64,000 bases of DNA from Idiomarina sp. (GTDB lineage Bacteria; Pseudomonadota; Gammaproteobacteria; Enterobacterales; Alteromonadaceae), in assembly GCF_048260185.1 (NCBI RefSeq), contig NZ_JBLXHB010000004.1, positions 88,622-152,621 of the forward strand, given 5' to 3'. The translations under genes and the position numbers were made by a program. Under the pieces are notes generated by a model, which worked only from the letters and a program-made list of their open reading frames with translations, did not search any database and was not told the origin of the DNA. How positions within the stretch are numbered: the first letter of the stretch is position 1; each line of letters opens with the position of its first letter. Shown here piece by piece: positions 1-64,000 of the stretch.

Positions 1-415
1 CATATTTTATCGAGTGAACATTTTTGAGCAATGATGCAAACTCAGCCTCGTCAATATCACACGTGAAAAAATTTCGATAAATATATTTTTTACCGCTAGA
101 TAAAACCAGACTTACTCCTAAAAAGCCGAATTTGGAGTGGACTAATCCTGACTCTACCTCATCAAAGTTAATAGCCACTGCTTCGCTAAACTGTATGTGT
201 TGTTTTTTAAAGTCAAAGATTATTTTTGATGGGTAATTCTTCGTGGAAAAAATAATAGCAACGGCCCATACTATGGTAATTGGGCTAAATACTATCAAAA
301 AGAAAGCTTTAGCTAGCAAATCTTTGGGGGTTATATCAAGCGTTAGGAATGCTATTAGGCCAGTAACTGAAACCAAAACTAGTACAACAGTTTGAGGGTT
401 ATAGCACTTTTTCAT
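1..415 (-). CDS. hypothetical membrane protein; 3' part runs off the window start (absent from supplied ORF track)
   Basis: Reverse-strand ATG at 415-413 opens a frame that I translated without stops to base 1 (MKKCYNPQTVVLVLVSVTGLIAF...AVAIIFSTKNY...). It has two hydrophobic segments and is AT-rich. No family recognised. Confidence 0.35.
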   Translation of the reverse strand, partial: MKKCYNPQTVVLVLVSVTGLIAFLTLDITPKDLLAKAFFLIVFSPITIVWAVAIIFSTKNYPSKIIFDFKKQHIQFSEAVAINFDEVESGLVHSKFGFLGVSLVLSSGKKYIYRNFFTCDIDEAEFASLLKNVHSIKY

Positions 416-603
416 CAATGAGACCTGGTTCAATTTATCTGCCACCTTTGAACCTAAAAATTATCGGGTTTGTGAATCGCCATTGGATTTTATACACCAA
501 GAAAGTCCTCGTGAATAACTGCAACTGTTAACCTCACTATATTTCTTCGCAATTTATTTTCAGACGCTTTTGAGCAAAACCGGACCTTCGGTTTCTATCT
601 AAT

Positions 604-1047
604 TCAACTGCGCTGATCTTTTGATGATTCCATCACAACCATTGTGGTGATGGCATTGACATGTGGGCACTCACCCAGCACGTTGGAGTGTATGCGTTGA
701 AAATGTTTGAGGTCAGTTGCCTCAACGCGTAACAGATATTCGTGGGTTCCTGTTACGTTGTGGCACTCAACGACTTCGGGTACATCTGCAACGTGTTGCT
801 CAAAAGCTAGCTGCGAGCTTCTGCGGTGGTCACTTAAGCCAATGGTGACGAATGCGACAAAACCGATTTGGAGCTGCTCAGGGTCTAAAATTACGCGATA
901 GCCTTTGATAACGCGCTTGCGTTCAAGTTCCTGTACTCGCCGAAATGTTGCCGACGGCGATAATCCAATACGCTCTGACAGTTTGATATTGGAAATTCGC
1001 CCATCGCTTTTCAGTTCTTGCAATATCTTTTCGTCAAACTTATCCAT
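604..1047 (-). CDS. Lrp/AsnC-family transcriptional regulator
   Basis: 147 aa. N-terminal HTH (MDKFDEKILQELKSDGRISNIKLSERIGLSPSATFRRV) followed by an AsnC-type ligand-binding domain. Divergent from a LysE-family exporter, the classical pairing. Confidence 0.85.
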   Translation of the reverse strand: MDKFDEKILQELKSDGRISNIKLSERIGLSPSATFRRVQELERKRVIKGYRVILDPEQLQIGFVAFVTIGLSDHRRSSQLAFEQHVADVPEVVECHNVTGTHEYLLRVEATDLKHFQRIHSNVLGECPHVNAITTMVVMESSKDQRS

Positions 1048-1122
1048 ATGAGAATATTATTTCTTAATTTTCTACCTTAGTGGCAATAAAAGCACAAAAT
1101 TTCATAGTATTCCAGTTATTCT

Positions 1123-1740
1123 ATGCGCCATATCTTACTGGAAAAGGTTGCTGTCATGGATCAGTCATTACTGGCGCTTTTGCTGTTCGCTTTCGTTTCT
1201 ACCTTTACACCCGGCCCTAATAACATGATGTTGATGGCCTCGGGTGCCAACGTAGGCTTTAGACGGACTATCCCCCATATGTTGGGTGTTATCTTTGGCT
1301 TTGGCCTTATGATTTTTTTAGTGGGACTGGGTTTAGCCGAGGTTTTTAAGACTTTCCCTAAAATTCATGATGCGCTGCGCGTGATTTGTGGCGTGTTTCT
1401 AGTTTACATTGCATTAAAAATTGCGCGTAGTCGTCCGCAAGTGGAGAGCGCTTCATATCAGCCGATGACGTTCTCGGCCGCTGTTTTATTTCAATGGATA
1501 AATCCAAAAGGTTGGACGATGGCTTTATCGGCGGTGAGCCTTTATAACCCGACAGCAAGTTTGTTTGGACTGACTTTGGTCACACTGGCGTTTATATTTG
1601 TGAATATGCCTTCCGCCTCTATTTGGGCGTACGCAGGCAAGAAAATCAGTCGAGTGTTAAAGCAGGAATTGCACATGCGCCTTTTTAACTGGAGTATGGC
1701 GTTGATCTTGGTCTGCTCTACTTTGCCGATGCTGGTTTAA
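1123..1740 (+). CDS. LysE/RhtB-family amino-acid exporter
   Basis: About six hydrophobic helices and the N-terminal signature FxxTPGPNNMML typical of the LysE/RhtB family. The real start may be the internal MDQSLLALLLF at 1171 (17th codon of the ORF). Confidence 0.8.
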   Translation: MRHILLEKVAVMDQSLLALLLFAFVSTFTPGPNNMMLMASGANVGFRRTIPHMLGVIFGFGLMIFLVGLGLAEVFKTFPKIHDALRVICGVFLVYIALKIARSRPQVESASYQPMTFSAAVLFQWINPKGWTMALSAVSLYNPTASLFGLTLVTLAFIFVNMPSASIWAYAGKKISRVLKQELHMRLFNWSMALILVCSTLPMLV

Positions 1741-1958
1741 TGGTCTGCGGTTTTCAGTAGTAGTATATAGAGATAACTTACGGCAGAAAATTGCTTATTT
1801 TGCTGCAGACCCATCCTCGGAGATGCTCGAAAAAAATTAATGATTTCTCGGAAACAATAGAGAAGCCCCGCTGAAGATTAAACCGTACGTAGCTAAAGCG
1901 CCAATGTCCGCTGTTGGCACAAAGCGGAACTAACCCGTATAAACGCTCTCCCTGAAAG

Positions 1959-1963
1959 TTACC
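1959..1963. repeat. left copy of 5-bp target-site duplication TTACC
   Basis: TTACC lies immediately outside the left terminal TGTGAAG. An identical TTACC lies immediately outside the right terminus at 29679-29683. 5 bp is the Tn7-family duplication length. Confidence 0.75.
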
Positions 1964-2022
1964 TGTGAAGTGACAATATAGTTTGTACATTAAATAAAAA
2001 AATGACAATAAAGTTTGCACAC
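1964..2022 (+). repeat. Tn7-like left end with two putative TnsB-binding repeats
   Basis: The terminal repeat 1964-1991 contains AGTTTGTACAT. A second copy, ATAAAGTTTGCACAC, lies at 2007-2022. The same ATAAAGTTTGCAC core occurs inverted at the right end. Confidence 0.75.
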
Positions 2023-2129
2023 TGAGTGGAGAGTAACACTAACTTCTTTGTTGACTGTTAAGTGCCAGGAGCGGACCTTCAGTAACGCTGCGTTTACCGG
2101 CTTGTCTAGTGCAACGACTTGTTAAAAGT

Positions 2130-2843
2130 TTACCTAGAAGGGCCACCCCGATATGGGCTTGACTCATCATCTTCGGGTGATGGTTTGCTATTTTTAGGTT
2201 CAGGCGATTTACTAAGACTCAGTTTGTTCGAGAACTCAATAAGCTCAGCTACAGTTGAAAAAATTCTTAAGTCTACCCCATGTTCAGGGTCAAAAGTTAA
2301 ATGGACTCCATAAAAACTAGAATCCCCATCATCACCTGCGATATTTGATAGTTCGTTTATGTATGCCTCAAAACTCTCATTACTTACCCCAGCTTTAATA
2401 TCTAAGAAATCATCAACAAACTCCGGTATCCACCTTTCATTATTACCATCAAAATGCTTATTAAATAACGCGCAGACCGTAGGAAGGTATGTATCAATTT
2501 TCACCCTAAGCCTATTGTCTTTTGAGTTCTCAAGCCGCCAAGCAATGAAGTGAGCATTTAGTGAATTAGAAAGGTTAGCATCGCTTATGATGTTGCATAG
2601 TTTATTTCTTAATGGTTTTCGTGACTCTGATGATATTTCAGATTTAAACTCTTTAAATTCTATAAGTATATTTTTAGCATTAACCCCTGCAAAATAGTCG
2701 GCATATTTCCTATCTTGACTTCCATTAAATGCGCCGTAAGCATAGGGAAACTCAGCGCCAAATTTTCTACCTATCTTAAACTTTAAATGCTCAACAAATG
2801 CTTGCTGAACTTGAGCTTCACCTATTTTAGTTTTAGGCTCCAT
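2130..2843 (-). CDS. hypothetical protein with PD-(D/E)xK-like motif (possible nuclease-fold protein)
   Basis: 237-aa ORF. 'ADYFAG...NILIEFKEFK' gives a D...ExK arrangement. The C-terminal tail is low-complexity and acidic/Pro-rich. No confident family. Confidence 0.5.
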   Translation of the reverse strand: MEPKTKIGEAQVQQAFVEHLKFKIGRKFGAEFPYAYGAFNGSQDRKYADYFAGVNAKNILIEFKEFKSEISSESRKPLRNKLCNIISDANLSNSLNAHFIAWRLENSKDNRLRVKIDTYLPTVCALFNKHFDGNNERWIPEFVDDFLDIKAGVSNESFEAYINELSNIAGDDGDSSFYGVHLTFDPEHGVDLRIFSTVAELIEFSNKLSLSKSPEPKNSKPSPEDDESSPYRGGPSR

Positions 2844-3009
2844 ATATATCCCTATTTTCTGTAAGTTTAACGTCTAGCGTCACTTGCAAGCTAGACTACC
2901 TTGTAACGTCAGAAAGTCCAATGTCTGCTTTTCGCTCACAGCAGACTGTCAGGTTAGTGCCAGGAGCGGACGTTGACGTCGGCAGCAGAGGTGCGAGCTT
3001 GCGAGCATC

Positions 3010-3486
3010 CTACTGACTGCCTTTGTTAAGCGAGCTTCTTATCTCTTCCAACTCTAAATTCAGCTCTTCCAGTTTTCCTTCTTTGTCGATATCTGTATCA
3101 ATTGGTGAAGTTACGCTTGCCGCTTTAATGAAAAAATAAAATGCGCCAATGAAGCCAACAACTCCAAAAGTTGGGATGACGGACATGGTCACCAAACCTA
3201 GTGTAAGCCAGATCAATCCTTTGATGAGCTCACGATGTGCAGCATATATAAGAGCCGAGAAATATGTAGAACGTTCTGCACCTTCAGAAGTTAACGCCTT
3301 ATACTTAGTTACCTGATATATAAGGAGTCTCTTCTTAGAAACAAGCGATCGCTTAGCATACTTGGCGTTCAGTTTACCGTAAGCAAGTGGCGCATATTTC
3401 AAAATAAGCCAAAACAAAAAAGCCCCAACGACGCTTTGAAATACTGGCTTCCACCATTCATTAAAAATCTCTTGAATTTCTACCAA
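3010..3486 (-). CDS. hypothetical small membrane protein
   Basis: 158-aa ORF with 3-4 hydrophobic helices (VVGAFLFWLILKYAPLA; LIWLTLGLVTMSVIPTFGVVGFIGAFYFFI). Sits between attC-like elements. Confidence 0.55.
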   Translation of the reverse strand: MVEIQEIFNEWWKPVFQSVVGAFLFWLILKYAPLAYGKLNAKYAKRSLVSKKRLLIYQVTKYKALTSEGAERSTYFSALIYAAHRELIKGLIWLTLGLVTMSVIPTFGVVGFIGAFYFFIKAASVTSPIDTDIDKEGKLEELNLELEEIRSSLNKGSQ

Positions 3487-3506
3487 AGTACCTATCCTTA
3501 ATTTTC

Positions 3507-3577
3507 GCTTAACGCCGCGCTCTGCGGCAAATTTGGAACGCAGCGGAAAATTTGTCCGACAGCAGCGCCTTGTTACG
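3507..3577 (-). other. attC-like recombination site (~71 bp)
   Basis: Read on the gene strand, it begins 6 nt after the stop of 3582..4574 with ACGTAAC and ends with GTTAAGC, which fits GTTRRRY. The arms AAGGCGCTGCTGTCGGAC and GCCGCAGAGCGCGGC pair imperfectly, with two extra bases in the stop-proximal arm. Confidence 0.55.
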
Positions 3578-3581
3578 TTTT

Positions 3582-4574
3582 TTAGTACAGATCCACGCTA
3601 TCGATTTCGCATTCCGCACTACTTATTTTTGCGCTCGTGACCTCTTGATAAGACCCAAATGAAAAGTTGAAATTAAGAGTTTCGCTATCACTATCGTGAG
3701 CATAGAGATCGTGAGACTCATCTCCATAACTTGAGTCTGATTGAGTTGAATACGTGTTTCTACCCTTATATTCAATCTCAACTGTGCACTCGACTTCAAC
3801 GTCTAGGTATGCACCGCCGCTATAATCGGTGTTTACTTCATAGTTAAGCGAAACGTCACAATCATTATAATAATTACCAGAATAGCTTTCGTTACAATCA
3901 ATATCGCCCCCAGTAATTTCAACACAAACTTCAGCGTTTGTTTTGTACTCTGTATCGCAGTCGTCACCACTTACGCCCTGAGCTCTTCGACGCTGCATTT
4001 CAGCAATAGCGGCTTTTTCCAACTCAATTTGCCTTTGAAGCTCTTGCTGTGTCATAGCCTTGCATGAGCTTCCAACTTTCTTGAAACCTCGATTACATTT
4101 CCAGCCACTACCATAAATGTCGATACTCGCGTTTTCGGGAACTTGAACTTTTACACATTTATTGCCGAACTTGTAATAGCCCCTATTGCACTTCCAGCCA
4201 CTGCCGTAAACATCAATCCCCGCGTTTTCAGGAACTTGAACCTTTACACAGGTATTGCCTGATTTGTAATAGCCCCTATTGCACTTCCAGCCACTACCGT
4301 AAACATCAATGCCTGCGTTTTTAGGGACTTGAACCTCTACACAGGTGTTGCCTGATTTGTAATAGCCCCTATTACACTTCCAGCCACTGCCGTAAACATC
4401 AAGACCAGCATTTTCTGGTATTTGAACTTTTTCGCATTTATTGCCTGACTTGTAATATCCTCGATCACACTTCCAACCACTGCCGTATGGATTCTCTGAA
4501 GCATGCTCTGGAAGACTTTGAGACCAGGATAGAGACGCGAAGCACATGCAAAAAATTATTAATAATATTCTCAT
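3582..4574 (-). CDS. secreted Cys-rich tandem-repeat protein
   Basis: 330 aa with a signal peptide (MRILLIIFCMCFASLSWSQS). Carries about 4.7 tandem 31-aa repeats, YGSGWKCNRGYYKSGNxCVKVQVPENAGIDV, with 2 Cys each. A coiled-coil-like segment and an acidic Cys-containing C-terminal domain follow. Confidence 0.7.
   Translation of the reverse strand: MRILLIIFCMCFASLSWSQSLPEHASENPYGSGWKCDRGYYKSGNKCEKVQIPENAGLDVYGSGWKCNRGYYKSGNTCVEVQVPKNAGIDVYGSGWKCNRGYYKSGNTCVKVQVPENAGIDVYGSGWKCNRGYYKFGNKCVKVQVPENASIDIYGSGWKCNRGFKKVGSSCKAMTQQELQRQIELEKAAIAEMQRRRAQGVSGDDCDTEYKTNAEVCVEITGGDIDCNESYSGNYYNDCDVSLNYEVNTDYSGGAYLDVEVECTVEIEYKGRNTYSTQSDSSYGDESHDLYAHDSDSETLNFNFSFGSYQEVTSAKISSAECEIDSVDLY
4053..4487 (-). repeat. 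tandem 93-bp coding repeats (about 4.7 copies)
   Basis: CCACTGCCGTAAACATCAA-type strings recur with a 93-bp period (for example near 4199, 4292 and 4385). This matches the 31-aa protein repeat. Confidence 0.85.
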
Positions 4575-4588
4575 CTATGTCTCATTAA

Positions 4589-4689
4589 ACATAACGCCGT
4601 GTTAAGCGGCAAACAAAGGTTGGCTATAATTAGCGAAGAATGAGCGCAAGCCAACCTTTATGCGTCCGCCCTTAAATACTTTGTTATAT
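4589..4689 (-). other. attC-like recombination site (~101 bp)
   Basis: On the gene strand it starts directly after the stop of 4690..5286 (tga ATATAAC...) and ends GGCGTTATGT. Outer arms are AAAGTATTTAAGGGCGGACGC / GCCGCTTAACACGGC. A perfect inner stem AAAGGTTGGCT...AGCCAACCTTT is also present. Architecture matches the site at 3507-3577. Confidence 0.5.
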
Positions 4690-5286
4690 TCACTTATTAG
4701 GATTAAAACCAAGAACACCGATAAGAAAGCTATCGTTTAACTCACGATGAATACGGGAAACTTCATTATGAATTTTTTGTCCTTTAAGCTCTGCAATTGG
4801 CTTTTGTTTTAATAGGAAATCCATCACTTCAAACATATCTTTTAAGCAGGTTTTGTTTGAAATAAGCTTTGTCTTTTTGAAGTTATATATTTCCATATTT
4901 ATAGAAATAGGCAGCGCAGCAATTTGCAAATTTTTCTTTAAGAGCTCACTAGCGCCAGGAGAATTAAGAATGGAACATACAGTTTTATAGACACTTTCTA
5001 AGTTGTTTAAATATACATCAGCATCTTTTTCGGCTTTAAACTTGGAATCGCCCTCAACTTCTTCGAGGTTATCTTGCGTTACAAGAGCCTTAGTTGCGAA
5101 ATAGTATTGCATTACCGCAACAAACAACCTCTTTGTAGCCTCTCCGTACCTATTCCCGATAGTTAACTTAGCCGTTAAATAGGCAACTATTAGTGAAGCG
5201 ATGATTGAAGCTAAGACTGACAAATTAAATGCTTCCAATGATGAATTCTCCTGTGAATATAACATTTGTATATTGTGCGTGCGCAT
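4690..5286 (-). CDS. hypothetical protein with N-terminal transmembrane helix
   Basis: 198-aa ORF with the TM segment LSVLASIIASLIVAYLTA. The first 7 codons overlap a conserved non-coding block, so the start is more likely the second Met at 5265. Confidence 0.5.
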   Translation of the reverse strand: MRTHNIQMLYSQENSSLEAFNLSVLASIIASLIVAYLTAKLTIGNRYGEATKRLFVAVMQYYFATKALVTQDNLEEVEGDSKFKAEKDADVYLNNLESVYKTVCSILNSPGASELLKKNLQIAALPISINMEIYNFKKTKLISNKTCLKDMFEVMDFLLKQKPIAELKGQKIHNEVSRIHRELNDSFLIGVLGFNPNK

Positions 5287-5650
5287 TTAGAAGCTCGTCC
5301 AATTGCTAGTCTTCTGTTCTTGACTTACTGATCAAGCAAGCATTCCTGATTTGAAAGGTTCCGAGCTAGAAAAGGCAATTTGAGCATGCTCAGTTACACT
5401 CTATAGGGCTCACAATATCCAACCTTTATTTTTGTTATGTTATTGACATTAAACGACTTAAATACACAATACAACAAAGTGCGCAATATTTCCGAAGTGA
5501 AGTTGCCGTGTATCGCTAGCGACATCCACTCTTACTAATAACGGGACGTCTAGTCACTAGTTGGAGTAAGCTGAAAGTCAGAAGGTCTGTTTCTCGCTCG
5601 TTGCTGAACTTCGGTTTCGTGCCAACAGCGGACGTTGAGCTTCTCTTTCG
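5261..5650 (-). repeat. copy A of a ~470-nt conserved non-coding module; interrupted by IS3 and continuing at 6909-6950
   Basis: Block-wise homology to 9586-10050. Shared strings include TTTG(T/A)ATATTGTGCGTG, T(T/A)ATTGACA(T/C)TAAACGAC(T/C)TAAATAC, TGCCGT..ATCG.TAGC.ACAT and GTTGCTGAACTTCGGTTTCGTGCCAA. Stop codons occur in all frames. Confidence 0.7.
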
Positions 5651-5697
5651 TAGATTCCAATTTGGAATGCCCCCAGTATCATTGACACCCTGACGCC

Positions 5698-6504
5698 TCA
5701 AAATGAGGCTTGCTCAAACTGCTCGGGGCTGATGCCACCGAGGTGACTATGTCGCCGTTTCCGGTTGTAGAATACTTCAATGTAATCAAAAATGTCAGCT
5801 CGCGCTAATTCTCGCGTTTTATAGACCCGTTTTTTAACCCGCTCTTTCTTTAAACTACTAAAGAAAGACTCTGCAACGGCGTTATCCCAACAGTTAGCCC
5901 GACGACTCATGCTGGGCTCTAAGTTATTAGACTTACAAAACCGGAACCAATCATCGCTTCCGTATTGTGACCCCTGATCAGAATGCACTAATACTGAGGA
6001 GGTCGGTTTTCGACGCCACACAGCCATCAACAGAGCGTCTAGAACAATTTCTTTAGCGAGACTAGGCTTCATCGACCATCCAACAATATTACGGGCGTAA
6101 AGATCCATGACAACCGCAAGAAAAAGCCAGCCCTGCCAAGTCCGGATATAGGTAATATCAGTTACCCAGGCTTGATTAGGTCGTGCCACGGTGAATTCCC
6201 GCTGTAATAGGTTAGGAGTCACAATAGCTGGCCGGCCGGCTCCGTATCGAAATCTCTTATATCCCCTTGAGGCCTTGATATTATGTGCATTCATAATTTT
6301 TAAAACACGATTTTTACCAACCGACTCGCCGAGCTCGCACAAATCCAAATGAATGCGCCGATAGCCGTAAACACCGCAACTGGCGCTATGCGAATCTTTT
6401 ATTAAGGGGAGCAACCGACGATCTTCCAAGGCACGATCAGATAACGGTTTATCGATCCAGAAATAGAAACCTGCACGCGCAACCTCAAGAACTCGACACA
6501 TCAA
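5698..6504 (-). CDS. IS3-family transposase OrfB (DDE/rve), expressed as an OrfAB fusion by -1 frameshift
   Basis: The -1 frame continues from the slippery site as KKGRKVLCKPARVKYQFINEHRRIHSIALMCRVLEV..., so the OrfB frame is open upstream of the listed Met. An rve-type DDE core is present (WVTDITYI...HSDQGSQY...ESFFSSLKKE). Confidence 0.85.
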   Translation of the reverse strand: MMCRVLEVARAGFYFWIDKPLSDRALEDRRLLPLIKDSHSASCGVYGYRRIHLDLCELGESVGKNRVLKIMNAHNIKASRGYKRFRYGAGRPAIVTPNLLQREFTVARPNQAWVTDITYIRTWQGWLFLAVVMDLYARNIVGWSMKPSLAKEIVLDALLMAVWRRKPTSSVLVHSDQGSQYGSDDWFRFCKSNNLEPSMSRRANCWDNAVAESFFSSLKKERVKKRVYKTRELARADIFDYIEVFYNRKRRHSHLGGISPEQFEQASF

Positions 6505-6548
6505 AGCAATCGAATGAATGCGCCGATGCTCATTGATGAACTGGTACT

Positions 6549-6854
6549 TTACTCTGGCTGGCTTGCAAAGTACCTTGCGGCCTTTTTTAGAATGTCCCGC
6601 TCTTCCTCAGTACGTTTTAGGTCTGAACGTAGTTTCAGTATTTCTTTTTTAGCCTCTATCAGTTCATCGTCCTTTTGCTTGGAGGGGGTCGGGTTGGCTG
6701 CTTTTACCCACTTATAGAGACTGTGTTGAGATACCCCCAAGTTCGCAGAAACTTCAGCAACGGTGTACCCTCGTTCTATCACTTGACGGACTGCTTCATC
6801 CTTAAATTCTGGACTGTATCGTTGGTTGTTCATAAACTTTCCTCCTATGCTCAA
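6549..6854 (-). CDS. IS3-family transposase OrfA (HTH)
   Basis: 101 aa. YSPEFKDEAVRQVIERGYTVAEVSANLGVSQHSLYKWVK is a typical IS3 OrfA HTH. A leucine-zipper-like C-terminus ends at the frameshift window. Confidence 0.85.
   Translation of the reverse strand: MSIGGKFMNNQRYSPEFKDEAVRQVIERGYTVAEVSANLGVSQHSLYKWVKAANPTPSKQKDDELIEAKKEILKLRSDLKRTEEERDILKKAARYFASQPE
6582..6588 (-). promoter_or_regulatory. programmed -1 ribosomal frameshift heptamer A_AAA_AAG
   Basis: On the gene strand the orfA frame reads ...ATT CTA AAA AAG GCC.... The canonical IS3-family slippery heptamer is in the correct phase. Confidence 0.7.
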
Positions 6855-7045
6855 ATAATAGTCAGGAATTGTCTATGATTCTCGGTCCACTCCAATTGGA
6901 ATGGTTCAGTGTCTAGTAAACTAGTACCGACTCAGTTAATCTTGACAGCCTAGACTATGAGCATAACAAGAGCTGTATAGTTAATTGGAAAAATAGGACG
7001 CAAGTTTTCATTCAGTGGGTATTAAATACTAAAGGATTTATAGAC

Positions 7046-7405
7046 ATGCTATGCCATCAAACTAAACCTTTTATCTTAAATTTTGCAACCAAGCGAGAAC
7101 TCTCACAGTCTCCGGAAATTGGTGGTTTTTACTCGGAACAAGCTGATATGTGGTTCGATGCAGAGTCCATGATGCCGGCAATTGATTCATTAGCGTTCAA
7201 CAGTGCGGAGCTAAATACAAAGACGAAAGTCGATGTTGAGAGAGACGATGAAAGTCCATACGCCCTCGAAATGATGACTAAGACCAAGGTGCATGAAGAG
7301 AGTGACGATACCGATTTAAGATCCTGCATCTTGAATAGTTTACTAACGAAAACTGACGTGGCGCAAGAAAAGGACGATAACTCGATGAGTCCTTATGACC
7401 TATGA
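7046..7405 (+). CDS. putative graspetide (omega-ester/amide RiPP) precursor with three core repeats
   Basis: 119 aa. The leader contains KPFILNF, resembling the microviridin-type PFFARFL recognition motif. Three repeats are present: TKTKVDVERDDES, TKTKVHEESDDTD and TKTDVAQEKDDNS (nt 7217-7384). They are rich in Thr/Lys donors and Asp/Glu acceptors. The stop overlaps the ATP-grasp start (ATGA). Confidence 0.6.
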   Translation: MLCHQTKPFILNFATKRELSQSPEIGGFYSEQADMWFDAESMMPAIDSLAFNSAELNTKTKVDVERDDESPYALEMMTKTKVHEESDDTDLRSCILNSLLTKTDVAQEKDDNSMSPYDL

Positions 7406-8349
7406 TTCTTTTGGTCACGAATAAGAGGGATATTACGACCGACTATATTGTCCGTGAATTGCGTAAAAGAGAAGTCGACTACTATCGGTTAAATACAGAG
7501 TCATTAGCGAATTACGAATGCTCTATTGGCTATGAAAACATGGATGATTGGCGGATTGGGTACATTAACGGCAGCCAGGTTCAATCTGCCTATTTTCGAA
7601 GACCTTCCTCCCCTGAGTATACAAACTCATCAGAGACCAGTGAAAATGAATACATTGCATCAGAATGGTTGGCTTTTTTAAAAAGTATTTACGCTCGACT
7701 CGAAGGTAAGTGGTTCAACTCACCAGTATCGATAGCACTTGCAGAAGATAAGCCGAAGCAATTGCTCTTAGCGAAGGAAGCGCGCTTCAGAGTACCCAAC
7801 GGTTTAATTACTAACGTTGCTAACGATATTATTCAGAAAACAGGGAGCAATGGGCTTATCATTAAGCCTGTAAGGCAAGGTCTAATCGAAGGTAAAGATG
7901 ACAAGGTGATTTTTACCAGCAGAATCCCTGAAGTAAACACTGCACATGCTTCAGCTATTTCCCAGGTTCCCTCAATTTTTCAACAAGAAATCATTAAGAA
8001 GTTCGATGTAAGAGTTACTGTGGTTGGAAAGCAGATTTTTCCAGTCGCAATTTGGTCGCAGGATGCAGAGCAAACGAGAGTAGATTGGCGTAAAGGAGGG
8101 AGGATAGATTTGCGTCATCAAGTTATCGAACTACCGACAGGCGTAGCTGCATCATGTATTGAGCTAACATCAAAGTTAAATTTGAAGTTTGGCGCTATTG
8201 ACCTGATATGTGATCAAGAAGATAACTATTGGTTTTTGGAAATAAATCCAAACGGACAATGGGCGTGGATTGAGAATCAGACAAATTTACCCATCGCTTC
8301 TACAATCGTAGATGAGTTAGTTGCCTGTCGGAGAAAACATGAACTTTGA
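7402..8349 (+). CDS. ATP-grasp ligase, microviridin MdnB/MdnC-like (graspetide macrocyclase)
   Basis: 315 aa. The N-terminus MILLVTNKRDITTDYIVRELRKREVDYYRLNTE matches the MvdD/MdnC-type pre-ATP-grasp domain. The C-terminus GAIDLICDQEDNYWFLEINPNGQWAW is the ATP-grasp Mg/ATP-binding motif. Translationally coupled to the precursor. Confidence 0.75.
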   Translation: MILLVTNKRDITTDYIVRELRKREVDYYRLNTESLANYECSIGYENMDDWRIGYINGSQVQSAYFRRPSSPEYTNSSETSENEYIASEWLAFLKSIYARLEGKWFNSPVSIALAEDKPKQLLLAKEARFRVPNGLITNVANDIIQKTGSNGLIIKPVRQGLIEGKDDKVIFTSRIPEVNTAHASAISQVPSIFQQEIIKKFDVRVTVVGKQIFPVAIWSQDAEQTRVDWRKGGRIDLRHQVIELPTGVAASCIELTSKLNLKFGAIDLICDQEDNYWFLEINPNGQWAWIENQTNLPIASTIVDELVACRRKHEL

Positions 8350-8992
8350 TTTATTATGGCCAAGACTATCAGGTAAATCAGATGACGAATCATTAAAGAG
8401 AGATCTTGAATTAATAAAGAAAGCTGATCCCGGTGACTTTGTTGATGTCGCGCTAGGCGAAGCTCGGAGGCTTTACGATCAAGAGCAACAACGAAGGTCC
8501 TCTGCTGACAGTAAGGGTGGACTATATCTTGGTGTCGCTACAGCTTTCCTCGCGTCACTAATCACATTGTCTCCATTAGCAATCGATATTATTGGGAGAT
8601 CAGAATCTGGTCTGTATTCGGCACTGTCGTGGCTAATGGTTATAACGATGGGCATATCAGCTATTGTTGCGTTTCGTTGTATTCTCTGGGCAAAACACGC
8701 ATTGAAAGTAGCAGCCTTTCGAACTATGAGCTGGAGAGATTTACTCAATGTTGGTGATGAAAAAGTTGAGCTGACCTTATTTCGTGACACTCTGAAATGT
8801 CTGCGTCACAATTATGTGGCGACGAATGAGAAAGTGACGAATGTGAAAATGGCGGAAGCACTTTTAAAAAGTGCGTGGTTTTGGCTAATCCTAAGCCTTC
8901 TTGTAAGACTTTTTTATCACCTAATAGAGGGCAGCCCGAGTGGCTCTGAAACTATCATCAATGTAATTAGCATCTGTTCTGAGATGGCGTGA
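8339..8992 (+). CDS. hypothetical membrane protein, third gene of the ATP-grasp operon
   Basis: The ORF track starts at a TTG at 8321; the ATG at 8339 (MNFDLLWPRL...) overlaps the ATP-grasp stop by 11 nt. It has 3-4 TM helices (LYLGVATAFLASLITLSPLAI; WLMVITMGISAIVAFRCILWA; AWFWLILSLLVRLFY). Confidence 0.5.
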   Translation: MNFDLLWPRLSGKSDDESLKRDLELIKKADPGDFVDVALGEARRLYDQEQQRRSSADSKGGLYLGVATAFLASLITLSPLAIDIIGRSESGLYSALSWLMVITMGISAIVAFRCILWAKHALKVAAFRTMSWRDLLNVGDEKVELTLFRDTLKCLRHNYVATNEKVTNVKMAEALLKSAWFWLILSLLVRLFYHLIEGSPSGSETIINVISICSEMA

Positions 8993-9130
8993 ATGGACTT
9001 CCCAGATTTTGCTAGACAAATTTAACCTTTACAATGTAACTAAAATGAGAGGTGTTTATGAGAAAAGGAAAACGTTGCCTCGTCTAAATATACATACGTA
9101 CTTTTACTACGGTCCTTGTCAGTTGCTGAC

Positions 9131-9568
9131 TCAAGCTTCATTTTCAAACCACAAGTATCCTAAAAACCTTGTCGAATCGTTATGAATAGCAAGGAATAGT
9201 TCTGACGCCTCTTTCTCAATTTTTAACAAACGTTCGTCAAGAGAAGCAGCTTGCCATTCTTGATAACCATTGTGTGCATCTATACAGGATGCAATAGCTT
9301 TATGACTTAGGAAGTTTCGTTCATCTTTGAACTTGTTGAGGCGTTTAACCAACTCTTGATTATCGGAAAACTTCTTAAATTCAGTAATTAGCCTTTCGAG
9401 AGAGTGGTTTTGAAAATCGTCGCCGGACATTCCAAAGGGCATACGGTCACCCAGACGTTTTTTTATGAGGGCGACAGCGTGAGCTAAATAGAGCTTCAAC
9501 TCCATCTCTACCATCTGACATCCTGATAGCGCTCTCGAAACCTTGAGGAAAAACTCGTCTTGCTCCAT
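9131..9568 (-). CDS. HEPN-domain protein (paralog 1)
   Basis: 145 aa, all-helical pattern. Rx4H motif RNFLSH. Shares the block L(E)RL...F.K......EL..RLNK.+..RN...H with the 12505..12933 product. Confidence 0.55.
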   Translation of the reverse strand: MEQDEFFLKVSRALSGCQMVEMELKLYLAHAVALIKKRLGDRMPFGMSGDDFQNHSLERLITEFKKFSDNQELVKRLNKFKDERNFLSHKAIASCIDAHNGYQEWQAASLDERLLKIEKEASELFLAIHNDSTRFLGYLWFENEA

Positions 9569-9585
9569 ATGCCCTCTAAACAGCT

Positions 9586-10050
9586 AACCTTTGAATATTG
9601 TGCGTGTGTTCTTCGTAACTCGTTCCATTTTTAGTTGCCGCATATTAAGTTGCTGCTCAAATGAGCATTCTGAGAGGTTTTGAGTTAACAAAAATCAACA
9701 TGAGCAAGCTAGCTTACCTTTTAAGGGGCGTACAATACTAAATTTTAGTTTTTCTTTATGTAATTGACACTAAACGACCTAAATACGCAAAACAACAACA
9801 AAACGTGCAATGTTGATGAGGCAAGCGTGCCGTACATCGTTAGCAACATTCCCACTTAACAATAGCAGGCCGGTTAATCTCTAAATTGAAGTAGAAAAAA
9901 GTCTTAAAAAGGCTAATGATTCGCTCTTCGTTTGTTGCTGAACTTCGGTTTCGTGCCAAGAGAGGACTTTAAATTTTACTCTCCGCGCCTCCATCTGCGA
10001 CAACTCAGGCTTTAGAGAACTAGTGGCGATTCAGTCATATTAGTGAGCCC
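9586..10050 (-). repeat. copy B (uninterrupted) of the ~470-nt conserved non-coding module
   Basis: Homologous block-by-block to 5261-5650 + 6909-6950. It lies between the stop of 10084..10797 and the start of 9131..9568. Confidence 0.7.
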
Positions 10051-10083
10051 TGCGTTCCTGTGCTTCCTCCTTGATAAGATACG

Positions 10084-10797
10084 TTACTCATTTATGGAGG
10101 AATCAATCCTCTGTACCCAAAGGTTTTTAAATTTATGAGCACTGATAACGTGTTTTATATTATCCATCAGCGTATAACCGATCGCAGAAAAAATAGCTCC
10201 AAGCATAAGTAAAGGCACCAGAATACTGTCTAAAAAGTGCTCTCCTTCAATCGAAAATAACTCCCTTATCAACAAACTAAAAAAACCGGACAGAGAGAAG
10301 GAAATACAAATAAGGGCACCAACTAAAAATGTGAGACTAAGCCTTTGGAGAGAGATTGAAGCTTTTTTAATACTCCAAACTTTATTAGACTTGGCTGTTG
10401 GAGCTATTAAAGCTTGCCGCCCCCTTGCGTAAGCCTCAACAGTCGTCAGAGGAAAACGTAAACGTGAAACTTCATCCTCCCCTAGTTCATCGACAAAAAC
10501 ATATCTGGCGTCATAGGCCTCCCAAATTTGCTCTTTTAGAGATCGTATCAACGCAGTATCAGAACTACGGATTATAAAATCATTGATTTCTTCCGAGTCT
10601 GCACTTTTCATAGCTTCCAATGAGGCTATTCGAAATTTATGATGTTCACGCTTTTTCTTTTTCGGATCCCAATCCGCAAGTAATTTTCGAAATCTGAAGA
10701 AAGCAAAGACTGCTATTGAGGTTCCAAGGACTATTATTGCAACATCTGAACCAATGAAATCAGTTTCTTTTATCAAGTTTAGTAATGTATTCAACAA
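10084..10797 (-). CDS. hypothetical multi-pass membrane protein
   Basis: 237 aa. One N-terminal TM (VAIIVLGTSIAVFAFF), a soluble middle region, and 2-3 C-terminal TMs (LTFLVGALICISFSLSGFFSLLI; LVPLLMLGAIFSAIGYTL). Confidence 0.5.
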   Translation of the reverse strand: MLNTLLNLIKETDFIGSDVAIIVLGTSIAVFAFFRFRKLLADWDPKKKKREHHKFRIASLEAMKSADSEEINDFIIRSSDTALIRSLKEQIWEAYDARYVFVDELGEDEVSRLRFPLTTVEAYARGRQALIAPTAKSNKVWSIKKASISLQRLSLTFLVGALICISFSLSGFFSLLIRELFSIEGEHFLDSILVPLLMLGAIFSAIGYTLMDNIKHVISAHKFKNLWVQRIDSSINE

Positions 10798-11322
10798 CCT
10801 ATTCCCTTTGAAGCTGGAGTGATTTAGCTCGCTTATATCTATTTACATTAGTAGAGTATTTTAATAAATATTCTACAATCGTTTAATAAGGTTAGATACT
10901 CAATTCACTTAAATTTGAGGGGGCCCTGACAGTTTCCTCGTCAAAAAATAACGAACACACATTGCGTTGCACTGAAAGATTTAACTCACAGCTCCTAGCG
11001 GCTTGAAGGTTCGATGCCAATAGCAGAGATTGGTATTTTTACGAATAACAAATTTGAACTGGTTCTTTGGTGAGCCGTGTCTAAAAAACTCCTCACCGCG
11101 TTAAGCATTTTACTGTCATTGAAAAAGTGTAAATCGCAAAAAAGTAAGGGTGGCTTACCATGCGGACACTCCAATTTCATATCAGGTGGCAAGAGAGCAG
11201 AAAAATTATAAAGCAATTTAGAATCAATAAGTTATAGAGGACTCTATGTTGCACATTGACTTCTTGTGTTAATTTCTCGTTAACAAAGCTAAGCTATTTT
11301 TTTATTTCTCTTTATTTTTTTC

Positions 11323-11895
11323 ATGTCAACCTCTATCATGTGCGGTGAACACAACTTTTCCTTTTATGTTAATTTTCTTATGAGCATTATGAATAAAGAG
11401 AGCATTTCAAGAATACTTGAAGCCTTCGCTTACATAGCGGAGCGCGCTCCTGCGCACAAGAAAAATATGTATAACGTGCTAAAGGTATTCTACCTTGCTG
11501 ATAAGCTCCATATGGAGCGTTATGGTCGCTTTATCTTTGATGAAAGTTACTCGGCAATGGAAAAAGGACCAGTTCCGTCAACAGCTTATGATCTGATTAA
11601 AAATATCGGAAAGGGTAAAGAGCTACCATTCTCAGTTGAGTCGCCAGTGAAGTTAGGTTCAAATTATATTGTTACTGCAAAAAGACAAGCAGATGAAGAT
11701 CTTTTTAGCGGTTCTGATCTGCTATGCATGGACGAAGTTATTCAGCTAAGTGAGAATGAAGATTTAGGTGACCTTAGTCACGACGAGGCATGGAAAAGGG
11801 CAGGACGCAATAACTTCATGCCTGTTGAAGCTATCCTATCAACGCTTCAAAATAGCAAAGCACTATTAGAGCTTCACCATAATAGACACCCTTGA
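11323..11895 (+). CDS. Panacea/DUF4065 (SocA-like) antitoxin-domain protein
   Basis: NVLKVFYLADKLHMERYGRFIFDESYSAMEKGPVPSTAYDLIKN matches the Panacea core pattern (KL.K..Y.AD..H....GR.I....Y.A...GPVP...Y). The likely true start is an internal Met at 11380 or 11389. Confidence 0.7.
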   Translation: MSTSIMCGEHNFSFYVNFLMSIMNKESISRILEAFAYIAERAPAHKKNMYNVLKVFYLADKLHMERYGRFIFDESYSAMEKGPVPSTAYDLIKNIGKGKELPFSVESPVKLGSNYIVTAKRQADEDLFSGSDLLCMDEVIQLSENEDLGDLSHDEAWKRAGRNNFMPVEAILSTLQNSKALLELHHNRHP

Positions 11896-11937
11896 TCGTA
11901 ATTAGGTGCCAGGGAAGAGTACGAGCAAGGGAAATAA

Positions 11938-12408
11938 ATGCCAGCCAGTCAAAGTCCATTTGCCAAATTAATAGAAAATAATCTGAGAGTAGGCGCGGTA
12001 CTTCACAAGCACTGCGATTTCACGACTCCACCCAAAAATAAATTCTTGGTTGTAGCATCACTTGAGCCTAGGTTACTAGTGTTATTGATTAACTCGGAAA
12101 TAAATCAGTTTTATTTTCAGGAAGGATTAGATCACTTCCATGTTCCTTTACCCGAAGCTGAGCACAAATTTTTAGCACATGATTCTTATGCAAGTTGCAT
12201 CGAAGCTCATACTGCATTTGATTGCAGCCAAATTAGGCAAGAAGTTCTTAATGACTATGTGAATGTTTTTAAAGGTTGGCTGACTGATGAATGCTTGGAA
12301 GCGGTATACCACGCAGTTAAAGGCAATAACATGATTCGTAAAGGTCATCAAAAGGAAATAATCGCTTCTATCGAAGGCCAGCTAACACATCTTCACACCG
12401 CCTTTTAG
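11938..12408 (+). CDS. hypothetical protein; candidate cognate toxin of the Panacea antitoxin
   Basis: 156-aa ORF 42 nt downstream of the Panacea gene on the same strand. No recognisable motif. Assigned from gene order only. Confidence 0.4.
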   Translation: MPASQSPFAKLIENNLRVGAVLHKHCDFTTPPKNKFLVVASLEPRLLVLLINSEINQFYFQEGLDHFHVPLPEAEHKFLAHDSYASCIEAHTAFDCSQIRQEVLNDYVNVFKGWLTDECLEAVYHAVKGNNMIRKGHQKEIIASIEGQLTHLHTAF

Positions 12409-12504
12409 GTTCCAAATTTCAACGTAATCTCCTCTCAATCGGATAAATAGGCGTCCGCCGGAGGGTCTTCCGGCCTAGAACGAACTGAAACAATTAGTTA
12501 GACC

Positions 12505-12933
12505 CTATTTTCCGGCAAAACCCGAGTGTAAGGCTTTCGTTTCTTCGACGACCAGGTCCAGACACTCTGTCAGTTCGTCTTCAAGGTAGAAAAACTCTCC
12601 ATGCTTTTTCTGTACGACCTCCTTGTCATATATAGTGCCCATGACGATGATTAGCGACTCATGCGCCACATGGTTTCTTTGAGCTCTAAGCTTATTCAGA
12701 CGTTCCAGTAACTCCCGATTGCCATTGAGCTTTCCAAAAACATTCAGCAGCCTCTCAAGAGGGAAATTCTCAACATCGGCTACTGAATAATCGAAATGCA
12801 TACGTCCATTCAGAGACAGGCCGATAAGCTCATAGGCTCTCCCGATGTACAGCTTCAGTGTCAACTCCAGTAACTGGAAATTACTCAGAATCCGGAGTGT
12901 CATAGCTTTGTAGGATTCGCGAACATCTGCCAT
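12505..12933 (-). CDS. HEPN-domain protein (paralog 2)
   Basis: 142 aa with Rx4H motif RNHVAH. Alignable by eye with 9131..9568 (PLERLLNVFGKLNGNRELLERLNKLRAQRNHVAH versus SLERLITEFKKFSDNQELVKRLNKFKDERNFLSH). Confidence 0.55.
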   Translation of the reverse strand: MADVRESYKAMTLRILSNFQLLELTLKLYIGRAYELIGLSLNGRMHFDYSVADVENFPLERLLNVFGKLNGNRELLERLNKLRAQRNHVAHESLIIVMGTIYDKEVVQKKHGEFFYLEDELTECLDLVVEETKALHSGFAGK

Positions 12934-12949
12934 TCTTGTGTCTAACCCC

Positions 12950-13459
12950 TCAATCAGCCAACGCGTTAGAGGTCGGCTGCATTGACTTATTAACTCTTAT
13001 TGCTTTGATAGTCGTAACCATTGTTTTGGCGGCTTCTTTTAACTTACTACGCTTTGATACGTAGTTTTCATCTTTATTTGATGTGGTCTCTAACTCGACA
13101 AATAACAATGATTTGGTAGCTAAATATGTTTCAGGAAAGAACTTTCTATTGGACTCAAGAAAAGCCATGCCGGATATTACGATCCCTCTAAACTCTCCGC
13201 GAGATGTGTAATCAAATTTCTCTAGCTTCGGCCATGACTCTAGCAATTTATCTGCTTCAAGCCTTGCATTCATTAATGCTCGATTCTCTGCCTCAAGATT
13301 ATGTGTTTCTACCCATGAATACGCAGCAACAACTGTGCTAATAACTGAAATTAATAATAACGCATAAGTTAGAGGCTTTTCTTTGTGCTTATAAAGCTGG
13401 AAAGCCAGGCCGAATAAGCTCGCTAGCGACGCAATTGTTGTAAAAATAGCTATACCCAT
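12950..13459 (-). CDS. hypothetical 2-TM / coiled-coil protein, upstream partner of HEPN paralog 2
   Basis: I place the start at MGIAIFTTIASLASLFGLAF (ATG 13459-13457), preceded by AAGGAG. The longer tracked ORF (to 13594) would read through an attC-like site and an IS end. The stop lies 16 nt before the HEPN start. Confidence 0.5.
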   Translation of the reverse strand: MGIAIFTTIASLASLFGLAFQLYKHKEKPLTYALLLISVISTVVAAYSWVETHNLEAENRALMNARLEADKLLESWPKLEKFDYTSRGEFRGIVISGMAFLESNRKFFPETYLATKSLLFVELETTSNKDENYVSKRSKLKEAAKTMVTTIKAIRVNKSMQPTSNALAD

Positions 13460-13483
13460 GCAAGCTCCTTGAGGGTAAAGAAA

Positions 13484-13535
13484 ATTAAAGCCGCGCTCTG
13501 CGGGAAGTTTGTCCGACAGCAACGCTTTGTTAAAA
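13484..13535 (-). other. attC-like site, short and partly degenerate (~52 bp)
   Basis: The arms GCCGCGCTCTGCGG / CCGACAGCAACGCTTTGTTA are near-identical to those of the 3507-3577 site. The GTTRRRY box is degenerate (CTTTAAT on the gene strand). Confidence 0.4.
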
Positions 13536-13579
13536 GTTGTCACGGCTAATCCACGAAGCCACAGCGAACAAATAGGCAA

Positions 13580-13712
13580 TGATACTGGGGGCATTCCACT
13601 CCGTAACGCTTCTCGTACTCTACTGGTGATAGTAAATTATTGTAACCATGTTTTTGTTTGCTGTTATAAAACATCTCGATGTAATCGAAGATATGACTTT
13701 GGTAAGTAAGGT
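13580..13712 (-). pseudogene. IS3-family transposase C-terminal remnant plus IS end
   Basis: The reverse strand translates to ...SHIFDYIEMFYNSKQKHGYNNLLSPVEYEKRY.... This is homologous to the C-terminus of the intact OrfB ([29 protein letters not shown]). Stops lie immediately upstream, and it ends ...CCCCCAGTATCA. Confidence 0.7.
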
Positions 13713-13888
13713 CAGGCTTAGGGAGAAATCCTATTCAATACTTTTAAACGATTGAGAAGTAAAATTTTTCACGAAAGCCTTATAATTCAATACTGACGTT
13801 AGAACAAGCGCCATGTAAACCTCTTTCTAATCGTCACAGGTAGCACATATTGCTTCAAAGAGGTGTTCGGCTAGCTCGCTCAAACTAC

Positions 13889-16800
13889 TTATTTAACGTT
13901 AGCCTCAGTGGATAACCTGGGACGCAAATCAAGAAGATGTACATGAATATAGGTATCACTTCCCAGAGCCTGTTGAACTCTGTCAGACTCAGCAATAAGC
14001 AACGATAACAACTGATCTGCTTTGATCTTGTGTTTCTCAACTGGATGATGCCATTGGCGATCTTTCGTAAGAGTTATCAGCAAAGCTCCAGCCCTACAGT
14101 GTTCAGCCGCCATATATTTTCTGACCAATTGCCCTTCAATTGTATCTAGCAGCTCTTTCGCAGAGCGATTTGCATTACCCAGCTTGAGTTCAATCACAGC
14201 TTCATGTTTCGACAGAACAGAACGCAGACGTATATCGGTTTCCTTCTCGTCAGCCGTTACCGCCTCTTGGTCGACAGTGTAAAGTGAATTTGCGGCGCGC
14301 TTAAGTTCTCGCGCAATTACTCGACGCATTATCTTCTCATCTGATATTAACGCCCAAGCTTCTCTCGGTGAATCGTCGTGTAGTAAAAGTTCATCAAGAT
14401 CAGATAACCGATCCTTCAATAACGCAAACATGGCTTCATTCGTTGAAGCTGGAGCTTCACCAGTTCTATCAAGATCTACTGCTTGAGCTTCATCAAATGT
14501 ATCAGCATCGATCTCTAGTGCCCAATTCTCTGCTGCCACAGCCAAAATGCGATCCTTGAAATGAGCGCACAAAGGATCTGCAGCCATTTCTATCTTGGCG
14601 GCCAAGCCCTCATTTCCTCTCGCGTCAAGCAATGCGCTTACAATGCTATTGCGCGCCTGTTCTGCGTTGTCTCTAGTGTCGGGTGAATAGGACCCTTCGT
14701 GGTGCGCATCGTCCTGTATTCGAACGTGGCGATAGGCCAAACGAAGAAGCCTGAGCAGTAATTGCGGCGTTAATCGTTCGTCACGCAAACTAATTCCGTC
14801 TTGGTCATTCCCAAAGAGTTTGGCTAGCCATGTCACAGCGTCCGATCGCTTAGAAGGTTCAACTCTCTTAACTAGGTCAGTTAGCCGTTCGATCCCCTCC
14901 TGCGGTTCAATCTGCATTAAGGTGGACAACCAAACAAGGCGCATCGAAAACGGCAATTGTTGCTCCAACCTCTGGAGTGCCTGTTCTTGAAGTTTCTTAA
15001 TTTCCGCAGCATTGCCATGCTTAATGATAATCCGTGTGGCTTGCCGAACCCTTCCGGCCATTCCGCTAGTGTCATCGCCACCATTAATATCCTCCCCACC
15101 GTCATCTAGCCAGGACTCCAGTCGCGGTAAAAATAAACAGGCAACCCTTTCAGGCGCATATTCAACTACTTGAAGTAGATTCAAAGAGCCTTGTTCACTT
15201 GACGACCGGTTCAGCTGCCACGAAAACTCATTTCCAAGCGTCCTGTCCACAGCTTTTGGATGTGTGTCTACGAGGTCCTCGAGCCACTTAGGCAGGCCGT
15301 TTAGTTCAATTGGAGCGTAACGCGCGGCTAGCTCAGCTTCGGCATCGCTGAGTTTAGCTTCCCAGCCTGGGGCCTCCGCTTCAGCGTAGATCGCGGCCAG
15401 ACCAAGTTGCCAACGTACAAGAAATGTATTGCGCTCGCCTTCGGACCTTTCGCTGGGAAAAGTTGGATGGTCATCACGCCAGATCTTCATCAGCACCCGG
15501 CGAAGCTTGTCGGCCGTGTCTTGATTGAATTGCTCTTCAATGAATCGCCGGTTCCAGCCTGATGCTCTACTGTCTGCACCATCATGACTCATAGCGCGCC
15601 ACAAGTTCCAAGCTGTGTTCCAGCTTTGCTCCGTCGAAAATGCTTTTTCAGGCTGGTTGGCAACTTCTCGCCAGAACTGAATCCAGCTCGCGCGGCTCTT
15701 GGCCTTACGCCGCTCTTCCTGCTTCTTTTTTTCAGCCTGCTCCTTTTCCCAATGAAGATGCTCTTTTTCGTATTTCGATGGCTTCAGCCAGTCGTCAAGT
15801 CTTTGCACGAATGAAGGTTCATCCACTATGAGGGACCTAAGTCCCTCATAGTGTTTTCTCCTTGTATCACGATCCGGCGACAGACGGATGGCTGCCTCCA
15901 AGAGCATTGCGCGTTCATCCGCATCCCGGGTCGTGTCTCCAAGCGCTTCGCTCACCCAAGTCAGATCCCGGTCCGGTCTTAGCTGAACCGGTCCATCGTG
16001 GATAGTGAGTTCTGCGAGCCGTCTCCAAGGATCTTTGATTTCATGGAGCGACTGCAGCAAAGCGTCCTCAACCCAGAAAAGACGCTCATTGTCCTCTGCT
16101 TTCAGATTGATGAGCTGTTTGCGAAGTGATTTGATCGATTCGTCGTTATAATGGTCTTGGTGGTGTAATCGCAATGCGACTACACTAGCATGAAGCCACT
16201 GATCGTCTTGGCTTATATCCAAGCCGCGTTTACATGTTGCTGCGAGTGCTTCACTGAGATGTGCCCGATCACTGGTAATATGCGGCCACTCTTTTCGCCA
16301 TGTAAGCCCCTCTGAGACAAGCGCAAGGAAGCCGTTACGAAGTTCCTCAAGGTCAGGGAACTCAAGAGACGACCTTGCTATCAGAATTGGAAGTTGCCAA
16401 TTAAAGTCGCCTATATTTCGCTTCCCTTGCTTTATCCATCTAAGGGTCCGACAAAGCTGCTCAACCGACATGTACTTTGGAAAAAGGCGTAGTATGGCAC
16501 CGCATGCTACTCTATCAGGCCAGAGATAATCACCATCAGCTATACAGACAGAAATGCTTTCTAATCTCTCGTCAGCGAGTGCGACTAACGCGTCAATAGC
16601 CATTATACGTTCGACCGCAGTTGCTGAAATGTCCTGAGTTATATCGAATACGATATCTGCACAAGCTTCTATGCGACCAGCTTCTATAAGGCTGATGAGA
16701 ACTTCTCGCACATCCGGATTCTCTACCCCACAACGCCAAATCCTTTCAACTTCTTTTGCCAGCCCATTCGACGCAAATCGATGGACCTGAATGTGAGGAA

Positions 16801-18193
16801 CCTGAAGGCCTCTCCACCCACCAGGGCCGTAACGTTCAGCGTAGGCGTAAAGAGCTTGATTTCGCTGCGTCTGCGTTAACGACTCTGGATCGCCTTCATT
16901 TAGAAGTACAGCAGGCTCATGGTCCCGCAAGAGTTCAAATATCCCGTTTTCTTTCAAGGCTAACCATCCAGCGACTGGCCGCTTGGACGGCTTAACGATC
17001 ATTTTGCTTTTGGTCTCAGCGAAGATAATCCGCTTGAGGGCTCGAAACGGCATGCCATGTTTTCTAAGCGCTATTAGCCGCTCGGTAGCAAGATACTCCG
17101 CGACCGAACGATGATGAAAACGCACTCTGCCATATGAAGCGAAACCAAATAGCGGACGCTCCAGCAGTGCCTTTCGTTCGTTCGGTTGCCAATCGGATAG
17201 GATTACCGCGGGATCAAGAGCTGCCTCTTCGTTAATAGCATCGGACTCTGCACTATGACGAATAGTTAGACGACGTGTCATCTGAACTGCAAGCGCGAGT
17301 CGGCTAGCTCCCTCAATTGCCTTGTCGACAGACAATTCCGCTGGTTCAGGTCTGTATTCGCGAGGAAGTAACTTCACACGAACATTCGTATCGACCTGAT
17401 CGTGATGTGTTCGGATGCGTTTATGCTTACTCCAGTCTGCGCATAACTCAATAAGATCCTGAGGTCTGCGTGCAAACTCTAGGGCATTTCGACGTAGTAA
17501 GTCTTCAAAAAGAAGGTCAGGATGGCTCACTCCCTCATGCCGACAAAAATCGACTATCTGCTCGTCCGACAGCGGCATTAAGCCTACAGACCGCCAATCG
17601 GGCGATTCATTTGGGTTGCTATTGTTATGTTGCTCCCGATGCTCACGCATTGCGATCTTTGCAAATGCATCTTCATTGGATTCCGAAGACGGAGCTGGAG
17701 GAACAGGTAATACACTTCGGACCAGCTGTTCGTCGAAGGGGATTGGTCGTGACGTGATGACGATTCGCGCCCGGTGAAGTTGACCTCCAATACGCTTTTT
17801 CAGTCGCTTAAGCGCGCGTTCAAACGAACCCATCGTCAATTTTAGTTCATCAATCGAGTCCAAAAAAAATGTCGCTATTTCATACTGTGAGGCAAGCCAA
17901 GCATCCAAGCGGGCTTCTTCGTCTACATCTAACAGGCTGACAAGGTCTTCTGTTGCCAATGCGGCTAATTCAACGAAGAATGCAGGCTCTCCCTCATCCC
18001 AAAGGCGCTTTGACTGTTTACGGCATTCGTAGGTTTTTCCTGCCCCAGCCTCGGAAACTATCAGTATACGTTTTGACTGAAGCAAATCATCCCATGTATT
18101 TCCCCGTGACCAGCCCAATCCGACTAAAAAAGACTGTTCGTCGGCATCGGTGACCTTCCCTTCAGGAATATCATTGAAAATCCGTTCTACCAT
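13889..18193 (-). CDS. NACHT/STAND-type P-loop NTPase (1434 aa) with long helical C-terminal region and terminal PD-(D/E)xK-like motif
   Basis: Walker A VSEAGAGKTY, Walker B FFLDSIDEL and IVITSRP follow the NACHT order, starting ~45 aa from the N-terminus. About 900 aa of helix-rich sequence follow. Near the C-terminus, ETDIRL...AVIELKLG...QLVRKY gives a D...ExK...Q..Y arrangement. The gene is visibly more G+C-rich than its neighbours. Confidence 0.7.
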   Translation of the reverse strand: MVERIFNDIPEGKVTDADEQSFLVGLGWSRGNTWDDLLQSKRILIVSEAGAGKTYECRKQSKRLWDEGEPAFFVELAALATEDLVSLLDVDEEARLDAWLASQYEIATFFLDSIDELKLTMGSFERALKRLKKRIGGQLHRARIVITSRPIPFDEQLVRSVLPVPPAPSSESNEDAFAKIAMREHREQHNNSNPNESPDWRSVGLMPLSDEQIVDFCRHEGVSHPDLLFEDLLRRNALEFARRPQDLIELCADWSKHKRIRTHHDQVDTNVRVKLLPREYRPEPAELSVDKAIEGASRLALAVQMTRRLTIRHSAESDAINEEAALDPAVILSDWQPNERKALLERPLFGFASYGRVRFHHRSVAEYLATERLIALRKHGMPFRALKRIIFAETKSKMIVKPSKRPVAGWLALKENGIFELLRDHEPAVLLNEGDPESLTQTQRNQALYAYAERYGPGGWRGLQVPHIQVHRFASNGLAKEVERIWRCGVENPDVREVLISLIEAGRIEACADIVFDITQDISATAVERIMAIDALVALADERLESISVCIADGDYLWPDRVACGAILRLFPKYMSVEQLCRTLRWIKQGKRNIGDFNWQLPILIARSSLEFPDLEELRNGFLALVSEGLTWRKEWPHITSDRAHLSEALAATCKRGLDISQDDQWLHASVVALRLHHQDHYNDESIKSLRKQLINLKAEDNERLFWVEDALLQSLHEIKDPWRRLAELTIHDGPVQLRPDRDLTWVSEALGDTTRDADERAMLLEAAIRLSPDRDTRRKHYEGLRSLIVDEPSFVQRLDDWLKPSKYEKEHLHWEKEQAEKKKQEERRKAKSRASWIQFWREVANQPEKAFSTEQSWNTAWNLWRAMSHDGADSRASGWNRRFIEEQFNQDTADKLRRVLMKIWRDDHPTFPSERSEGERNTFLVRWQLGLAAIYAEAEAPGWEAKLSDAEAELAARYAPIELNGLPKWLEDLVDTHPKAVDRTLGNEFSWQLNRSSSEQGSLNLLQVVEYAPERVACLFLPRLESWLDDGGEDINGGDDTSGMAGRVRQATRIIIKHGNAAEIKKLQEQALQRLEQQLPFSMRLVWLSTLMQIEPQEGIERLTDLVKRVEPSKRSDAVTWLAKLFGNDQDGISLRDERLTPQLLLRLLRLAYRHVRIQDDAHHEGSYSPDTRDNAEQARNSIVSALLDARGNEGLAAKIEMAADPLCAHFKDRILAVAAENWALEIDADTFDEAQAVDLDRTGEAPASTNEAMFALLKDRLSDLDELLLHDDSPREAWALISDEKIMRRVIARELKRAANSLYTVDQEAVTADEKETDIRLRSVLSKHEAVIELKLGNANRSAKELLDTIEGQLVRKYMAAEHCRAGALLITLTKDRQWHHPVEKHKIKADQLLSLLIAESDRVQQALGSDTYIHVHLLDLRPRLSTEANVK

Positions 18194-18280
18194 GCTTTTA
18201 ATGCCACCTATCAGGTTGTCTGTCTATCTTTGAATAAACGAGATACCCAGAGATTGAATAGCGATTAGCTTACTAGAAAC

Positions 18281-18532
18281 TCATTCGCCCCTTTTAAGCT
18301 CACTCATTTTGACTCGGATCTTATCAAAGCAGTCCTCACAAAAATCATAGCTGAATACTTCACCATCATGCTTTGAGCCATAACCGAATTCAGCAGTTAA
18401 CCGGGCAAACGAAGAGAATTCATCTAATCTGTCCAGGTTGTTCTTTTGAAATTCGGGTACCACGCTTTGACCACAAATGTCGCACTTAATATCGACAACG
18501 ACCTTCGTAGTCTTTTGGGCTTTCTTTCTCAT
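18281..18532 (-). CDS. small zinc-ribbon protein
   Basis: 83 aa with the paired motifs CDICGQ...CEDCFDK. Lies 12 nt downstream of the 272-aa gene and 87 nt upstream of the NACHT gene. Confidence 0.45.
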   Translation of the reverse strand: MRKKAQKTTKVVVDIKCDICGQSVVPEFQKNNLDRLDEFSSFARLTAEFGYGSKHDGEVFSYDFCEDCFDKIRVKMSELKRGE

Positions 18533-18544
18533 GGTGTTACCTTT

Positions 18545-19363
18545 TTACTTATTGATTTGTTCATAGCCATCGCCAACTTTTATAAATATCCTTCTTTTTA
18601 CCTCAAAGGGTTTATCAATAAGCGCCTGAACCGGCACAATATCGCTTATGTCGGAAATATCACCAATGTTCAGTTCAAGTGCTCCTTTTGAATTTAAGCA
18701 CTGCTTGTGAACGCCAAAAGAAATCCTAAATTCCATCTGCCATGAATATTTACAATCTTTTGTATACAAGCCGATGGGACCAGAATAATTCTCTAATGGT
18801 TTATAATCGACCAAGCCATAGCCGTCATCTAAAAGCTTAGAGCTAAATGTACCAGGTAGCTTTTTTATTGCTTTGTTTATCCGGTATGAAAACTCGCTCG
18901 GCTTGTTTATAAGTAAAACATGCGAACCGAAATCGAGAAATCGCTTATCAAAGTGTATTTTTCCATCAATTTCATTGGGGATTAAGCCATCTTCATTGTC
19001 AGCAAAAGCCCCCATGCAAAATAGCATTGTATTTTCAGGTCTTGGAAAGTGGGCAGTAAGAACTGCATCAGAGCCTAAATCAACTTCCTCATCATTAACT
19101 TTGATAGATAACGTGGCGTAACCCGAGGGGGTATTTCCTGCTCGCAATATTCCATATACTTTCTCTAACCCATCGGCTCGTAAAGCCAGACTCTCCTCAC
19201 CTTCTAAATTTGAAAAGTACTCAAGACTATTCATGTAGAGCAGGCCTTTCTGCATCTTCAAAAGCCTGTCAATTGAGGCTACTTTGAAAAGTAACCAAAA
19301 GTCCTTCCTGGGTGGCTTCGCGATAAAATTGTGAGGTGTATTTGCAGTTTTCATATGACCCAA
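18545..19363 (-). CDS. hypothetical protein (272 aa), no family recognised
   Basis: Long uninterrupted ORF, co-directional with its defence-type neighbours. The N-terminal region LLFKVASIDRLLKMQKGLLYMNSLEYFSNLEGEE loosely resembles DUF2971-like openings, but I cannot assign it. Confidence 0.5.
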   Translation of the reverse strand: MGHMKTANTPHNFIAKPPRKDFWLLFKVASIDRLLKMQKGLLYMNSLEYFSNLEGEESLALRADGLEKVYGILRAGNTPSGYATLSIKVNDEEVDLGSDAVLTAHFPRPENTMLFCMGAFADNEDGLIPNEIDGKIHFDKRFLDFGSHVLLINKPSEFSYRINKAIKKLPGTFSSKLLDDGYGLVDYKPLENYSGPIGLYTKDCKYSWQMEFRISFGVHKQCLNSKGALELNIGDISDISDIVPVQALIDKPFEVKRRIFIKVGDGYEQINK

Positions 19364-19528
19364 AATCTAGATTAAAACCCAGTTTCATCCTATCAGCTCG
19401 TAGGTTTTTAGCTAAGATTTTTAATGGGTCAAGAGGGACTTTTTCTGCCCCGTTATCACGGACGGTTAAAAATCGGGGTAGAACCCCAGTTTGCTGAAAT
19501 TTTAGGGAAAATCTAAATCGACACGAGT

Positions 19529-20389
19529 TCACTCATACCCACCATCACAATACCATTCGCTCTGCGCTAGCGCCTGAAATAAGGCGGCTTTCCATGAGTT
19601 AGCATCCACACAGGCATACTTTTCGAACTGGTCTTGTAAATGTTGCTTGATATAGCCCCTGCCCATTTCGTTTTTATATTTGCTTAAAATACCTGTGAGG
19701 CAAGATAGCTCATCAGCTGCCTCTATACCGTATCTTTTTTCTAAAGAGTAGCTTTCAAAATGCGCTAGAACTCTCGCTTTGGAGACAGGGTCCCAATTTT
19801 CCGGTGGGTTAACGAAGTATCGAATGGACGGAGGGTCAGAGCGTGAAACCTCAGCATATAACCACTGTTCATTGATTATCTGATTGGATTCGAAATACGG
19901 GTGTAACGTTTGTGTTTCTGCAGATATAGCTACAATATCTCTTTTACCAGTGTTGCAGTCTTTACATGCGGGAACTAGATTTAGAGGAGTGACCGAAAAA
20001 ATGGGGTATTTTGATTTGGGTAGGTAGTGATCTAATGTGGACGCATAGCCTAGAGCACATAAAGGGCACCTACCGTTGGGAGCCTTGGATAGTATTTTGT
20101 CATAGACCTCTCTACCGGGTCTGTTGATTCGAGCTACCTGGTTTGAATAAAGCTCTTTTAGTTCTTCCTTGGTAACATTCCCTACAACTATGTCATTGTT
20201 ATCAGAGTTATCTGCTGGAATTCTGTATAGCTCTTTTACGCTACCTAGCTGGGCATAGTTATATGAAGCCTGTCCAATGCTTGGTGAAACTTCCTCAAGC
20301 CTGCCACAAAGTTGCTCATCTCGGTATCCACGAGCACATCTCTGGAAGAAAGCCTCAGCATTATCAACTGGCGGTATTATTGTTCTCAT
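19529..20389 (-). CDS. ptuB: HNH endonuclease, Septu PtuB-like
   Basis: CPLCALGYASTLDHYLPKSKYP...NLVPACKDCNTGK is a CxxC...DH...N...CxxCN HNH signature. It starts 6 nt after the ATPase gene ends. Confidence 0.65.
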   Translation of the reverse strand: MRTIIPPVDNAEAFFQRCARGYRDEQLCGRLEEVSPSIGQASYNYAQLGSVKELYRIPADNSDNNDIVVGNVTKEELKELYSNQVARINRPGREVYDKILSKAPNGRCPLCALGYASTLDHYLPKSKYPIFSVTPLNLVPACKDCNTGKRDIVAISAETQTLHPYFESNQIINEQWLYAEVSRSDPPSIRYFVNPPENWDPVSKARVLAHFESYSLEKRYGIEAADELSCLTGILSKYKNEMGRGYIKQHLQDQFEKYACVDANSWKAALFQALAQSEWYCDGGYE

Positions 20390-20395
20390 AATTTG

Positions 20396-21955
20396 CTAGT
20401 TTTTATCTCTACTGTTTATCAAGGAGCGGAGCAACGCTTTACCTTCAAACCCGATTTGTCCGTTGAACGAGGTCTCAATTTGCTCATACGACTGACCTTT
20501 CGATACTAGTGAATTAAATAGTTCTAAATATCCTGATTTAGAGACTTCTAGCCCGAAAACGTCTCTAGTTAAGCGACCAACATTCTCTGCGAAAGTTTCT
20601 ATCTCTGGTCGGGAAATATCAAATATGCCTCTCTTTCGCCTTATAACGGAAACACATAATTGCGGAACTTCTTGTAAGACTACAGGAGAATGCGTAGCGA
20701 CTATAGCGACGCCGTTTCTGTTTAAAAGTAAGTCTGATAACGCTCGTGTGAATGCGGACAAAAGTGGCGGATGCAAGTGACTTTCTGGCTCATCAAGAAA
20801 AACTATAGTTTTTTCTTCAACTGACTCAACGAGCTTAGTCATTGTAAGCAAGACTATTGAATGGCCAGAGCTCATTCGATGAAAAATAGAGTATGCTTGC
20901 TGGTTAAAGCGGGTACGATCTTGTTTGTATAAATCAACAAGTTGATTTAACTGCATCTCTTCAAAGTTTAAGTCCGACTCGAGTTTTTTTATTGCCTCTA
21001 ACCAGCGGGCCTCTTTAGCAGACAAGGATAAGCACCTATCTAGGCTAATAACGAAGTCGGAAGCTAGTTCATTTTTTGTTTTCAGGCTCCGCGTCTCTGC
21101 ATTGGAGTCTTTATTGGTTTTTTGAAGACCAATATATTTGTACCTCATGCCGCCCGAGGAGCTTTGCTGGTCCTCGGGCGGTTCGAAGGCGTCAAAAGCG
21201 CTAAAAGATACAGATACTACCCCGGCAAAATAATCCTCATCTAGTTTAGTTTCTAACGGAAGAAAGTTGCCATTACTATAAAATGCACCAGGAATCTTGG
21301 CCTCATCTTCCTCCCTAGCTAACAATGAACTGAGCATATTATTTATGAGCGTTGTCTTCCCCACACCATTTCGGCCGATTAATATATGAACGTTTGAGCT
21401 TGGCATTGACTTAGGTTCTACCTGAAAGGAGAGTTCGACTGCTGAAAAGCCCCCGCTAGCAGCTTGTTTATATGAGAAATCGTACTCACTCAAAGCTGCG
21501 TCGCCCTTAATAATTCTTTGGAACTGATTAGAGATCGTCGAATGGTTTACCATTCTCATTAAAGATGTATTAAATGAATCTTCACTTTCGACGTGTTTAA
21601 GTAATTCGGGGTAATAAATCACGTCTCTTAACGCGGTTAGGGTGTATTGAGCAAGCTCTTGAGGAACTTCCTCCATTAGAGCTTTGTAATAATCTGCGTC
21701 CTGGCCTAATGAAAAGAAACTCTCTGGAAGTTGCTCGAAATGGCTTTCGATGCTTTCTGCTGTTGCTCCTTCCTTTTGTCCAAAAAAGCCAATTTTCACA
21801 CTCCCTACGTCATATCGGTTTGACTCTGAGTCAAAGATAGTGAGTGAGAATAATGTCTTAAAACCGAAATCGTCCCAATTGTCAGCTTGCAAGATTATCT
21901 GGCTTTTCGCGTCGTTAGGTATAGAGGTGCGAGAATTTAGTTTTCGAATGTACAT
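20396..21955 (-). CDS. ptuA: ABC/AAA15-type ATPase, Septu PtuA-like
   Basis: 519 aa. Walker A LIGRNGVGKTTL, signature-like SSGHS, Walker B IVFLDEPESHLHP and a D-loop/H motif (VATHS). The ~190-aa N-terminal extension is as seen in the PtuA/OLD-like ATPase class. Confidence 0.65.
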   Translation of the reverse strand: MYIRKLNSRTSIPNDAKSQIILQADNWDDFGFKTLFSLTIFDSESNRYDVGSVKIGFFGQKEGATAESIESHFEQLPESFFSLGQDADYYKALMEEVPQELAQYTLTALRDVIYYPELLKHVESEDSFNTSLMRMVNHSTISNQFQRIIKGDAALSEYDFSYKQAASGGFSAVELSFQVEPKSMPSSNVHILIGRNGVGKTTLINNMLSSLLAREEDEAKIPGAFYSNGNFLPLETKLDEDYFAGVVSVSFSAFDAFEPPEDQQSSSGGMRYKYIGLQKTNKDSNAETRSLKTKNELASDFVISLDRCLSLSAKEARWLEAIKKLESDLNFEEMQLNQLVDLYKQDRTRFNQQAYSIFHRMSSGHSIVLLTMTKLVESVEEKTIVFLDEPESHLHPPLLSAFTRALSDLLLNRNGVAIVATHSPVVLQEVPQLCVSVIRRKRGIFDISRPEIETFAENVGRLTRDVFGLEVSKSGYLELFNSLVSKGQSYEQIETSFNGQIGFEGKALLRSLINSRDKN

Positions 21956-22220
21956 TAAAAGGACCGTAGCAGTTATTGCTTAATTGTTTGATACTGTATT
22001 TGTAAAGAAGCTTGATAGCAAACAAGCTTCTGGGAAAGCTTTATTACGCTCTTGAGGATTACCTTGGCTCTACTCGTAGCGCATGAGTTAGTGTTTTTTC
22101 TGTGGCCTGACGACTGAATCGGCACTAGCTCACTAGACACTCAGTAGCCGTTTTTGGAGTGTTTAGATAATTCAAAAGCAGTAAAAATCAACAATCGGGC
22201 TAAGGTTGAAGTTTAATCCA

Positions 22221-23372
22221 CTAGTCTTCCGGCCACATCAAATATGGTTCTGCGTAAGTAAATTTTGAATGATCTAGAGCTATGCTGTGCCGTCTGTAAA
22301 AGTCAGACTCGGGCCCGTTGAAATCAGATAAAGCTTTCATCTTCTGATTAGTAGACATTTTTCTAATTATTCTTAAACGCTTGCTATAATTGGAAATTCC
22401 CATACCTGCTAGGTAGTCTATTAGTATCAGAAGATTTAGCTCGCACCGACGTGTTAAACGTACATCGGCTCTAGTAGGGATAATAGCTAAATTTGCAAAA
22501 CAGCTCGTGTATTCGCAGTCGTGACATTTCGATGTTTGACTTTTATAGGCTTTTTCGGTTATGGCTCCCCGGTTGATAGCACCAGAATCTAAGTGTTTGA
22601 CTTTAGATGACTTATTAAAGAAGTCCGTGAATCCTTGATGCTTATTTTCTTTTGCTGAGTAATATATTTTTTTCATCATGTATGGTTTAGTGACGAAGCT
22701 TACTGAGCCGTATTGCGCACCAAGTAACTCCTTTGAAAAAAGTTTGAAATTCTGTGTGACCCAATTTTTAAAGTCGTTAACCAAACAGGGAAGGAAGTAG
22801 TCATTAATGTGTTTCTGCGAATCTTTTTGGGGGGCTAGAATATAGCCTGCTTTATAATTAAGGCTTTCGTAATCCTCAGGGTGTTCCCCTTTCAATATAA
22901 AGTTTAGAGCAGCAACGGCTTGTTCTCGGTTATTCGCTTTAGCAATATGAAGTTTCATATTGTGAATTGAGCAATATGAGTTTTGATACCAGTCAATACT
23001 AATTATCCCATATCCAAAATTCTGAATATAGTTTTTGATGCATTCAAGACAGTAGGTTATAGGGAACGTTCTTTGTCTGGCTCCTATTTTTCGCTTATTT
23101 ATGCCAAAAAATCTTTCTAGTTCATCCCGGTAAGAAGCGGGATTACCGAAAATATCATTTGTTTTATGTGCCAAGCCAAAGTCTCTCAATAAGTTCAGAA
23201 ACTTTAAATCATCAACTGGCTTATATAGATGCAAAGAGCCTTTTAATATTTTAGGTGATGCAGCCCAGAGACCCTTACTTGTAATGATATTGGAAAAACT
23301 CGAAACTCCATTTACCATATGAGTACGGAAAACATAACTGTGGATAGATTCTTTTTTTTGAATCTTTAGCAA
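22221..23372 (-). CDS. second, short TniQ-like target-selector candidate
   Basis: 383 aa. The N-terminus (ESIHSYVFRTHMVNG) and the Cys/His cluster YCLECIKN...YCSIHNMKL parallel the TniQ/TnsD zinc-finger region of the adjacent 521-aa protein. It occupies the position of tnsE or a second tniQ. Confidence 0.5.
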   Translation of the reverse strand: MLKIQKKESIHSYVFRTHMVNGVSSFSNIITSKGLWAASPKILKGSLHLYKPVDDLKFLNLLRDFGLAHKTNDIFGNPASYRDELERFFGINKRKIGARQRTFPITYCLECIKNYIQNFGYGIISIDWYQNSYCSIHNMKLHIAKANNREQAVAALNFILKGEHPEDYESLNYKAGYILAPQKDSQKHINDYFLPCLVNDFKNWVTQNFKLFSKELLGAQYGSVSFVTKPYMMKKIYYSAKENKHQGFTDFFNKSSKVKHLDSGAINRGAITEKAYKSQTSKCHDCEYTSCFANLAIIPTRADVRLTRRCELNLLILIDYLAGMGISNYSKRLRIIRKMSTNQKMKALSDFNGPESDFYRRHSIALDHSKFTYAEPYLMWPED

Positions 23373-23573
23373 AAAACATTCCTCAAAAGCAGATTGGTGG
23401 AACGGTTTAACATTGGTAAATGAACATTTATCTAGAGCTATAAAAGCGCGTAGGGTCTATCAACGCTGGATGTCAATATAAACAAGTTTTCCGCAAGTTT
23501 CTTTTGTTATTGCTTGAGAGCTACTGAAATTTAGCAGGAGAACGGCAAAACTTAAACAGCTTGGTCTTTGATA

Positions 23574-25139
23574 TTATGGCTTGTTAAGCTTTTGGAGCTC
23601 TAACATTGTGAGAGGCAGTTTGTGTAGCTTCCGTGTTAGCCAACCATGCCCGCCTAGCATCCTATCTATATGGGTACGCGAAATTTTTCCATCGCAATTA
23701 GTTAAAATGCCTTTAACTTGTGGAGCTAGCTCGAGGTCACGTTTTTTCCAGTCGACTTTTGGGGGTAATTTAGGCTTTGTTGGCTTCGGCAATGTTTGAT
23801 TGAGCCAATCTCTCTCATTCGCATAAAGCCAATAAAAAGCTGAATAACAACTCTTTTTAATTTGTTCTCGGGTGGCTGAGTGATTCATTTGCATCGCTCT
23901 CAGTACTGTTGCTTTATAACATCGTCTTTTTGATTGGTATTTATATTGTCTTCTTCTTACGACTAGACCTTCTTCGGAGGATATGATTTGCTCTACACTA
24001 CCAGTTGATATGCGTAACTCGTTGGCAATTTTCTGGCGGTGAAACCCTTTATATGCCATTGATATCACGGCTTTTATAACTTTTTTATTAATCAGCCTCG
24101 GCCTAAGGCTTATCGCGACATTATTCTTTATTGCTAAAGCTTTCAAATAGCACCTACTTTTTCCTGTAATTTCGCTTACTTTAGCCATTGATTTCCCTTG
24201 CTTTAAAAGGCTCAGGCACAGTTTAGACTTATCCTTGTTAATTGGTTTCTCCTCAGTTGTACTGATTTGATATTTATCGAAGTCAGGTAGCTTATTATTT
24301 AACCAAAATAGTATCAGTAGATACTTAAAGGGGTGTTGGCATACCGATCCTGATAATAAATAGGAAAGGTACCGGTAGTCTTGCTCAGAGACTGGTAACA
24401 AACCAGTTGAAGTACGTTTTAAGCCCATTGCAAAATGAAAAAAGTCTGATGTTAACTGTTGTCTCTTGAATCGCGTTTCGCCACACATGTACCCAAGGTC
24501 TTTTAAGCGCTCTAAGAGGTTGGGCAGACTAAAAAATTCATTTGATAAAGAAATATGATGTATGTAATTTTTCGTAAATTTTGCGAGTTTGAAGCTCATC
24601 TCTTGGCATTCTTCGAATTTTTCAGAACATTTGGGTAATAGGAGTGGTTTTATGTGCGGTCTAGCAGGGAGTCCCTGGTGCATAAGCCAGACTTTATGCT
24701 CCGAACATGCTTCTATTCCAGGTATTTGGTGAACTCGATGCCAATATGTAACCCCGAATTGTCTTATGTCGTTATTGGCACACACAGGACAGTATTTTAA
24801 AGATAATAACTCCGATTCTTTGAAGGTAACTAGTTGAGATGCTCTAATCGCCGCAGTCCCGTTGTTTCGAAGAAGTGCGTTTGAAATTGATTGAGCATGT
24901 TGGGGTAAAAAGTACGAAAAAAAACTTCCTAGTGTTTGTTCTTGATAAATTTTAAATATTGAATCTTTACATATGCTGGCCGCTTTAGTGATACCTACAG
25001 TCAAGTATGGGTGAATACTTGCACGGGGCTTATTTAGTAGGGCTTTAAGGTAGTCACACTCTGTCATTCCTAGAATGGTCATATGCCGGACATAACGACT
25101 AAATAAAGTTTCGTCAGGTAATGGTGAGGGAAGCTGCAT
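23574..25139 (-). CDS. tnsD: TnsD/TniQ-family target-site selector
   Basis: 521 aa. The TniQ N-terminus is MQLPSPLPDETLFSRYVRH and the CCCH zinc finger is CPVCANN...WHRVHQIPGIEACSEH. C-terminal HTH-like repeats are present. It lies directly downstream of tnsC. Confidence 0.8.
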   Translation of the reverse strand: MQLPSPLPDETLFSRYVRHMTILGMTECDYLKALLNKPRASIHPYLTVGITKAASICKDSIFKIYQEQTLGSFFSYFLPQHAQSISNALLRNNGTAAIRASQLVTFKESELLSLKYCPVCANNDIRQFGVTYWHRVHQIPGIEACSEHKVWLMHQGLPARPHIKPLLLPKCSEKFEECQEMSFKLAKFTKNYIHHISLSNEFFSLPNLLERLKDLGYMCGETRFKRQQLTSDFFHFAMGLKRTSTGLLPVSEQDYRYLSYLLSGSVCQHPFKYLLILFWLNNKLPDFDKYQISTTEEKPINKDKSKLCLSLLKQGKSMAKVSEITGKSRCYLKALAIKNNVAISLRPRLINKKVIKAVISMAYKGFHRQKIANELRISTGSVEQIISSEEGLVVRRRQYKYQSKRRCYKATVLRAMQMNHSATREQIKKSCYSAFYWLYANERDWLNQTLPKPTKPKLPPKVDWKKRDLELAPQVKGILTNCDGKISRTHIDRMLGGHGWLTRKLHKLPLTMLELQKLNKP

Positions 25140-25183
25140 GATCAGTCCACAAATTAATTTTGTTGTCTATATTTTAGACTACT

Positions 25184-26611
25184 TTATCCAAACTGCTCTA
25201 ATGGTGAATCACACAGAATTCTATGTTGCCTAAGGTATTTGAGGGGGTCGCTTTCGTCTTCAGCTCTTCTAAGTAAGTCAGGATCGGCTATTTTAGCTGG
25301 TAAATCGACTGCGTTTTGTAGGTCTCTAAGTTGACTTTCAAACTCGTGGTGTTGTGGGCGAGTGATATCTCCAATGACTCTTTTATCGACTTCCTGAGTT
25401 GTTTTTGCTGAGGAAGGAGATTGTCGATTTTCTCGCCTGGGTAGTGGGTTTTTTTCACGCAAAGTCGCTACTTCATCGGTTTTAGAAGATAGACCGCAGG
25501 CGGAAATATATGCGTGCTCTAACACTGCTGTTGTTATCCTCTCGTCACCTGAACCAATCACCTGTTTTTGTGCTTGACGATAAATTCTGTGTGCCATATC
25601 AAGATTTCCAACGGAAAGCTCGAATAACTTATCATTAAGCTCGTTAGTTAATTCAGTAGTAATGTTGGTCCAATGTAAATCCCATAATTCGTTAATAAAA
25701 CAATCCCATCCATCGCTGTCACGAGCTAAAGCGTCCATCTCGAAATAGCCTCCGCTCTCGGCTCTTCGGGCTGCTTTTAATTTCTTTGCGAGCGTTTTAT
25801 TGAACGGTGGATTAGCACAAAAAAAGAGAGGAACACCTAAATTATTTACTAGGCTGTGTAAGAAATTCAGAAGGCTGACTTCACCACCCGTGCGGTTAAA
25901 CTCGAAGCGCTGCATTTCGTCTATGACTAAAATACCCAGAAAGCTAGCCTTAATTTTTTGTTCTATTTGACGATTAAGTCCACCGATGGTTGATTTGGGT
26001 ATTGTGCGTTCATTACCGATAGCCAAGTCTAAAGCAGCTAAGATTTCCTCACATAAGTCTCTAACGCTAGATTTGTTAGGGCAATCAACTTTCAACCAAA
26101 CGACTTGATATTTATGCTCCATGACGTGCCCGAAGTAGTTGTCATGCTCAATAACATTGGGAAAGTAGTTTAGTATTTGTTCAAGCATGCTTGATTTACC
26201 GACACCGCTCTCTCCAACAAGCGTAATTCCGTCTCCTTTAGGTTCAAAGTATCCAGTGCTCGGTGGAATATCGGGTCTTTGGTCAAGGGGATAATGTAAA
26301 AATTGTGACGTTGTCGGACTTAGTGGATTTTTCGCGGAGTAACCCGCTTTGATTGCATCTTCTATCGCTCTGAAACATTTATAGTAGATGGGCAGTGGCT
26401 GGCGCAGGTGTTTCAAGCGTAAAGTGTATTCCTCTCTTACCAAGGGATCGGGATGTTGCCTTATATCTTCATCAAGCTCAGGGTAATAGCTAAAAGCCTC
26501 CATAACCTTCTCTTGGCTTGCTTTAGGCTTTAAAGCTTCTATTAATGGGTTACCTTGGTGTTCCGGCAATATAGCTTTATGATATGTAGCCTTTTCCTTA
26601 CGCATAACCAA
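25184..26611 (-). CDS. tnsC: TnsC-like AAA+ transposition regulator
   Basis: 475 aa with Walker A GESGVGKSSML and Walker B LGILVIDEMQ. Positioned between tnsB and tnsD. Confidence 0.85.
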   Translation of the reverse strand: MVMRKEKATYHKAILPEHQGNPLIEALKPKASQEKVMEAFSYYPELDEDIRQHPDPLVREEYTLRLKHLRQPLPIYYKCFRAIEDAIKAGYSAKNPLSPTTSQFLHYPLDQRPDIPPSTGYFEPKGDGITLVGESGVGKSSMLEQILNYFPNVIEHDNYFGHVMEHKYQVVWLKVDCPNKSSVRDLCEEILAALDLAIGNERTIPKSTIGGLNRQIEQKIKASFLGILVIDEMQRFEFNRTGGEVSLLNFLHSLVNNLGVPLFFCANPPFNKTLAKKLKAARRAESGGYFEMDALARDSDGWDCFINELWDLHWTNITTELTNELNDKLFELSVGNLDMAHRIYRQAQKQVIGSGDERITTAVLEHAYISACGLSSKTDEVATLREKNPLPRRENRQSPSSAKTTQEVDKRVIGDITRPQHHEFESQLRDLQNAVDLPAKIADPDLLRRAEDESDPLKYLRQHRILCDSPLEQFG

Positions 26612-26617
26612 TGTGCC

Positions 26618-28735
26618 TTACTGTGATCGTCTACGAGGTAAATAAACAACACTATTAGTATTAGTGCTAATATCAGTTTTATCGTTTGGCTGTACTCGCA
26701 ATGAAGGGTCGCTTACGACTTTATTTGCTGTTTCGTGAATTTCAGTTTTGCGACGCTCTCTAGTATTTTTAGTCTTTTCAGCGGAAGTCATTCTGTCGCT
26801 TTTAGATCTAGCTTTTGCCTTTTTCTCGATATTAGTTCTTGAGACTTTAGTATCAATAGATTCAACACTTATTGGGCTTTTTTCATAATTCCTATTGAGC
26901 CAATCCAGAACGAACTCGGACTCGTGCATAGGGAGATTTTTGAGCATGCTTCCTTTTTTAAGCAAGCTACACTTGGTGAACGCATCATTTTTATCAAATC
27001 TAACGTATATGTAATTGGTAGTGTTTTCGTTAATTCTTGCATCTAACTGCCATTGTCCGTTGGTTCTGGCGATTGAAGCTAGCTTATCTTTAACCACGCG
27101 GTCACACGAGTAAAACATATTATTATACTCGATACCTCCACGAGTCATACTGGCCTTAGCTGGTGGATATAAACGACTAATAACATCATTGCTGTCGGCT
27201 AGTTTTAACGCATGCTTATGCTCAGCTATGTGGGCTTTCCAAAAATTTAGAGGGGTAGGAAGTATGTCTTTTTCAATTAGTAAGGAACTGGAGGTCGCCA
27301 GGCTTTTATAGAGAGAGCGGTTTAGCTCTAACACAGCATCAATCAACAAAGCAGTAAACTCGGATAATGTGTAGATTGCGTCTTTTCTTGGGTCTTTATC
27401 ACCACGAACAACTTTTCCCCCTCTCGTCGTGCCGAGGAGATTGTGGATCATTTCCTTATTTAATAACCCAAAGCGCCTTTCGACCATAGATTTAAAGTCC
27501 GGACGATATGGAGGAGATAGTTGTAGCTCTGTTAACGGCACTACCAAGTGCTGAGGGTTTAAACCAATCATTTCGCCATTGTCACACATTAACCTCAAAG
27601 GAATATGTGCTGCAGGCCAATCCGAATTTTGGATATTAATGCCAAACTCTTTGCAATAAGGCCCTTTGGGCAAAAAGGCGTTTGCAAGCGCCTGTCTAGC
27701 AGCTCTCCACGATGCAAAATACAACGATACATTTAATCCAACTATCATTGCGCTTGCCCTGTCAACAATAGTGTATATTGTGGGTCTTCCCAAAACGTAT
27801 TGCTTACCAAAGCTTGAAACTATATGAACGTCGGCGACTGTAGCGTCAATTTCAAAGCAGCTTCCGGGAACAGACCATCTTTGCCTTGCATTACCTAGCA
27901 AGTCTCTTTTATTTAGAAAATAGTCATGTTCAGTTGATGATTTTCTTGATATTTCATCTTCAGTAAAAAGCTTATGCTTCCATGAGTGAACTTGTTTATA
28001 GCTAGGAACGTATGGAATCTCACCGAGCGCCTTAGCCTTCTTAATCTCATCAGAGTAATATGTTCTCAACAACTCTTTCCTGGTCTCAACTAAGTTTTTT
28101 CCACCAGGTTTTAAATGATACTTCTCAAGAACTTTACGAATTTTTTCTTTATCAGCATCCGTGACTATAAAAGTCTTTGATCTTTTAACAGCAAGAGTTC
28201 TAGAGGTTCTAGGTGCCCCAAGTGCCGATTCGCTGACTTTGCGTTGTTGGCCTCGCCCTCCGCTGTATTGATATGCGGGTAACAAGGCGTTTTTGTCTTG
28301 GCCGTATCGCCAATAAGTGCTTAATAACCTAGCTATAGTTGTTCGGGCCTTACCTTTATCTTTTGCGTGCCTCGCTAATGATTGAACTCTATTCTTAGTT
28401 GCGTAGTCGAAAATAAACTCAGATTGTTCAATAAGACTTTCTATTAGGCTAAAGTTTTTATCTCTTACTGCCGCATAACGTTCGTTTATTTCTTCTTCAC
28501 TCATTAGTACATGTGGCGGTAATGAAAAACTCCCTTTCAAAGCTTCTTTTTTATTCAAGCTTCTAGAAAAACGTTCTAAATCTATTGCTATTGGCCTACG
28601 TATACCTTTTGTACTTTCCAAGTTAAATAATATTAAACAGCTAATATTTTCAAAAACCTGAAGAAGACGATATAACCCGGGCTGAACACCATCAACATTA
28701 CGGATATCCCATACACTGTTTTTAACAAGCTCCAC
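26618..28735 (-). CDS. tnsB: TnsB-like DDE transposase
   Basis: 705 aa. Mu/Tn7-type rve core (FEIDATVADVHIV ... RLMCDNGEM ... downstream E). Basic C-terminal tail. Overlaps tnsA by 14 nt. Confidence 0.9.
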   Translation of the reverse strand: MELVKNSVWDIRNVDGVQPGLYRLLQVFENISCLILFNLESTKGIRRPIAIDLERFSRSLNKKEALKGSFSLPPHVLMSEEEINERYAAVRDKNFSLIESLIEQSEFIFDYATKNRVQSLARHAKDKGKARTTIARLLSTYWRYGQDKNALLPAYQYSGGRGQQRKVSESALGAPRTSRTLAVKRSKTFIVTDADKEKIRKVLEKYHLKPGGKNLVETRKELLRTYYSDEIKKAKALGEIPYVPSYKQVHSWKHKLFTEDEISRKSSTEHDYFLNKRDLLGNARQRWSVPGSCFEIDATVADVHIVSSFGKQYVLGRPTIYTIVDRASAMIVGLNVSLYFASWRAARQALANAFLPKGPYCKEFGINIQNSDWPAAHIPLRLMCDNGEMIGLNPQHLVVPLTELQLSPPYRPDFKSMVERRFGLLNKEMIHNLLGTTRGGKVVRGDKDPRKDAIYTLSEFTALLIDAVLELNRSLYKSLATSSSLLIEKDILPTPLNFWKAHIAEHKHALKLADSNDVISRLYPPAKASMTRGGIEYNNMFYSCDRVVKDKLASIARTNGQWQLDARINENTTNYIYVRFDKNDAFTKCSLLKKGSMLKNLPMHESEFVLDWLNRNYEKSPISVESIDTKVSRTNIEKKAKARSKSDRMTSAEKTKNTRERRKTEIHETANKVVSDPSLRVQPNDKTDISTNTNSVVYLPRRRSQ

Positions 28736-29606
28736 TGAAGAGGTCCTCTGTATTAATATCTATACTTAAAATTTCAATGAAGTCAGAGTTCTCTAATGGA
28801 AAAGAAAGATCTACCGTAATCTTTTTTCTTCCGATTAAACTCCTCAACATAGTGAGGGAGGCTTCATGTTGCAATTTCAGCTTATCGATGAACAAGTAAC
28901 AGATCTCTCGAATAAGGTGTTTGCCTAGTGACAGGAAAGATGCAGCGATACTCAGTTCATCTTCAGTGAATATCTGCTTCTCTGACCTTAAAGGGTGGGT
29001 AGCCCAGTTAATGTTACTACTTTGAATTTGTGTTAGCTCATTACCAATAAAATAAGAGAATTTTACGCTCAGCAGCTCCCACCAAACTCTCTCGAGTTCT
29101 AATTTTTCAAGTACTCTTCTATTACTAACATCGTGCTCTGGCTTGACTGAAATAGCTTCATATATCTTTTTGCCGTCAATAAATCTAGTTAGCAGGAAAT
29201 CGGTAGTAATAACTATTGGTACCTTAGTTTCGGGATGAGCAGGGTGAACTATACCGAGAGCCTCAGCTATCTTTATCGATAGGTTTATAGGTAACAAAGG
29301 GAACTGTTCTCTGATGTCGATGACAGAATCCGAGTATTCGGCAAGGTAAAAGAACTCGGTTTCTATTGAGGAAAGAGTATGGTGTACTCTACCTGTTTTA
29401 AGACCTAAAACTTGCGAGCGAATTCCTTTCGATTTTACATCCTGGACCCTCAGCCAAGGCTTGTAGGTACTAAGTTCACCAATCCCGTACTTATCTTTTA
29501 AGGCTCGACTATAGTCATCGAACGTTTTGAGCTTTCTTCGAGCCATCAAAATTTCCAAAGTATAATTTCTTAATAGAATACTAGGCAGAAATGACTTAGC
29601 GTGCAA
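28722..29606 (-). CDS. tnsA: TnsA-like endonuclease
   Basis: SSIETEFFYLAEYSDSVIDIREQFPL plus ISVKPE is TnsA-type restriction-endonuclease-fold motifs. It is the first gene inside the right end. The start is probably MARRKL at 29546, because 29606 lies inside a TnsB-site repeat. Confidence 0.85.
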   Translation of the reverse strand: MHAKSFLPSILLRNYTLEILMARRKLKTFDDYSRALKDKYGIGELSTYKPWLRVQDVKSKGIRSQVLGLKTGRVHHTLSSIETEFFYLAEYSDSVIDIREQFPLLPINLSIKIAEALGIVHPAHPETKVPIVITTDFLLTRFIDGKKIYEAISVKPEHDVSNRRVLEKLELERVWWELLSVKFSYFIGNELTQIQSSNINWATHPLRSEKQIFTEDELSIAASFLSLGKHLIREICYLFIDKLKLQHEASLTMLRSLIGRKKITVDLSFPLENSDFIEILSIDINTEDLFSGAC

Positions 29607-29678
29607 ACTTTATGGGAAATTTTCATTCATTGCGTGCATGCTTTACCGCGAGCGTGCAAACTAAATTATCATTTCACA
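29598..29678 (-). repeat. Tn7-like right end with three putative TnsB-binding repeats
   Basis: AGCGTGCAAACT at 29598-29609 and 29651-29662, plus the variant TGCGTGCATGC at 29631-29641. The terminus ...ATTTCACA ends at 29678. Confidence 0.8.
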
Positions 29679-29683
29679 TTACC
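29679..29683. repeat. right copy of 5-bp target-site duplication TTACC
   Basis: Immediately follows the terminal ...CACA. Its last base is the first base of the (reverse-strand) yhiN stop codon at 29683-29685. Confidence 0.75.
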
Positions 29684-30864
29684 TACAACTCCGACCCACA
29701 GGCAAAACCACTACTCCAGGCCCATTGGAAATTAAAGCCTCCCAACCAGCCGGTTACGTCCAACACTTCGCCAATAAAGTACAGGCCGGGTTGCTTTTGG
29801 CTTTCCATGGTTTTGGAGCTGATTTCGTCGACGTTAACGCCGCCTAAGGTGACTTCGGCGGTGCGATAGCCTTCGGTGCCGTTGGGTTTTAACTGCCAGC
29901 GGTTAAGGTTGTCGGCTATGGCCTGAAATTGTGCGTTAGAGGTGTCGGCCAGTTTGTTGCTCAGCGGCCATTGGTGGTGCTCGGCTAATGCGGTCACCAC
30001 TCGTTTGGGGAAGTGTTGCTGCAATACGGTATTAAGCTGGGTTTTGGGTTGTTGCTGCTGTTGTGTTTTCAGCCACTCAAAGGCGTCTAAGTCGGGCAGC
30101 AGGTTTATGGTTACGGCTTCACCGGGTTGCCAGTAGGAGGAAACCTGCAAAATAGCAGGACCGCTGACGCCGCGGTGGGTAAACAGCATGGCTTCGCGGA
30201 AATAACCGTCGTGGGCTTCTGCACTTACGGGTACAGCTACGCCTGAAAGCTCGGCAAAGCGGGCTTTTTCGTCATCCTGCAGGGTAAAAGGCACTAAACC
30301 GGCGCGTACCGGAACAATAGAATGCCCAAACTGTTCGGCAATTTGATACCCCAGCGGGGTGGCGCCCAATTTGGGCATAGATAACCCACCGCAGGCAACA
30401 ACCAATTTCTCGCAGCAGTAATCGCCGCGGTTGGTTTCAATGCGGTAGTTGTCGTCGTAGTCTACTGACACAATCTCGGTGCGGAGCTGAACTTTGGCGC
30501 CTTGCCGGTCGCACTCGTTCATTAGCATGCGCACAATGTCTTTGGCGGAGTCGTCGCAAAACAACTGGCCTAAGGTTTTTTCGTGGTAGGCAATGCCGTA
30601 TTCACCCACCAGGCCAATGAAGTCCCATTGGGTGTAGCGGCTGAGTGCCGACTTGCAAAAATGTGGGTTGGAAGACAGAAAGTTCTCGGGGCCGGCGTAC
30701 ATATTGGTGAAGTTGCAGCGGCCGCCGCCGGAAATCAGTATCTTTTTGCCTGCCTGCTTGGCGTGATCCAATACCAGCACCGACTTACCGCGCTGTGCGG
30801 CATGAGCGGCGCAGTGCAACCCCGCCGCGCCGGCACCAATAATAATCACATCCCAGTTCGACAT
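29683..30864 (-). CDS. yhiN: YhiN/HI0933-family FAD-dependent flavoprotein
   Basis: 393 aa with DVIIIGAGAAGL (FAD-binding), the GGGRCNFTN signature and the C-terminal GEVLDVTGWLGGFNFQWAWSSG. Confidence 0.85.
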   Translation of the reverse strand: MSNWDVIIIGAGAAGLHCAAHAAQRGKSVLVLDHAKQAGKKILISGGGRCNFTNMYAGPENFLSSNPHFCKSALSRYTQWDFIGLVGEYGIAYHEKTLGQLFCDDSAKDIVRMLMNECDRQGAKVQLRTEIVSVDYDDNYRIETNRGDYCCEKLVVACGGLSMPKLGATPLGYQIAEQFGHSIVPVRAGLVPFTLQDDEKARFAELSGVAVPVSAEAHDGYFREAMLFTHRGVSGPAILQVSSYWQPGEAVTINLLPDLDAFEWLKTQQQQQPKTQLNTVLQQHFPKRVVTALAEHHQWPLSNKLADTSNAQFQAIADNLNRWQLKPNGTEGYRTAEVTLGGVNVDEISSKTMESQKQPGLYFIGEVLDVTGWLGGFNFQWAWSSGFACGSEL

Positions 30865-31355
30865 TATTTCTGCAACTGCTCCAGTACGTACTCGGCTTTG
30901 CTTACTTCAAAGGACTTGTCCTCTTCTACAAACAGGCCTTTTATCTGGCCGTCGGTAATGATCATGGCGTAGCGTTTAGAACGGATGCCACCGAAGCTGC
31001 CGGTGTCCATGCTCAGGCCCATTATCTGGTTGTACGCGCCGTTTCCGTCGGACAATAACCGAACCTTTTCTCCGATCCCTAAAGATTCGCCCCAGGCCTT
31101 CATAACAAAGGCGTCGTTTACAGCTACACAATTAATGCTCAGAACACCCGCTTCTTTTAATGCTTCGGCGTGTTCTACGTAGCCGGGAAGATGTTTCTCC
31201 GAACAGGTCGGAGTAAATGCGCCAGGCACTGAAAACAGTACGTGTGTGCCTTTAGCAAATATCTCTGCCGGGTCGTAGTTCTGAATGCCAAGATCACCTT
31301 TGCTGGTCAGTGAACCTGATGGAATTTTATCGCCTTCTTTAATTTGCTGACTCAT
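30864..31355 (-). CDS. Prx5-type peroxiredoxin
   Basis: 163 aa. PGAFTPTCS is the peroxidatic Cys motif. The length and fold pattern fit atypical 2-Cys/Prx5 enzymes. Confidence 0.85.
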   Translation of the reverse strand: MSQQIKEGDKIPSGSLTSKGDLGIQNYDPAEIFAKGTHVLFSVPGAFTPTCSEKHLPGYVEHAEALKEAGVLSINCVAVNDAFVMKAWGESLGIGEKVRLLSDGNGAYNQIMGLSMDTGSFGGIRSKRYAMIITDGQIKGLFVEEDKSFEVSKAEYVLEQLQK

Positions 31356-32130
31356 GAAAACCTCGTTTTATGTAAACATCAAAGCGATGCTTTTTACTCT
31401 TAATTTGACTGTTTGGTTCACGCCCGGCCAGAAAAAGTGCGCTGTTCGGGCGCTTAACCACCACCCGATATTTGGCCAGAGCGAGGGCGGGTTCCAGCAG
31501 GGTATCGGCGTCTTCGTCACTGCCCACCAACTGCTGGAACATTTGCATGTCTTTTTTTACTTGCGCCTTCTGCTTGCCGGTTTTTGGGTACATGGGGTCT
31601 AAATAAACCACGTCGGGCTCTTGAGTATAACCACTACCGGTAAAAAGGTTGTCGGTGCCAATTAACTGCATACGCTGGCAGGTGTCACCAATAAAGTCGT
31701 GTTCCTTCTGGGCTCTGTGTAGGCCATTATCGAGCAGCGCGGCGACAACCGGATGTCGTTCAATAAGCTGCAGCTCGCAACCTAAGCCCGCCAGTACAAA
31801 AGCGTCCCGCCCCAGGCCGGCGGTGGCATCGACAACCGATGGTTTAAACTGCCCACTAACACCAACGGCTTTGGCAATGGCTTCGTTCTTTAACTGTGTG
31901 TTCTGAGCTCGGTAGGCGGCTTTACCCTGATGAAAGTCCACCACTAAAGGCGACATTTTTTGAGGGCTTTGCAGCCAGTGCAGTGCCAGTACGCCGTCGG
32001 TCAGCCAAAGCTGAAAAACGTCACTATCCGTAGTTTCAGACGGTAGTCCCCAGCGCTCGGCAATGGCTTTTACCGCAACGGTTTCAGCATCGCTGCCTGC
32101 AAGAATGGGAACCCGAGCCGTAGTTGTCAC
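31339..32130 (-). CDS. rsmJ: 16S rRNA m2G1516 methyltransferase RsmJ
   Basis: VVDATAGLGRDAFVLAGLGC...ERHPVVAALL...VVYLDPMYP...VVVKRP are near-identical blocks to E. coli RsmJ (YhiQ). Confidence 0.8.
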   Translation of the reverse strand: MTTTARVPILAGSDAETVAVKAIAERWGLPSETTDSDVFQLWLTDGVLALHWLQSPQKMSPLVVDFHQGKAAYRAQNTQLKNEAIAKAVGVSGQFKPSVVDATAGLGRDAFVLAGLGCELQLIERHPVVAALLDNGLHRAQKEHDFIGDTCQRMQLIGTDNLFTGSGYTQEPDVVYLDPMYPKTGKQKAQVKKDMQMFQQLVGSDEDADTLLEPALALAKYRVVVKRPNSALFLAGREPNSQIKSKKHRFDVYIKRGFHESAN

Positions 32131-32579
32131 TGCGCAGCCTTGCGTTGCATATCAATGTGCGGAATATCGTCTTCCAGATACTCTTCGCTAATGGCCTCAA
32201 AGCCGAAGCTTTGATAAAAGTTCAGCAGATAAACTTGAGCGCCGACCCGAATTGGGGCTTTGGGGGCATACTCTTCAAGATAGTCGATGCTGCGTTGCAT
32301 AACTTCAACACCCAGCTTCTGACCTCGCACTTTTTCATGCGTTATTACCCGGCCAATACGGGAATAGCCGGTATCGGCGGTTGCCAGGTATAGCCGGGCG
32401 TAGGCGATCATCTCATCGGCATTGTTACGGGCGTACAAATGTAAGGCTTGCTCATCGGCGCCGTCAGCGTCCAGGTATGGGCAAGTTTGCTCCACCACGA
32501 AAACTTCCTGCCGAAGTTTCAGTAAGTCGTAAAGATCATGCAGTGAAAGGTCGTTAAATGCTTTTAAATGCCAGTTCAT
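32127..32579 (-). CDS. elaA: GNAT acetyltransferase ElaA
   Basis: LRQEVFVVEQTCPYLDADG...IGRVI...RGQKLG...GAQVYLLNFYQSFGF...EDDIPHIDM closely follows E. coli ElaA. Confidence 0.75.
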   Translation of the reverse strand: MNWHLKAFNDLSLHDLYDLLKLRQEVFVVEQTCPYLDADGADEQALHLYARNNADEMIAYARLYLATADTGYSRIGRVITHEKVRGQKLGVEVMQRSIDYLEEYAPKAPIRVGAQVYLLNFYQSFGFEAISEEYLEDDIPHIDMQRKAAQ

Positions 32580-33448
32580 GTGCCTACTTTCTTCAATGAG
32601 TTGCTAAGAGAAACCACGTTGCTTTTATTGATTTCGCTATCATACAGGGCCAACAGCTCGGCTACGGGTTTGCGACCGTCGCCTTTTTGACTGATGCTGC
32701 GCGAAACCGACAAGCTACTGATGTCGGCGTGCTTGTACAAGGCGCGGGTGAGGTCGGTGTCGTGGTTGCTTATTAGTACCGGAATATGGCGTTTCTTCGC
32801 AACCTGTACCGCACGGCGGGCTAACTCGTCCTGATCGGTCAGGCCAAAGCCACCGGTGGCGTAGCTGGTAAAGTTAGAGGTCTGATCCAGCGGTGCGTAG
32901 GGCGGATCGCAGTAAATTACATCGCCTTGTCGCGCACGCCGGAAAACTTGTTCAAACGGGCGGCAAATAAACTTGGCCTTGCGCGCTTTCTCGGCAAAAT
33001 GCTCGAGCTCTTTTTCCGGGAAATACGGTTTGCGGTAATCACCAAAAGGCACGTTAAAAATGCCTTTGCTGTTATAGCGACACAGGCCGTTGTAGCCGTG
33101 GCGGTTCATATACAGAAAAAGCAAAGAGCGAAAGTAAGGGTCGCTGCTGGCATTAAAGGCGGCGCGCAGGGCGTAGTAAGCGTCGGCCTGGTTGTTACGA
33201 TCGATGAACAGTTTGCGGGCGTCCTGAATAAAAGTTTTCGGACGGCGCTTCACAAACTGATACAGGGTAATGAGGTCCTGATTAATGTCGTTAAGCAGGT
33301 AGCTGTCGTAGTCGGTATTCAGAAAGACTGAACCGGCGCCCACAAAAGGCTCGATGAGCTTTTTACCTTGCGGCAAGCGTGCTGTTATCGGCTCGATAAG
33401 TGAGTACTTACCGCCTGCCCATTTTAAAAATGCCCGATTCTTCTTCAT
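32576..33448 (-). CDS. dam: DNA adenine methyltransferase Dam
   Basis: FLKWAGGKY (motif), FVGAGSVF (SAM binding), DPPY catalytic motif. Conserved position after damX. Confidence 0.9.
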   Translation of the reverse strand: MKKNRAFLKWAGGKYSLIEPITARLPQGKKLIEPFVGAGSVFLNTDYDSYLLNDINQDLITLYQFVKRRPKTFIQDARKLFIDRNNQADAYYALRAAFNASSDPYFRSLLFLYMNRHGYNGLCRYNSKGIFNVPFGDYRKPYFPEKELEHFAEKARKAKFICRPFEQVFRRARQGDVIYCDPPYAPLDQTSNFTSYATGGFGLTDQDELARRAVQVAKKRHIPVLISNHDTDLTRALYKHADISSLSVSRSISQKGDGRKPVAELLALYDSEINKSNVVSLSNSLKKVGT

Positions 33449-33529
33449 GCGCCGGCCGTTGGTTTATCCTTTGCGGATTGTAACCCAAAGGCCGGGGGAT
33501 GAAAATTGCTGACTGCGTGATTCGTCCGG

Positions 33530-35104
33530 CTACTGGCTATTAATGTCGCTTTGTACACTGGCAAACGACTTAGCCCAGGGTTCCATTAGCTGCACTTCAG
33601 CTGGCAACTGCGTGGCGGCTGCACGGGCTTGCTCAATGCTGGGGTAGCTGCCAAAAATAACCACATAACGTTGGTCGGCGCGCTGATAAACTTGGGTATT
33701 ACCGGCTATGCCGTAGTCGTTACGGAAATCGCGCAGTAGCTGCGGGTCGCTAATAATGCTGATTTGCAGCGTATAGTTGCCTGAGCTCTGATCCAGCGCC
33801 CATTGGGTCTGGAACGGCAATGCACGCTCCGGTTGAGCTTGCTGCGGTTGTGGCTCAGGTTGTTCTGCCTTAACTTCTGGTTCTGGTTGGGCTACAACAG
33901 TATCAATGCCTGCCTCGGCTGCCGACGGCTCGTTATACTGTCCGACAGGCTCTGCTTCCTGTGGCTGTTGTTTCTTTATGAAACCAAGTGAGATTTCGCC
34001 CTCTGATATTTCAGAGGCAGCGACGGTGTTTAATGTACCTAACGCATTGCGGTAAGACGCCGCTAATTCTGCAGGAACCAGTTCTAAAGAACGCTCGGTT
34101 AAAGGCTCAAAACTTGGCAGGCTGGCGGCTTGCTCCGTTGCTTCCGGCGCGGCTTCGGTGGCGGTATTAGTGGTTTCTTCGGCAGTTGTTTCTGCCGATA
34201 CCGCTGATTCAGGATTCACTTGCTGCCAATAAGCGGTTAACTGTTCTTTATTCAAAAAGCTGGCAAAAGCCAGACTAATAACCACTGTAACGAAAATAAT
34301 GGGCCAAAGGCGCATTTTCCTACGGTTGTTTTGTTCCGGATTATTTTTCGCCGTGCTTTGTTCGTTGGTCTCGTTACCAGCTGCACTATCTTCTGTACTG
34401 GTATCGCGATAACGTGCAGCCTGAGTGGTCAGAGTAAATTGCAGACGTTGCTGAATTTCTCCGGGAAACCCATGAATGGAATTTAAAAATTGCTGAATGC
34501 GTTCCAGGTTCCAGAAGCTGCGTTGTTTTTCTGGTAATAACGCCTGCACAAAACGTATTTGTTCGTCGTGGTTCAGTGGTTGAACTTCTATCATAGTTGG
34601 CCCTTGCACACGCAAGTGCGGTGCCGGACGCTGCTGTTGAGCCCAACGGCTGTCGCCGGTAATGATAATACTGGTGCGCTGGCCAATGGCACTCAGTTGG
34701 GTAACGGTAGAAATACATTCGGCCATAAAGCTTTCGGATAGCTGTTCGCCGTTATCAATAACAACAATGGCGTGCTTTAGCGGGCGCTGGCGTTGAATTT
34801 GACGACTTAACGACTCGTCGTTAATGCTGATAGTACCGAACAGTTGGTTCAGAATTTGGGCGCGGAGGCGGTCATTGGTGGAGCGTTCGTTGGCGCTGAT
34901 AAAAGCGACTTCAGCGTATTCCGATGCCTGTTCAAGAAAGACTTCAGCAATGATGGTTTTGCCGCTGCCTTCTTTACCGTGCAGCATAATAAGCGACACG
35001 CTTTGCTGGCACTGCTCGTGGAGCTGGTCAATAACCTGCTGTTGGCTCGGTTTGGTTTTTACCGGCGCGGCAACAATATGTTGTGGGCTTGCAAGTGCTT
35101 GCAT
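33530..35104 (-). CDS. damX: DamX-like protein: N-terminal P-loop domain, TM segment, Pro/Glu/Gln-rich linker, C-terminal SPOR domain
   Basis: GKEGSGKT Walker A; TM segment LWPIIFVTVVISLAFASFL; C-terminal SPOR pattern YTLQISIISD...YVVIFGSYPSIEQARAAATQLP. Synteny aroB-damX-dam. Confidence 0.6.
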   Translation of the reverse strand: MQALASPQHIVAAPVKTKPSQQQVIDQLHEQCQQSVSLIMLHGKEGSGKTIIAEVFLEQASEYAEVAFISANERSTNDRLRAQILNQLFGTISINDESLSRQIQRQRPLKHAIVVIDNGEQLSESFMAECISTVTQLSAIGQRTSIIITGDSRWAQQQRPAPHLRVQGPTMIEVQPLNHDEQIRFVQALLPEKQRSFWNLERIQQFLNSIHGFPGEIQQRLQFTLTTQAARYRDTSTEDSAAGNETNEQSTAKNNPEQNNRRKMRLWPIIFVTVVISLAFASFLNKEQLTAYWQQVNPESAVSAETTAEETTNTATEAAPEATEQAASLPSFEPLTERSLELVPAELAASYRNALGTLNTVAASEISEGEISLGFIKKQQPQEAEPVGQYNEPSAAEAGIDTVVAQPEPEVKAEQPEPQPQQAQPERALPFQTQWALDQSSGNYTLQISIISDPQLLRDFRNDYGIAGNTQVYQRADQRYVVIFGSYPSIEQARAAATQLPAEVQLMEPWAKSFASVQSDINSQ

Positions 35105-35149
35105 CTGTCTGTTCCTGTCTGTCAGCCGAATAGAGATAACGCGTTGGCG

Positions 35150-36223
35150 TTAGCAACATTCAGTGATCACAGCAGCAACGGTATTGTGTTCTACAGTACT
35201 GACAACTTCAGCCTGACCAATAGCAACCGGAAGAACAAAATGCAGCTGACCGTCTTTTACTTTCTTATCGCGCTGCATGTAGTCTAACCAGTCCTGCCAG
35301 GGCATTTGCGGACCCTTTATTGGCAAGCTAAGTGCCAGCAGTAAATCTTTAATGCGTCGAAAATCTGACGAATTGAGCCGCTGTGTCACTTCTGACAGCT
35401 TAGATGCAATTATAATGCCAGCAGCCACAGCCTCGCCGTGTGTCCATGCGCCGTATTCGGTGGCGGCTTCAATGGCATGACCAAAGGTGTGGCCTAAATT
35501 CAGCAATGCCCGCAGACCTTTTTCGCGCTCGTCTAACGCCACAACTTCGGCTTTAATTTCGCAGCTGCGTTGAATAGCGTAGGTTAGTGCGGCCGGGTCT
35601 TGCTGATTTAATTCTTCGGTATGTTGTTCCAGCCATTGGAAAAAGTCGGCGTCGTAGATAACGCCGTATTTTACTATTTCGGCTAAACCGCTGCGGTAGT
35701 CACGTTCGGTAAGGGTTTGCAGGCAATCAATATCAATAACTACCGACTTAGGCTGATAAAAAGCGCCAATAAGATTTTTGCCCTGCGGATGATTAACCGC
35801 GGTTTTTCCGCCCACGGAGGAGTCAACTTGCGACAGTAAGGTGGTCGGAATTTGGTAAAAATCGACGCCGCGTTGAAAAGTTGACGCCACAAAGCCGGCT
35901 AAATCACCTACCACACCGCCGCCTAAAGCAATAATGCCACAGTCGCGGTTAAAACCTGCGTCTATCAGAATATCCATGGCCTCGGCATAGCTGTCCAGAC
36001 TTTTGAACTGCTCACCGTCGCGCATTTCAAACACTTTTACTTGGTGACCGGCAAAGCTTTTTAATAGCGGCTTAAGGTAGTACTGACTAATGGTCGGATT
36101 GGTGATGACCAGCAGTTGTTGATTAAGTTTGTGCGGAAGGCGCTCTACATAATTGGGTAACAGGGCGTTACCAATGTAGATGGTGTAGCTGCGTTCACCT
36201 AAAGAGACGTTAACCTCAGCCAT
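35150..36223 (-). CDS. aroB: 3-dehydroquinate synthase
   Basis: 357 aa with GGGVVGDLAGFVA...GGKT.VN...LNLGHTFGHAIE motifs. Follows aroK. Confidence 0.9.
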   Translation of the reverse strand: MAEVNVSLGERSYTIYIGNALLPNYVERLPHKLNQQLLVITNPTISQYYLKPLLKSFAGHQVKVFEMRDGEQFKSLDSYAEAMDILIDAGFNRDCGIIALGGGVVGDLAGFVASTFQRGVDFYQIPTTLLSQVDSSVGGKTAVNHPQGKNLIGAFYQPKSVVIDIDCLQTLTERDYRSGLAEIVKYGVIYDADFFQWLEQHTEELNQQDPAALTYAIQRSCEIKAEVVALDEREKGLRALLNLGHTFGHAIEAATEYGAWTHGEAVAAGIIIASKLSEVTQRLNSSDFRRIKDLLLALSLPIKGPQMPWQDWLDYMQRDKKVKDGQLHFVLPVAIGQAEVVSTVEHNTVAAVITECC

Positions 36224-36241
36224 GAACGCAGCTCCTGTTAC

Positions 36242-36775
36242 TTACCCAAGACCGTTAATGGACTCAAGCTGTTCGATAATGTCGTTGACCACAAACTTTG
36301 CACTTTGCTCATCGGTTTGCACCGTAATGTCGGCAATTTCTTCGTACAAAGGATCGCGTTCTTGTGCCAGTTCTTCTAGCACTTTACGCGGGTCGTCAGC
36401 TTCGGCAATTAAAGGCCGGCGTTTGTCACGCTGGGTACGAGCCAACTGCTTCTCGATAGGGGTCTTTAAATACACCACCACACCCCGTGCCGATAAACGG
36501 TTACGGCTTTCTTTGCTCATGACCGAGCCGCCACCTGTCGCTAAGACGATGCCCATGTTTTCGGTAAGCTCTTCGATCACTTTTTCTTCGCGTGCACGAA
36601 AGCCTTCTTCACCTTCAAGCTCGAACACCCAACTGATTTCGGCACCCGTGCGGCGCTCAATTTCAGAATCTGAGTCGTAGAACTCTAAATGTAATTGTCT
36701 GGCGATTTGACGGCCAATCGTACTTTTGCCAGCCCCCATGGGCCCAACAAGAAAAATATTACGTTTCTCAGCCAT
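36242..36775 (-). CDS. aroK: shikimate kinase I
   Basis: [25 protein letters not shown]... is a canonical AroK N-terminus. I trimmed the tracked ORF (to 36886) to this Met. Confidence 0.9.
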
Positions 36776-36912
36776 ATTCCTGCTTACATCATTGGTTAAA
36801 ATTAGCTGTAACTCACGAATCCGGAGTGTCTGGAGACGTCCCCCAACCCAACGAAAAGAAGCGCGATTATCGCAACTTGAGCCCACTTTAGCAATAGTAA
36901 TCGGCTTTTGGA

Positions 36913-38196
36913 CTAACTTTGTGGCAATATCGTTGGTGTTACAAAAATCATAAGTTCCCGCTTTTCATCGCGTTGCTGCTGATGAGAGAACAATTTCCCG
37001 ATTAACGGCAGCGACCCTAAAATGGGGACGCGACTGTCATCATTCAAGTTATGTTCCTGAAAGATTCCGCCCAGAACGATAGTTTCGCCATTTTTTGCCA
37101 GCACCCGTGTCGACATTTCCTGAGTGTCGATAGCAACAGCGGGGCCGGTTGGGGTGGCAACGGTATCGCCACGGGTGTTCTGAGTAATGGTTAGCTCCAT
37201 TAAAACATGGTTATTGGGGGTAATTTGCGGTGTAACACTTAAGCCCATAACCGCTTTTTTAAATTGCACGGCAGTAGCACCATGTGCGGCGGTTTCTACA
37301 TAAGGTATTTCGGTGCCCTGCTCTATGTAGGCGGGTTGTTGGTTCGACGTGAAAATTTTCGGACTGGTAATAATTTCCGCTTTGTTCTCCTGCTCCAGCG
37401 CGGTCAGTTCAAGATCCAGCAGAATATCGTCACTCAGCCGCGCTAAATTAGCAGAAAAAGTGCCGGCGGGTGCGGCGGTAGGCAAGTCTACCTGCATGCC
37501 TTTTACAAAACTGCCTGCGTCTTCCGGTATTGCCAGACCGTATTCGGAAACGCCCCAGCGAATGCCCAGCTCTTTACTGACATTAGCTTTTACAGTGACC
37601 ATGCGGGCTTCAATAAGCACCTGTTTAACCGGCACATCTAAGTCATTAACTAACTGACGTATGGAGTCCAGTTGCTCTGATGTGTCCCTTACTATAAGTG
37701 TATTGGTACGTTCATCGACGCTTACCGCGCCGTTTGGTGACAGAAAACTCTGCTGCTCGTTTTTTAACAGCTTGGCTAAGTCGCTGGCTTTTGCAAAGTT
37801 AACGCTGAGTAAAATAGAGCGATACTCGCTGCTATCTGTGGTTTGTTGGCCGGCAACATCAATGCGCAGCATAGAGCCCTGCAGACGAATAGCGAGGTCA
37901 TGGCTCTCAATTAACGTCGCAAATGCGTCCTGCCATGCGACACCATTCAGTTTCAGGCTGGACTCGCCTTTCACCTTGTCGGTCATCAATATGTTCAGTT
38001 GATGCTGATCCGCTAATAATTGTATGAGTTCGCGCAGCGGCATTTTGCGGGTGTTGAGTGATACCGGTTGTAAGCGCTGCTGTTCGCTTAGCAGGCTTTG
38101 CCAGTTCTTGTCGGCTGCATAGACTGGCGACACGGGCTGCAAACTCAGAATACCCAGCAGTAAAAAGACATAAAAGGAGAGTCGTGTTGGTATCAT
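36913..38196 (-). CDS. hofQ: type IV pilus/competence secretin (PilQ/HofQ family)
   Basis: 427 aa with a signal peptide and the secretin C-domain ([14 protein letters not shown]...RELMIFVTP). HofQ-like size and position upstream of aroK. Confidence 0.8.
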
Positions 38197-39020
38197 TGTG
38201 AGGAATTGTCCTTAGTTAAATGGAGTTTCAACGGCTTTGCTGACCAGCATCCCGCTTGCTTTTCCCAAAGCTGAAATTCGGCGTACTCGCCGTTAACGCC
38301 TTGCAGCTGCATGAGCGGATCAGCTATCCAGCTACTTTCCGCAAGTGTCAGCAGTGGTTGATTTGGTATTTTCAACAGGGCTTTTTTTACCGGAGAGGTT
38401 TGAGTGGCAATTAACTGCACCAACGACCAGTCACTAATGCGAGTGTCGCTTTTTATTTCAGGTTTGCCCAAACACTCGATAGGCTCTGCGATAACGTCCG
38501 GAAAGTCTGATTTAAACAACGAGTGAGCGCTAAGTTCTGAGGGTGCGGGGCTGTCAGCTGATAACCAGAGAAATTGCCAGCTTAATTTGCCGTTGTTTTC
38601 CCCGGCGTCCCGCCACTTTAGTGTTTGCGTAAATGGAAACGGTTGTCGCATTTCCTGCTGCGCCTGCATGACAGAGGCGACCAATCGCAACGCGTTCTGA
38701 TAAGTTCCGTTAACACCAACCAGCCACTGCTTTGCGTTTTCCGGGCTTTGTTGATAATAAAGGTCAACATTATGCTGCCTTGCCGCCTGCGTTAATAAAG
38801 TGGAGACTTCCGTTTCTGGGTGCTCCTTCAAAACTGGCCCGGTTTGTTCGGGAACCTCAGGAACGGTCTGCTGCAGCTGTTTCTGTTGCGTCCTAAGCTG
38901 CCCATTTAGCTGGCTCGCCTGATAGCCGGTAAGAAAGTAACTGACGCCAATAGCCCCTGCGGTGAAAAGCAGAACCACGGCGATCCATAACCGCAGTGGT
39001 TTTTTAAGTGATTCAGCCAT
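38193..39020 (-). CDS. PilO/PilP (HofO/HofP)-position protein, possibly a fusion
   Basis: Likely start MAESLKKPLRLWIAVVLLFTAGAIG (one TM). It occupies the slot between the pilN-like gene and the secretin. Assigned by synteny only. Confidence 0.4.
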   Translation of the reverse strand: MAESLKKPLRLWIAVVLLFTAGAIGVSYFLTGYQASQLNGQLRTQQKQLQQTVPEVPEQTGPVLKEHPETEVSTLLTQAARQHNVDLYYQQSPENAKQWLVGVNGTYQNALRLVASVMQAQQEMRQPFPFTQTLKWRDAGENNGKLSWQFLWLSADSPAPSELSAHSLFKSDFPDVIAEPIECLGKPEIKSDTRISDWSLVQLIATQTSPVKKALLKIPNQPLLTLAESSWIADPLMQLQGVNGEYAEFQLWEKQAGCWSAKPLKLHLTKDNSSQ

Positions 39021-39549
39021 TAGGTTGAGCTCCGCTGTTCGCGTTTTTCTGAGCACTGGTGTAGGCGAACACCACACCTTGCTGAGGCAGTAGCTGCTGC
39101 TTTAATCCGGGTTCTACTAACTGCTGTTCCAGCCATAAATACTGTTCATTAACCTGCTGTATCTGCCGGTAGATGGCGGTGAGTTTCATTTGAGACTGGC
39201 TAAGGGAAAACTCGCGCTGCCGGAGTTGGTGCTGTGTTCGCTCAAGCAGAGCGTAAAATGCGTTGAGCATGTCGTGGCTAGTATGCTTTCGTTGGGTAAA
39301 GGTTTTTTGCAACTGTTGCTGATTTTGGTATTGCTCCCAGCGTTGCTGCTGAACGCTCTGCTCTTTCAGAGCCAGCTTTTGCTCCGCCAGTTGATGCTTT
39401 AAGTTGCTCAGGTAACTTTGAGAAGACGTGACCCATTGCACAGATAAAATGCTGACAATAAGCAGCAGGAGAATACCCAGACAATGCAGCCCGCGGTAGC
39501 GCAGCCATAGGCTTTGTTCCCGCCACTGCAACAGGTTTAGCGATGCCAT
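39013..39549 (-). CDS. PilN/HofN-like pilus assembly protein
   Basis: The N-terminus MASLNLLQWREQ resembles the PilN INLLPWRE motif. It is followed by a TM helix and a Gln-rich coiled coil. Confidence 0.6.
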   Translation of the reverse strand: MASLNLLQWREQSLWLRYRGLHCLGILLLLIVSILSVQWVTSSQSYLSNLKHQLAEQKLALKEQSVQQQRWEQYQNQQQLQKTFTQRKHTSHDMLNAFYALLERTQHQLRQREFSLSQSQMKLTAIYRQIQQVNEQYLWLEQQLVEPGLKQQLLPQQGVVFAYTSAQKNANSGAQPNG

Positions 39550-40361
39550 TGACTGAACCCCCGCAAAGCTAAACCCAGCAGTACTAGCTCGTTATCCAGG
39601 ACTGAAATAATGGGGGCAACGTTGTTCTGGAAAAAGGGGGCCGTAGAAAGCGCCAGATGCTTCAGTTGTTGCTGATTAGAAAGTTGCCGTTCAAGTTGCG
39701 ACTGAATGGCTTTATCGCCAAAACTCATTACCCAGCTGAATTGATGAGAAAGCTGAGCCTTAAGCAAAAAACTCACTAAATTGTTGGTGTCGACAGAGTC
39801 CAGCCGCTGAAAGACGCCGTTTTTACAATAAAGCAAAATGGATTGTTGCTGACGTAGCTCAACGACTACCCACGCCATGTTAGTCTCGAACTTGGTATTG
39901 TCAGGCCAAAGGTAAGGCAAAACCGCATTAGCTGCCCGTACTACTGACTGATAAACGGGTTCAACCACTTGCACCGGCATTTTCAGTGGGGCCAGTAAGA
40001 CCAGCAATTCCTCCAGTGCTGAACGCTGGCCAATAACCGCTTCTGCTTCTTGCCCGTGGTTATGGGTGCAGTAGTCGTAGCTTATACCGGTATTGCGTTT
40101 TAGCTGGGGCGGTAATTTTTCCAGTAATTGCTCTTCAACCTGCAGGTTATTGTCTAACGGAATTTTCTGATAGTGGGTTGCGCTGTAGTCCAGTGCCGAG
40201 ACAATACTGTCTGGTTTTAAGCCCTTGCCGGTTAAGCTGCTATGGTGCTGCTGAGAAAAGTGTTCGACAACAAAATGCCGACCCCGGCGGGACAATTGTA
40301 AAACCAGACAATTTTCACGATTAATTTGCACAGCAAGTGGTTGTTGCCGAAGTAATGACAT
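39537..40361 (-). CDS. PilM/HofM-like pilus assembly protein
   Basis: 274 aa, first gene of the cluster and divergent from mrcA as in E. coli hofM. Weak sequence evidence; mostly synteny. Confidence 0.45.
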   Translation of the reverse strand: MSLLRQQPLAVQINRENCLVLQLSRRGRHFVVEHFSQQHHSSLTGKGLKPDSIVSALDYSATHYQKIPLDNNLQVEEQLLEKLPPQLKRNTGISYDYCTHNHGQEAEAVIGQRSALEELLVLLAPLKMPVQVVEPVYQSVVRAANAVLPYLWPDNTKFETNMAWVVVELRQQQSILLYCKNGVFQRLDSVDTNNLVSFLLKAQLSHQFSWVMSFGDKAIQSQLERQLSNQQQLKHLALSTAPFFQNNVAPIISVLDNELVLLGLALRGFSQWHR

Positions 40362-40551
40362 TAGACAATATCCTTATTGTAGAAAAGCCAGATGCAAGCG
40401 TAGTGTTGTGAACAAAAATCCTCCATAATAGTCAGTAAGAGTTATGAGCTAATTTATGTCGGTGATTTCGGTTTCAACACTTTGGCGTGTTTCTGTAGTA
40501 AGTTCTGGCGTAAGTTCTGACGTAGTAAAAATGAAGTCATGGAGCAGATAA

Positions 40552-43014
40552 TTGAAGTGGTTTAAGCGGCTAATCTACACCTTGCTGGTGTGTATTATTC
40601 TTGGCGGGGTAACGGTTGGCAGCCTTTACTTATACGTTAAGCCCGAGTTACCCAGTGTGGAAACCTTGCGGGACGTGCGCTTGCAAACACCCATGCAGGT
40701 GTTTAGCGCTGACGGTGAACTGATCTCGCAGTTTGGCGAAAAGCGCCGAATTCCGGTAAAACTGGAAGATGTACCTCAGCCGCTTATTGATGCTTTTCTC
40801 GCTACCGAAGACAGCCGTTTTTATCAGCACTTTGGGGTTGATCCAATAGGTGTTGCCAGGGCTTTTAGCGTGTTGCTCACCACCGGTGAAATTCAGGAAG
40901 GTGCCAGTACCATTACCATGCAGCTGGCGCGAAACTTCTTCTTAAGCTTTGACCGTGCCTGGATGCGTAAGGTGAAAGAGTCTTTTATCGCTGTCCACAT
41001 TGAACAGTTGTTGAGTAAAGACGAAATTCTTGAACTTTATTTGAATAAAATTACCTTTGGTCATCGTGCCCACGGTGTCGGTGCAGCCGCGCAGGTGTAC
41101 TACGGTAAGCCGTTAAACGAACTGACGCTGGCGCAAATGGCAACCATTGCCGGTTTGCCTAAAGCACCGTCTAACCTGAACCCTATTTCAAACCCTACTG
41201 CCTCTAAAGCTCGTCGACGCGTTGTCTTACTGCGCATGCTGGACGAGAAGAAAATTACTCGTGCTGAATTTGAAGAAGCCGCAAATGCTCCTGTCACAGC
41301 TCGACGCCATGGCGCTGAGGTGACAGTGCACGCGCCTTACCTGGCAGAAATGGTGCGTCAGGAAATGGTTGATCGCTATGGTGAAGATAAAGCCTATAAC
41401 GAAGGTTATCAGGTGTACACAACCATTAGAAGCGACGTACAGTTGGCTGCGCGCCAGGCTATATGGGATAACCTGCACAGCTATGATGAGCGACACGGTT
41501 ATCGCGGTCCTGTTAGTTTATTGTGGTCAGCAGAGAAGAATGAAGAGCCGGTTAAAGAACCAGCCATACGCAAGTACCTGGAGCAACTGCGTGTTATTGG
41601 TGCGGTAACGCCGGCGGTTGTGACTGCAGTCGAAGAGCAGTCGGCTGACGTATTAGTGAAGGGAGAGGGTAAACTCACCCTGCCATGGGAAGCTATGCAC
41701 TGGGCTCGCGAGTACTTAAACGAGGAACGTCAGGGCCCGCCTCCGGAAACCGCAGCTGACATTATGCAGCCGGGTCATGTTATTTGGTTGCGTCGGGTAA
41801 ATGACGGCAGCGAATGGCGACTGGCGCAAATTCCCGAACCCAGTTCCGCTATTGTCTCTTTACAACCCGACGATGGTGCCGTTGCCGCTGTTGTCGGTGG
41901 ATACAGTTTCCAGCTGAGCCAGTACAACCGTGCTTTGCAGGCGGAGCGTCAGGTCGGCTCAAACATTAAACCTTTGATTTACTCAGCTGCATTTGAAGAG
42001 GGCTTAACTCTGGCTACCTTGGTGAATGATGCGCCCATTAACCAATGGAACCCGGGTTCCGGTGTAGCCTGGCGACCTAAAAACTCGCCGGAAGTCTATG
42101 AAGGCCCTATCCGTTTGCGTAAAGCTTTGGCTAAGTCAAAGAACGTGGTCTCGGTGCGCTTAATTCGCGAACTGGGAGTTAAAAAAGTGGCGGATCACTT
42201 GGCCAAATTTGGTCTGGACCGCTCAAAAATTCCCGAGAACGAATCGCTTTCTCTTGGCTCTCTTTCAATGACACCCATGCAGGTAGCTCGTGCATACGCA
42301 GCCTTCTCAAACGGTGGGTTTCTGATAGAGCCCTACTTTATCAAACGTATTGAAGACGCTGATGGTAATGTGATTGAAAAAACCGACCCGGTGCGCGCTT
42401 GTTTCGACTGTGACAACCCGGCTCCGCAGGTGATTAGCGAACAAAATGCGTTCCTGGTTGAGCAGGCAATGAACTCAGCAGTCTGGGGCGGCGGCAGCTG
42501 GGCAAATGGCACAGGCTGGAACGGTACGTCCTGGCGTATTCAGCGTTCTAAACCCATTACTGAAGCTGTTGGTCGCAACATTGCCGGTAAAACCGGTACC
42601 ACCAACGATGTTCGTGATACATGGTTCTCAGGTTTTACATCGGACCTTGCGACAACTGTCTGGGTTGGGTTTGATGATGTTTCCCGTAAATTAGGACGCA
42701 CGTCGAAGCACCCTGAAGTCGACTCCAGTCAGCAGGCAATAACTGGCGGTGAAGCGGGTGCGAAAACTGCGTTGCCGGGCTGGATCCTGTTTATGGAGAA
42801 GGCGCTACCGCTGTTTCCGTCACGCGATTTTGGTATTCCGCCGGGTGTGGTGAATGTCCGTATTGACTTAGAAAGCGGCAAGTTATCGCACAAAAGTGAC
42901 TACACCACGCGGTTTGAATACTTTATACGTGGTACCGAACCCACTGAGTACAGTCGCGATAACGGTCAGTCTAATGGCGATATCTTTCAAGAAGATGATG
43001 ACGACTTATTCTAG
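40552..43014 (+). CDS. mrcA: penicillin-binding protein 1A (bifunctional glycosyltransferase/transpeptidase)
   Basis: GT51 motifs (EDSRFYQH, GASTITMQLARN, RKVKE) and transpeptidase motifs SNIK, SxN, KTGTTND. 820 aa. Confidence 0.9.
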   Translation: MKWFKRLIYTLLVCIILGGVTVGSLYLYVKPELPSVETLRDVRLQTPMQVFSADGELISQFGEKRRIPVKLEDVPQPLIDAFLATEDSRFYQHFGVDPIGVARAFSVLLTTGEIQEGASTITMQLARNFFLSFDRAWMRKVKESFIAVHIEQLLSKDEILELYLNKITFGHRAHGVGAAAQVYYGKPLNELTLAQMATIAGLPKAPSNLNPISNPTASKARRRVVLLRMLDEKKITRAEFEEAANAPVTARRHGAEVTVHAPYLAEMVRQEMVDRYGEDKAYNEGYQVYTTIRSDVQLAARQAIWDNLHSYDERHGYRGPVSLLWSAEKNEEPVKEPAIRKYLEQLRVIGAVTPAVVTAVEEQSADVLVKGEGKLTLPWEAMHWAREYLNEERQGPPPETAADIMQPGHVIWLRRVNDGSEWRLAQIPEPSSAIVSLQPDDGAVAAVVGGYSFQLSQYNRALQAERQVGSNIKPLIYSAAFEEGLTLATLVNDAPINQWNPGSGVAWRPKNSPEVYEGPIRLRKALAKSKNVVSVRLIRELGVKKVADHLAKFGLDRSKIPENESLSLGSLSMTPMQVARAYAAFSNGGFLIEPYFIKRIEDADGNVIEKTDPVRACFDCDNPAPQVISEQNAFLVEQAMNSAVWGGGSWANGTGWNGTSWRIQRSKPITEAVGRNIAGKTGTTNDVRDTWFSGFTSDLATTVWVGFDDVSRKLGRTSKHPEVDSSQQAITGGEAGAKTALPGWILFMEKALPLFPSRDFGIPPGVVNVRIDLESGKLSHKSDYTTRFEYFIRGTEPTEYSRDNGQSNGDIFQEDDDDLF

Positions 43015-43052
43015 TCAGGTAAAAGCTGTGCAATAACAAATTAGTGGGAGCA

Positions 43053-45494
43053 TTAAGCTCCCACTGCCAGTTTACTCAGTAACTGATTCAGATCCGACTG
43101 CACGCCGCCAGCAGTAACGTGTTTACCCGCACCAGGTCCGCTAATAACTAATGGCATTTCTGAATACCAGTCGGTGTAGATAACGAAGATGTTTTCACCG
43201 GGTATTAAGTTGGCCAGCATGTCGCCTTCCGGAATGTACTCAATACCAACCTGAGCAGTAACTCTTTGTTCGTCGCTGACGGTAAAACTAGCCAGCAGTC
43301 TCGGCACTTTGCCGTCTTTAGCAGCTTCGTCCAGCATGGCTGTCATGGGCTCATCAAGTTCCGACAAGCGCTGCATAAATTCGCTAAGTGGTAAGTCACG
43401 TAAGTGCTCCGGCACCAAACTTTTTACTTCAATGTCCTGCCAGTCCAGTTTTAACCCAATTTCGCGTGCCAGAATCAATAATTTACGGACTAAGTCCTGA
43501 CAGGATAAATCTTCACGAGGATCAGGTTCGCTGTAACCTCGCTCTTTGGCTTCTTTCACCAGTGAACTGAAAGTCACACCTTTGGTAAAGTTCTCGAACA
43601 GCCAGGACATGGTGCCTGAGAAAATACCGGAAATGCTGCGAATTTCGTCGCCGGAATTACGCAAGTCGTTAATGGCGTAGTTCAGTGGCAGTCCGGCACC
43701 AACTGTGGTGTTGTACAGCCATTCACGCTTGTACTCGTGCTGAATGGTACGAATTTCACGGTACAGTGCCTCGTCGGCGGAGCCCGCGCGTTTGTTGGCA
43801 CTAATAATGTGCAGGCCGTTTGCGAACAAGCTGGGGTACAGCTGAGCGACTTGTTTGGCGTCGGTTAAATCAATCACCACCAGCTCATCGTATGGCGCAT
43901 TGGGTAGCTCGCGTAACAGTTCCGTGAGTACATAAGGTCGTGCCAGACGGTCGAAGTCTTCTGCCCACTGGGTGAGTTCGACGCCATTGTAATCCAGCCA
44001 TAAACGCCTTGAGTTGGCTATGCCCATAACCCGCACGTCCATCACCTGATTAATACGGTCACGCTGCTGCCGGAACAGTTCCAGCCAGGCCGTACCAATG
44101 TTGCCACGACCAATGACCAGCACGCCCAGGCTGCGACGGTAGTTAAACAATTGGCTATGCAGGCGGTTGAGTAAACGGTTATCAAGCTTTTGCTCCAGAA
44201 TAGCGACAGCAGAGTCACCGTTTTGTGTCAGGGCAAAACGACGCACTTTTTGCTCAGAAAGCTGCAGTTTAAAGGTCGAGAACTGGTCGGTTTCCTGAAT
44301 GCGGTTACCGACAATGGCCAGCATGGAATAGCCGCGAATTTGAGTAATGGCGTCACCGGCGCCCAGACTGTCCAACCAGCCGGACAGGTAGTCTAAGTGG
44401 TTTTGATGAAACACCAGATACTGCTGATGATTTTCCGGCTCGGTCCAGCTGACCAGTGGCTCTAGTTCCAGTTCATCCAGACGTTTTACTAAGGCTTTAT
44501 CGTGCAGCTCAACCTTAAACAGCACCACTTCAGACAGTGAAGTGAAGACTTTTCCACGAGGTTGGGTATTCTGGAACTGACCAATACGCGTTTGCTGATT
44601 TTCTACTTTCAGGCTGGAGCGAACGGAAATGACCATACGCTGACGGTCGACCGGCTGAAAGGTTCTTGGGTGCAGAACTGGGCTGCCAAGGCGCGCCAGT
44701 TCTTCAGCCTCGGTCCAGTCTAATGTTGGTAAACTGACTACGCGCTCAACTTTGCGCGGGTCTGCCGAATAAACGCCGGCTACGTCTTTCCAGATAGTAA
44801 CCTGACGTGTATCCAGCAGACTGCCTACTAAGGTTGCTGAATAGTCACTGCCGTTACGGCCCAACGTTAAACTTTCGCCATTTAAACCGCGGGCAATAAA
44901 GCCGGTAACAATAAAGCGGGTGCCCGAGTGAGGAGCTACTCTTTGTAATAGTTTTTCACGAGAATGTTCTACCTGAATAACGGGTTCAGGGGCATCTGCA
45001 GCGAGTAAAAAGTCGCGGGCATCAATGTGGTCGGCGCGGGTGCCCTGTTTTTGCAGTAAAGCTGATAACAAGCGGGCAGACCAGAGCTCGCCGTACGACA
45101 GTAACTCGGCGTTATGGCTAATGGCTTCGTCGCCGGCTAACCAACGACGCCAGCGAGTAAAGTCTTTTTGCGATTGTAGTAGCAACTGTTTTTGTAAGTC
45201 GCCACTTAATAACTCGGTGATCAGCCCTTGCTGAAAACTCTCCAACTGATCGAGCAGAATGCTGGCGGTGTCGCCTGGCTGCGCCTTAGAATTAATAATG
45301 GCAAGAATGCGGTTGGTTGTATCTCCGGCTGCGGAAACGACGACTAAGTCGCTGGCACCAGCATACTCGGTTACAATTCGGGCAACGCGGCGATAGCAGA
45401 ACGCATCAGCAAGACTGCTGCCGCCAAACTTATGCACCTGAACGCTGTCGGCAACGGCTTGCTTTTGCTCTTCTGTGAGCTGAGTTGTTGTCAT
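43053..45494 (-). CDS. metL: bifunctional aspartokinase / homoserine dehydrogenase (MetL-type)
   Basis: 813 aa. Aspartokinase N-terminus (VHKFGGSSLAD), homoserine dehydrogenase C-terminus (GRGNIG..., GPGAG..TA.GV). Divergent from metJ, as for metBL in enterics. Confidence 0.75.
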   Translation of the reverse strand: MTTTQLTEEQKQAVADSVQVHKFGGSSLADAFCYRRVARIVTEYAGASDLVVVSAAGDTTNRILAIINSKAQPGDTASILLDQLESFQQGLITELLSGDLQKQLLLQSQKDFTRWRRWLAGDEAISHNAELLSYGELWSARLLSALLQKQGTRADHIDARDFLLAADAPEPVIQVEHSREKLLQRVAPHSGTRFIVTGFIARGLNGESLTLGRNGSDYSATLVGSLLDTRQVTIWKDVAGVYSADPRKVERVVSLPTLDWTEAEELARLGSPVLHPRTFQPVDRQRMVISVRSSLKVENQQTRIGQFQNTQPRGKVFTSLSEVVLFKVELHDKALVKRLDELELEPLVSWTEPENHQQYLVFHQNHLDYLSGWLDSLGAGDAITQIRGYSMLAIVGNRIQETDQFSTFKLQLSEQKVRRFALTQNGDSAVAILEQKLDNRLLNRLHSQLFNYRRSLGVLVIGRGNIGTAWLELFRQQRDRINQVMDVRVMGIANSRRLWLDYNGVELTQWAEDFDRLARPYVLTELLRELPNAPYDELVVIDLTDAKQVAQLYPSLFANGLHIISANKRAGSADEALYREIRTIQHEYKREWLYNTTVGAGLPLNYAINDLRNSGDEIRSISGIFSGTMSWLFENFTKGVTFSSLVKEAKERGYSEPDPREDLSCQDLVRKLLILAREIGLKLDWQDIEVKSLVPEHLRDLPLSEFMQRLSELDEPMTAMLDEAAKDGKVPRLLASFTVSDEQRVTAQVGIEYIPEGDMLANLIPGENIFVIYTDWYSEMPLVISGPGAGKHVTAGGVQSDLNQLLSKLAVGA

Positions 45495-45575
45495 TCCGCC
45501 TTCCTTAACTACTCGCTTGAATTAGGTAACTGCTACTAAGGCTAAAATATTGTCAGGCAAATGTCAGCAACTTTT

Positions 45576-45591
45576 AGCCATCTAGACGGAT
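45576..45591. promoter_or_regulatory. candidate tandem Met boxes (MetJ operator)
   Basis: AGCCATCT AGACGGAT gives two adjacent octamers, each 6/8 to the AGACGTCT consensus. They lie in the metL-metJ divergent intergenic region. Confidence 0.3.
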
Positions 45592-45668
45592 AAAATTTGA
45601 CGGGGTCGTTCATTCGGGTACAATTCATTATAACTTATGTGGTTTTGTTATATAGCGGGACAATAACA

Positions 45669-45992
45669 ATGAAATGGAACGGCGAATATATTTACCCTTA
45701 TGCTGAACACGGTCGTAAGAGTCAGCAGGTGAAAAAAGTTACGGTCTCAATACCCACGCGCGTGTTAAAAGTACTGACCGATGAACGAACCCGTCGCCAA
45801 ATTAATAATCTGCGCCATGCTACCAACAGCGAACTATTGTGTGAGGCGTTTTTACACGCTTTTACCGGTCAGCCGCTGCCGGAAGATGAAGACTTGCAAA
45901 AATCCAACCCGAATAAAATCCCCAAAGCTGTGCGCGAAGAGCTGGAAGCCCGGGGATTACCTATTCCAACCGATGAAGAGTTGGACGATTAA
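45669..45992 (+). CDS. metJ: methionine repressor MetJ
   Basis: [71 protein letters not shown] is near-identical to E. coli MetJ. I trimmed the tracked ORF from 45597. Confidence 0.9.
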
Positions 45993-46067
45993 ACAGTGCG
46001 TGTGGCCGTAGCCTGACGTTCACGTCAGGAATGGCATCTCACCTGACATAAATATCAGGCTACGTGA

Positions 46068-47312
46068 TTAATCCTGCATATAATTTTTTGGTAAATCGAT
46101 TTTGGCTGCGCCGGATTTCACAGCAGCCTCTGCAACGGCGCGCGATACGCGTGGACACAAGCGCGGGTCAATTGGCTTAGGAATAATATAATCACGGCCG
46201 AAGGTTAATTCTTTGACACCGGCTGCTTTCAATACCGACTCCGGCACTGGCTCTTTCGCCAACTGACGAATAGCTTCCACTGCTGCAACTTTCATTTCGT
46301 CGTTAATCGCAGTAGCACGCACATCTAATGCACCGCGGAACATAAACGGGAAGCATAAAACGTTGTTCACCTGGTTCGGGTAGTCTGAGCGTCCGGTGCC
46401 CATAATCAGGTCATCACGTGCGGCCATAGCGGTTTCCGGCTTAATCTCCGGGTCTGGGTTAGAGCAGGCAAACAGAACCGGGTTAGGTGCCATAAGTTTT
46501 AGCTCTTCTGCGCTGAGTAAGTTAGGCCCTGAAACCCCAACGAAAATATCCGCGCCGTCGATAACATCTTTTAGCGTACGCTTATCGGTGTTGTTGGCGA
46601 ACAGTTGCTTGTATTCGTTCAAGTCGTCCCGGCGGGTGTGAATAACGCCTTTTGAGTCGAGCATATAAATGTGCTCGCGTTGTGCGCCACATTTAATTAA
46701 AAGCTCCATACAGGCAATGGCGGCAGCACCGGCACCAAGGCAAACAATGCGAGATTCTGCCAGGTTTTTACCCTGAATTTCTAACGCATTCAGCATACCG
46801 GCGGCCGTCACAATGGCAGTACCGTGCTGATCATCATGGAATACCGGTACATTGCAGCGCTCTATTAAGGCTTGTTCAATTTCAAAGCACTCAGGGGCTT
46901 TAATGTCTTCTAAGTTAATACCACCAAAGGTATCGGCAATGTTAGCAACGGTGTTGATAAAGTCCTGCGTGGTGCGGTGGTTCACTTCAATATCAATAGA
47001 GTCCAGTCCGGCGAAACGTTTAAACAGCAGAGCTTTACCTTCCATAACCGGTTTTGATGCCAGCGGTCCCAGGTTTCCTAAGCCAAGAATGGCGGTTCCG
47101 TTAGTAATAACCGCAACCATATTGCCTTTGGCCGTATAACGGTAAGCCGCGTCCGGGTCCTGAGCAATTTCCCTAACCGGCTCTGCGACGCCCGGGCTGT
47201 AGGCCAAAGCTAAATCTTTGCTGGTTTCTGCGGGAGTGGTGAGTTCAACCGAAATTTTACCCGGGGTCGGGTATTCGTGGTAATCCAGTGCCTGTTGGCG
47301 AAAATCTGTCAT
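46068..47312 (-). CDS. NAD(P)-dependent malic enzyme (short form)
   Basis: 414 aa. ALDYHEYPTPGKISV, LALAYSPGVA, FHDDQHGTAIV and GAGAAA (Rossmann) are characteristic of the MaeB-type malic enzyme domain without a PTA extension. Confidence 0.85.
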   Translation of the reverse strand: MTDFRQQALDYHEYPTPGKISVELTTPAETSKDLALAYSPGVAEPVREIAQDPDAAYRYTAKGNMVAVITNGTAILGLGNLGPLASKPVMEGKALLFKRFAGLDSIDIEVNHRTTQDFINTVANIADTFGGINLEDIKAPECFEIEQALIERCNVPVFHDDQHGTAIVTAAGMLNALEIQGKNLAESRIVCLGAGAAAIACMELLIKCGAQREHIYMLDSKGVIHTRRDDLNEYKQLFANNTDKRTLKDVIDGADIFVGVSGPNLLSAEELKLMAPNPVLFACSNPDPEIKPETAMAARDDLIMGTGRSDYPNQVNNVLCFPFMFRGALDVRATAINDEMKVAAVEAIRQLAKEPVPESVLKAAGVKELTFGRDYIIPKPIDPRLCPRVSRAVAEAAVKSGAAKIDLPKNYMQD

Positions 47313-47483
47313 GCGGTGATACCTGAGTCTGGTTATCAGAATGCCAGTCAGTCTATCGCTTTTATGCTAAGAAACAAATCTTACCTCCGTCTTTATGCCG
47401 AATGACGAGAACTAAATTTAATGAGTGTTCAAAAGTACACCAGTTAACTTTTCTTTAACAATAGGAGGTTTAGGCAAGCGGGC

Positions 47484-47512
47484 ACAAAAAAAGGCGCTGT
47501 TTAGCGCCTTTC
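47484..47512 (-). terminator. Rho-independent terminator downstream of rpmE
   Basis: The reverse strand reads AAGGCGCTAAACAGCGCCTTTTTTTTG: an 8-bp GC-rich stem, a 4-nt loop and a T-run, about 45 nt after the rpmE stop. Confidence 0.65.
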
Positions 47513-47553
47513 TCTTAAAATCTGCTATTAAGCAGCGTTTTCCATAGGTTTTC

Positions 47554-47772
47554 TTAGGAGTCTTTCTTGCCCAGAGCACCAAAACGCTTCTTAAATTTAT
47601 CAACACGACCACCAGTGTCCATTACACGTTGCTTACCAGTGTAGAACGGGTGGCACTCTGAACATACGTCCAGGTGAAGATCTTCTGAGCGGGTTGAACG
47701 TGTTTCGAACGTGTGACCGCAAGAACAGCTGACTTTTAAAGTCTCGTACTTAGGATGAATACCTTGTTTCAT
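47554..47772 (-). CDS. rpmE: 50S ribosomal protein L31
   Basis: [27 protein letters not shown]...[12 protein letters not shown] is the Zn-binding type A L31. Confidence 0.95.
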
Positions 47773-47939
47773 GGGGTTACCTCAGTTATGGGCCGCATCG
47801 CCATTCGATCCAAAGCCGAACACCATGCGCAAAAAAACATCAATGAATTAAGAGCCGCGCATTTTATGTGATCCTGAGCCTGTGATCAAGTAGAATCTGC
47901 TGCCTTGTATTCTGCGCGGTAGCGTTCCAGAATAGAGCC

Positions 47940-50150
47940 ATGAAGCAAGCCAGCACCGGTAGCGAACGACGTTATAAAGTCGCACTGCCGCTACCTCTTC
48001 GACAAACCTATGATTATCTGTGCAAAAGTGCCGAGCCACTGCCGCAGGGAGTCCGCGTGCGCGTGCCTTTTGGCCAGCGTCAGCTAGTGGGTTACGTGGT
48101 TGCCGAAGCCAGTGACGAACCGCCAACATTTGAACTGAAGTCGGTTGCTTCGGTTCTCGATGAGCAGCGACTGTGGCCGGATGATATCTGGCAGCTGGTG
48201 CGCTGGTCTTCCGACTACTACCATCATTCATTGGGGGATGTAGCCGCTAATAGCCTGCCGGTTCTGTTGCGCAAAGGCGATGCGCCGGAATATCTGACCG
48301 AAACTTTTTATGCGTTGACCGACTTAGGCCGGGCGCAGTCCATTAATGATTTAAAAGGGGCTGCAAGACAGCAGCAGGTGCTGGCGGCGCTTAAACATCA
48401 GCCGCTCAGGCGCAGCGACTTGACCGATATAGGCGTCACCTCAGCCGTGCTTCGTACCTTACAGGATAAAGGCTGGATTGAAGTGCGCGAGCAGGCACCG
48501 ACTAAGAATCAGGGCTGGCAAAAGCAGTCATCGGTGCTAAAAGAGCAGGGGCATGCACTAAATACCGAGCAGGCAGCGGCGGTTTCGACCATTAACCAAC
48601 AGCAGAAGCACAGTACGTTGTTGCTGGAAGGGGTTACTGGTAGTGGCAAAACCGAAGTGTATTTGCAAGCCATGGAACCGGTACTGGAACGTGGTGAGCA
48701 GGTGTTGGTGCTGGTACCGGAAATAGGCCTGACTCCACAGACTTTACAGCGCTTTAAAGAGCGTTTTGACGCGCCGGTGGTCATGCTGCACTCCGGTATG
48801 AGTGACAGAGAACGTTTGAATACCTGGCTGGACGCGAAGCACGGACATGCGGCAATCATTATCGGTACCCGTTCGGCGGTGTTCACACCCTGCCAGAAGC
48901 TCGGACTTATCGTGGTCGATGAAGAACATGACTTGTCTTACAAGCAACAGGACGGCTTTCGCTACCACGCTCGGGATATTGCCATTAAACGGGCGTCTTT
49001 ACTGAATATTCCGCTGGTACTGGGTAGTGCAACGGCCTCGCTGGAAACTTTGAATAACGCGGTCAGCAAGCGTTTTCACTGGCTTAAGTTGGGGCAGCGA
49101 GCTGGTGGTGCGCAAATGGTTAAACACGAGCTTATTGACCTGAAGCAGCAGCCCATTAAAGCCGGTGTTTCCAAAGCGTTGCAGGAACAAATTCAGGTAG
49201 AAATTGAACGCGGTAATCAGGTATTGCTGTTTCTTAATCGCCGCGGCTTTGCACCGGCGTTAATGTGTCATGAATGTGGCTGGCTGGCGCAGTGTCATCG
49301 TTGTGATGCTTATTACACAGTACATAAAGCTCATCACCAGTTGCAGTGTCATCATTGCGGTAGTCAGCAGCGAATACCTAAGCAGTGCGGTTCCTGCGGC
49401 TCCACGCACTTAATTTCGCATGGCGTGGGTACCGAGCAGTTAGAGCACAGCCTGAAGGAGATGTTTCCGGGTCGTGGAGTGCTGCGCATTGACCGGGACT
49501 CCACCCGCCGTAAAGGCCAGTTAGACGACTACCTGCAAAAAGCTACAAATAACGAGTACCCTTTGCTGGTCGGCACGCAGATGTTGGCTAAAGGCCATCA
49601 CTTTCCGCATGTGACCTTGGTGGCGCTGCTGGATGTTGATGGTGCGCTTTACAGTGCGGATTTCCGGGCTGCGGAGCGTTTAGGACAGCTTTATACTCAG
49701 GTGGCGGGGCGCGCCGGGCGGGAGCACAAAGCCGGCAAGGTGGTACTGCAAACCCACCATCCGGAACACGACTTAATTCAGGATCTGCTCAATAACGGTT
49801 ATTCACATTTCGCGTTGACGGCTTTAGCCGAACGCCAGCAAAGCGAGCTGCCGCCGTTCTCTTATTTGGCGCTGTTCCGTGGCGAAGCAACCGACAGAGA
49901 CTCGGTGGTACAGGCCATGACCCAAATTCAGCAGCTAATGCCGCAGGTGGAAGGTGCGTTTTTACTGGGGCCGATGCCAGCTTTAATGGAGCGTAAAGCT
50001 GGTCGTTACCGCTATCAATTACTGTTACATTGTCAGTCGCGTAAATTGCGTTTTCAGCTTATTGAACACTTGTTGCCGCAGATTAACGCTTTGCCGTTAT
50101 TGAAAAAAGTGCGCTGGTCACTGGACATTGATCCACAAGACTTCAGCTGA
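47940..50150 (+). CDS. priA: primosomal replication restart helicase PriA
   Basis: 736 aa. Walker A GVTGSGKTEV, DEEH box, and Cys-rich zinc insertions (CHECGWLAQCHRCD...CHHCG...CGSCGS). Confidence 0.9.
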   Translation: MKQASTGSERRYKVALPLPLRQTYDYLCKSAEPLPQGVRVRVPFGQRQLVGYVVAEASDEPPTFELKSVASVLDEQRLWPDDIWQLVRWSSDYYHHSLGDVAANSLPVLLRKGDAPEYLTETFYALTDLGRAQSINDLKGAARQQQVLAALKHQPLRRSDLTDIGVTSAVLRTLQDKGWIEVREQAPTKNQGWQKQSSVLKEQGHALNTEQAAAVSTINQQQKHSTLLLEGVTGSGKTEVYLQAMEPVLERGEQVLVLVPEIGLTPQTLQRFKERFDAPVVMLHSGMSDRERLNTWLDAKHGHAAIIIGTRSAVFTPCQKLGLIVVDEEHDLSYKQQDGFRYHARDIAIKRASLLNIPLVLGSATASLETLNNAVSKRFHWLKLGQRAGGAQMVKHELIDLKQQPIKAGVSKALQEQIQVEIERGNQVLLFLNRRGFAPALMCHECGWLAQCHRCDAYYTVHKAHHQLQCHHCGSQQRIPKQCGSCGSTHLISHGVGTEQLEHSLKEMFPGRGVLRIDRDSTRRKGQLDDYLQKATNNEYPLLVGTQMLAKGHHFPHVTLVALLDVDGALYSADFRAAERLGQLYTQVAGRAGREHKAGKVVLQTHHPEHDLIQDLLNNGYSHFALTALAERQQSELPPFSYLALFRGEATDRDSVVQAMTQIQQLMPQVEGAFLLGPMPALMERKAGRYRYQLLLHCQSRKLRFQLIEHLLPQINALPLLKKVRWSLDIDPQDFS

Positions 50151-50242
50151 TTAACAACTAAGCGGTTTTTTTTATCGAGCGTAGCGATTAAACTAAGCGC
50201 TTTGAATTTCCTCTTCGATTTTTCATACAGGTAGTCGCATTA

Positions 50243-51985
50243 ATGAAAGAACAACTTGAACAGTTACTGGCCGAAGCCATTGGTCAACTTAAAGCACAAG
50301 GCACAATTCCGGCGGATCATTCAGTAAACATTCAGTTGGACCGACCCCGCGATAAGTCGCACGGTGACTTTGCGACAAACCTGGCATTAATGCTGGCAAA
50401 GCCGGCGAAATCGAACCCGCGTCAGTTGGCAGAAGCCATTGTTGCTGCGGTTCCGGAAAACTCTTTACTGTCAAAAATGGATATTGCGGGTCCCGGCTTT
50501 ATTAACTTCACCATTTCGCAGGACCAACTGAAAGACCAGCTAACCGCAATGCTTAACAGCGACAGCCTGAACGTGGATGTGGCAGAAGAGAGCAAAACCA
50601 TTGTTATTGACTACTCGTCGCCTAACCTGGCCAAAGAAATGCACGTCGGCCATTTACGTTCAGCCATTATTGGCGATGCGGTGTCCCGTGTGTGTGAGTT
50701 TTTAGGACACAAAGTGATTCGTCAGAACCACGTGGGCGACTGGGGTACGCAGTTCGGTATGCTGTTAGCTTACATGGAAGCACTGGATAATCAGTCGGCA
50801 GAATACGAACTGAGCAACCTGGAAACCTTTTATAAAGCGGCCAAGCAGCGTTTTGACGACAGCGAAGAATTTGCTGACCGCGCGCGCCAATTGGTGGTGA
50901 AACTGCAGTCGGGCGACGAATATTGCCTGAAGCTGTGGAATCAGTTTATTGATGTGTCACTGAGCCATTGTCAGGACGTATACGACCGTCTGGGCGTTAA
51001 ACTGACTCGTGACGACGTGATGGCAGAAAGTGCCTACAACGATAAATTACCGGGCGTTATTGAGCACCTGCGTGAGAAAGGCCTGTTGACTGAAGATCAG
51101 GGCGCGCAGTGCGTGTTCCTTGAAGAATACAAAGGCAAAGAAGGCGAGCCGCTGCCAATTATTGTGCAGAAAAAAGGCGGGGGGTATCTTTATGCCACTA
51201 CCGACTTAGCCGCCATTGAATACCGTCAGAAGGAACTGGGTGGCGACCATTTGATGTACTTTGTGGATGCCCGTCAGTCGCTGCATTTCGACCAAATATT
51301 CACGCTGGCGCGCAAAGCCGGTTTTGTGGAAGGCGATATACAGCTGAACCATTACGGTTTTGGTACCGTGATGGGTAAAGACGGCAAACCTTATAAAAGT
51401 CGTGACGGCGGTGTGACCAAGCTGGCTGATTTGCTGGATGAAGCCGAACGCCGTGCGCTGGAATTATTGCAGCAAAAAACTACTGACCTTAGCGAAGAGC
51501 AGCAAAAACGAGTTGCCGAAGTAGTGGGTATTAGCTCGGTTAAATACGCAGACTTATCGAAAAATCGCACCAGCGACTACGTTTTCGACTGGAACCACAT
51601 GCTGACTTTTGAAGGCAACACGGCACCTTACCTGCTTTATGCTTTCACCCGCGTGAACAGTATTTTCGATCGTTTGGGTGACACCGCCTTTGACCGTAAC
51701 GCTGATATTATTCTAAATGACGAACGCGAGCTGGCGCTGGCGAATCAGTTGGTCCGTTTTAACGAAGTACTGCATCAGGTTCAGGATAAAGCTATGCCGC
51801 ATTTCTTATGCGGTTTCCTGTTTGATTTGGCCGGTCGCTTCTCTAGTTTTTACGAAGCCTGCCCAATTTTGAATCAGGAAGACGAAGCCCTTCGTAACAG
51901 CCGTCTGAAGTTGTCGATGTTAACCGCCAACGTACTGAAACAAGGCCTGGAATTACTGGGTATTCCAACCCTGGAGAAGATGTAA
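50243..51985 (+). CDS. argS: arginyl-tRNA synthetase
   Basis: 580 aa. Class I HIGH variant ([15 protein letters not shown]) and the anticodon-binding C-terminus ending ...LGIPTLEKM. Confidence 0.95.
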
Positions 51986-51991
51986 CGCACT

Positions 51992-52558
51992 ATGGATTAC
52001 GCGAATCGTAAGCCAAAATCGCCAAAACGTAAGCCGGCTAAGAAAAAAGGAACCAATAAAAAACAGCAACGCGGGGCAAAACCGGTTGCTGAGCGAAAAC
52101 CGGTGCCCTGGTTTGTGGTCGCTGTTGCCATTGGTCTCATTGCTTTCTTTACCTATATGCTGGTGCAAATTAGCGGTAAGTCTGAACAGGTTGAACAACC
52201 GCAGGTGCAACCGCCGCCGGCGGACTTATTGCCGGAGAAATCGGCTGAGCGCTGGCGTTACATTGAAGAGCTAAGAAGTAAAGAAGTGGAAGTGGATGTG
52301 CCGGAACGCGAAGTGGGTCCACCGAAACTCATGCAATGCGGCTCTTTCCGTCAGCAGAAGGACGCTGAAAGGTTACGTGCACAAATTGCGATGGCGGGGC
52401 TGGAATCTCAGGTGCGCTCGACTGAAGGCAGTAACGGGCTTTGGTACCGGGTTATTCTGGGTCCTTATGAAACCAAACGCGATGCCGAACGTGATCGCCA
52501 TAAATTGCAGCGTAATCAGGTGTTTGGCTGCGCAATCTGGAACTGGAATATCGATTAG
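51992..52558 (+). CDS. SPOR-domain cell-division protein (FtsN-like)
   Basis: Basic N-terminus, one TM (WFVVAVAIGLIAFFTYMLV) and a C-terminal SPOR pattern (MQCGSFRQQKDAERLRAQIAMAGL...WYRVILGPYETKRDAE). Position priA...ftsN-hslVU as in enterics. Confidence 0.6.
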   Translation: MDYANRKPKSPKRKPAKKKGTNKKQQRGAKPVAERKPVPWFVVAVAIGLIAFFTYMLVQISGKSEQVEQPQVQPPPADLLPEKSAERWRYIEELRSKEVEVDVPEREVGPPKLMQCGSFRQQKDAERLRAQIAMAGLESQVRSTEGSNGLWYRVILGPYETKRDAERDRHKLQRNQVFGCAIWNWNID

Positions 52559-52571
52559 TCGACATTTACCA

Positions 52572-52599
52572 TTGAAAAATACGATATAGACCCTCAAAT
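52572..52599 (+). promoter_or_regulatory. candidate sigma-32 heat-shock promoter of hslVU
   Basis: TTGAAA at 52572-52577, a 13-nt spacer, then CCCTCAAAT at 52591-52599. Compare the sigma-32 consensus CTTGAAA-N13/14-CCCCATNT. Lies about 45 nt upstream of hslV. Confidence 0.45.
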
Positions 52600-52641
52600 A
52601 CTTGTCATCGACGTCACTAAGACAAAAAAGAGGGTCTTGAT

Positions 52642-53199
52642 TTGACTACTATCGTATCTGTTCGCCGCGGCGATAAAGTTGTTATTGGCGGTGATGGCCA
52701 GGTTTCTCTGGGTAATACCGTAATGAAAGGCAATGCGCGCAAAGTGCGTCGTCTCTACCACGATAAAGTGCTGGCTGGTTTTGCCGGCGGAACCGCTGAC
52801 GCTTTCACCTTATTCGAACGTTTTGAGTCCAAACTTGAGCAACATCAGGGGAACCTGATGCGTGCGGCTGTGGAGCTGGCAAAAGACTGGCGTACCGACC
52901 GGGCGCTGCGCCGGCTGGAAGCATTGCTTGCGGTTGCTGACAAAGAAACGTCATTAATTATTACCGGTAATGGCGATGTTGTGCAGCCGGAGAATGATCT
53001 AATTGCAATTGGCTCCGGTGGGCCGTTTGCGCAGTCGGCAGCAAGAGCTTTGCTGGAAAATACTGACTTAAATGCCCGCGACATTGTGCAAAAAGCACTA
53101 ACCATTGCAGGCGATATTTGCGTGTATACCAACGGCAACCAGACCATTGAAGAAGAAGAGTCTATTGCTGAAGACAAAACGAAGCAGGGGAAAAAATAA
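52642..53199 (+). CDS. hslV: ATP-dependent protease subunit HslV
   Basis: TTG start. (M)[37 protein letters not shown] has the catalytic N-terminal Thr and the canonical HslV sequence. Confidence 0.95.
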
Positions 53200-53200
53200 G

Positions 53201-54553
53201 ATGTCTGAGATGACCCCAAGAGAAATTGTAGACGAATTAAACCGACATATTATTGGTCAGGATAAAGCCAAACGCGCTGTTGCCGTTGCTCTGCGTAATC
53301 GCTGGCGCCGGATGCAGCTGGATGACGAGCTGCGTCAGGAAGTCACACCTAAGAATATCTTAATGATAGGTCCTACCGGTGTGGGTAAAACGGAAATTGC
53401 CCGTCGGCTGGCGAAATTAGCGAAAGCGCCTTTCATTAAAGTGGAAGCGACTAAGTTCACAGAAGTGGGTTACGTGGGTAAAGAAATTGAATCCATTATT
53501 AAGGATTTAACCGACGTTGCTGTGAAACAAACGCGCGAAGAAATGATGCAAAAGGTACGTTACCGCGCTGAAGAAGCGGCGGAAGAGCGTATTCTGGATG
53601 TACTACTGCCACCGGCGAAGAAGTCTTCTTCTGGTTGGGCTCAGCAACAGGAAGAGACACCGGAAAACGATGACCAACGTGGTACTCGTCAGGTATTCCG
53701 TAAGAAATTACGTGAAGGCCAGCTGGACGACAAAGAAATAGAAATTGATTTAGCCATGCCGCAAATGGGTGTTGAAATTATGGCGCCGCCGGGTATGGAG
53801 GAAATGACGTCGCAATTGCAGAACATGTTCCAGAACATGGGCAGCGATAAGACCAAGGCGCGCAAAATGCGCATTAAAGACGCTTACAAACAGTTGGTTG
53901 ATGAGGAAGCGGCGAAGCTGCTGAATCCTGATGACGTTAAAGAAGCCGCTATTGAGTCGGTTGAGCAGAACGGCATTGTCTTTTTAGATGAAATTGACAA
54001 GATTTGTAAGCGTGGTGATACCAGCGGACCAGATGTTTCCCGCGAAGGTGTGCAGCGTGACTTACTGCCTTTGGTTGAAGGTACCACGGTGAATACCAAG
54101 CACGGTATGATAAAAACCGATCATATTCTGTTTATTGCCTCTGGTGCATTCCAGATGAGCAAGCCTTCAGACCTTATTCCTGAATTACAGGGGCGTTTGC
54201 CTATTCGGGTTGAGCTGGAAGCACTGACCAGTGGTGACTTTGTTCGCATTCTGACTGAGCCAAGCGCGTCGCTGACCACTCAGTATCATGCTCTGCTGAA
54301 CACTGAAGGCGTTGAGGTGAACTTTACTGAGGACGGTATTCAGCGCATTGCTGAAGTGGCCTTCCATGTAAACGAAACCACAGAAAATATTGGTGCGCGT
54401 CGCTTACATACGGTGCTGGAGCGTTTAATGGAAGAAATTTCCTTCCATGCTACTGACCACAGTGGCGAGAAACTGGTTGTTGATGCCGACTACGTGAATG
54501 AACATGTCGGTGAACTGTCGCAGGACGAAGACTTAAGCCGCTTCATCCTGTAA
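53201..54553 (+). CDS. hslU: ATP-dependent protease ATPase subunit HslU
   Basis: [37 protein letters not shown], Walker [16 protein letters not shown], Walker [11 protein letters not shown] trimmed the tracked ORF from 53105. Confidence 0.95.
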
Positions 54554-54576
54554 AAAACTCTGCAGAAATTGTAGAG

Positions 54577-56649
54577 CTAGAAAGCCGTTGCAAACTCTCC
54601 GGGTGGCAACGGCTTTTTGTCGCCCTGAATTTGGCGTTCAATAAACTGTTCAGCAAATTGCAGGCGCATTGGCGGTGAATAAAAATAGCCCTGCATCATG
54701 TCGCAACCCAGCTTTTGCAACATGTCCTGTTGTTCTTCGGTTTCAATTCCTTCGGCAATAACGCGTTTACCCAGACCGTGAGACAGCCGGATCATGGCTT
54801 TTAAAATGGTGACATCATTATTGTTTTGCTGAAGTTCGCTGACAAAGCTGCGGTCTATTTTAATTTTGTTAATAGGTAATGAGCGAAGGTAAGCCAGTGA
54901 AGAGTGGCCGGTACCAAAGTCATCAATAGAAATGCCAAAACCCATTTCCCGCAACCGCTGGATAACACTCATGCCGTTGTGTAAATCTGACATGGCAACG
55001 TTTTCAGTAATCTCAAGCTCCAGCCATTCGGGCGAAATACTGTAGTCTTCAAGCAGTTGCTGCATTTTTTCGATTAACTGGAAATGCTGAAATTGCGGCG
55101 CCGATAAATTCACCGCTACCGGCCAGCAGAGACCAAACTTTTGTTTCCACGAGGCGAGGATAGCCGCCGCGTGGTTTAGCACCCAGTCATCCAGCTCAGT
55201 GGAAAGTCCCAACTGCTCTATATATGGCAGGAACTCTGCCGGGCTCAGCAGGCCGCGATCAGGATGTTGCCAACGGATAAGGGCTTCAAAGCCGCAAAGC
55301 TGTTGATGGTCAAAATCAAACTGCGGCTGAAGATACAGGGTGAACTCATTCTCCCGCATCGCGCGTCGCAAAATTGGCTCCATATCAACCAGGTGGGAAT
55401 ACATCTCATCCATGCCCCGCTCATAAACGGTAACACTGGGCTGGTGTGATTGCTTCGCCTGAGTCAGCGCAATGGTTGCTTTATTCAGCAGAACTTCCGA
55501 GCGACTGCCGTGCTGAGGGTAGCGAGCAATACCAATACCCGCGGCGATATTCAGCGTTTTTTCGCCCACTTCAATGGGGTTACTAAGTGTGTCCTGAAGC
55601 TCTGTAGCTAAATCTTTTATAAGGCTGCGGCTTTTTAAATGATCAAAGGCAAGAGCGAAGACATCGCCGCTGATACGGGATACCGCCAGAGGCTGTTTGC
55701 GAAAGTTCTGCAGGCGTCGGGCAATTTCTTTTAACACCTGGTCACCACCGCGAATACCAATGTTTTCGTTAACCACTTTAAAGCGACTGACGCCAACAAG
55801 TATAATGGTTAATTGACGGTTGTTACTGCGGCAATACTCGATGAATAAAGGAATTTTACTAACCAGCTGATCACGGTTAGAGACTCCGGTCAGCGCGTCA
55901 TGGGTGTGCAGATACTCAGCTCTTTGAATGGCGCGCACGGCGGTATTACGCTCAGATTCCAGCAACCAAATAATTATGCCGACAATGACGGCTGCAATGA
56001 GGATAACGGTGAGCAGTGACTGAAAGCTGAGGATCCAGTCTATGGCGTTGCCGGGCAAAAAGAAAATAGCAGCAAGTACAATAAAGTTTTTAAAGCCAAT
56101 GCTGAAAAAGCCACCGGATACCAGTTTGGGGCCGATGCCGCCTCCTAATTTCCGCCACATAAGCAAGCTGATGGCGACTAACGCTAAGCCAGTGACCAGA
56201 AACCGCATAAATCCGGCATTGGGCGTGTTACCTGCATCGCTTATGGTGGGATCTAGCCAAAAATAGGAAATAATACCGCCCAGCAGTGACACCCCATAAG
56301 CTATATATTGCCAGTAATTTTGTGGTTTTTTATTAAAAGCGGCACAAGAGGCACCCAGGGCAATAAACGAAATGGCGAGGTACTGGCAAGTTAAAGCGAC
56401 CCCTTGTAAACCACTGGACCAGCTAAGCGCAGACTCGGGCGCGACCATTGCGCTTCCGGCCAGAAAGGCTCTGATGATTTCTCCAGGACCAAATGCACAG
56501 CAGGCGAAAGCCCAGTAACCTAGATAATCACGTTGATAGTATCTATGGTAATACATCAGTAAAGCGGCAAATCCGAGCAGAAAAACTGCCTGTATTGAAT
56601 GCGCAAAGGTCTCTATAGCCAGACTGGTCATGAGGTCGAGCTGGGGCAT
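54577..56649 (-). CDS. membrane-anchored GGDEF-EAL protein (degenerate GGDEF, intact-looking EAL)
   Basis: About 8 N-terminal TM helices. The GGDEF position reads RISGDVFAL. The EAL domain has EALIRW, DDFGTG and KIDRSF motifs. Confidence 0.8.
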   Translation of the reverse strand: MPQLDLMTSLAIETFAHSIQAVFLLGFAALLMYYHRYYQRDYLGYWAFACCAFGPGEIIRAFLAGSAMVAPESALSWSSGLQGVALTCQYLAISFIALGASCAAFNKKPQNYWQYIAYGVSLLGGIISYFWLDPTISDAGNTPNAGFMRFLVTGLALVAISLLMWRKLGGGIGPKLVSGGFFSIGFKNFIVLAAIFFLPGNAIDWILSFQSLLTVILIAAVIVGIIIWLLESERNTAVRAIQRAEYLHTHDALTGVSNRDQLVSKIPLFIEYCRSNNRQLTIILVGVSRFKVVNENIGIRGGDQVLKEIARRLQNFRKQPLAVSRISGDVFALAFDHLKSRSLIKDLATELQDTLSNPIEVGEKTLNIAAGIGIARYPQHGSRSEVLLNKATIALTQAKQSHQPSVTVYERGMDEMYSHLVDMEPILRRAMRENEFTLYLQPQFDFDHQQLCGFEALIRWQHPDRGLLSPAEFLPYIEQLGLSTELDDWVLNHAAAILASWKQKFGLCWPVAVNLSAPQFQHFQLIEKMQQLLEDYSISPEWLELEITENVAMSDLHNGMSVIQRLREMGFGISIDDFGTGHSSLAYLRSLPINKIKIDRSFVSELQQNNNDVTILKAMIRLSHGLGKRVIAEGIETEEQQDMLQKLGCDMMQGYFYSPPMRLQFAEQFIERQIQGDKKPLPPGEFATAF
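54581..54619 (+). terminator. candidate Rho-independent terminator after hslU
   Basis: AAAGCCGTTGC-N14-GCAACGGCTTT followed by TTTGT. It overlaps the 3' coding end of the convergent GGDEF-EAL gene. Confidence 0.5.
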
Positions 56650-56809
56650 GAAAATAGCAATTCACTTTATTATTATTATGGTTAGTTAGATTAAACGGGT
56701 TTTTATTCTATAATTCAAGGGTTTCGTTGCCGCTATCAGGTTGCTTTTGTCCGCACCGGATAGCAGGTATACTGCCAGCTACTGCTATAGCAACGTCAGG
56801 AATACAATC

Positions 56810-57295
56810 ATGGAATACAACACTTCAGAACTTTGCGATTTATACCCCGATATGGTCGATGTGGTTGAACCCATGTTTGAGTCTTACGGAGGCCGCAGCT
56901 CTTTTGGCGGAAGTTTAGTTATTATCAAGTGCCATGAAGACAAAGGGCTTATTGAGGAAACCATTGCCGGCGACGGTGGTGGGAAGATTCTATTGATTGA
57001 TGGTGGTGGTTCATCACGCCGCGCTCTGGTTGATGCAGCCATTGCTGAGCAAGCCATGGATAACGACTGGGAAGGCATTGTCTGTTACGGTGCCGTGCGC
57101 GAAGTCGACGCGCTGGAAGAGCTGGATATTGGTATTCTGGGCGTTGCTTCTATTCCGGTTGGAGCTATTAGCGAAGGCGTGGGTGAGCTGAACGTGCCGG
57201 TAAACTTTGGCGGTGTGACTTTTCTGCCGGAAGACCACCTTTATATCGATACTACTGGCGTTATCTTGTCTCCGGAACCATTAGATATTGAATGA
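56810..57295 (+). CDS. rraA: RNase E inhibitor RraA
   Basis: [34 protein letters not shown]...[15 protein letters not shown]... is a canonical RraA sequence. I trimmed the tracked ORF from 56741. Confidence 0.9.
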
Positions 57296-58341
57296 TGAGT
57301 GACATCTCTTACTTAGAACTGACCGACCCGGCAAAATGGGTCACGGTACGTGAGCAGGAAACTAAAATTGGTCAGGCTATTCGGGGGCTCTCTGAAGAGG
57401 GTACTTACGAAGAGAGTCTGGCGGAAGCCTGGGAAGACGGTCAGCGCGTAGCGCTAGTGGGTATTCCCGAAAGTATTGGGGTGCGAGCTAACCTTGGTCG
57501 CGCTGGCGCCGATGACGGCTGGCAGGCTTTTTTGAAAAGCTTCTTAAACCTGCAAAAAACCGGCCTACTTTCTACGCACGAATTGTTGCTGGTTGGAGCG
57601 GTTAATTGCGACGACTTAAACGAAAAGGCAGCTGAACTCGATGCTGCAGACGCTCATGATCTCGCTACCTTACGTGAGCTTTGTGCGCAGGTTGATGCCC
57701 GCGTCGAGAAAATTCTGACACCGTTGTTCGAGCAGGGTTTTGAGGTCATTGTTATCGGCGGGGGGCACAATAATGCGTATCCGCTACTGAAAAGCTTACA
57801 TAAAGTGACAAAGGAAGCTTGTGGTGCGGTCAATTTAGACCCTCATGCAGATTTCCGTCCGCGCGAAGGCCGTCATTCGGGCAATGGCTTTAGTTACGCT
57901 TATATGGAAGGCGCGCTGGAGTTTTATCATATTGTTGGTCTGCATCAGGGTAAGAACTCAGCCAGTAGTCTGCGTCAGCTGCAGGATGCGGGAATGCGTT
58001 ACCATACCCTGCACCGCTTATATGAGCGTTCATTTGTCGAGGTAATGGACGAAGTAGTCTCGAAAGCCGTGTCCTGGCAGCGACCTCTTGGTATTGAGGT
58101 AGACGTTGATGCATTAAATGCCGTACCGGCTAGTGCTGTAAACTATGTTGGCTTAAGTCTGGGCCAGGGTTTTCAGTACGTTAAGCGTTTAGCTGAGGTG
58201 AACGAAGCGCGTTATTTACACCTTGCCGAAGCCGCGCCGTCATTGTGCAGTGCAGGCTTCGACGAAGGTATGAAAATATGCGGACAGTTGCTTAGCGAGC
58301 TGACCACGGCTTATTTACACGGTCGTGAGCGACGCCGTTAA
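57292..58341 (+). CDS. hutG: arginase-family formimidoylglutamase
   Basis: 349 aa with arginase-fold metal motifs ([24 protein letters not shown]). Adjacent to hutI/hutC/hutU/hutH. Confidence 0.7.
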
Positions 58342-59518
58342 ACCACAAGGTTTTTAACGGGTTCACGCCAAACTGGTAAGTGAGCTCAGCGGCGTCTTTG
58401 CAATTCCAGAGTGCTAAATCTGCGTAACAGCCTTCTGCAATAACGCCGCGCTGGTTCTCGCCTAATGCTTTTGCTGCATTGACGGTAACGCCCCGCAGAC
58501 ACTCTTCCGGCGTCATGTGGAAGAAGGTTGCAGCCATTTGCAGCATTAACGGTAGGTTGTGAATCGGCGATGAACCCGGGTTTGCGTCGGTGGCAATAGC
58601 CATGGGTACAGCATGTTTTCGCAGTAACTCAACCGGCGGTTTTTGCGTGTCACGCAGGAAGTAAAATGCGCCGGGCAATAACACCGCCACAGTGCCATTT
58701 TCAGCCATGGCTTTCACACCCTCTTCATCCAGTTGCTCAAGATGATCAGCCGATAAAGCCTGATAGTCCGCGGCCAGCTTGGCACCTTTCTGATTGGTGA
58801 TTTGCTCGGCGTGAAGCTTAATTGGTAGTCCTAACTCTTTTGCCGCTTTAAACACTTTTTCGGTTTGTGCCGGACTAAATCCAATGCTTTCACAAAAGGC
58901 GTCAACGGCGTCGACCAGGCCTTCATTAGCCAGTGTGGGTAAAATGTTTTGAATAATTTCTTCAATATAGCCGTCGGCGTTCTCACTAAACTCTTCGGGC
59001 ACCGCGTGCGCGGCCAGCAACGTCGTTTTAATGTTGACCGGTAGCTGCTCGGCGAGCTGGCGAGCCACGGTCAACTGTTTGCGCTCGTTTTCTAAGTCCA
59101 GTCCGTAACCGGACTTCACTTCTATGGTCGTCACCCCTTGCGACATAAGCGTTTCTGCGCGCTCTAAAGCCAGTTCCAGTAACTCTTCTGCGGAGGCTTC
59201 GCGGGTGGCTTTAACGGTACTTTTGATACCACCGCCCTGCTCGGCAATTTCCTGGTAGCTGGCACCGTGCAGACGTTGCGCGAATTCGTTAGCGCGGGAC
59301 CCGGCCCAAACCAGGTGAGTGTGACAATCAATTAACCCGGGAGTCAGCAGGCCGCCGTTACCGTCAATCACTTCCGCAGTCGGGGTAGCGGGGGCGTCAA
59401 AAGCGGCACCCACAAATTCAATTTTGCCCTTATTAATAATGACTGTAGCGTCCTGGATAAGGCCATAACCCTTATCATCCGTCATTGTCGCTGCGTTGAT
59501 ATTTTCTATGCGTTGCAT
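58292..59518 (-). CDS. hutI: imidazolonepropionase
   Basis: 408 aa with PGLIDCHTHLV, KLHAEQ and ATDANPG amidohydrolase motifs. Confidence 0.9.
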   Translation of the reverse strand: MQRIENINAATMTDDKGYGLIQDATVIINKGKIEFVGAAFDAPATPTAEVIDGNGGLLTPGLIDCHTHLVWAGSRANEFAQRLHGASYQEIAEQGGGIKSTVKATREASAEELLELALERAETLMSQGVTTIEVKSGYGLDLENERKQLTVARQLAEQLPVNIKTTLLAAHAVPEEFSENADGYIEEIIQNILPTLANEGLVDAVDAFCESIGFSPAQTEKVFKAAKELGLPIKLHAEQITNQKGAKLAADYQALSADHLEQLDEEGVKAMAENGTVAVLLPGAFYFLRDTQKPPVELLRKHAVPMAIATDANPGSSPIHNLPLMLQMAATFFHMTPEECLRGVTVNAAKALGENQRGVIAEGCYADLALWNCKDAAELTYQFGVNPLKTLWFNGVAHDRVNKPWSAR

Positions 59519-59564
59519 AACAGTCCTTTAAGGTTGGTTCTGATAAAAGAGTAGCAAAAGCTGC

Positions 59565-59576
59565 TTGTATATACAA
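59565..59576. promoter_or_regulatory. candidate HutC operator (perfect 12-bp palindrome TTGTATATACAA)
   Basis: A perfect palindrome in the hutI-hutC divergent intergenic region. It contains the GT..TA..AC core pattern used by HutC-subfamily GntR regulators. Confidence 0.5.
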
Positions 59577-59640
59577 TTATTCTGAACTAGACTTTTAGCC
59601 TCAAAACATCGAATCATGTCATTTACATGTTGGGGTCGGG

Positions 59641-60342
59641 ATGAACAAGTTCTCAAAGATAAAACAGCACATTTATCTGAAGATAGAATCCGGTGAGTGG
59701 CCTGAAAACCACCCTGTCAGTTCAGAAAACGCTTTATCGGCGCAGTTTTCTGTCAGTCGAATGACGGCCAGGCGCGCGCTACAGGAACTGGCCGACGAAG
59801 GTCTGGTCATTCGCACCCAGGGCTCTGGTACCTACGTTGCGCCAATTAAGTCACAAACCTCATTTATGGCCATTCGCAATATTGCCGATGAAGTGCGTTC
59901 ACGAGGTCACGACTATCGGGCCAAAGTTCATCTGCTGAAAGAACAGCCGGCCTCGACTCAGGTAGCTGAAGCGCTGGAGCTGGAAGAAGGTAGTCCGGTG
60001 TTTCATTCGTTAATCACCCACTTCGAAAACGACCTGCCGGTGCAGCTGGAAGAGCGTTTTGTTAACCCGAAACTGGTTCCCGATTACCTTAAGCAGGATT
60101 ACAGCAAGGTGACTCCGCACGAATATTTATGCGTGGTCAGCCCGCTTACCGAAGCCAGTCATCAAATTGAAGCCATTCTGCCGGTCAATACTCTCTGCCA
60201 ATACTTAAGTATCGACCGTCACGAACCTTGTCTCAGAATTTTGCGCCGCACCTGGAGCTCTGGTGGCGTGGTGACTTTCGCCACTCTGACCCATCCGGGT
60301 TCCCGCTTTAAGTTAGGCGGCCATTTAACTTTTAAGGAGTAA
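59641..60342 (+). CDS. hutC: histidine-utilisation repressor HutC (GntR family)
   Basis: 233 aa with a GntR wHTH (SENALSAQFSVSRMTARRALQELADEGLVIRTQGSGTYV) plus a UTRA C-domain. First gene of hutCUH. Confidence 0.85.
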   Translation: MNKFSKIKQHIYLKIESGEWPENHPVSSENALSAQFSVSRMTARRALQELADEGLVIRTQGSGTYVAPIKSQTSFMAIRNIADEVRSRGHDYRAKVHLLKEQPASTQVAEALELEEGSPVFHSLITHFENDLPVQLEERFVNPKLVPDYLKQDYSKVTPHEYLCVVSPLTEASHQIEAILPVNTLCQYLSIDRHEPCLRILRRTWSSGGVVTFATLTHPGSRFKLGGHLTFKE

Positions 60343-60345
60343 GTT

Positions 60346-62022
60346 ATGTCATTCACCCGTTTGGATAGAAGTCGCAAAATTAGCGCACCTCATGGAACCG
60401 AGCTAACCACCTGCAACTGGCAGGTTGAAGCTGCAAAGCGGATGCTAATGAACAATCTGGATGACGAAGTTGCCGAACATCCACAGGCGCTGGTTGTTTA
60501 CGGCGGAATTGGTCGTGCAGCGCGCAGCTGGGAATGCTATGACAAAATTATTGAAACTTTAGAGCGCTTGAAACCCACCGAATCGCTGCTGATTCAGTCC
60601 GGTAAGCCGGTGGGTGTTTTCCCGACGCATGAAGATGCGCCTCGTGTATTGATTGCGAACTCTAACCTGGTGCCGGAATGGGCGAATTGGGAGCACTTTA
60701 ACGAACTCGATAAGAAAGGCCTGATGATGTACGGCCAGATGACCGCGGGCTCTTGGATTTACATTGGTTCACAAGGCATTGTGCAGGGCACTTACGAAAC
60801 CTTTGGGTCGGTTTCGCGTCAGCACTTTAACGGTGATGCGAAAGGTAAGTGGGTACTTACTGGTGGTCTTGGTGGTATGGGTGGTGCGCAGCCATTGGCG
60901 GCAACCATGGCCGGTTTTTGTATGCTGGCTGTTGAATGTGACGAGTCACGTATCGATTTCCGTTTGCGCACCGGTTATGTGGACCATAAAGCCACTAACT
61001 TAGACGATGCGTTAAAACTGATTAACGACGCCATGGCGAAAGGCGAAGCGATTTCAGTGGGCTTATTGGGTAACGCCGCTGACGTTTATGCGGAATTGCA
61101 GCAGCGGGGCGTAACGCCGGATGTGGTCACTGACCAAACGTCTGCGCATGACCCTCTGCATGGCTATTTGCCACAAGGTTGGACTCTGGAAGAATACAAA
61201 GCCAAGCAGGAAAGCGATGCCACCGGTACGGTAAATGCTGCGAAAGAATCCATGGCGGTACAGGTGCGCGCTATGCTGCACTTCCAGAAAGAAGGCGCCG
61301 CGGTACTGGATTACGGCAACAACATTCGCCAGATGGCCAAAGACGTGGGTGTGGATAACGCCTTTGATTTCCCCGGATTTGTTCCGGCTTATATTCGTCC
61401 GCTGTTCTGTGAAGGTATTGGCCCGTTCCGCTGGGTTGCGCTTTCGGGTGACCCGGAAGACATTTACAAAACCGACCAGAAAGTCAAAGAACTGATTCCG
61501 GACAATGAGCACCTGCACAACTGGCTGGATATGGCCAAAGAACGCATTAGCTTCCAGGGCTTGCCGTCCCGTATTTGCTGGATTGGCCTCAAAGACCGTG
61601 CCCGCATTGCCCGTGCGTTTAACGACATGGTGAAAAGCGGCGAGCTGAAAGCGCCGGTGGTTATTGGTCGTGATCACCTGGATTCTGGGTCAGTTGCCAG
61701 CCCTAATCGCGAAACCGAAGCTATGCAGGACGGATCTGATGCGGTATCGGACTGGCCGCTGCTAAATGCTTTGCTGAATACAGCAGGCGGCGCGACCTGG
61801 GTGAGCCTGCACCATGGTGGTGGTGTGGGCATGGGTTACTCACAGCACGCCGGTGTGGTGATTGTCGCCGACGGTACTGAAGAAGCTGACAAACGGTTAG
61901 GCCGGGTGCTGTGGAACGATCCGGGCACTGGCGTTATGCGTCATGCCGACGCCGGATACGATATTGCGAAAAACTGCGCCCGTGAACAAGGGCTTGATTT
62001 ACCTATGCTGGATACGAAGTAA
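60346..62022 (+). CDS. hutU: urocanate hydratase
   Basis: 558 aa. [13 protein letters not shown] (NAD site), QTSAHDP and [10 protein letters not shown] are characteristic. Confidence 0.95.
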
Positions 62023-62031
62023 GGAGGTTGC

Positions 62032-63567
62032 ATGAGTCATTTTGAATTACAGCCAGGACAGTTGCAGTTAAGCGAACTGCGCAACTGGTTTTATCAGCAT
62101 CAGACACTGAAGCTGTCTGATGAAGCGAAAGACAACATTGCGACCTCGGCAAAAACCGTGGCGGATGTGCTGGAGCAGGGGCGAGTGGTTTACGGTATTA
62201 ATACCGGTTTTGGGCTGTTGGCGAATACTCGTATTCCACCTGAGCGTCTGACTGATCTGCAGCGTCGTATTGTGTTATCGCACGCTGCGGGAACCGGCGA
62301 TTTAATGGAAGACGCCGTGGTGCGGTTAATGTTGTTGTTGAAAATTAACTCTCTGTCGCGTGGCTTTTCGGGTGTGCGTCCGGTGTTGGTTGATGCGCTG
62401 ATAAAACTGTTAAACGCCGAAGTGTACCCCTGCATTCCGGAAAAAGGTTCAGTGGGCGCATCTGGTGATTTAGCACCACTGGCTCACATGGTGTTGCCGT
62501 TAGTGGGTGAAGGTACAGTTCGTCACAATGGCGAGGTACTAAACGCTGAGGAAGGTTTAAGAATAGCGGGTATTGAGCCCTTTGAACTGGCACCGAAAGA
62601 AGGTCTGGCTCTGTTAAACGGTACTCAGGCATCAACAGCATTAGCGTTGGCAGGCCTGTTCCGAATTGAGCGTAATTACCATGCAGCCATTGTGGTGGGT
62701 GCGACCTCTGTGGAAGCGGCAATGGGTTCGCGTGCGCCGTTTGACGAACGTGTACACGCCGTGCGTGGACAGCCGGGGCAAATTAAAGCCGCCGAAATGC
62801 TGCGTCACGTGCTGACTGACAGCTCTGAAATTGCTAAAGACCACGAGAACTGCGAGAAAGTGCAGGACCCGTATTCTCTGCGTTGTCAGCCTCAGGTAAT
62901 GGGTGCGGTGCTAGACCAAATTGAGCATGCCTCGGGTATTTTAGTGCGCGAAGCCAACGGTGTTACTGACAACCCACTGGTGTTCAGCGAAGAGCAGGAT
63001 ATTATTTCCGGTGGTAACTTCCACGCAGAGCCTGTCGCTATGGCAGCCGATATTCTGGCCATTGCTGCCAGCGAAATTGGTGCCTTGTCAGAGCGTCGTA
63101 GTGCCCTGCTCATAGACAGCCATTTAAGCAAGTTGCCCGCGTTTTTGGTGAATGATGGCGGAGTAAACTCAGGCTTTATGTTGGCGCAGGTTACCGCTGC
63201 AGCATTGGCGTCAGAAAACAAAACCCTGGCGCATCCCGCTTCGGTGGATAGCCTGCCAACTTCTGCTAACCAGGAAGACCATGTGTCGATGGCAACCTTT
63301 GCAGCGCGCCGATTAACGGACATTGCTAAAAACGTCAGCGACATTATTGCTATTGAGTGGTTAGAAGCAGCTCAGGGTCTGGACTTCCGTCGTCCTTTAA
63401 AAGGTGCGGCTGCGGTTGAAACTGCGTTTAACTGTTTGCGTGAGCAAGTGGCTTATTATGCTGAAGACCGTTTCTTTGCGCCTGATATTAAAGCGGCTAG
63501 CGACCTGATTCAAAATGGCGAGTTAGCGGCAGTGGTGCAACTACCGCATATTCTGTCCGAGACTTAA
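62032..63567 (+). CDS. hutH: histidine ammonia-lyase
   Basis: 511 aa. [14 protein letters not shown] carries the MIO-forming Ala-Ser-Gly triad. Confidence 0.95.
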
Positions 63568-63577
63568 AATTGCGGGG

Positions 63578-64000
63578 TTAATCCCGCTTTGCTAAAACCA
63601 CAAAGCGGCCGGTAAATTCTGCTACCGGCTGCTCTTCATCTAATATTTGCGCTTTTAGTGTTAAACGGGCATTTTTCCCCTGCTTTAACGCGGAGAAGTC
63701 ACCGGTAACGTCGCTTAACCGTGCTATTGCCCTGGGTTCCTGGGTAACCGGTTTGTGGTAATGAATGTTACCATCACCTAATACCACTGCCCCTTCCAGT
63801 TCCCGCTCTAACAACTGTAAATGCAGCAACCCCCAGCAGGTTAAAGTACCCAGTGAGTAAATGCTGCCGGCAAACATGGTGCCGTGTACATTAATGTTTC
63901 GCGAGAGTACCGCGCGGGTTTCGAATACACGACCCGTATACTGATGAATTTTAATGCCCATGGCATCGGAAATAGGAATGTCTTCCTGCCAGGTTTTCTG
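63578..64000 (-). CDS. hotdog-fold thioesterase (YiiD C-terminal-domain-like); 5' end runs off the window
   Basis: The frame stays open upstream of the tracked Met (QKTWQEDIPISDAMGIKIH...) to the window edge. GTMFAGSIYSLGTLTCWGLL is a typical thioesterase-domain pattern. Confidence 0.55.
   Translation of the reverse strand, partial: QKTWQEDIPISDAMGIKIHQYTGRVFETRAVLSRNINVHGTMFAGSIYSLGTLTCWGLLHLQLLERELEGAVVLGDGNIHYHKPVTQEPRAIARLSDVTGDFSALKQGKNARLTLKAQILDEEQPVAEFTGRFVVLAKRD

What the first reader, a model, noticed from the sequence alone, without database searches (positions are those of the whole stretch)
18281..19363. Orphan 272-aa protein + zinc-ribbon pair wedged between Septu and the NACHT gene
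The two co-directional genes are separated by 12 nt. They sit 165 nt downstream of ptuB and 87 nt upstream of the NACHT gene. Neither has a family I can assign. The small protein has two CxxC pairs. Guilt by association, with defence systems on both sides inside a transposon cargo region, makes this a candidate for an undescribed two-gene defence module or an accessory to one of its neighbours. Its AT-rich composition resembles Septu rather than the NACHT gene.
Basis: inference. Interest (0 to 1): 0.6.

Follow-up and report, generated by a model that had tools for sequence, protein, structure and literature searches.

The report
Two unrelated solo genes, not a pair
The two small genes between Septu and the NACHT gene are real, but they are not a conserved two-gene system: the larger one belongs to a big uncharacterised family that looks like an ADP-ribosyltransferase-type single-gene phage-defence candidate, and the zinc-ribbon gene is an independent small protein common on mobile elements.

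Summary
Two intact minus-strand genes, A (269 aa from ATG 19354; 272 from TTG 19363) and B (83 aa, two CxxC), lie 12 nt apart, 165 nt after ptuB and 87 nt before the NACHT gene. That gene is HyoA (Hypnos/Avs10). Both genes are AT-rich, like Septu.

The "two-gene module" reading is not supported. No B-family gene lies in 64 loci holding A relatives, and no A-family gene lies next to 10 B relatives. Adjacency recurs only in two closely related Idiomarina assemblies. Neither gene flanks other HyoA homologs, and no Septu or HyoA gene lies near A homologs. A terminator-like hairpin and an IS3-end scar separate A from Septu.

A belongs to a large family (at least 664 clusters) absent from Pfam, NCBIfam and PADLOC. 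Its confident model (pLDDT 90) matches solved structures only weakly, but about half of the matches are ADP-ribosyltransferase-fold proteins. Three weak sequence signals point to DUF2971, the domain of the single-gene Abi system Aristaios.

Distant A relatives sit between PglX and PglZ in BREX loci and next to DSR2, Wadjet and other defence genes. The 17 closest relatives mostly sit among housekeeping genes.

B is a widespread small zinc ribbon, sometimes fused to HicB or ParS/Xre antitoxin domains.

Best reading: A is a stand-alone ART-like defence candidate and B is an unrelated regulator-like protein.

The parts
18545..19354 (-). Gene A, 269 aa (alternative TTG start at 19363 gives 272 aa). 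It belongs to a large unannotated family and is predicted to be ART-fold / DUF2971-like. Candidate catalytic residues in ATG numbering are K24 on strand 1, Y40 on strand 2 and Q206-x-E208.
18281..18532 (-). Gene B, 83 aa. It is a four-cysteine zinc ribbon followed by a C-terminal helix, and belongs to a widespread family of small proteins carried on mobile elements.
18533..18544 (-). 12-nt A-B spacer with an AAGG upstream of B's ATG. Co-transcription in this lineage is likely but inferred.
19474..19488 (-). Terminator-like hairpin followed by a T-run, about 40 nt after the ptuB stop. It separates the Septu transcript from gene A.
19443..19475 (.). Fragment of the terminal inverted repeat of an IS3-family element, marking a rearrangement seam between Septu and gene A.
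19529..21955 (-). Context: Septu, with ptuA at 21955..20396 and ptuB at 20389..19529.
13889..18193 (-). Context: HyoA (Hypnos/Avs10), a single-protein STAND receptor.

Best explanation
The locus holds two independent solo genes that mosaic assembly of Tn7-like cargo placed side by side. It is not an obligate two-gene system. Gene A encodes a compact one-domain protein of a large unnamed family. I read it as a very divergent ADP-ribosyltransferase-fold enzyme related to DUF2971. It would work like the single-gene abortive-infection system Aristaios or like DarT: silent until infection, then using NAD+ to ADP-ribosylate a nucleic-acid or protein target and halt phage replication or the cell. The candidate active site is K24, Y40 and Q206-x-E208. 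Gene B encodes a small zinc-ribbon protein that occurs alone on plasmids, transposons and phages. Elsewhere the same domain takes the place of the DNA-binding module in HicB and ParS/Xre-type antitoxins. B is therefore most likely a small nucleic-acid-binding or regulatory protein with its own role. What is shown: both gene families exist, they do not co-occur, the model is confident, and distant A relatives sit among defence genes. What is inferred: the ART fold, the active-site residues, defence activity, and B's regulatory role.
For: Independence of the two genes. tblastn and family HMMs find no B relative in 64 A loci and no A relative in 10 B loci. Clustering of neighbours finds no conserved partner around the 17 close A homologs. 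On plasmids, B relatives are monocistronic in unrelated contexts.

Separation from the flanking systems. A terminator-like hairpin and an IS3 inverted-repeat scar lie between ptuB and A. HyoA homolog loci lack A and B. Avs10/Hypnos senses phage capsid protein and induces cell death when expressed by itself in E. coli (PMC13581612).

Defence context. A-like genes lie between PglX and PglZ in BREX loci L021, L033/34 and L081. One is immediately followed by Dsr2 (L041-43). Others lie beside JetC, Orf5/HEC-06, DolB-like and PDC-S49 proteins. Nine of the 10 large neighbours tested are PADLOC hits. Eleven viral or prophage contigs carry the family, and A hits phrog_26561 at 9e-19.

B. Fusions of the B domain match HicB (E 1e-12) and Xre-RES/ParS antitoxin domains (9e-10 and 8e-4).

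Against: The 17 closest A homologs sit mostly among housekeeping and signalling genes, and only a handful of their 131 neighbours are PADLOC hits. The 10 defence neighbours of distant members were chosen by size, not at random.

The A-B adjacency and the 12-nt spacing are kept in two other Idiomarina assemblies, so a lineage-specific functional link is not excluded.

There is no experimental evidence for any member of either family.
Confidence: 0.5

Rival explanations
1. A and B form a lineage-specific functional pair. A would be an ART-like toxin or effector, and B its regulator or antitoxin, co-transcribed and recently recruited in Idiomarina.
For: The spacer is 12 nt with a ribosome-binding-like AAGG. 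Adjacency is retained in an Idiomarinaceae MAG (MBF38327.1 and MBF38328.1) and apparently in Idiomarina sp. UBA4520. The B domain occurs fused to toxin-neutralising domains of HicB and ParS/Xre antitoxins, and ParS partners an ART-type toxin.
Against: The families do not co-occur in 64 A loci or 10 B loci. Solo B lacks any toxin-binding domain. In the fusions, the B domain occupies the slot of the DNA-binding module. Shared adjacency at 85-97% identity can be simple descent.
Confidence: 0.12
2. A is a mobile-element gene of the same family but not a host defence gene. It could be a phage or plasmid ART-like protein used for host takeover or anti-defence, or an enzyme with a housekeeping target.
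For: The family is present on 11 viral contigs and matches a PHROG. One homolog lies on a conjugative Shewanella plasmid among hypothetical genes. Close homologs sit mostly among housekeeping genes.
Against: A-like genes are recurrently embedded inside BREX and lie directly beside DSR2, Wadjet, Septu and Hypnos in three phyla. Prophage carriage is common for defence genes (general knowledge).
Confidence: 0.2
3. A is a defence-island protein with a new fold and an activity unrelated to ADP-ribosylation. The ART resemblance would be only a common beta-alpha arrangement.
Confidence: 0.13
4. A and/or B are accessory components of the neighbouring Septu or Hypnos systems.
For: Only the physical position and the same strand. 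No terminator-like site lies between B and hyoA.
Against: Loci of HyoA homologs in other genomes lack A and B. The counted loci are L105-L112, L115 and L116; L113 and L114 come from unpublished genomes and are not relied on. A loci lack PtuA, PtuB and HyoA. A terminator-like hairpin and an IS scar follow ptuB. Avs10/Hypnos senses capsid protein and induces cell death when expressed alone in E. coli (PMC13581612).
Confidence: 0.05

Closest known systems
Aristaios, a single-gene lactococcal abortive-infection system; 316-aa DUF2971 protein (PMC11381338)
   Same: Both are single-domain proteins of about 270-316 aa with no partner gene, carried on mobile elements. Both show only weak structural resemblance to ADP-ribosyltransferases. 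The motif order is the same: basic/His residue on strand 1, aromatic residue on strand 2, and K...[QE]xExR near the C-terminus.
   Different: A does not reach the Pfam DUF2971 threshold. It has QxE instead of ExE and Lys instead of the poorly conserved His. It has its own invariant D61/E64 loop and a C-terminal IGDISDI motif. No phenotype is known.
DarT of the DarTG toxin-antitoxin defence systems (PDB 7omu, 8baq)
   Different: No DarG (macrodomain or NADAR) antitoxin, or any other conserved partner, lies next to A homologs. There is no significant sequence similarity.
Defence genes embedded in BREX loci, such as BrxU or PARIS in the pglX-pglZ region (from my own knowledge, not checked here)
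   Same: Distant A-family members occupy exactly the PglX-PglZ gap in at least three independent BREX-1 loci.
   Different: The window's copy is not in BREX. It sits in Tn7-like cargo between Septu and Hypnos. The family is unrelated to GmrSD or AriAB.
HicB and ParS/Xre (RES-Xre) type II antitoxins, as a comparison for B
   Same: The B-type zinc ribbon is found fused to the toxin-neutralising domains of these antitoxins.
   Different: B in the window is the zinc ribbon alone (83 aa) and has no neutralising domain. No HicA or RES toxin gene lies next to it.

Membership tests
   0 of 64 A loci hold a B-family gene and 0 of 10 B loci hold an A-family gene. Adjacency is seen only in two close Idiomarina assemblies.
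DUF2971 (PF11185) / Aristaios | Sequence match to PF11185 above the gathering score | tested here: not met
   A has no hit at E<=1. Five of 35 family members hit weakly, best E 0.014.
DUF2971 (PF11185) / Aristaios | Profile-profile homology to bona fide DUF2971 proteins | tested here: inconclusive
   hhalign of A2 against 15 DUF2971 proteins gives E 0.0037, probability 9%, over 99 collinear columns. The ESM-Atlas nearest named cluster is DUF2971, score 0.91.
ADP-ribosyltransferase superfamily | ART core fold | tested here: inconclusive
ADP-ribosyltransferase superfamily | Catalytic [QE]xE / E on strand 5, plus H/R/K on strand 1 and Y or S-x-S on strand 2 | tested here: inconclusive
   E208 is invariant, and K24, Y40 and Q206 are nearly invariant. 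They lie on the predicted strands 21-26, 38-43 and 208-215. The placement is inferred, not superposed.
DarTG | Adjacent DarG-type antitoxin (macrodomain/NADAR) | tested here: not met
   No conserved neighbour of any kind around the 17 close A homologs. B is a zinc ribbon.
Septu (PtuAB) with an accessory gene | A or B recurs next to PtuAB | tested here: not met
   tblastn finds no PtuA or PtuB in 64 A loci. A terminator-like hairpin and an IS scar lie between ptuB and A.
Hypnos/Avs10 (HyoA) with an accessory gene | A or B recurs upstream of HyoA homologs | tested here: not met
   No A or B match by tblastn or HMM in the loci of HyoA homologs from other genomes. The unpublished genomes G800 and G812 are not relied on.
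PADLOC candidate PDC-S31 | Match to PDC-S31 models | tested here: inconclusive
   A itself has no hit. Two to three of 35 family members hit at E 4e-4 to 1.5e-3.
Integron gene cassette | attC site directly downstream of the gene | tested here: not met
   No inverted repeat lies in the 87-nt B-hyoA spacer. A crude attC scan is positive only after the Ramlibacter homolog (L008), with further attC-like sites in the small-ORF array downstream of the Rheinheimera one (L004).

The most novel reading that the evidence does not exclude
Gene A stands for a large family (at least 664 clusters at 90% identity, in Pseudomonadota, Bacillota, Bacteroidota, Acidobacteriota and others) that is absent from Pfam, NCBIfam and PADLOC. 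The family would be a new branch of ART-fold single-gene anti-phage effectors. It is recurrently lodged in the PglX-PglZ gap of BREX and beside DSR2, Wadjet, Septu and Hypnos.
Probability: 0.4. Interest if true: 0.6.

Novelty: new variant of a known kind. Interest (0 to 1): 0.42.

Why it matters
If A is an active ART-like effector, it adds a widespread and so far unannotated single-gene family to the anti-phage repertoire. It would also give annotation pipelines a model for a gene that now reads "hypothetical" in hundreds of defence islands, including many gut Firmicutes BREX loci. It would be a second handle, after Aristaios, on how solo ART-type Abi proteins are kept silent without an antitoxin. 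The negative result matters as well. Tight spacing and defence neighbours alone wrongly suggested a two-gene system here. The B-type zinc ribbon looks like an unrecognised module that can replace the DNA-binding domain in type II antitoxins.

Tried and rejected
I could not read the contexts of the closest A/B relatives (P0006, P0007, P0083, P0084). Their adjacency rests on consecutive accession numbers only.
- Foldseek of the A model against PDB and BFVD gave nothing at E<=0.001.
- An hmmsearch of the A profile against PDB sequences gave only chance SH3 hits.
- The first hhalign, against 5 DUF2971 proteins, aligned only the C-terminal motif.
- The A2 profile search of the 5.8-billion-protein set found no Pfam-annotated relatives among the best 120 hits.
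- Complex prediction for A+B returned "no answer" (score 0.02). This is neither evidence for nor against binding.
- Rfam found no RNA family in 17900-19800.
- No sigma-70 consensus promoter was found upstream of A.
- tblastn of A against the phage collection found no match. The metagenome scan with B returned one distant locus, without A.
- Literature searches for HyoA/EruA, PDC-S31 and BREX-embedded ARTs gave nothing specific.
- I considered an integron-cassette origin for the window copy and rejected it.

Full report
**Observation.** Two intact, co-directional minus-strand ORFs are present as described.
- Gene A is 19363..18545 (TTG, 272 aa). Alignment with homologs favours the ATG at 19354, giving 269 aa.
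- Gene B is 18532..18281 (83 aa) and carries CxxC at residues 17-20 and 65-68.
- The 12-nt spacer contains an AAGG before B's ATG.
- The gaps to ptuB (165 nt) and to the NACHT gene (87 nt) are exact.
- The upstream pair is Septu. PtuA hits PADLOC at 3e-205 (PDC-M01A) and 3e-190 (PtuA), and PtuB at 4e-98.
- The 1434-aa downstream gene is HyoA, matching NCBIfam NF058534 at 1590 bits against a cut-off of 1200. This is Hypnos, now called Avs10, a STAND receptor that senses the phage major capsid protein (PMC13581612).
- TnsD/TniQ and TniB homologs at 23.5-26.6 kb confirm the Tn7-like setting.
- GC content is A 39.0%, B 41.7%, Septu 41-43%, HyoA 49.2% and the presumed core flank 50%. The composition remark is correct.

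**Are the two genes a unit?** The evidence says no.
- A has 77 homologs in the first search, nearly all about 270 aa and all unnamed.
- A scan of one genome per species returned 52 loci, and IMG/VR returned 11 more.
- Neither tblastn with B nor an HMM of the B family finds anything in these loci or in a Shewanella plasmid locus. That is 64 loci and 884 kb in all.
- Clustering the five genes on each side shows no recurrent neighbour of any kind around the 17 close (42-75% identical) homologs. A is typically a lone gene with its own intergenic spaces.
- B has relatives in 21 of 201 genomes of its taxonomic family. None of nine such loci, nor a metagenome locus, has an A-family gene.
- On plasmids, B relatives are monocistronic in unrelated settings. 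They lie next to tellurite-resistance genes on pCAR1 and next to a mer operon on P. aeruginosa megaplasmids. One lies between tniB/HTH and tniQ of a CRISPR-associated Tn7-like element in Aeromonas.
- There is one exception. In an Idiomarinaceae MAG, the 97%-identical A (MBF38327.1) and the 85%-identical B (MBF38328.1) have consecutive accessions. In Idiomarina sp. UBA4520, both are recorded with the same longest contig length (215,431 bp) and have near-consecutive WP numbers.
- At this level of relatedness, shared adjacency is expected from descent and does not show coupling.

**Relation to the flanking systems.**
- A terminator-like hairpin with a T-run lies about 40 nt after ptuB (19488-19474).
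- It overlaps a 33-nt element (19443-19475) that recurs in five other genomes of the genus and four times in this genome.
- In another copy, this element directly abuts IS3-type OrfA/OrfB. It is therefore a fragment of an IS3-family terminal repeat, a rearrangement scar at the Septu/A seam.
- The published-genome loci of HyoA homologs in other Gammaproteobacteria carry neither A nor B. L113 and L114 derive from unpublished genomes and are not relied on.
- No A locus carries PtuA, PtuB or HyoA.

**What is A?**
- Pfam, NCBIfam and PADLOC give nothing. PHROGs gives phrog_26561, of unknown function, at 9e-19.
- A profile of 35 diverse members retrieves at least 664 clusters, and none of the best 120 has a Pfam domain. 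The family reaches Bacillota, Bacteroidota, Acidobacteriota and Campylobacterota.
- Ten columns are invariant across 35 sequences: G37, D61, E64, R158, Y184, K199, E208, R210, D235 and I236.
- The AF2 model is confident: pLDDT 90.2, pTM 0.85. Foldseek finds no PDB or viral match.
- Three weak sequence signals converge on DUF2971:
  - Five of 35 members hit PF11185 below threshold.
  - hhalign against 15 genuine DUF2971 proteins fetched here gives E 0.0037 over 99 collinear columns. The family's K..Y.WQxExR lies on DUF2971's K...ExExR, and in the relaxed alignment K24 lies on the motif-I His.
  - The nearest named ESM-Atlas cluster is DUF2971.
- I therefore read A as a separate, very divergent ART-like family, at roughly 65-70% for the fold. 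Candidate catalytic residues are K24 (strand 21-26), Y40 (strand 38-43) and Q206-x-E208 (start of strand 208-215). This residue assignment is inference.

**Is the family defence-linked?** The picture is split.
- Around the 17 close homologs, 131 neighbours are mostly histidine kinases, GGDEF proteins, transporters and metabolic enzymes. PADLOC hits are few: one PDC-S29, one methylase, two PD-DExK, two mad3 and two NucC-like.
- Among distant members (22-30% identical) the association is striking.
  - The gene lies between PglX and PglZ in complete BREX-1 loci: L021, L033/L034 and viral contig L081.
  - PglX or PglZ fragments flank it in L035, L048 and L039.
  - Dsr2 follows it immediately in L041-L043.
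  - JetC, Orf5/HEC-06, DolB-like and PDC-S49 proteins flank it elsewhere.
  - Nine of the 10 large neighbours tested are PADLOC hits. These neighbours were chosen by size, not at random.
- Together with Septu and Hypnos here, this supports a defence role for A on its own.

**What is B?**
- An exhaustive HMMER search finds 205 representatives, mostly 75-110 aa. They share CDxCG ... [WF]GYGS..DG ... C.xC. No Pfam family reaches threshold.
- The model (pLDDT 87) is a zinc ribbon followed by a long C-terminal helix. It resembles only generic zinc ribbons, plus many small phage proteins of unknown function.
- Rare fusions are informative.
  - P0104 carries a HicB antitoxin domain (6u0i, E 1e-12).
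  - P0209 carries the toxin-binding domain of Xre-RES antitoxins (6gw6_B, 9e-10).
  - P0140 carries the toxin-binding domain of ParS antitoxins (6d0h_B, 8e-4).
- In P0140 and P0209 the ribbon sits at the N-terminus, where canonical Xre-RES antitoxins have their HTH. In HicB that module is normally C-terminal (established architecture, from my own knowledge).
- This suggests a nucleic-acid-binding or regulatory module. Solo B has no neutralising domain.

**Verdict.**
- The worthwhile residue is gene A. It represents a big, unannotated, probably ART-fold family with a recurrent position inside other defence loci, and it works most likely like Aristaios or DarT without a partner.
- B is an unrelated small zinc-ribbon protein of mobile elements.
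- A lineage-specific A-B link in Idiomarina cannot be excluded (about 12%).

Noticed in passing
window 19443-19475 (also L089-L091 in the same genome; L064-L068 in other genomes of the genus): A fragment of the terminal inverted repeat of an IS3-family element. Its 27-nt core occurs four times in this genome. In L090 and L091 it abuts IS3-type OrfA/OrfB genes (degraded in L091).
   Followed up: yes
L021:7965-8648, L033/L034:7959-8648, L081:3904-4695: Distant A-family genes lie exactly between PglX and PglZ of complete BREX-1 loci (BrxC, PglX, A-like, PglZ, BrxL-like). PglX C-terminal fragments lie just upstream of the A-like gene in L035 and L048. A PglZ N-terminal fragment lies downstream in L039.
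   Followed up: partly
L042/L043:7953-12304 (L041 truncated): The A-like gene's stop abuts the start of a full-length Dsr2 (DSR2) gene at 8675. This may be a two-gene transcription unit in Clostridia MAGs.
   Followed up: no
L118 (Aeromonas salmonicida pS44-1) 4001-4288: A B-family zinc-ribbon gene sits between tniB plus an HTH regulator and tniQ-cas of a type I-F CRISPR-associated Tn7-like transposon.
   Followed up: no
proteins P0095 (1411 aa), P0116 (1266 aa), P0177 (1822 aa): Giant proteins with 8-10 tandem copies of the B-type zinc-ribbon domain. Their origin and meaning are unknown.
   Followed up: no
proteins P0104, P0140, P0209: The B-type zinc ribbon is fused N-terminally to HicB or to the DUF2384 (ParS/Xre-RES) toxin-binding domain. 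This would be an unrecognised variant architecture of type II antitoxins.
   Followed up: partly
L056:1721-1981 and L057:1859-2098: The gene right after two B homologs begins with a CsrA-like sequence (MLILTRRIGETL...). I judged this by eye only.
   Followed up: no
L008:8835-8948; L004:10264-10344 and 10748-10834: attC-like hairpins (RYYYAAC...GTTRRRY, strongly folded). One lies directly after the Ramlibacter A homolog, and others lie within an array of small ORFs after the Rheinheimera one. Some family members may therefore travel as integron cassettes.
   Followed up: partly
L069 (Shewanella baltica OS223 plasmid pS22301) 10001-10810: A 76%-identical A homolog lies on a conjugative MOBF plasmid. 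It sits in a run of hypothetical genes beside a DUF5677 protein, and near a RES-domain gene and Tn3.
   Followed up: no
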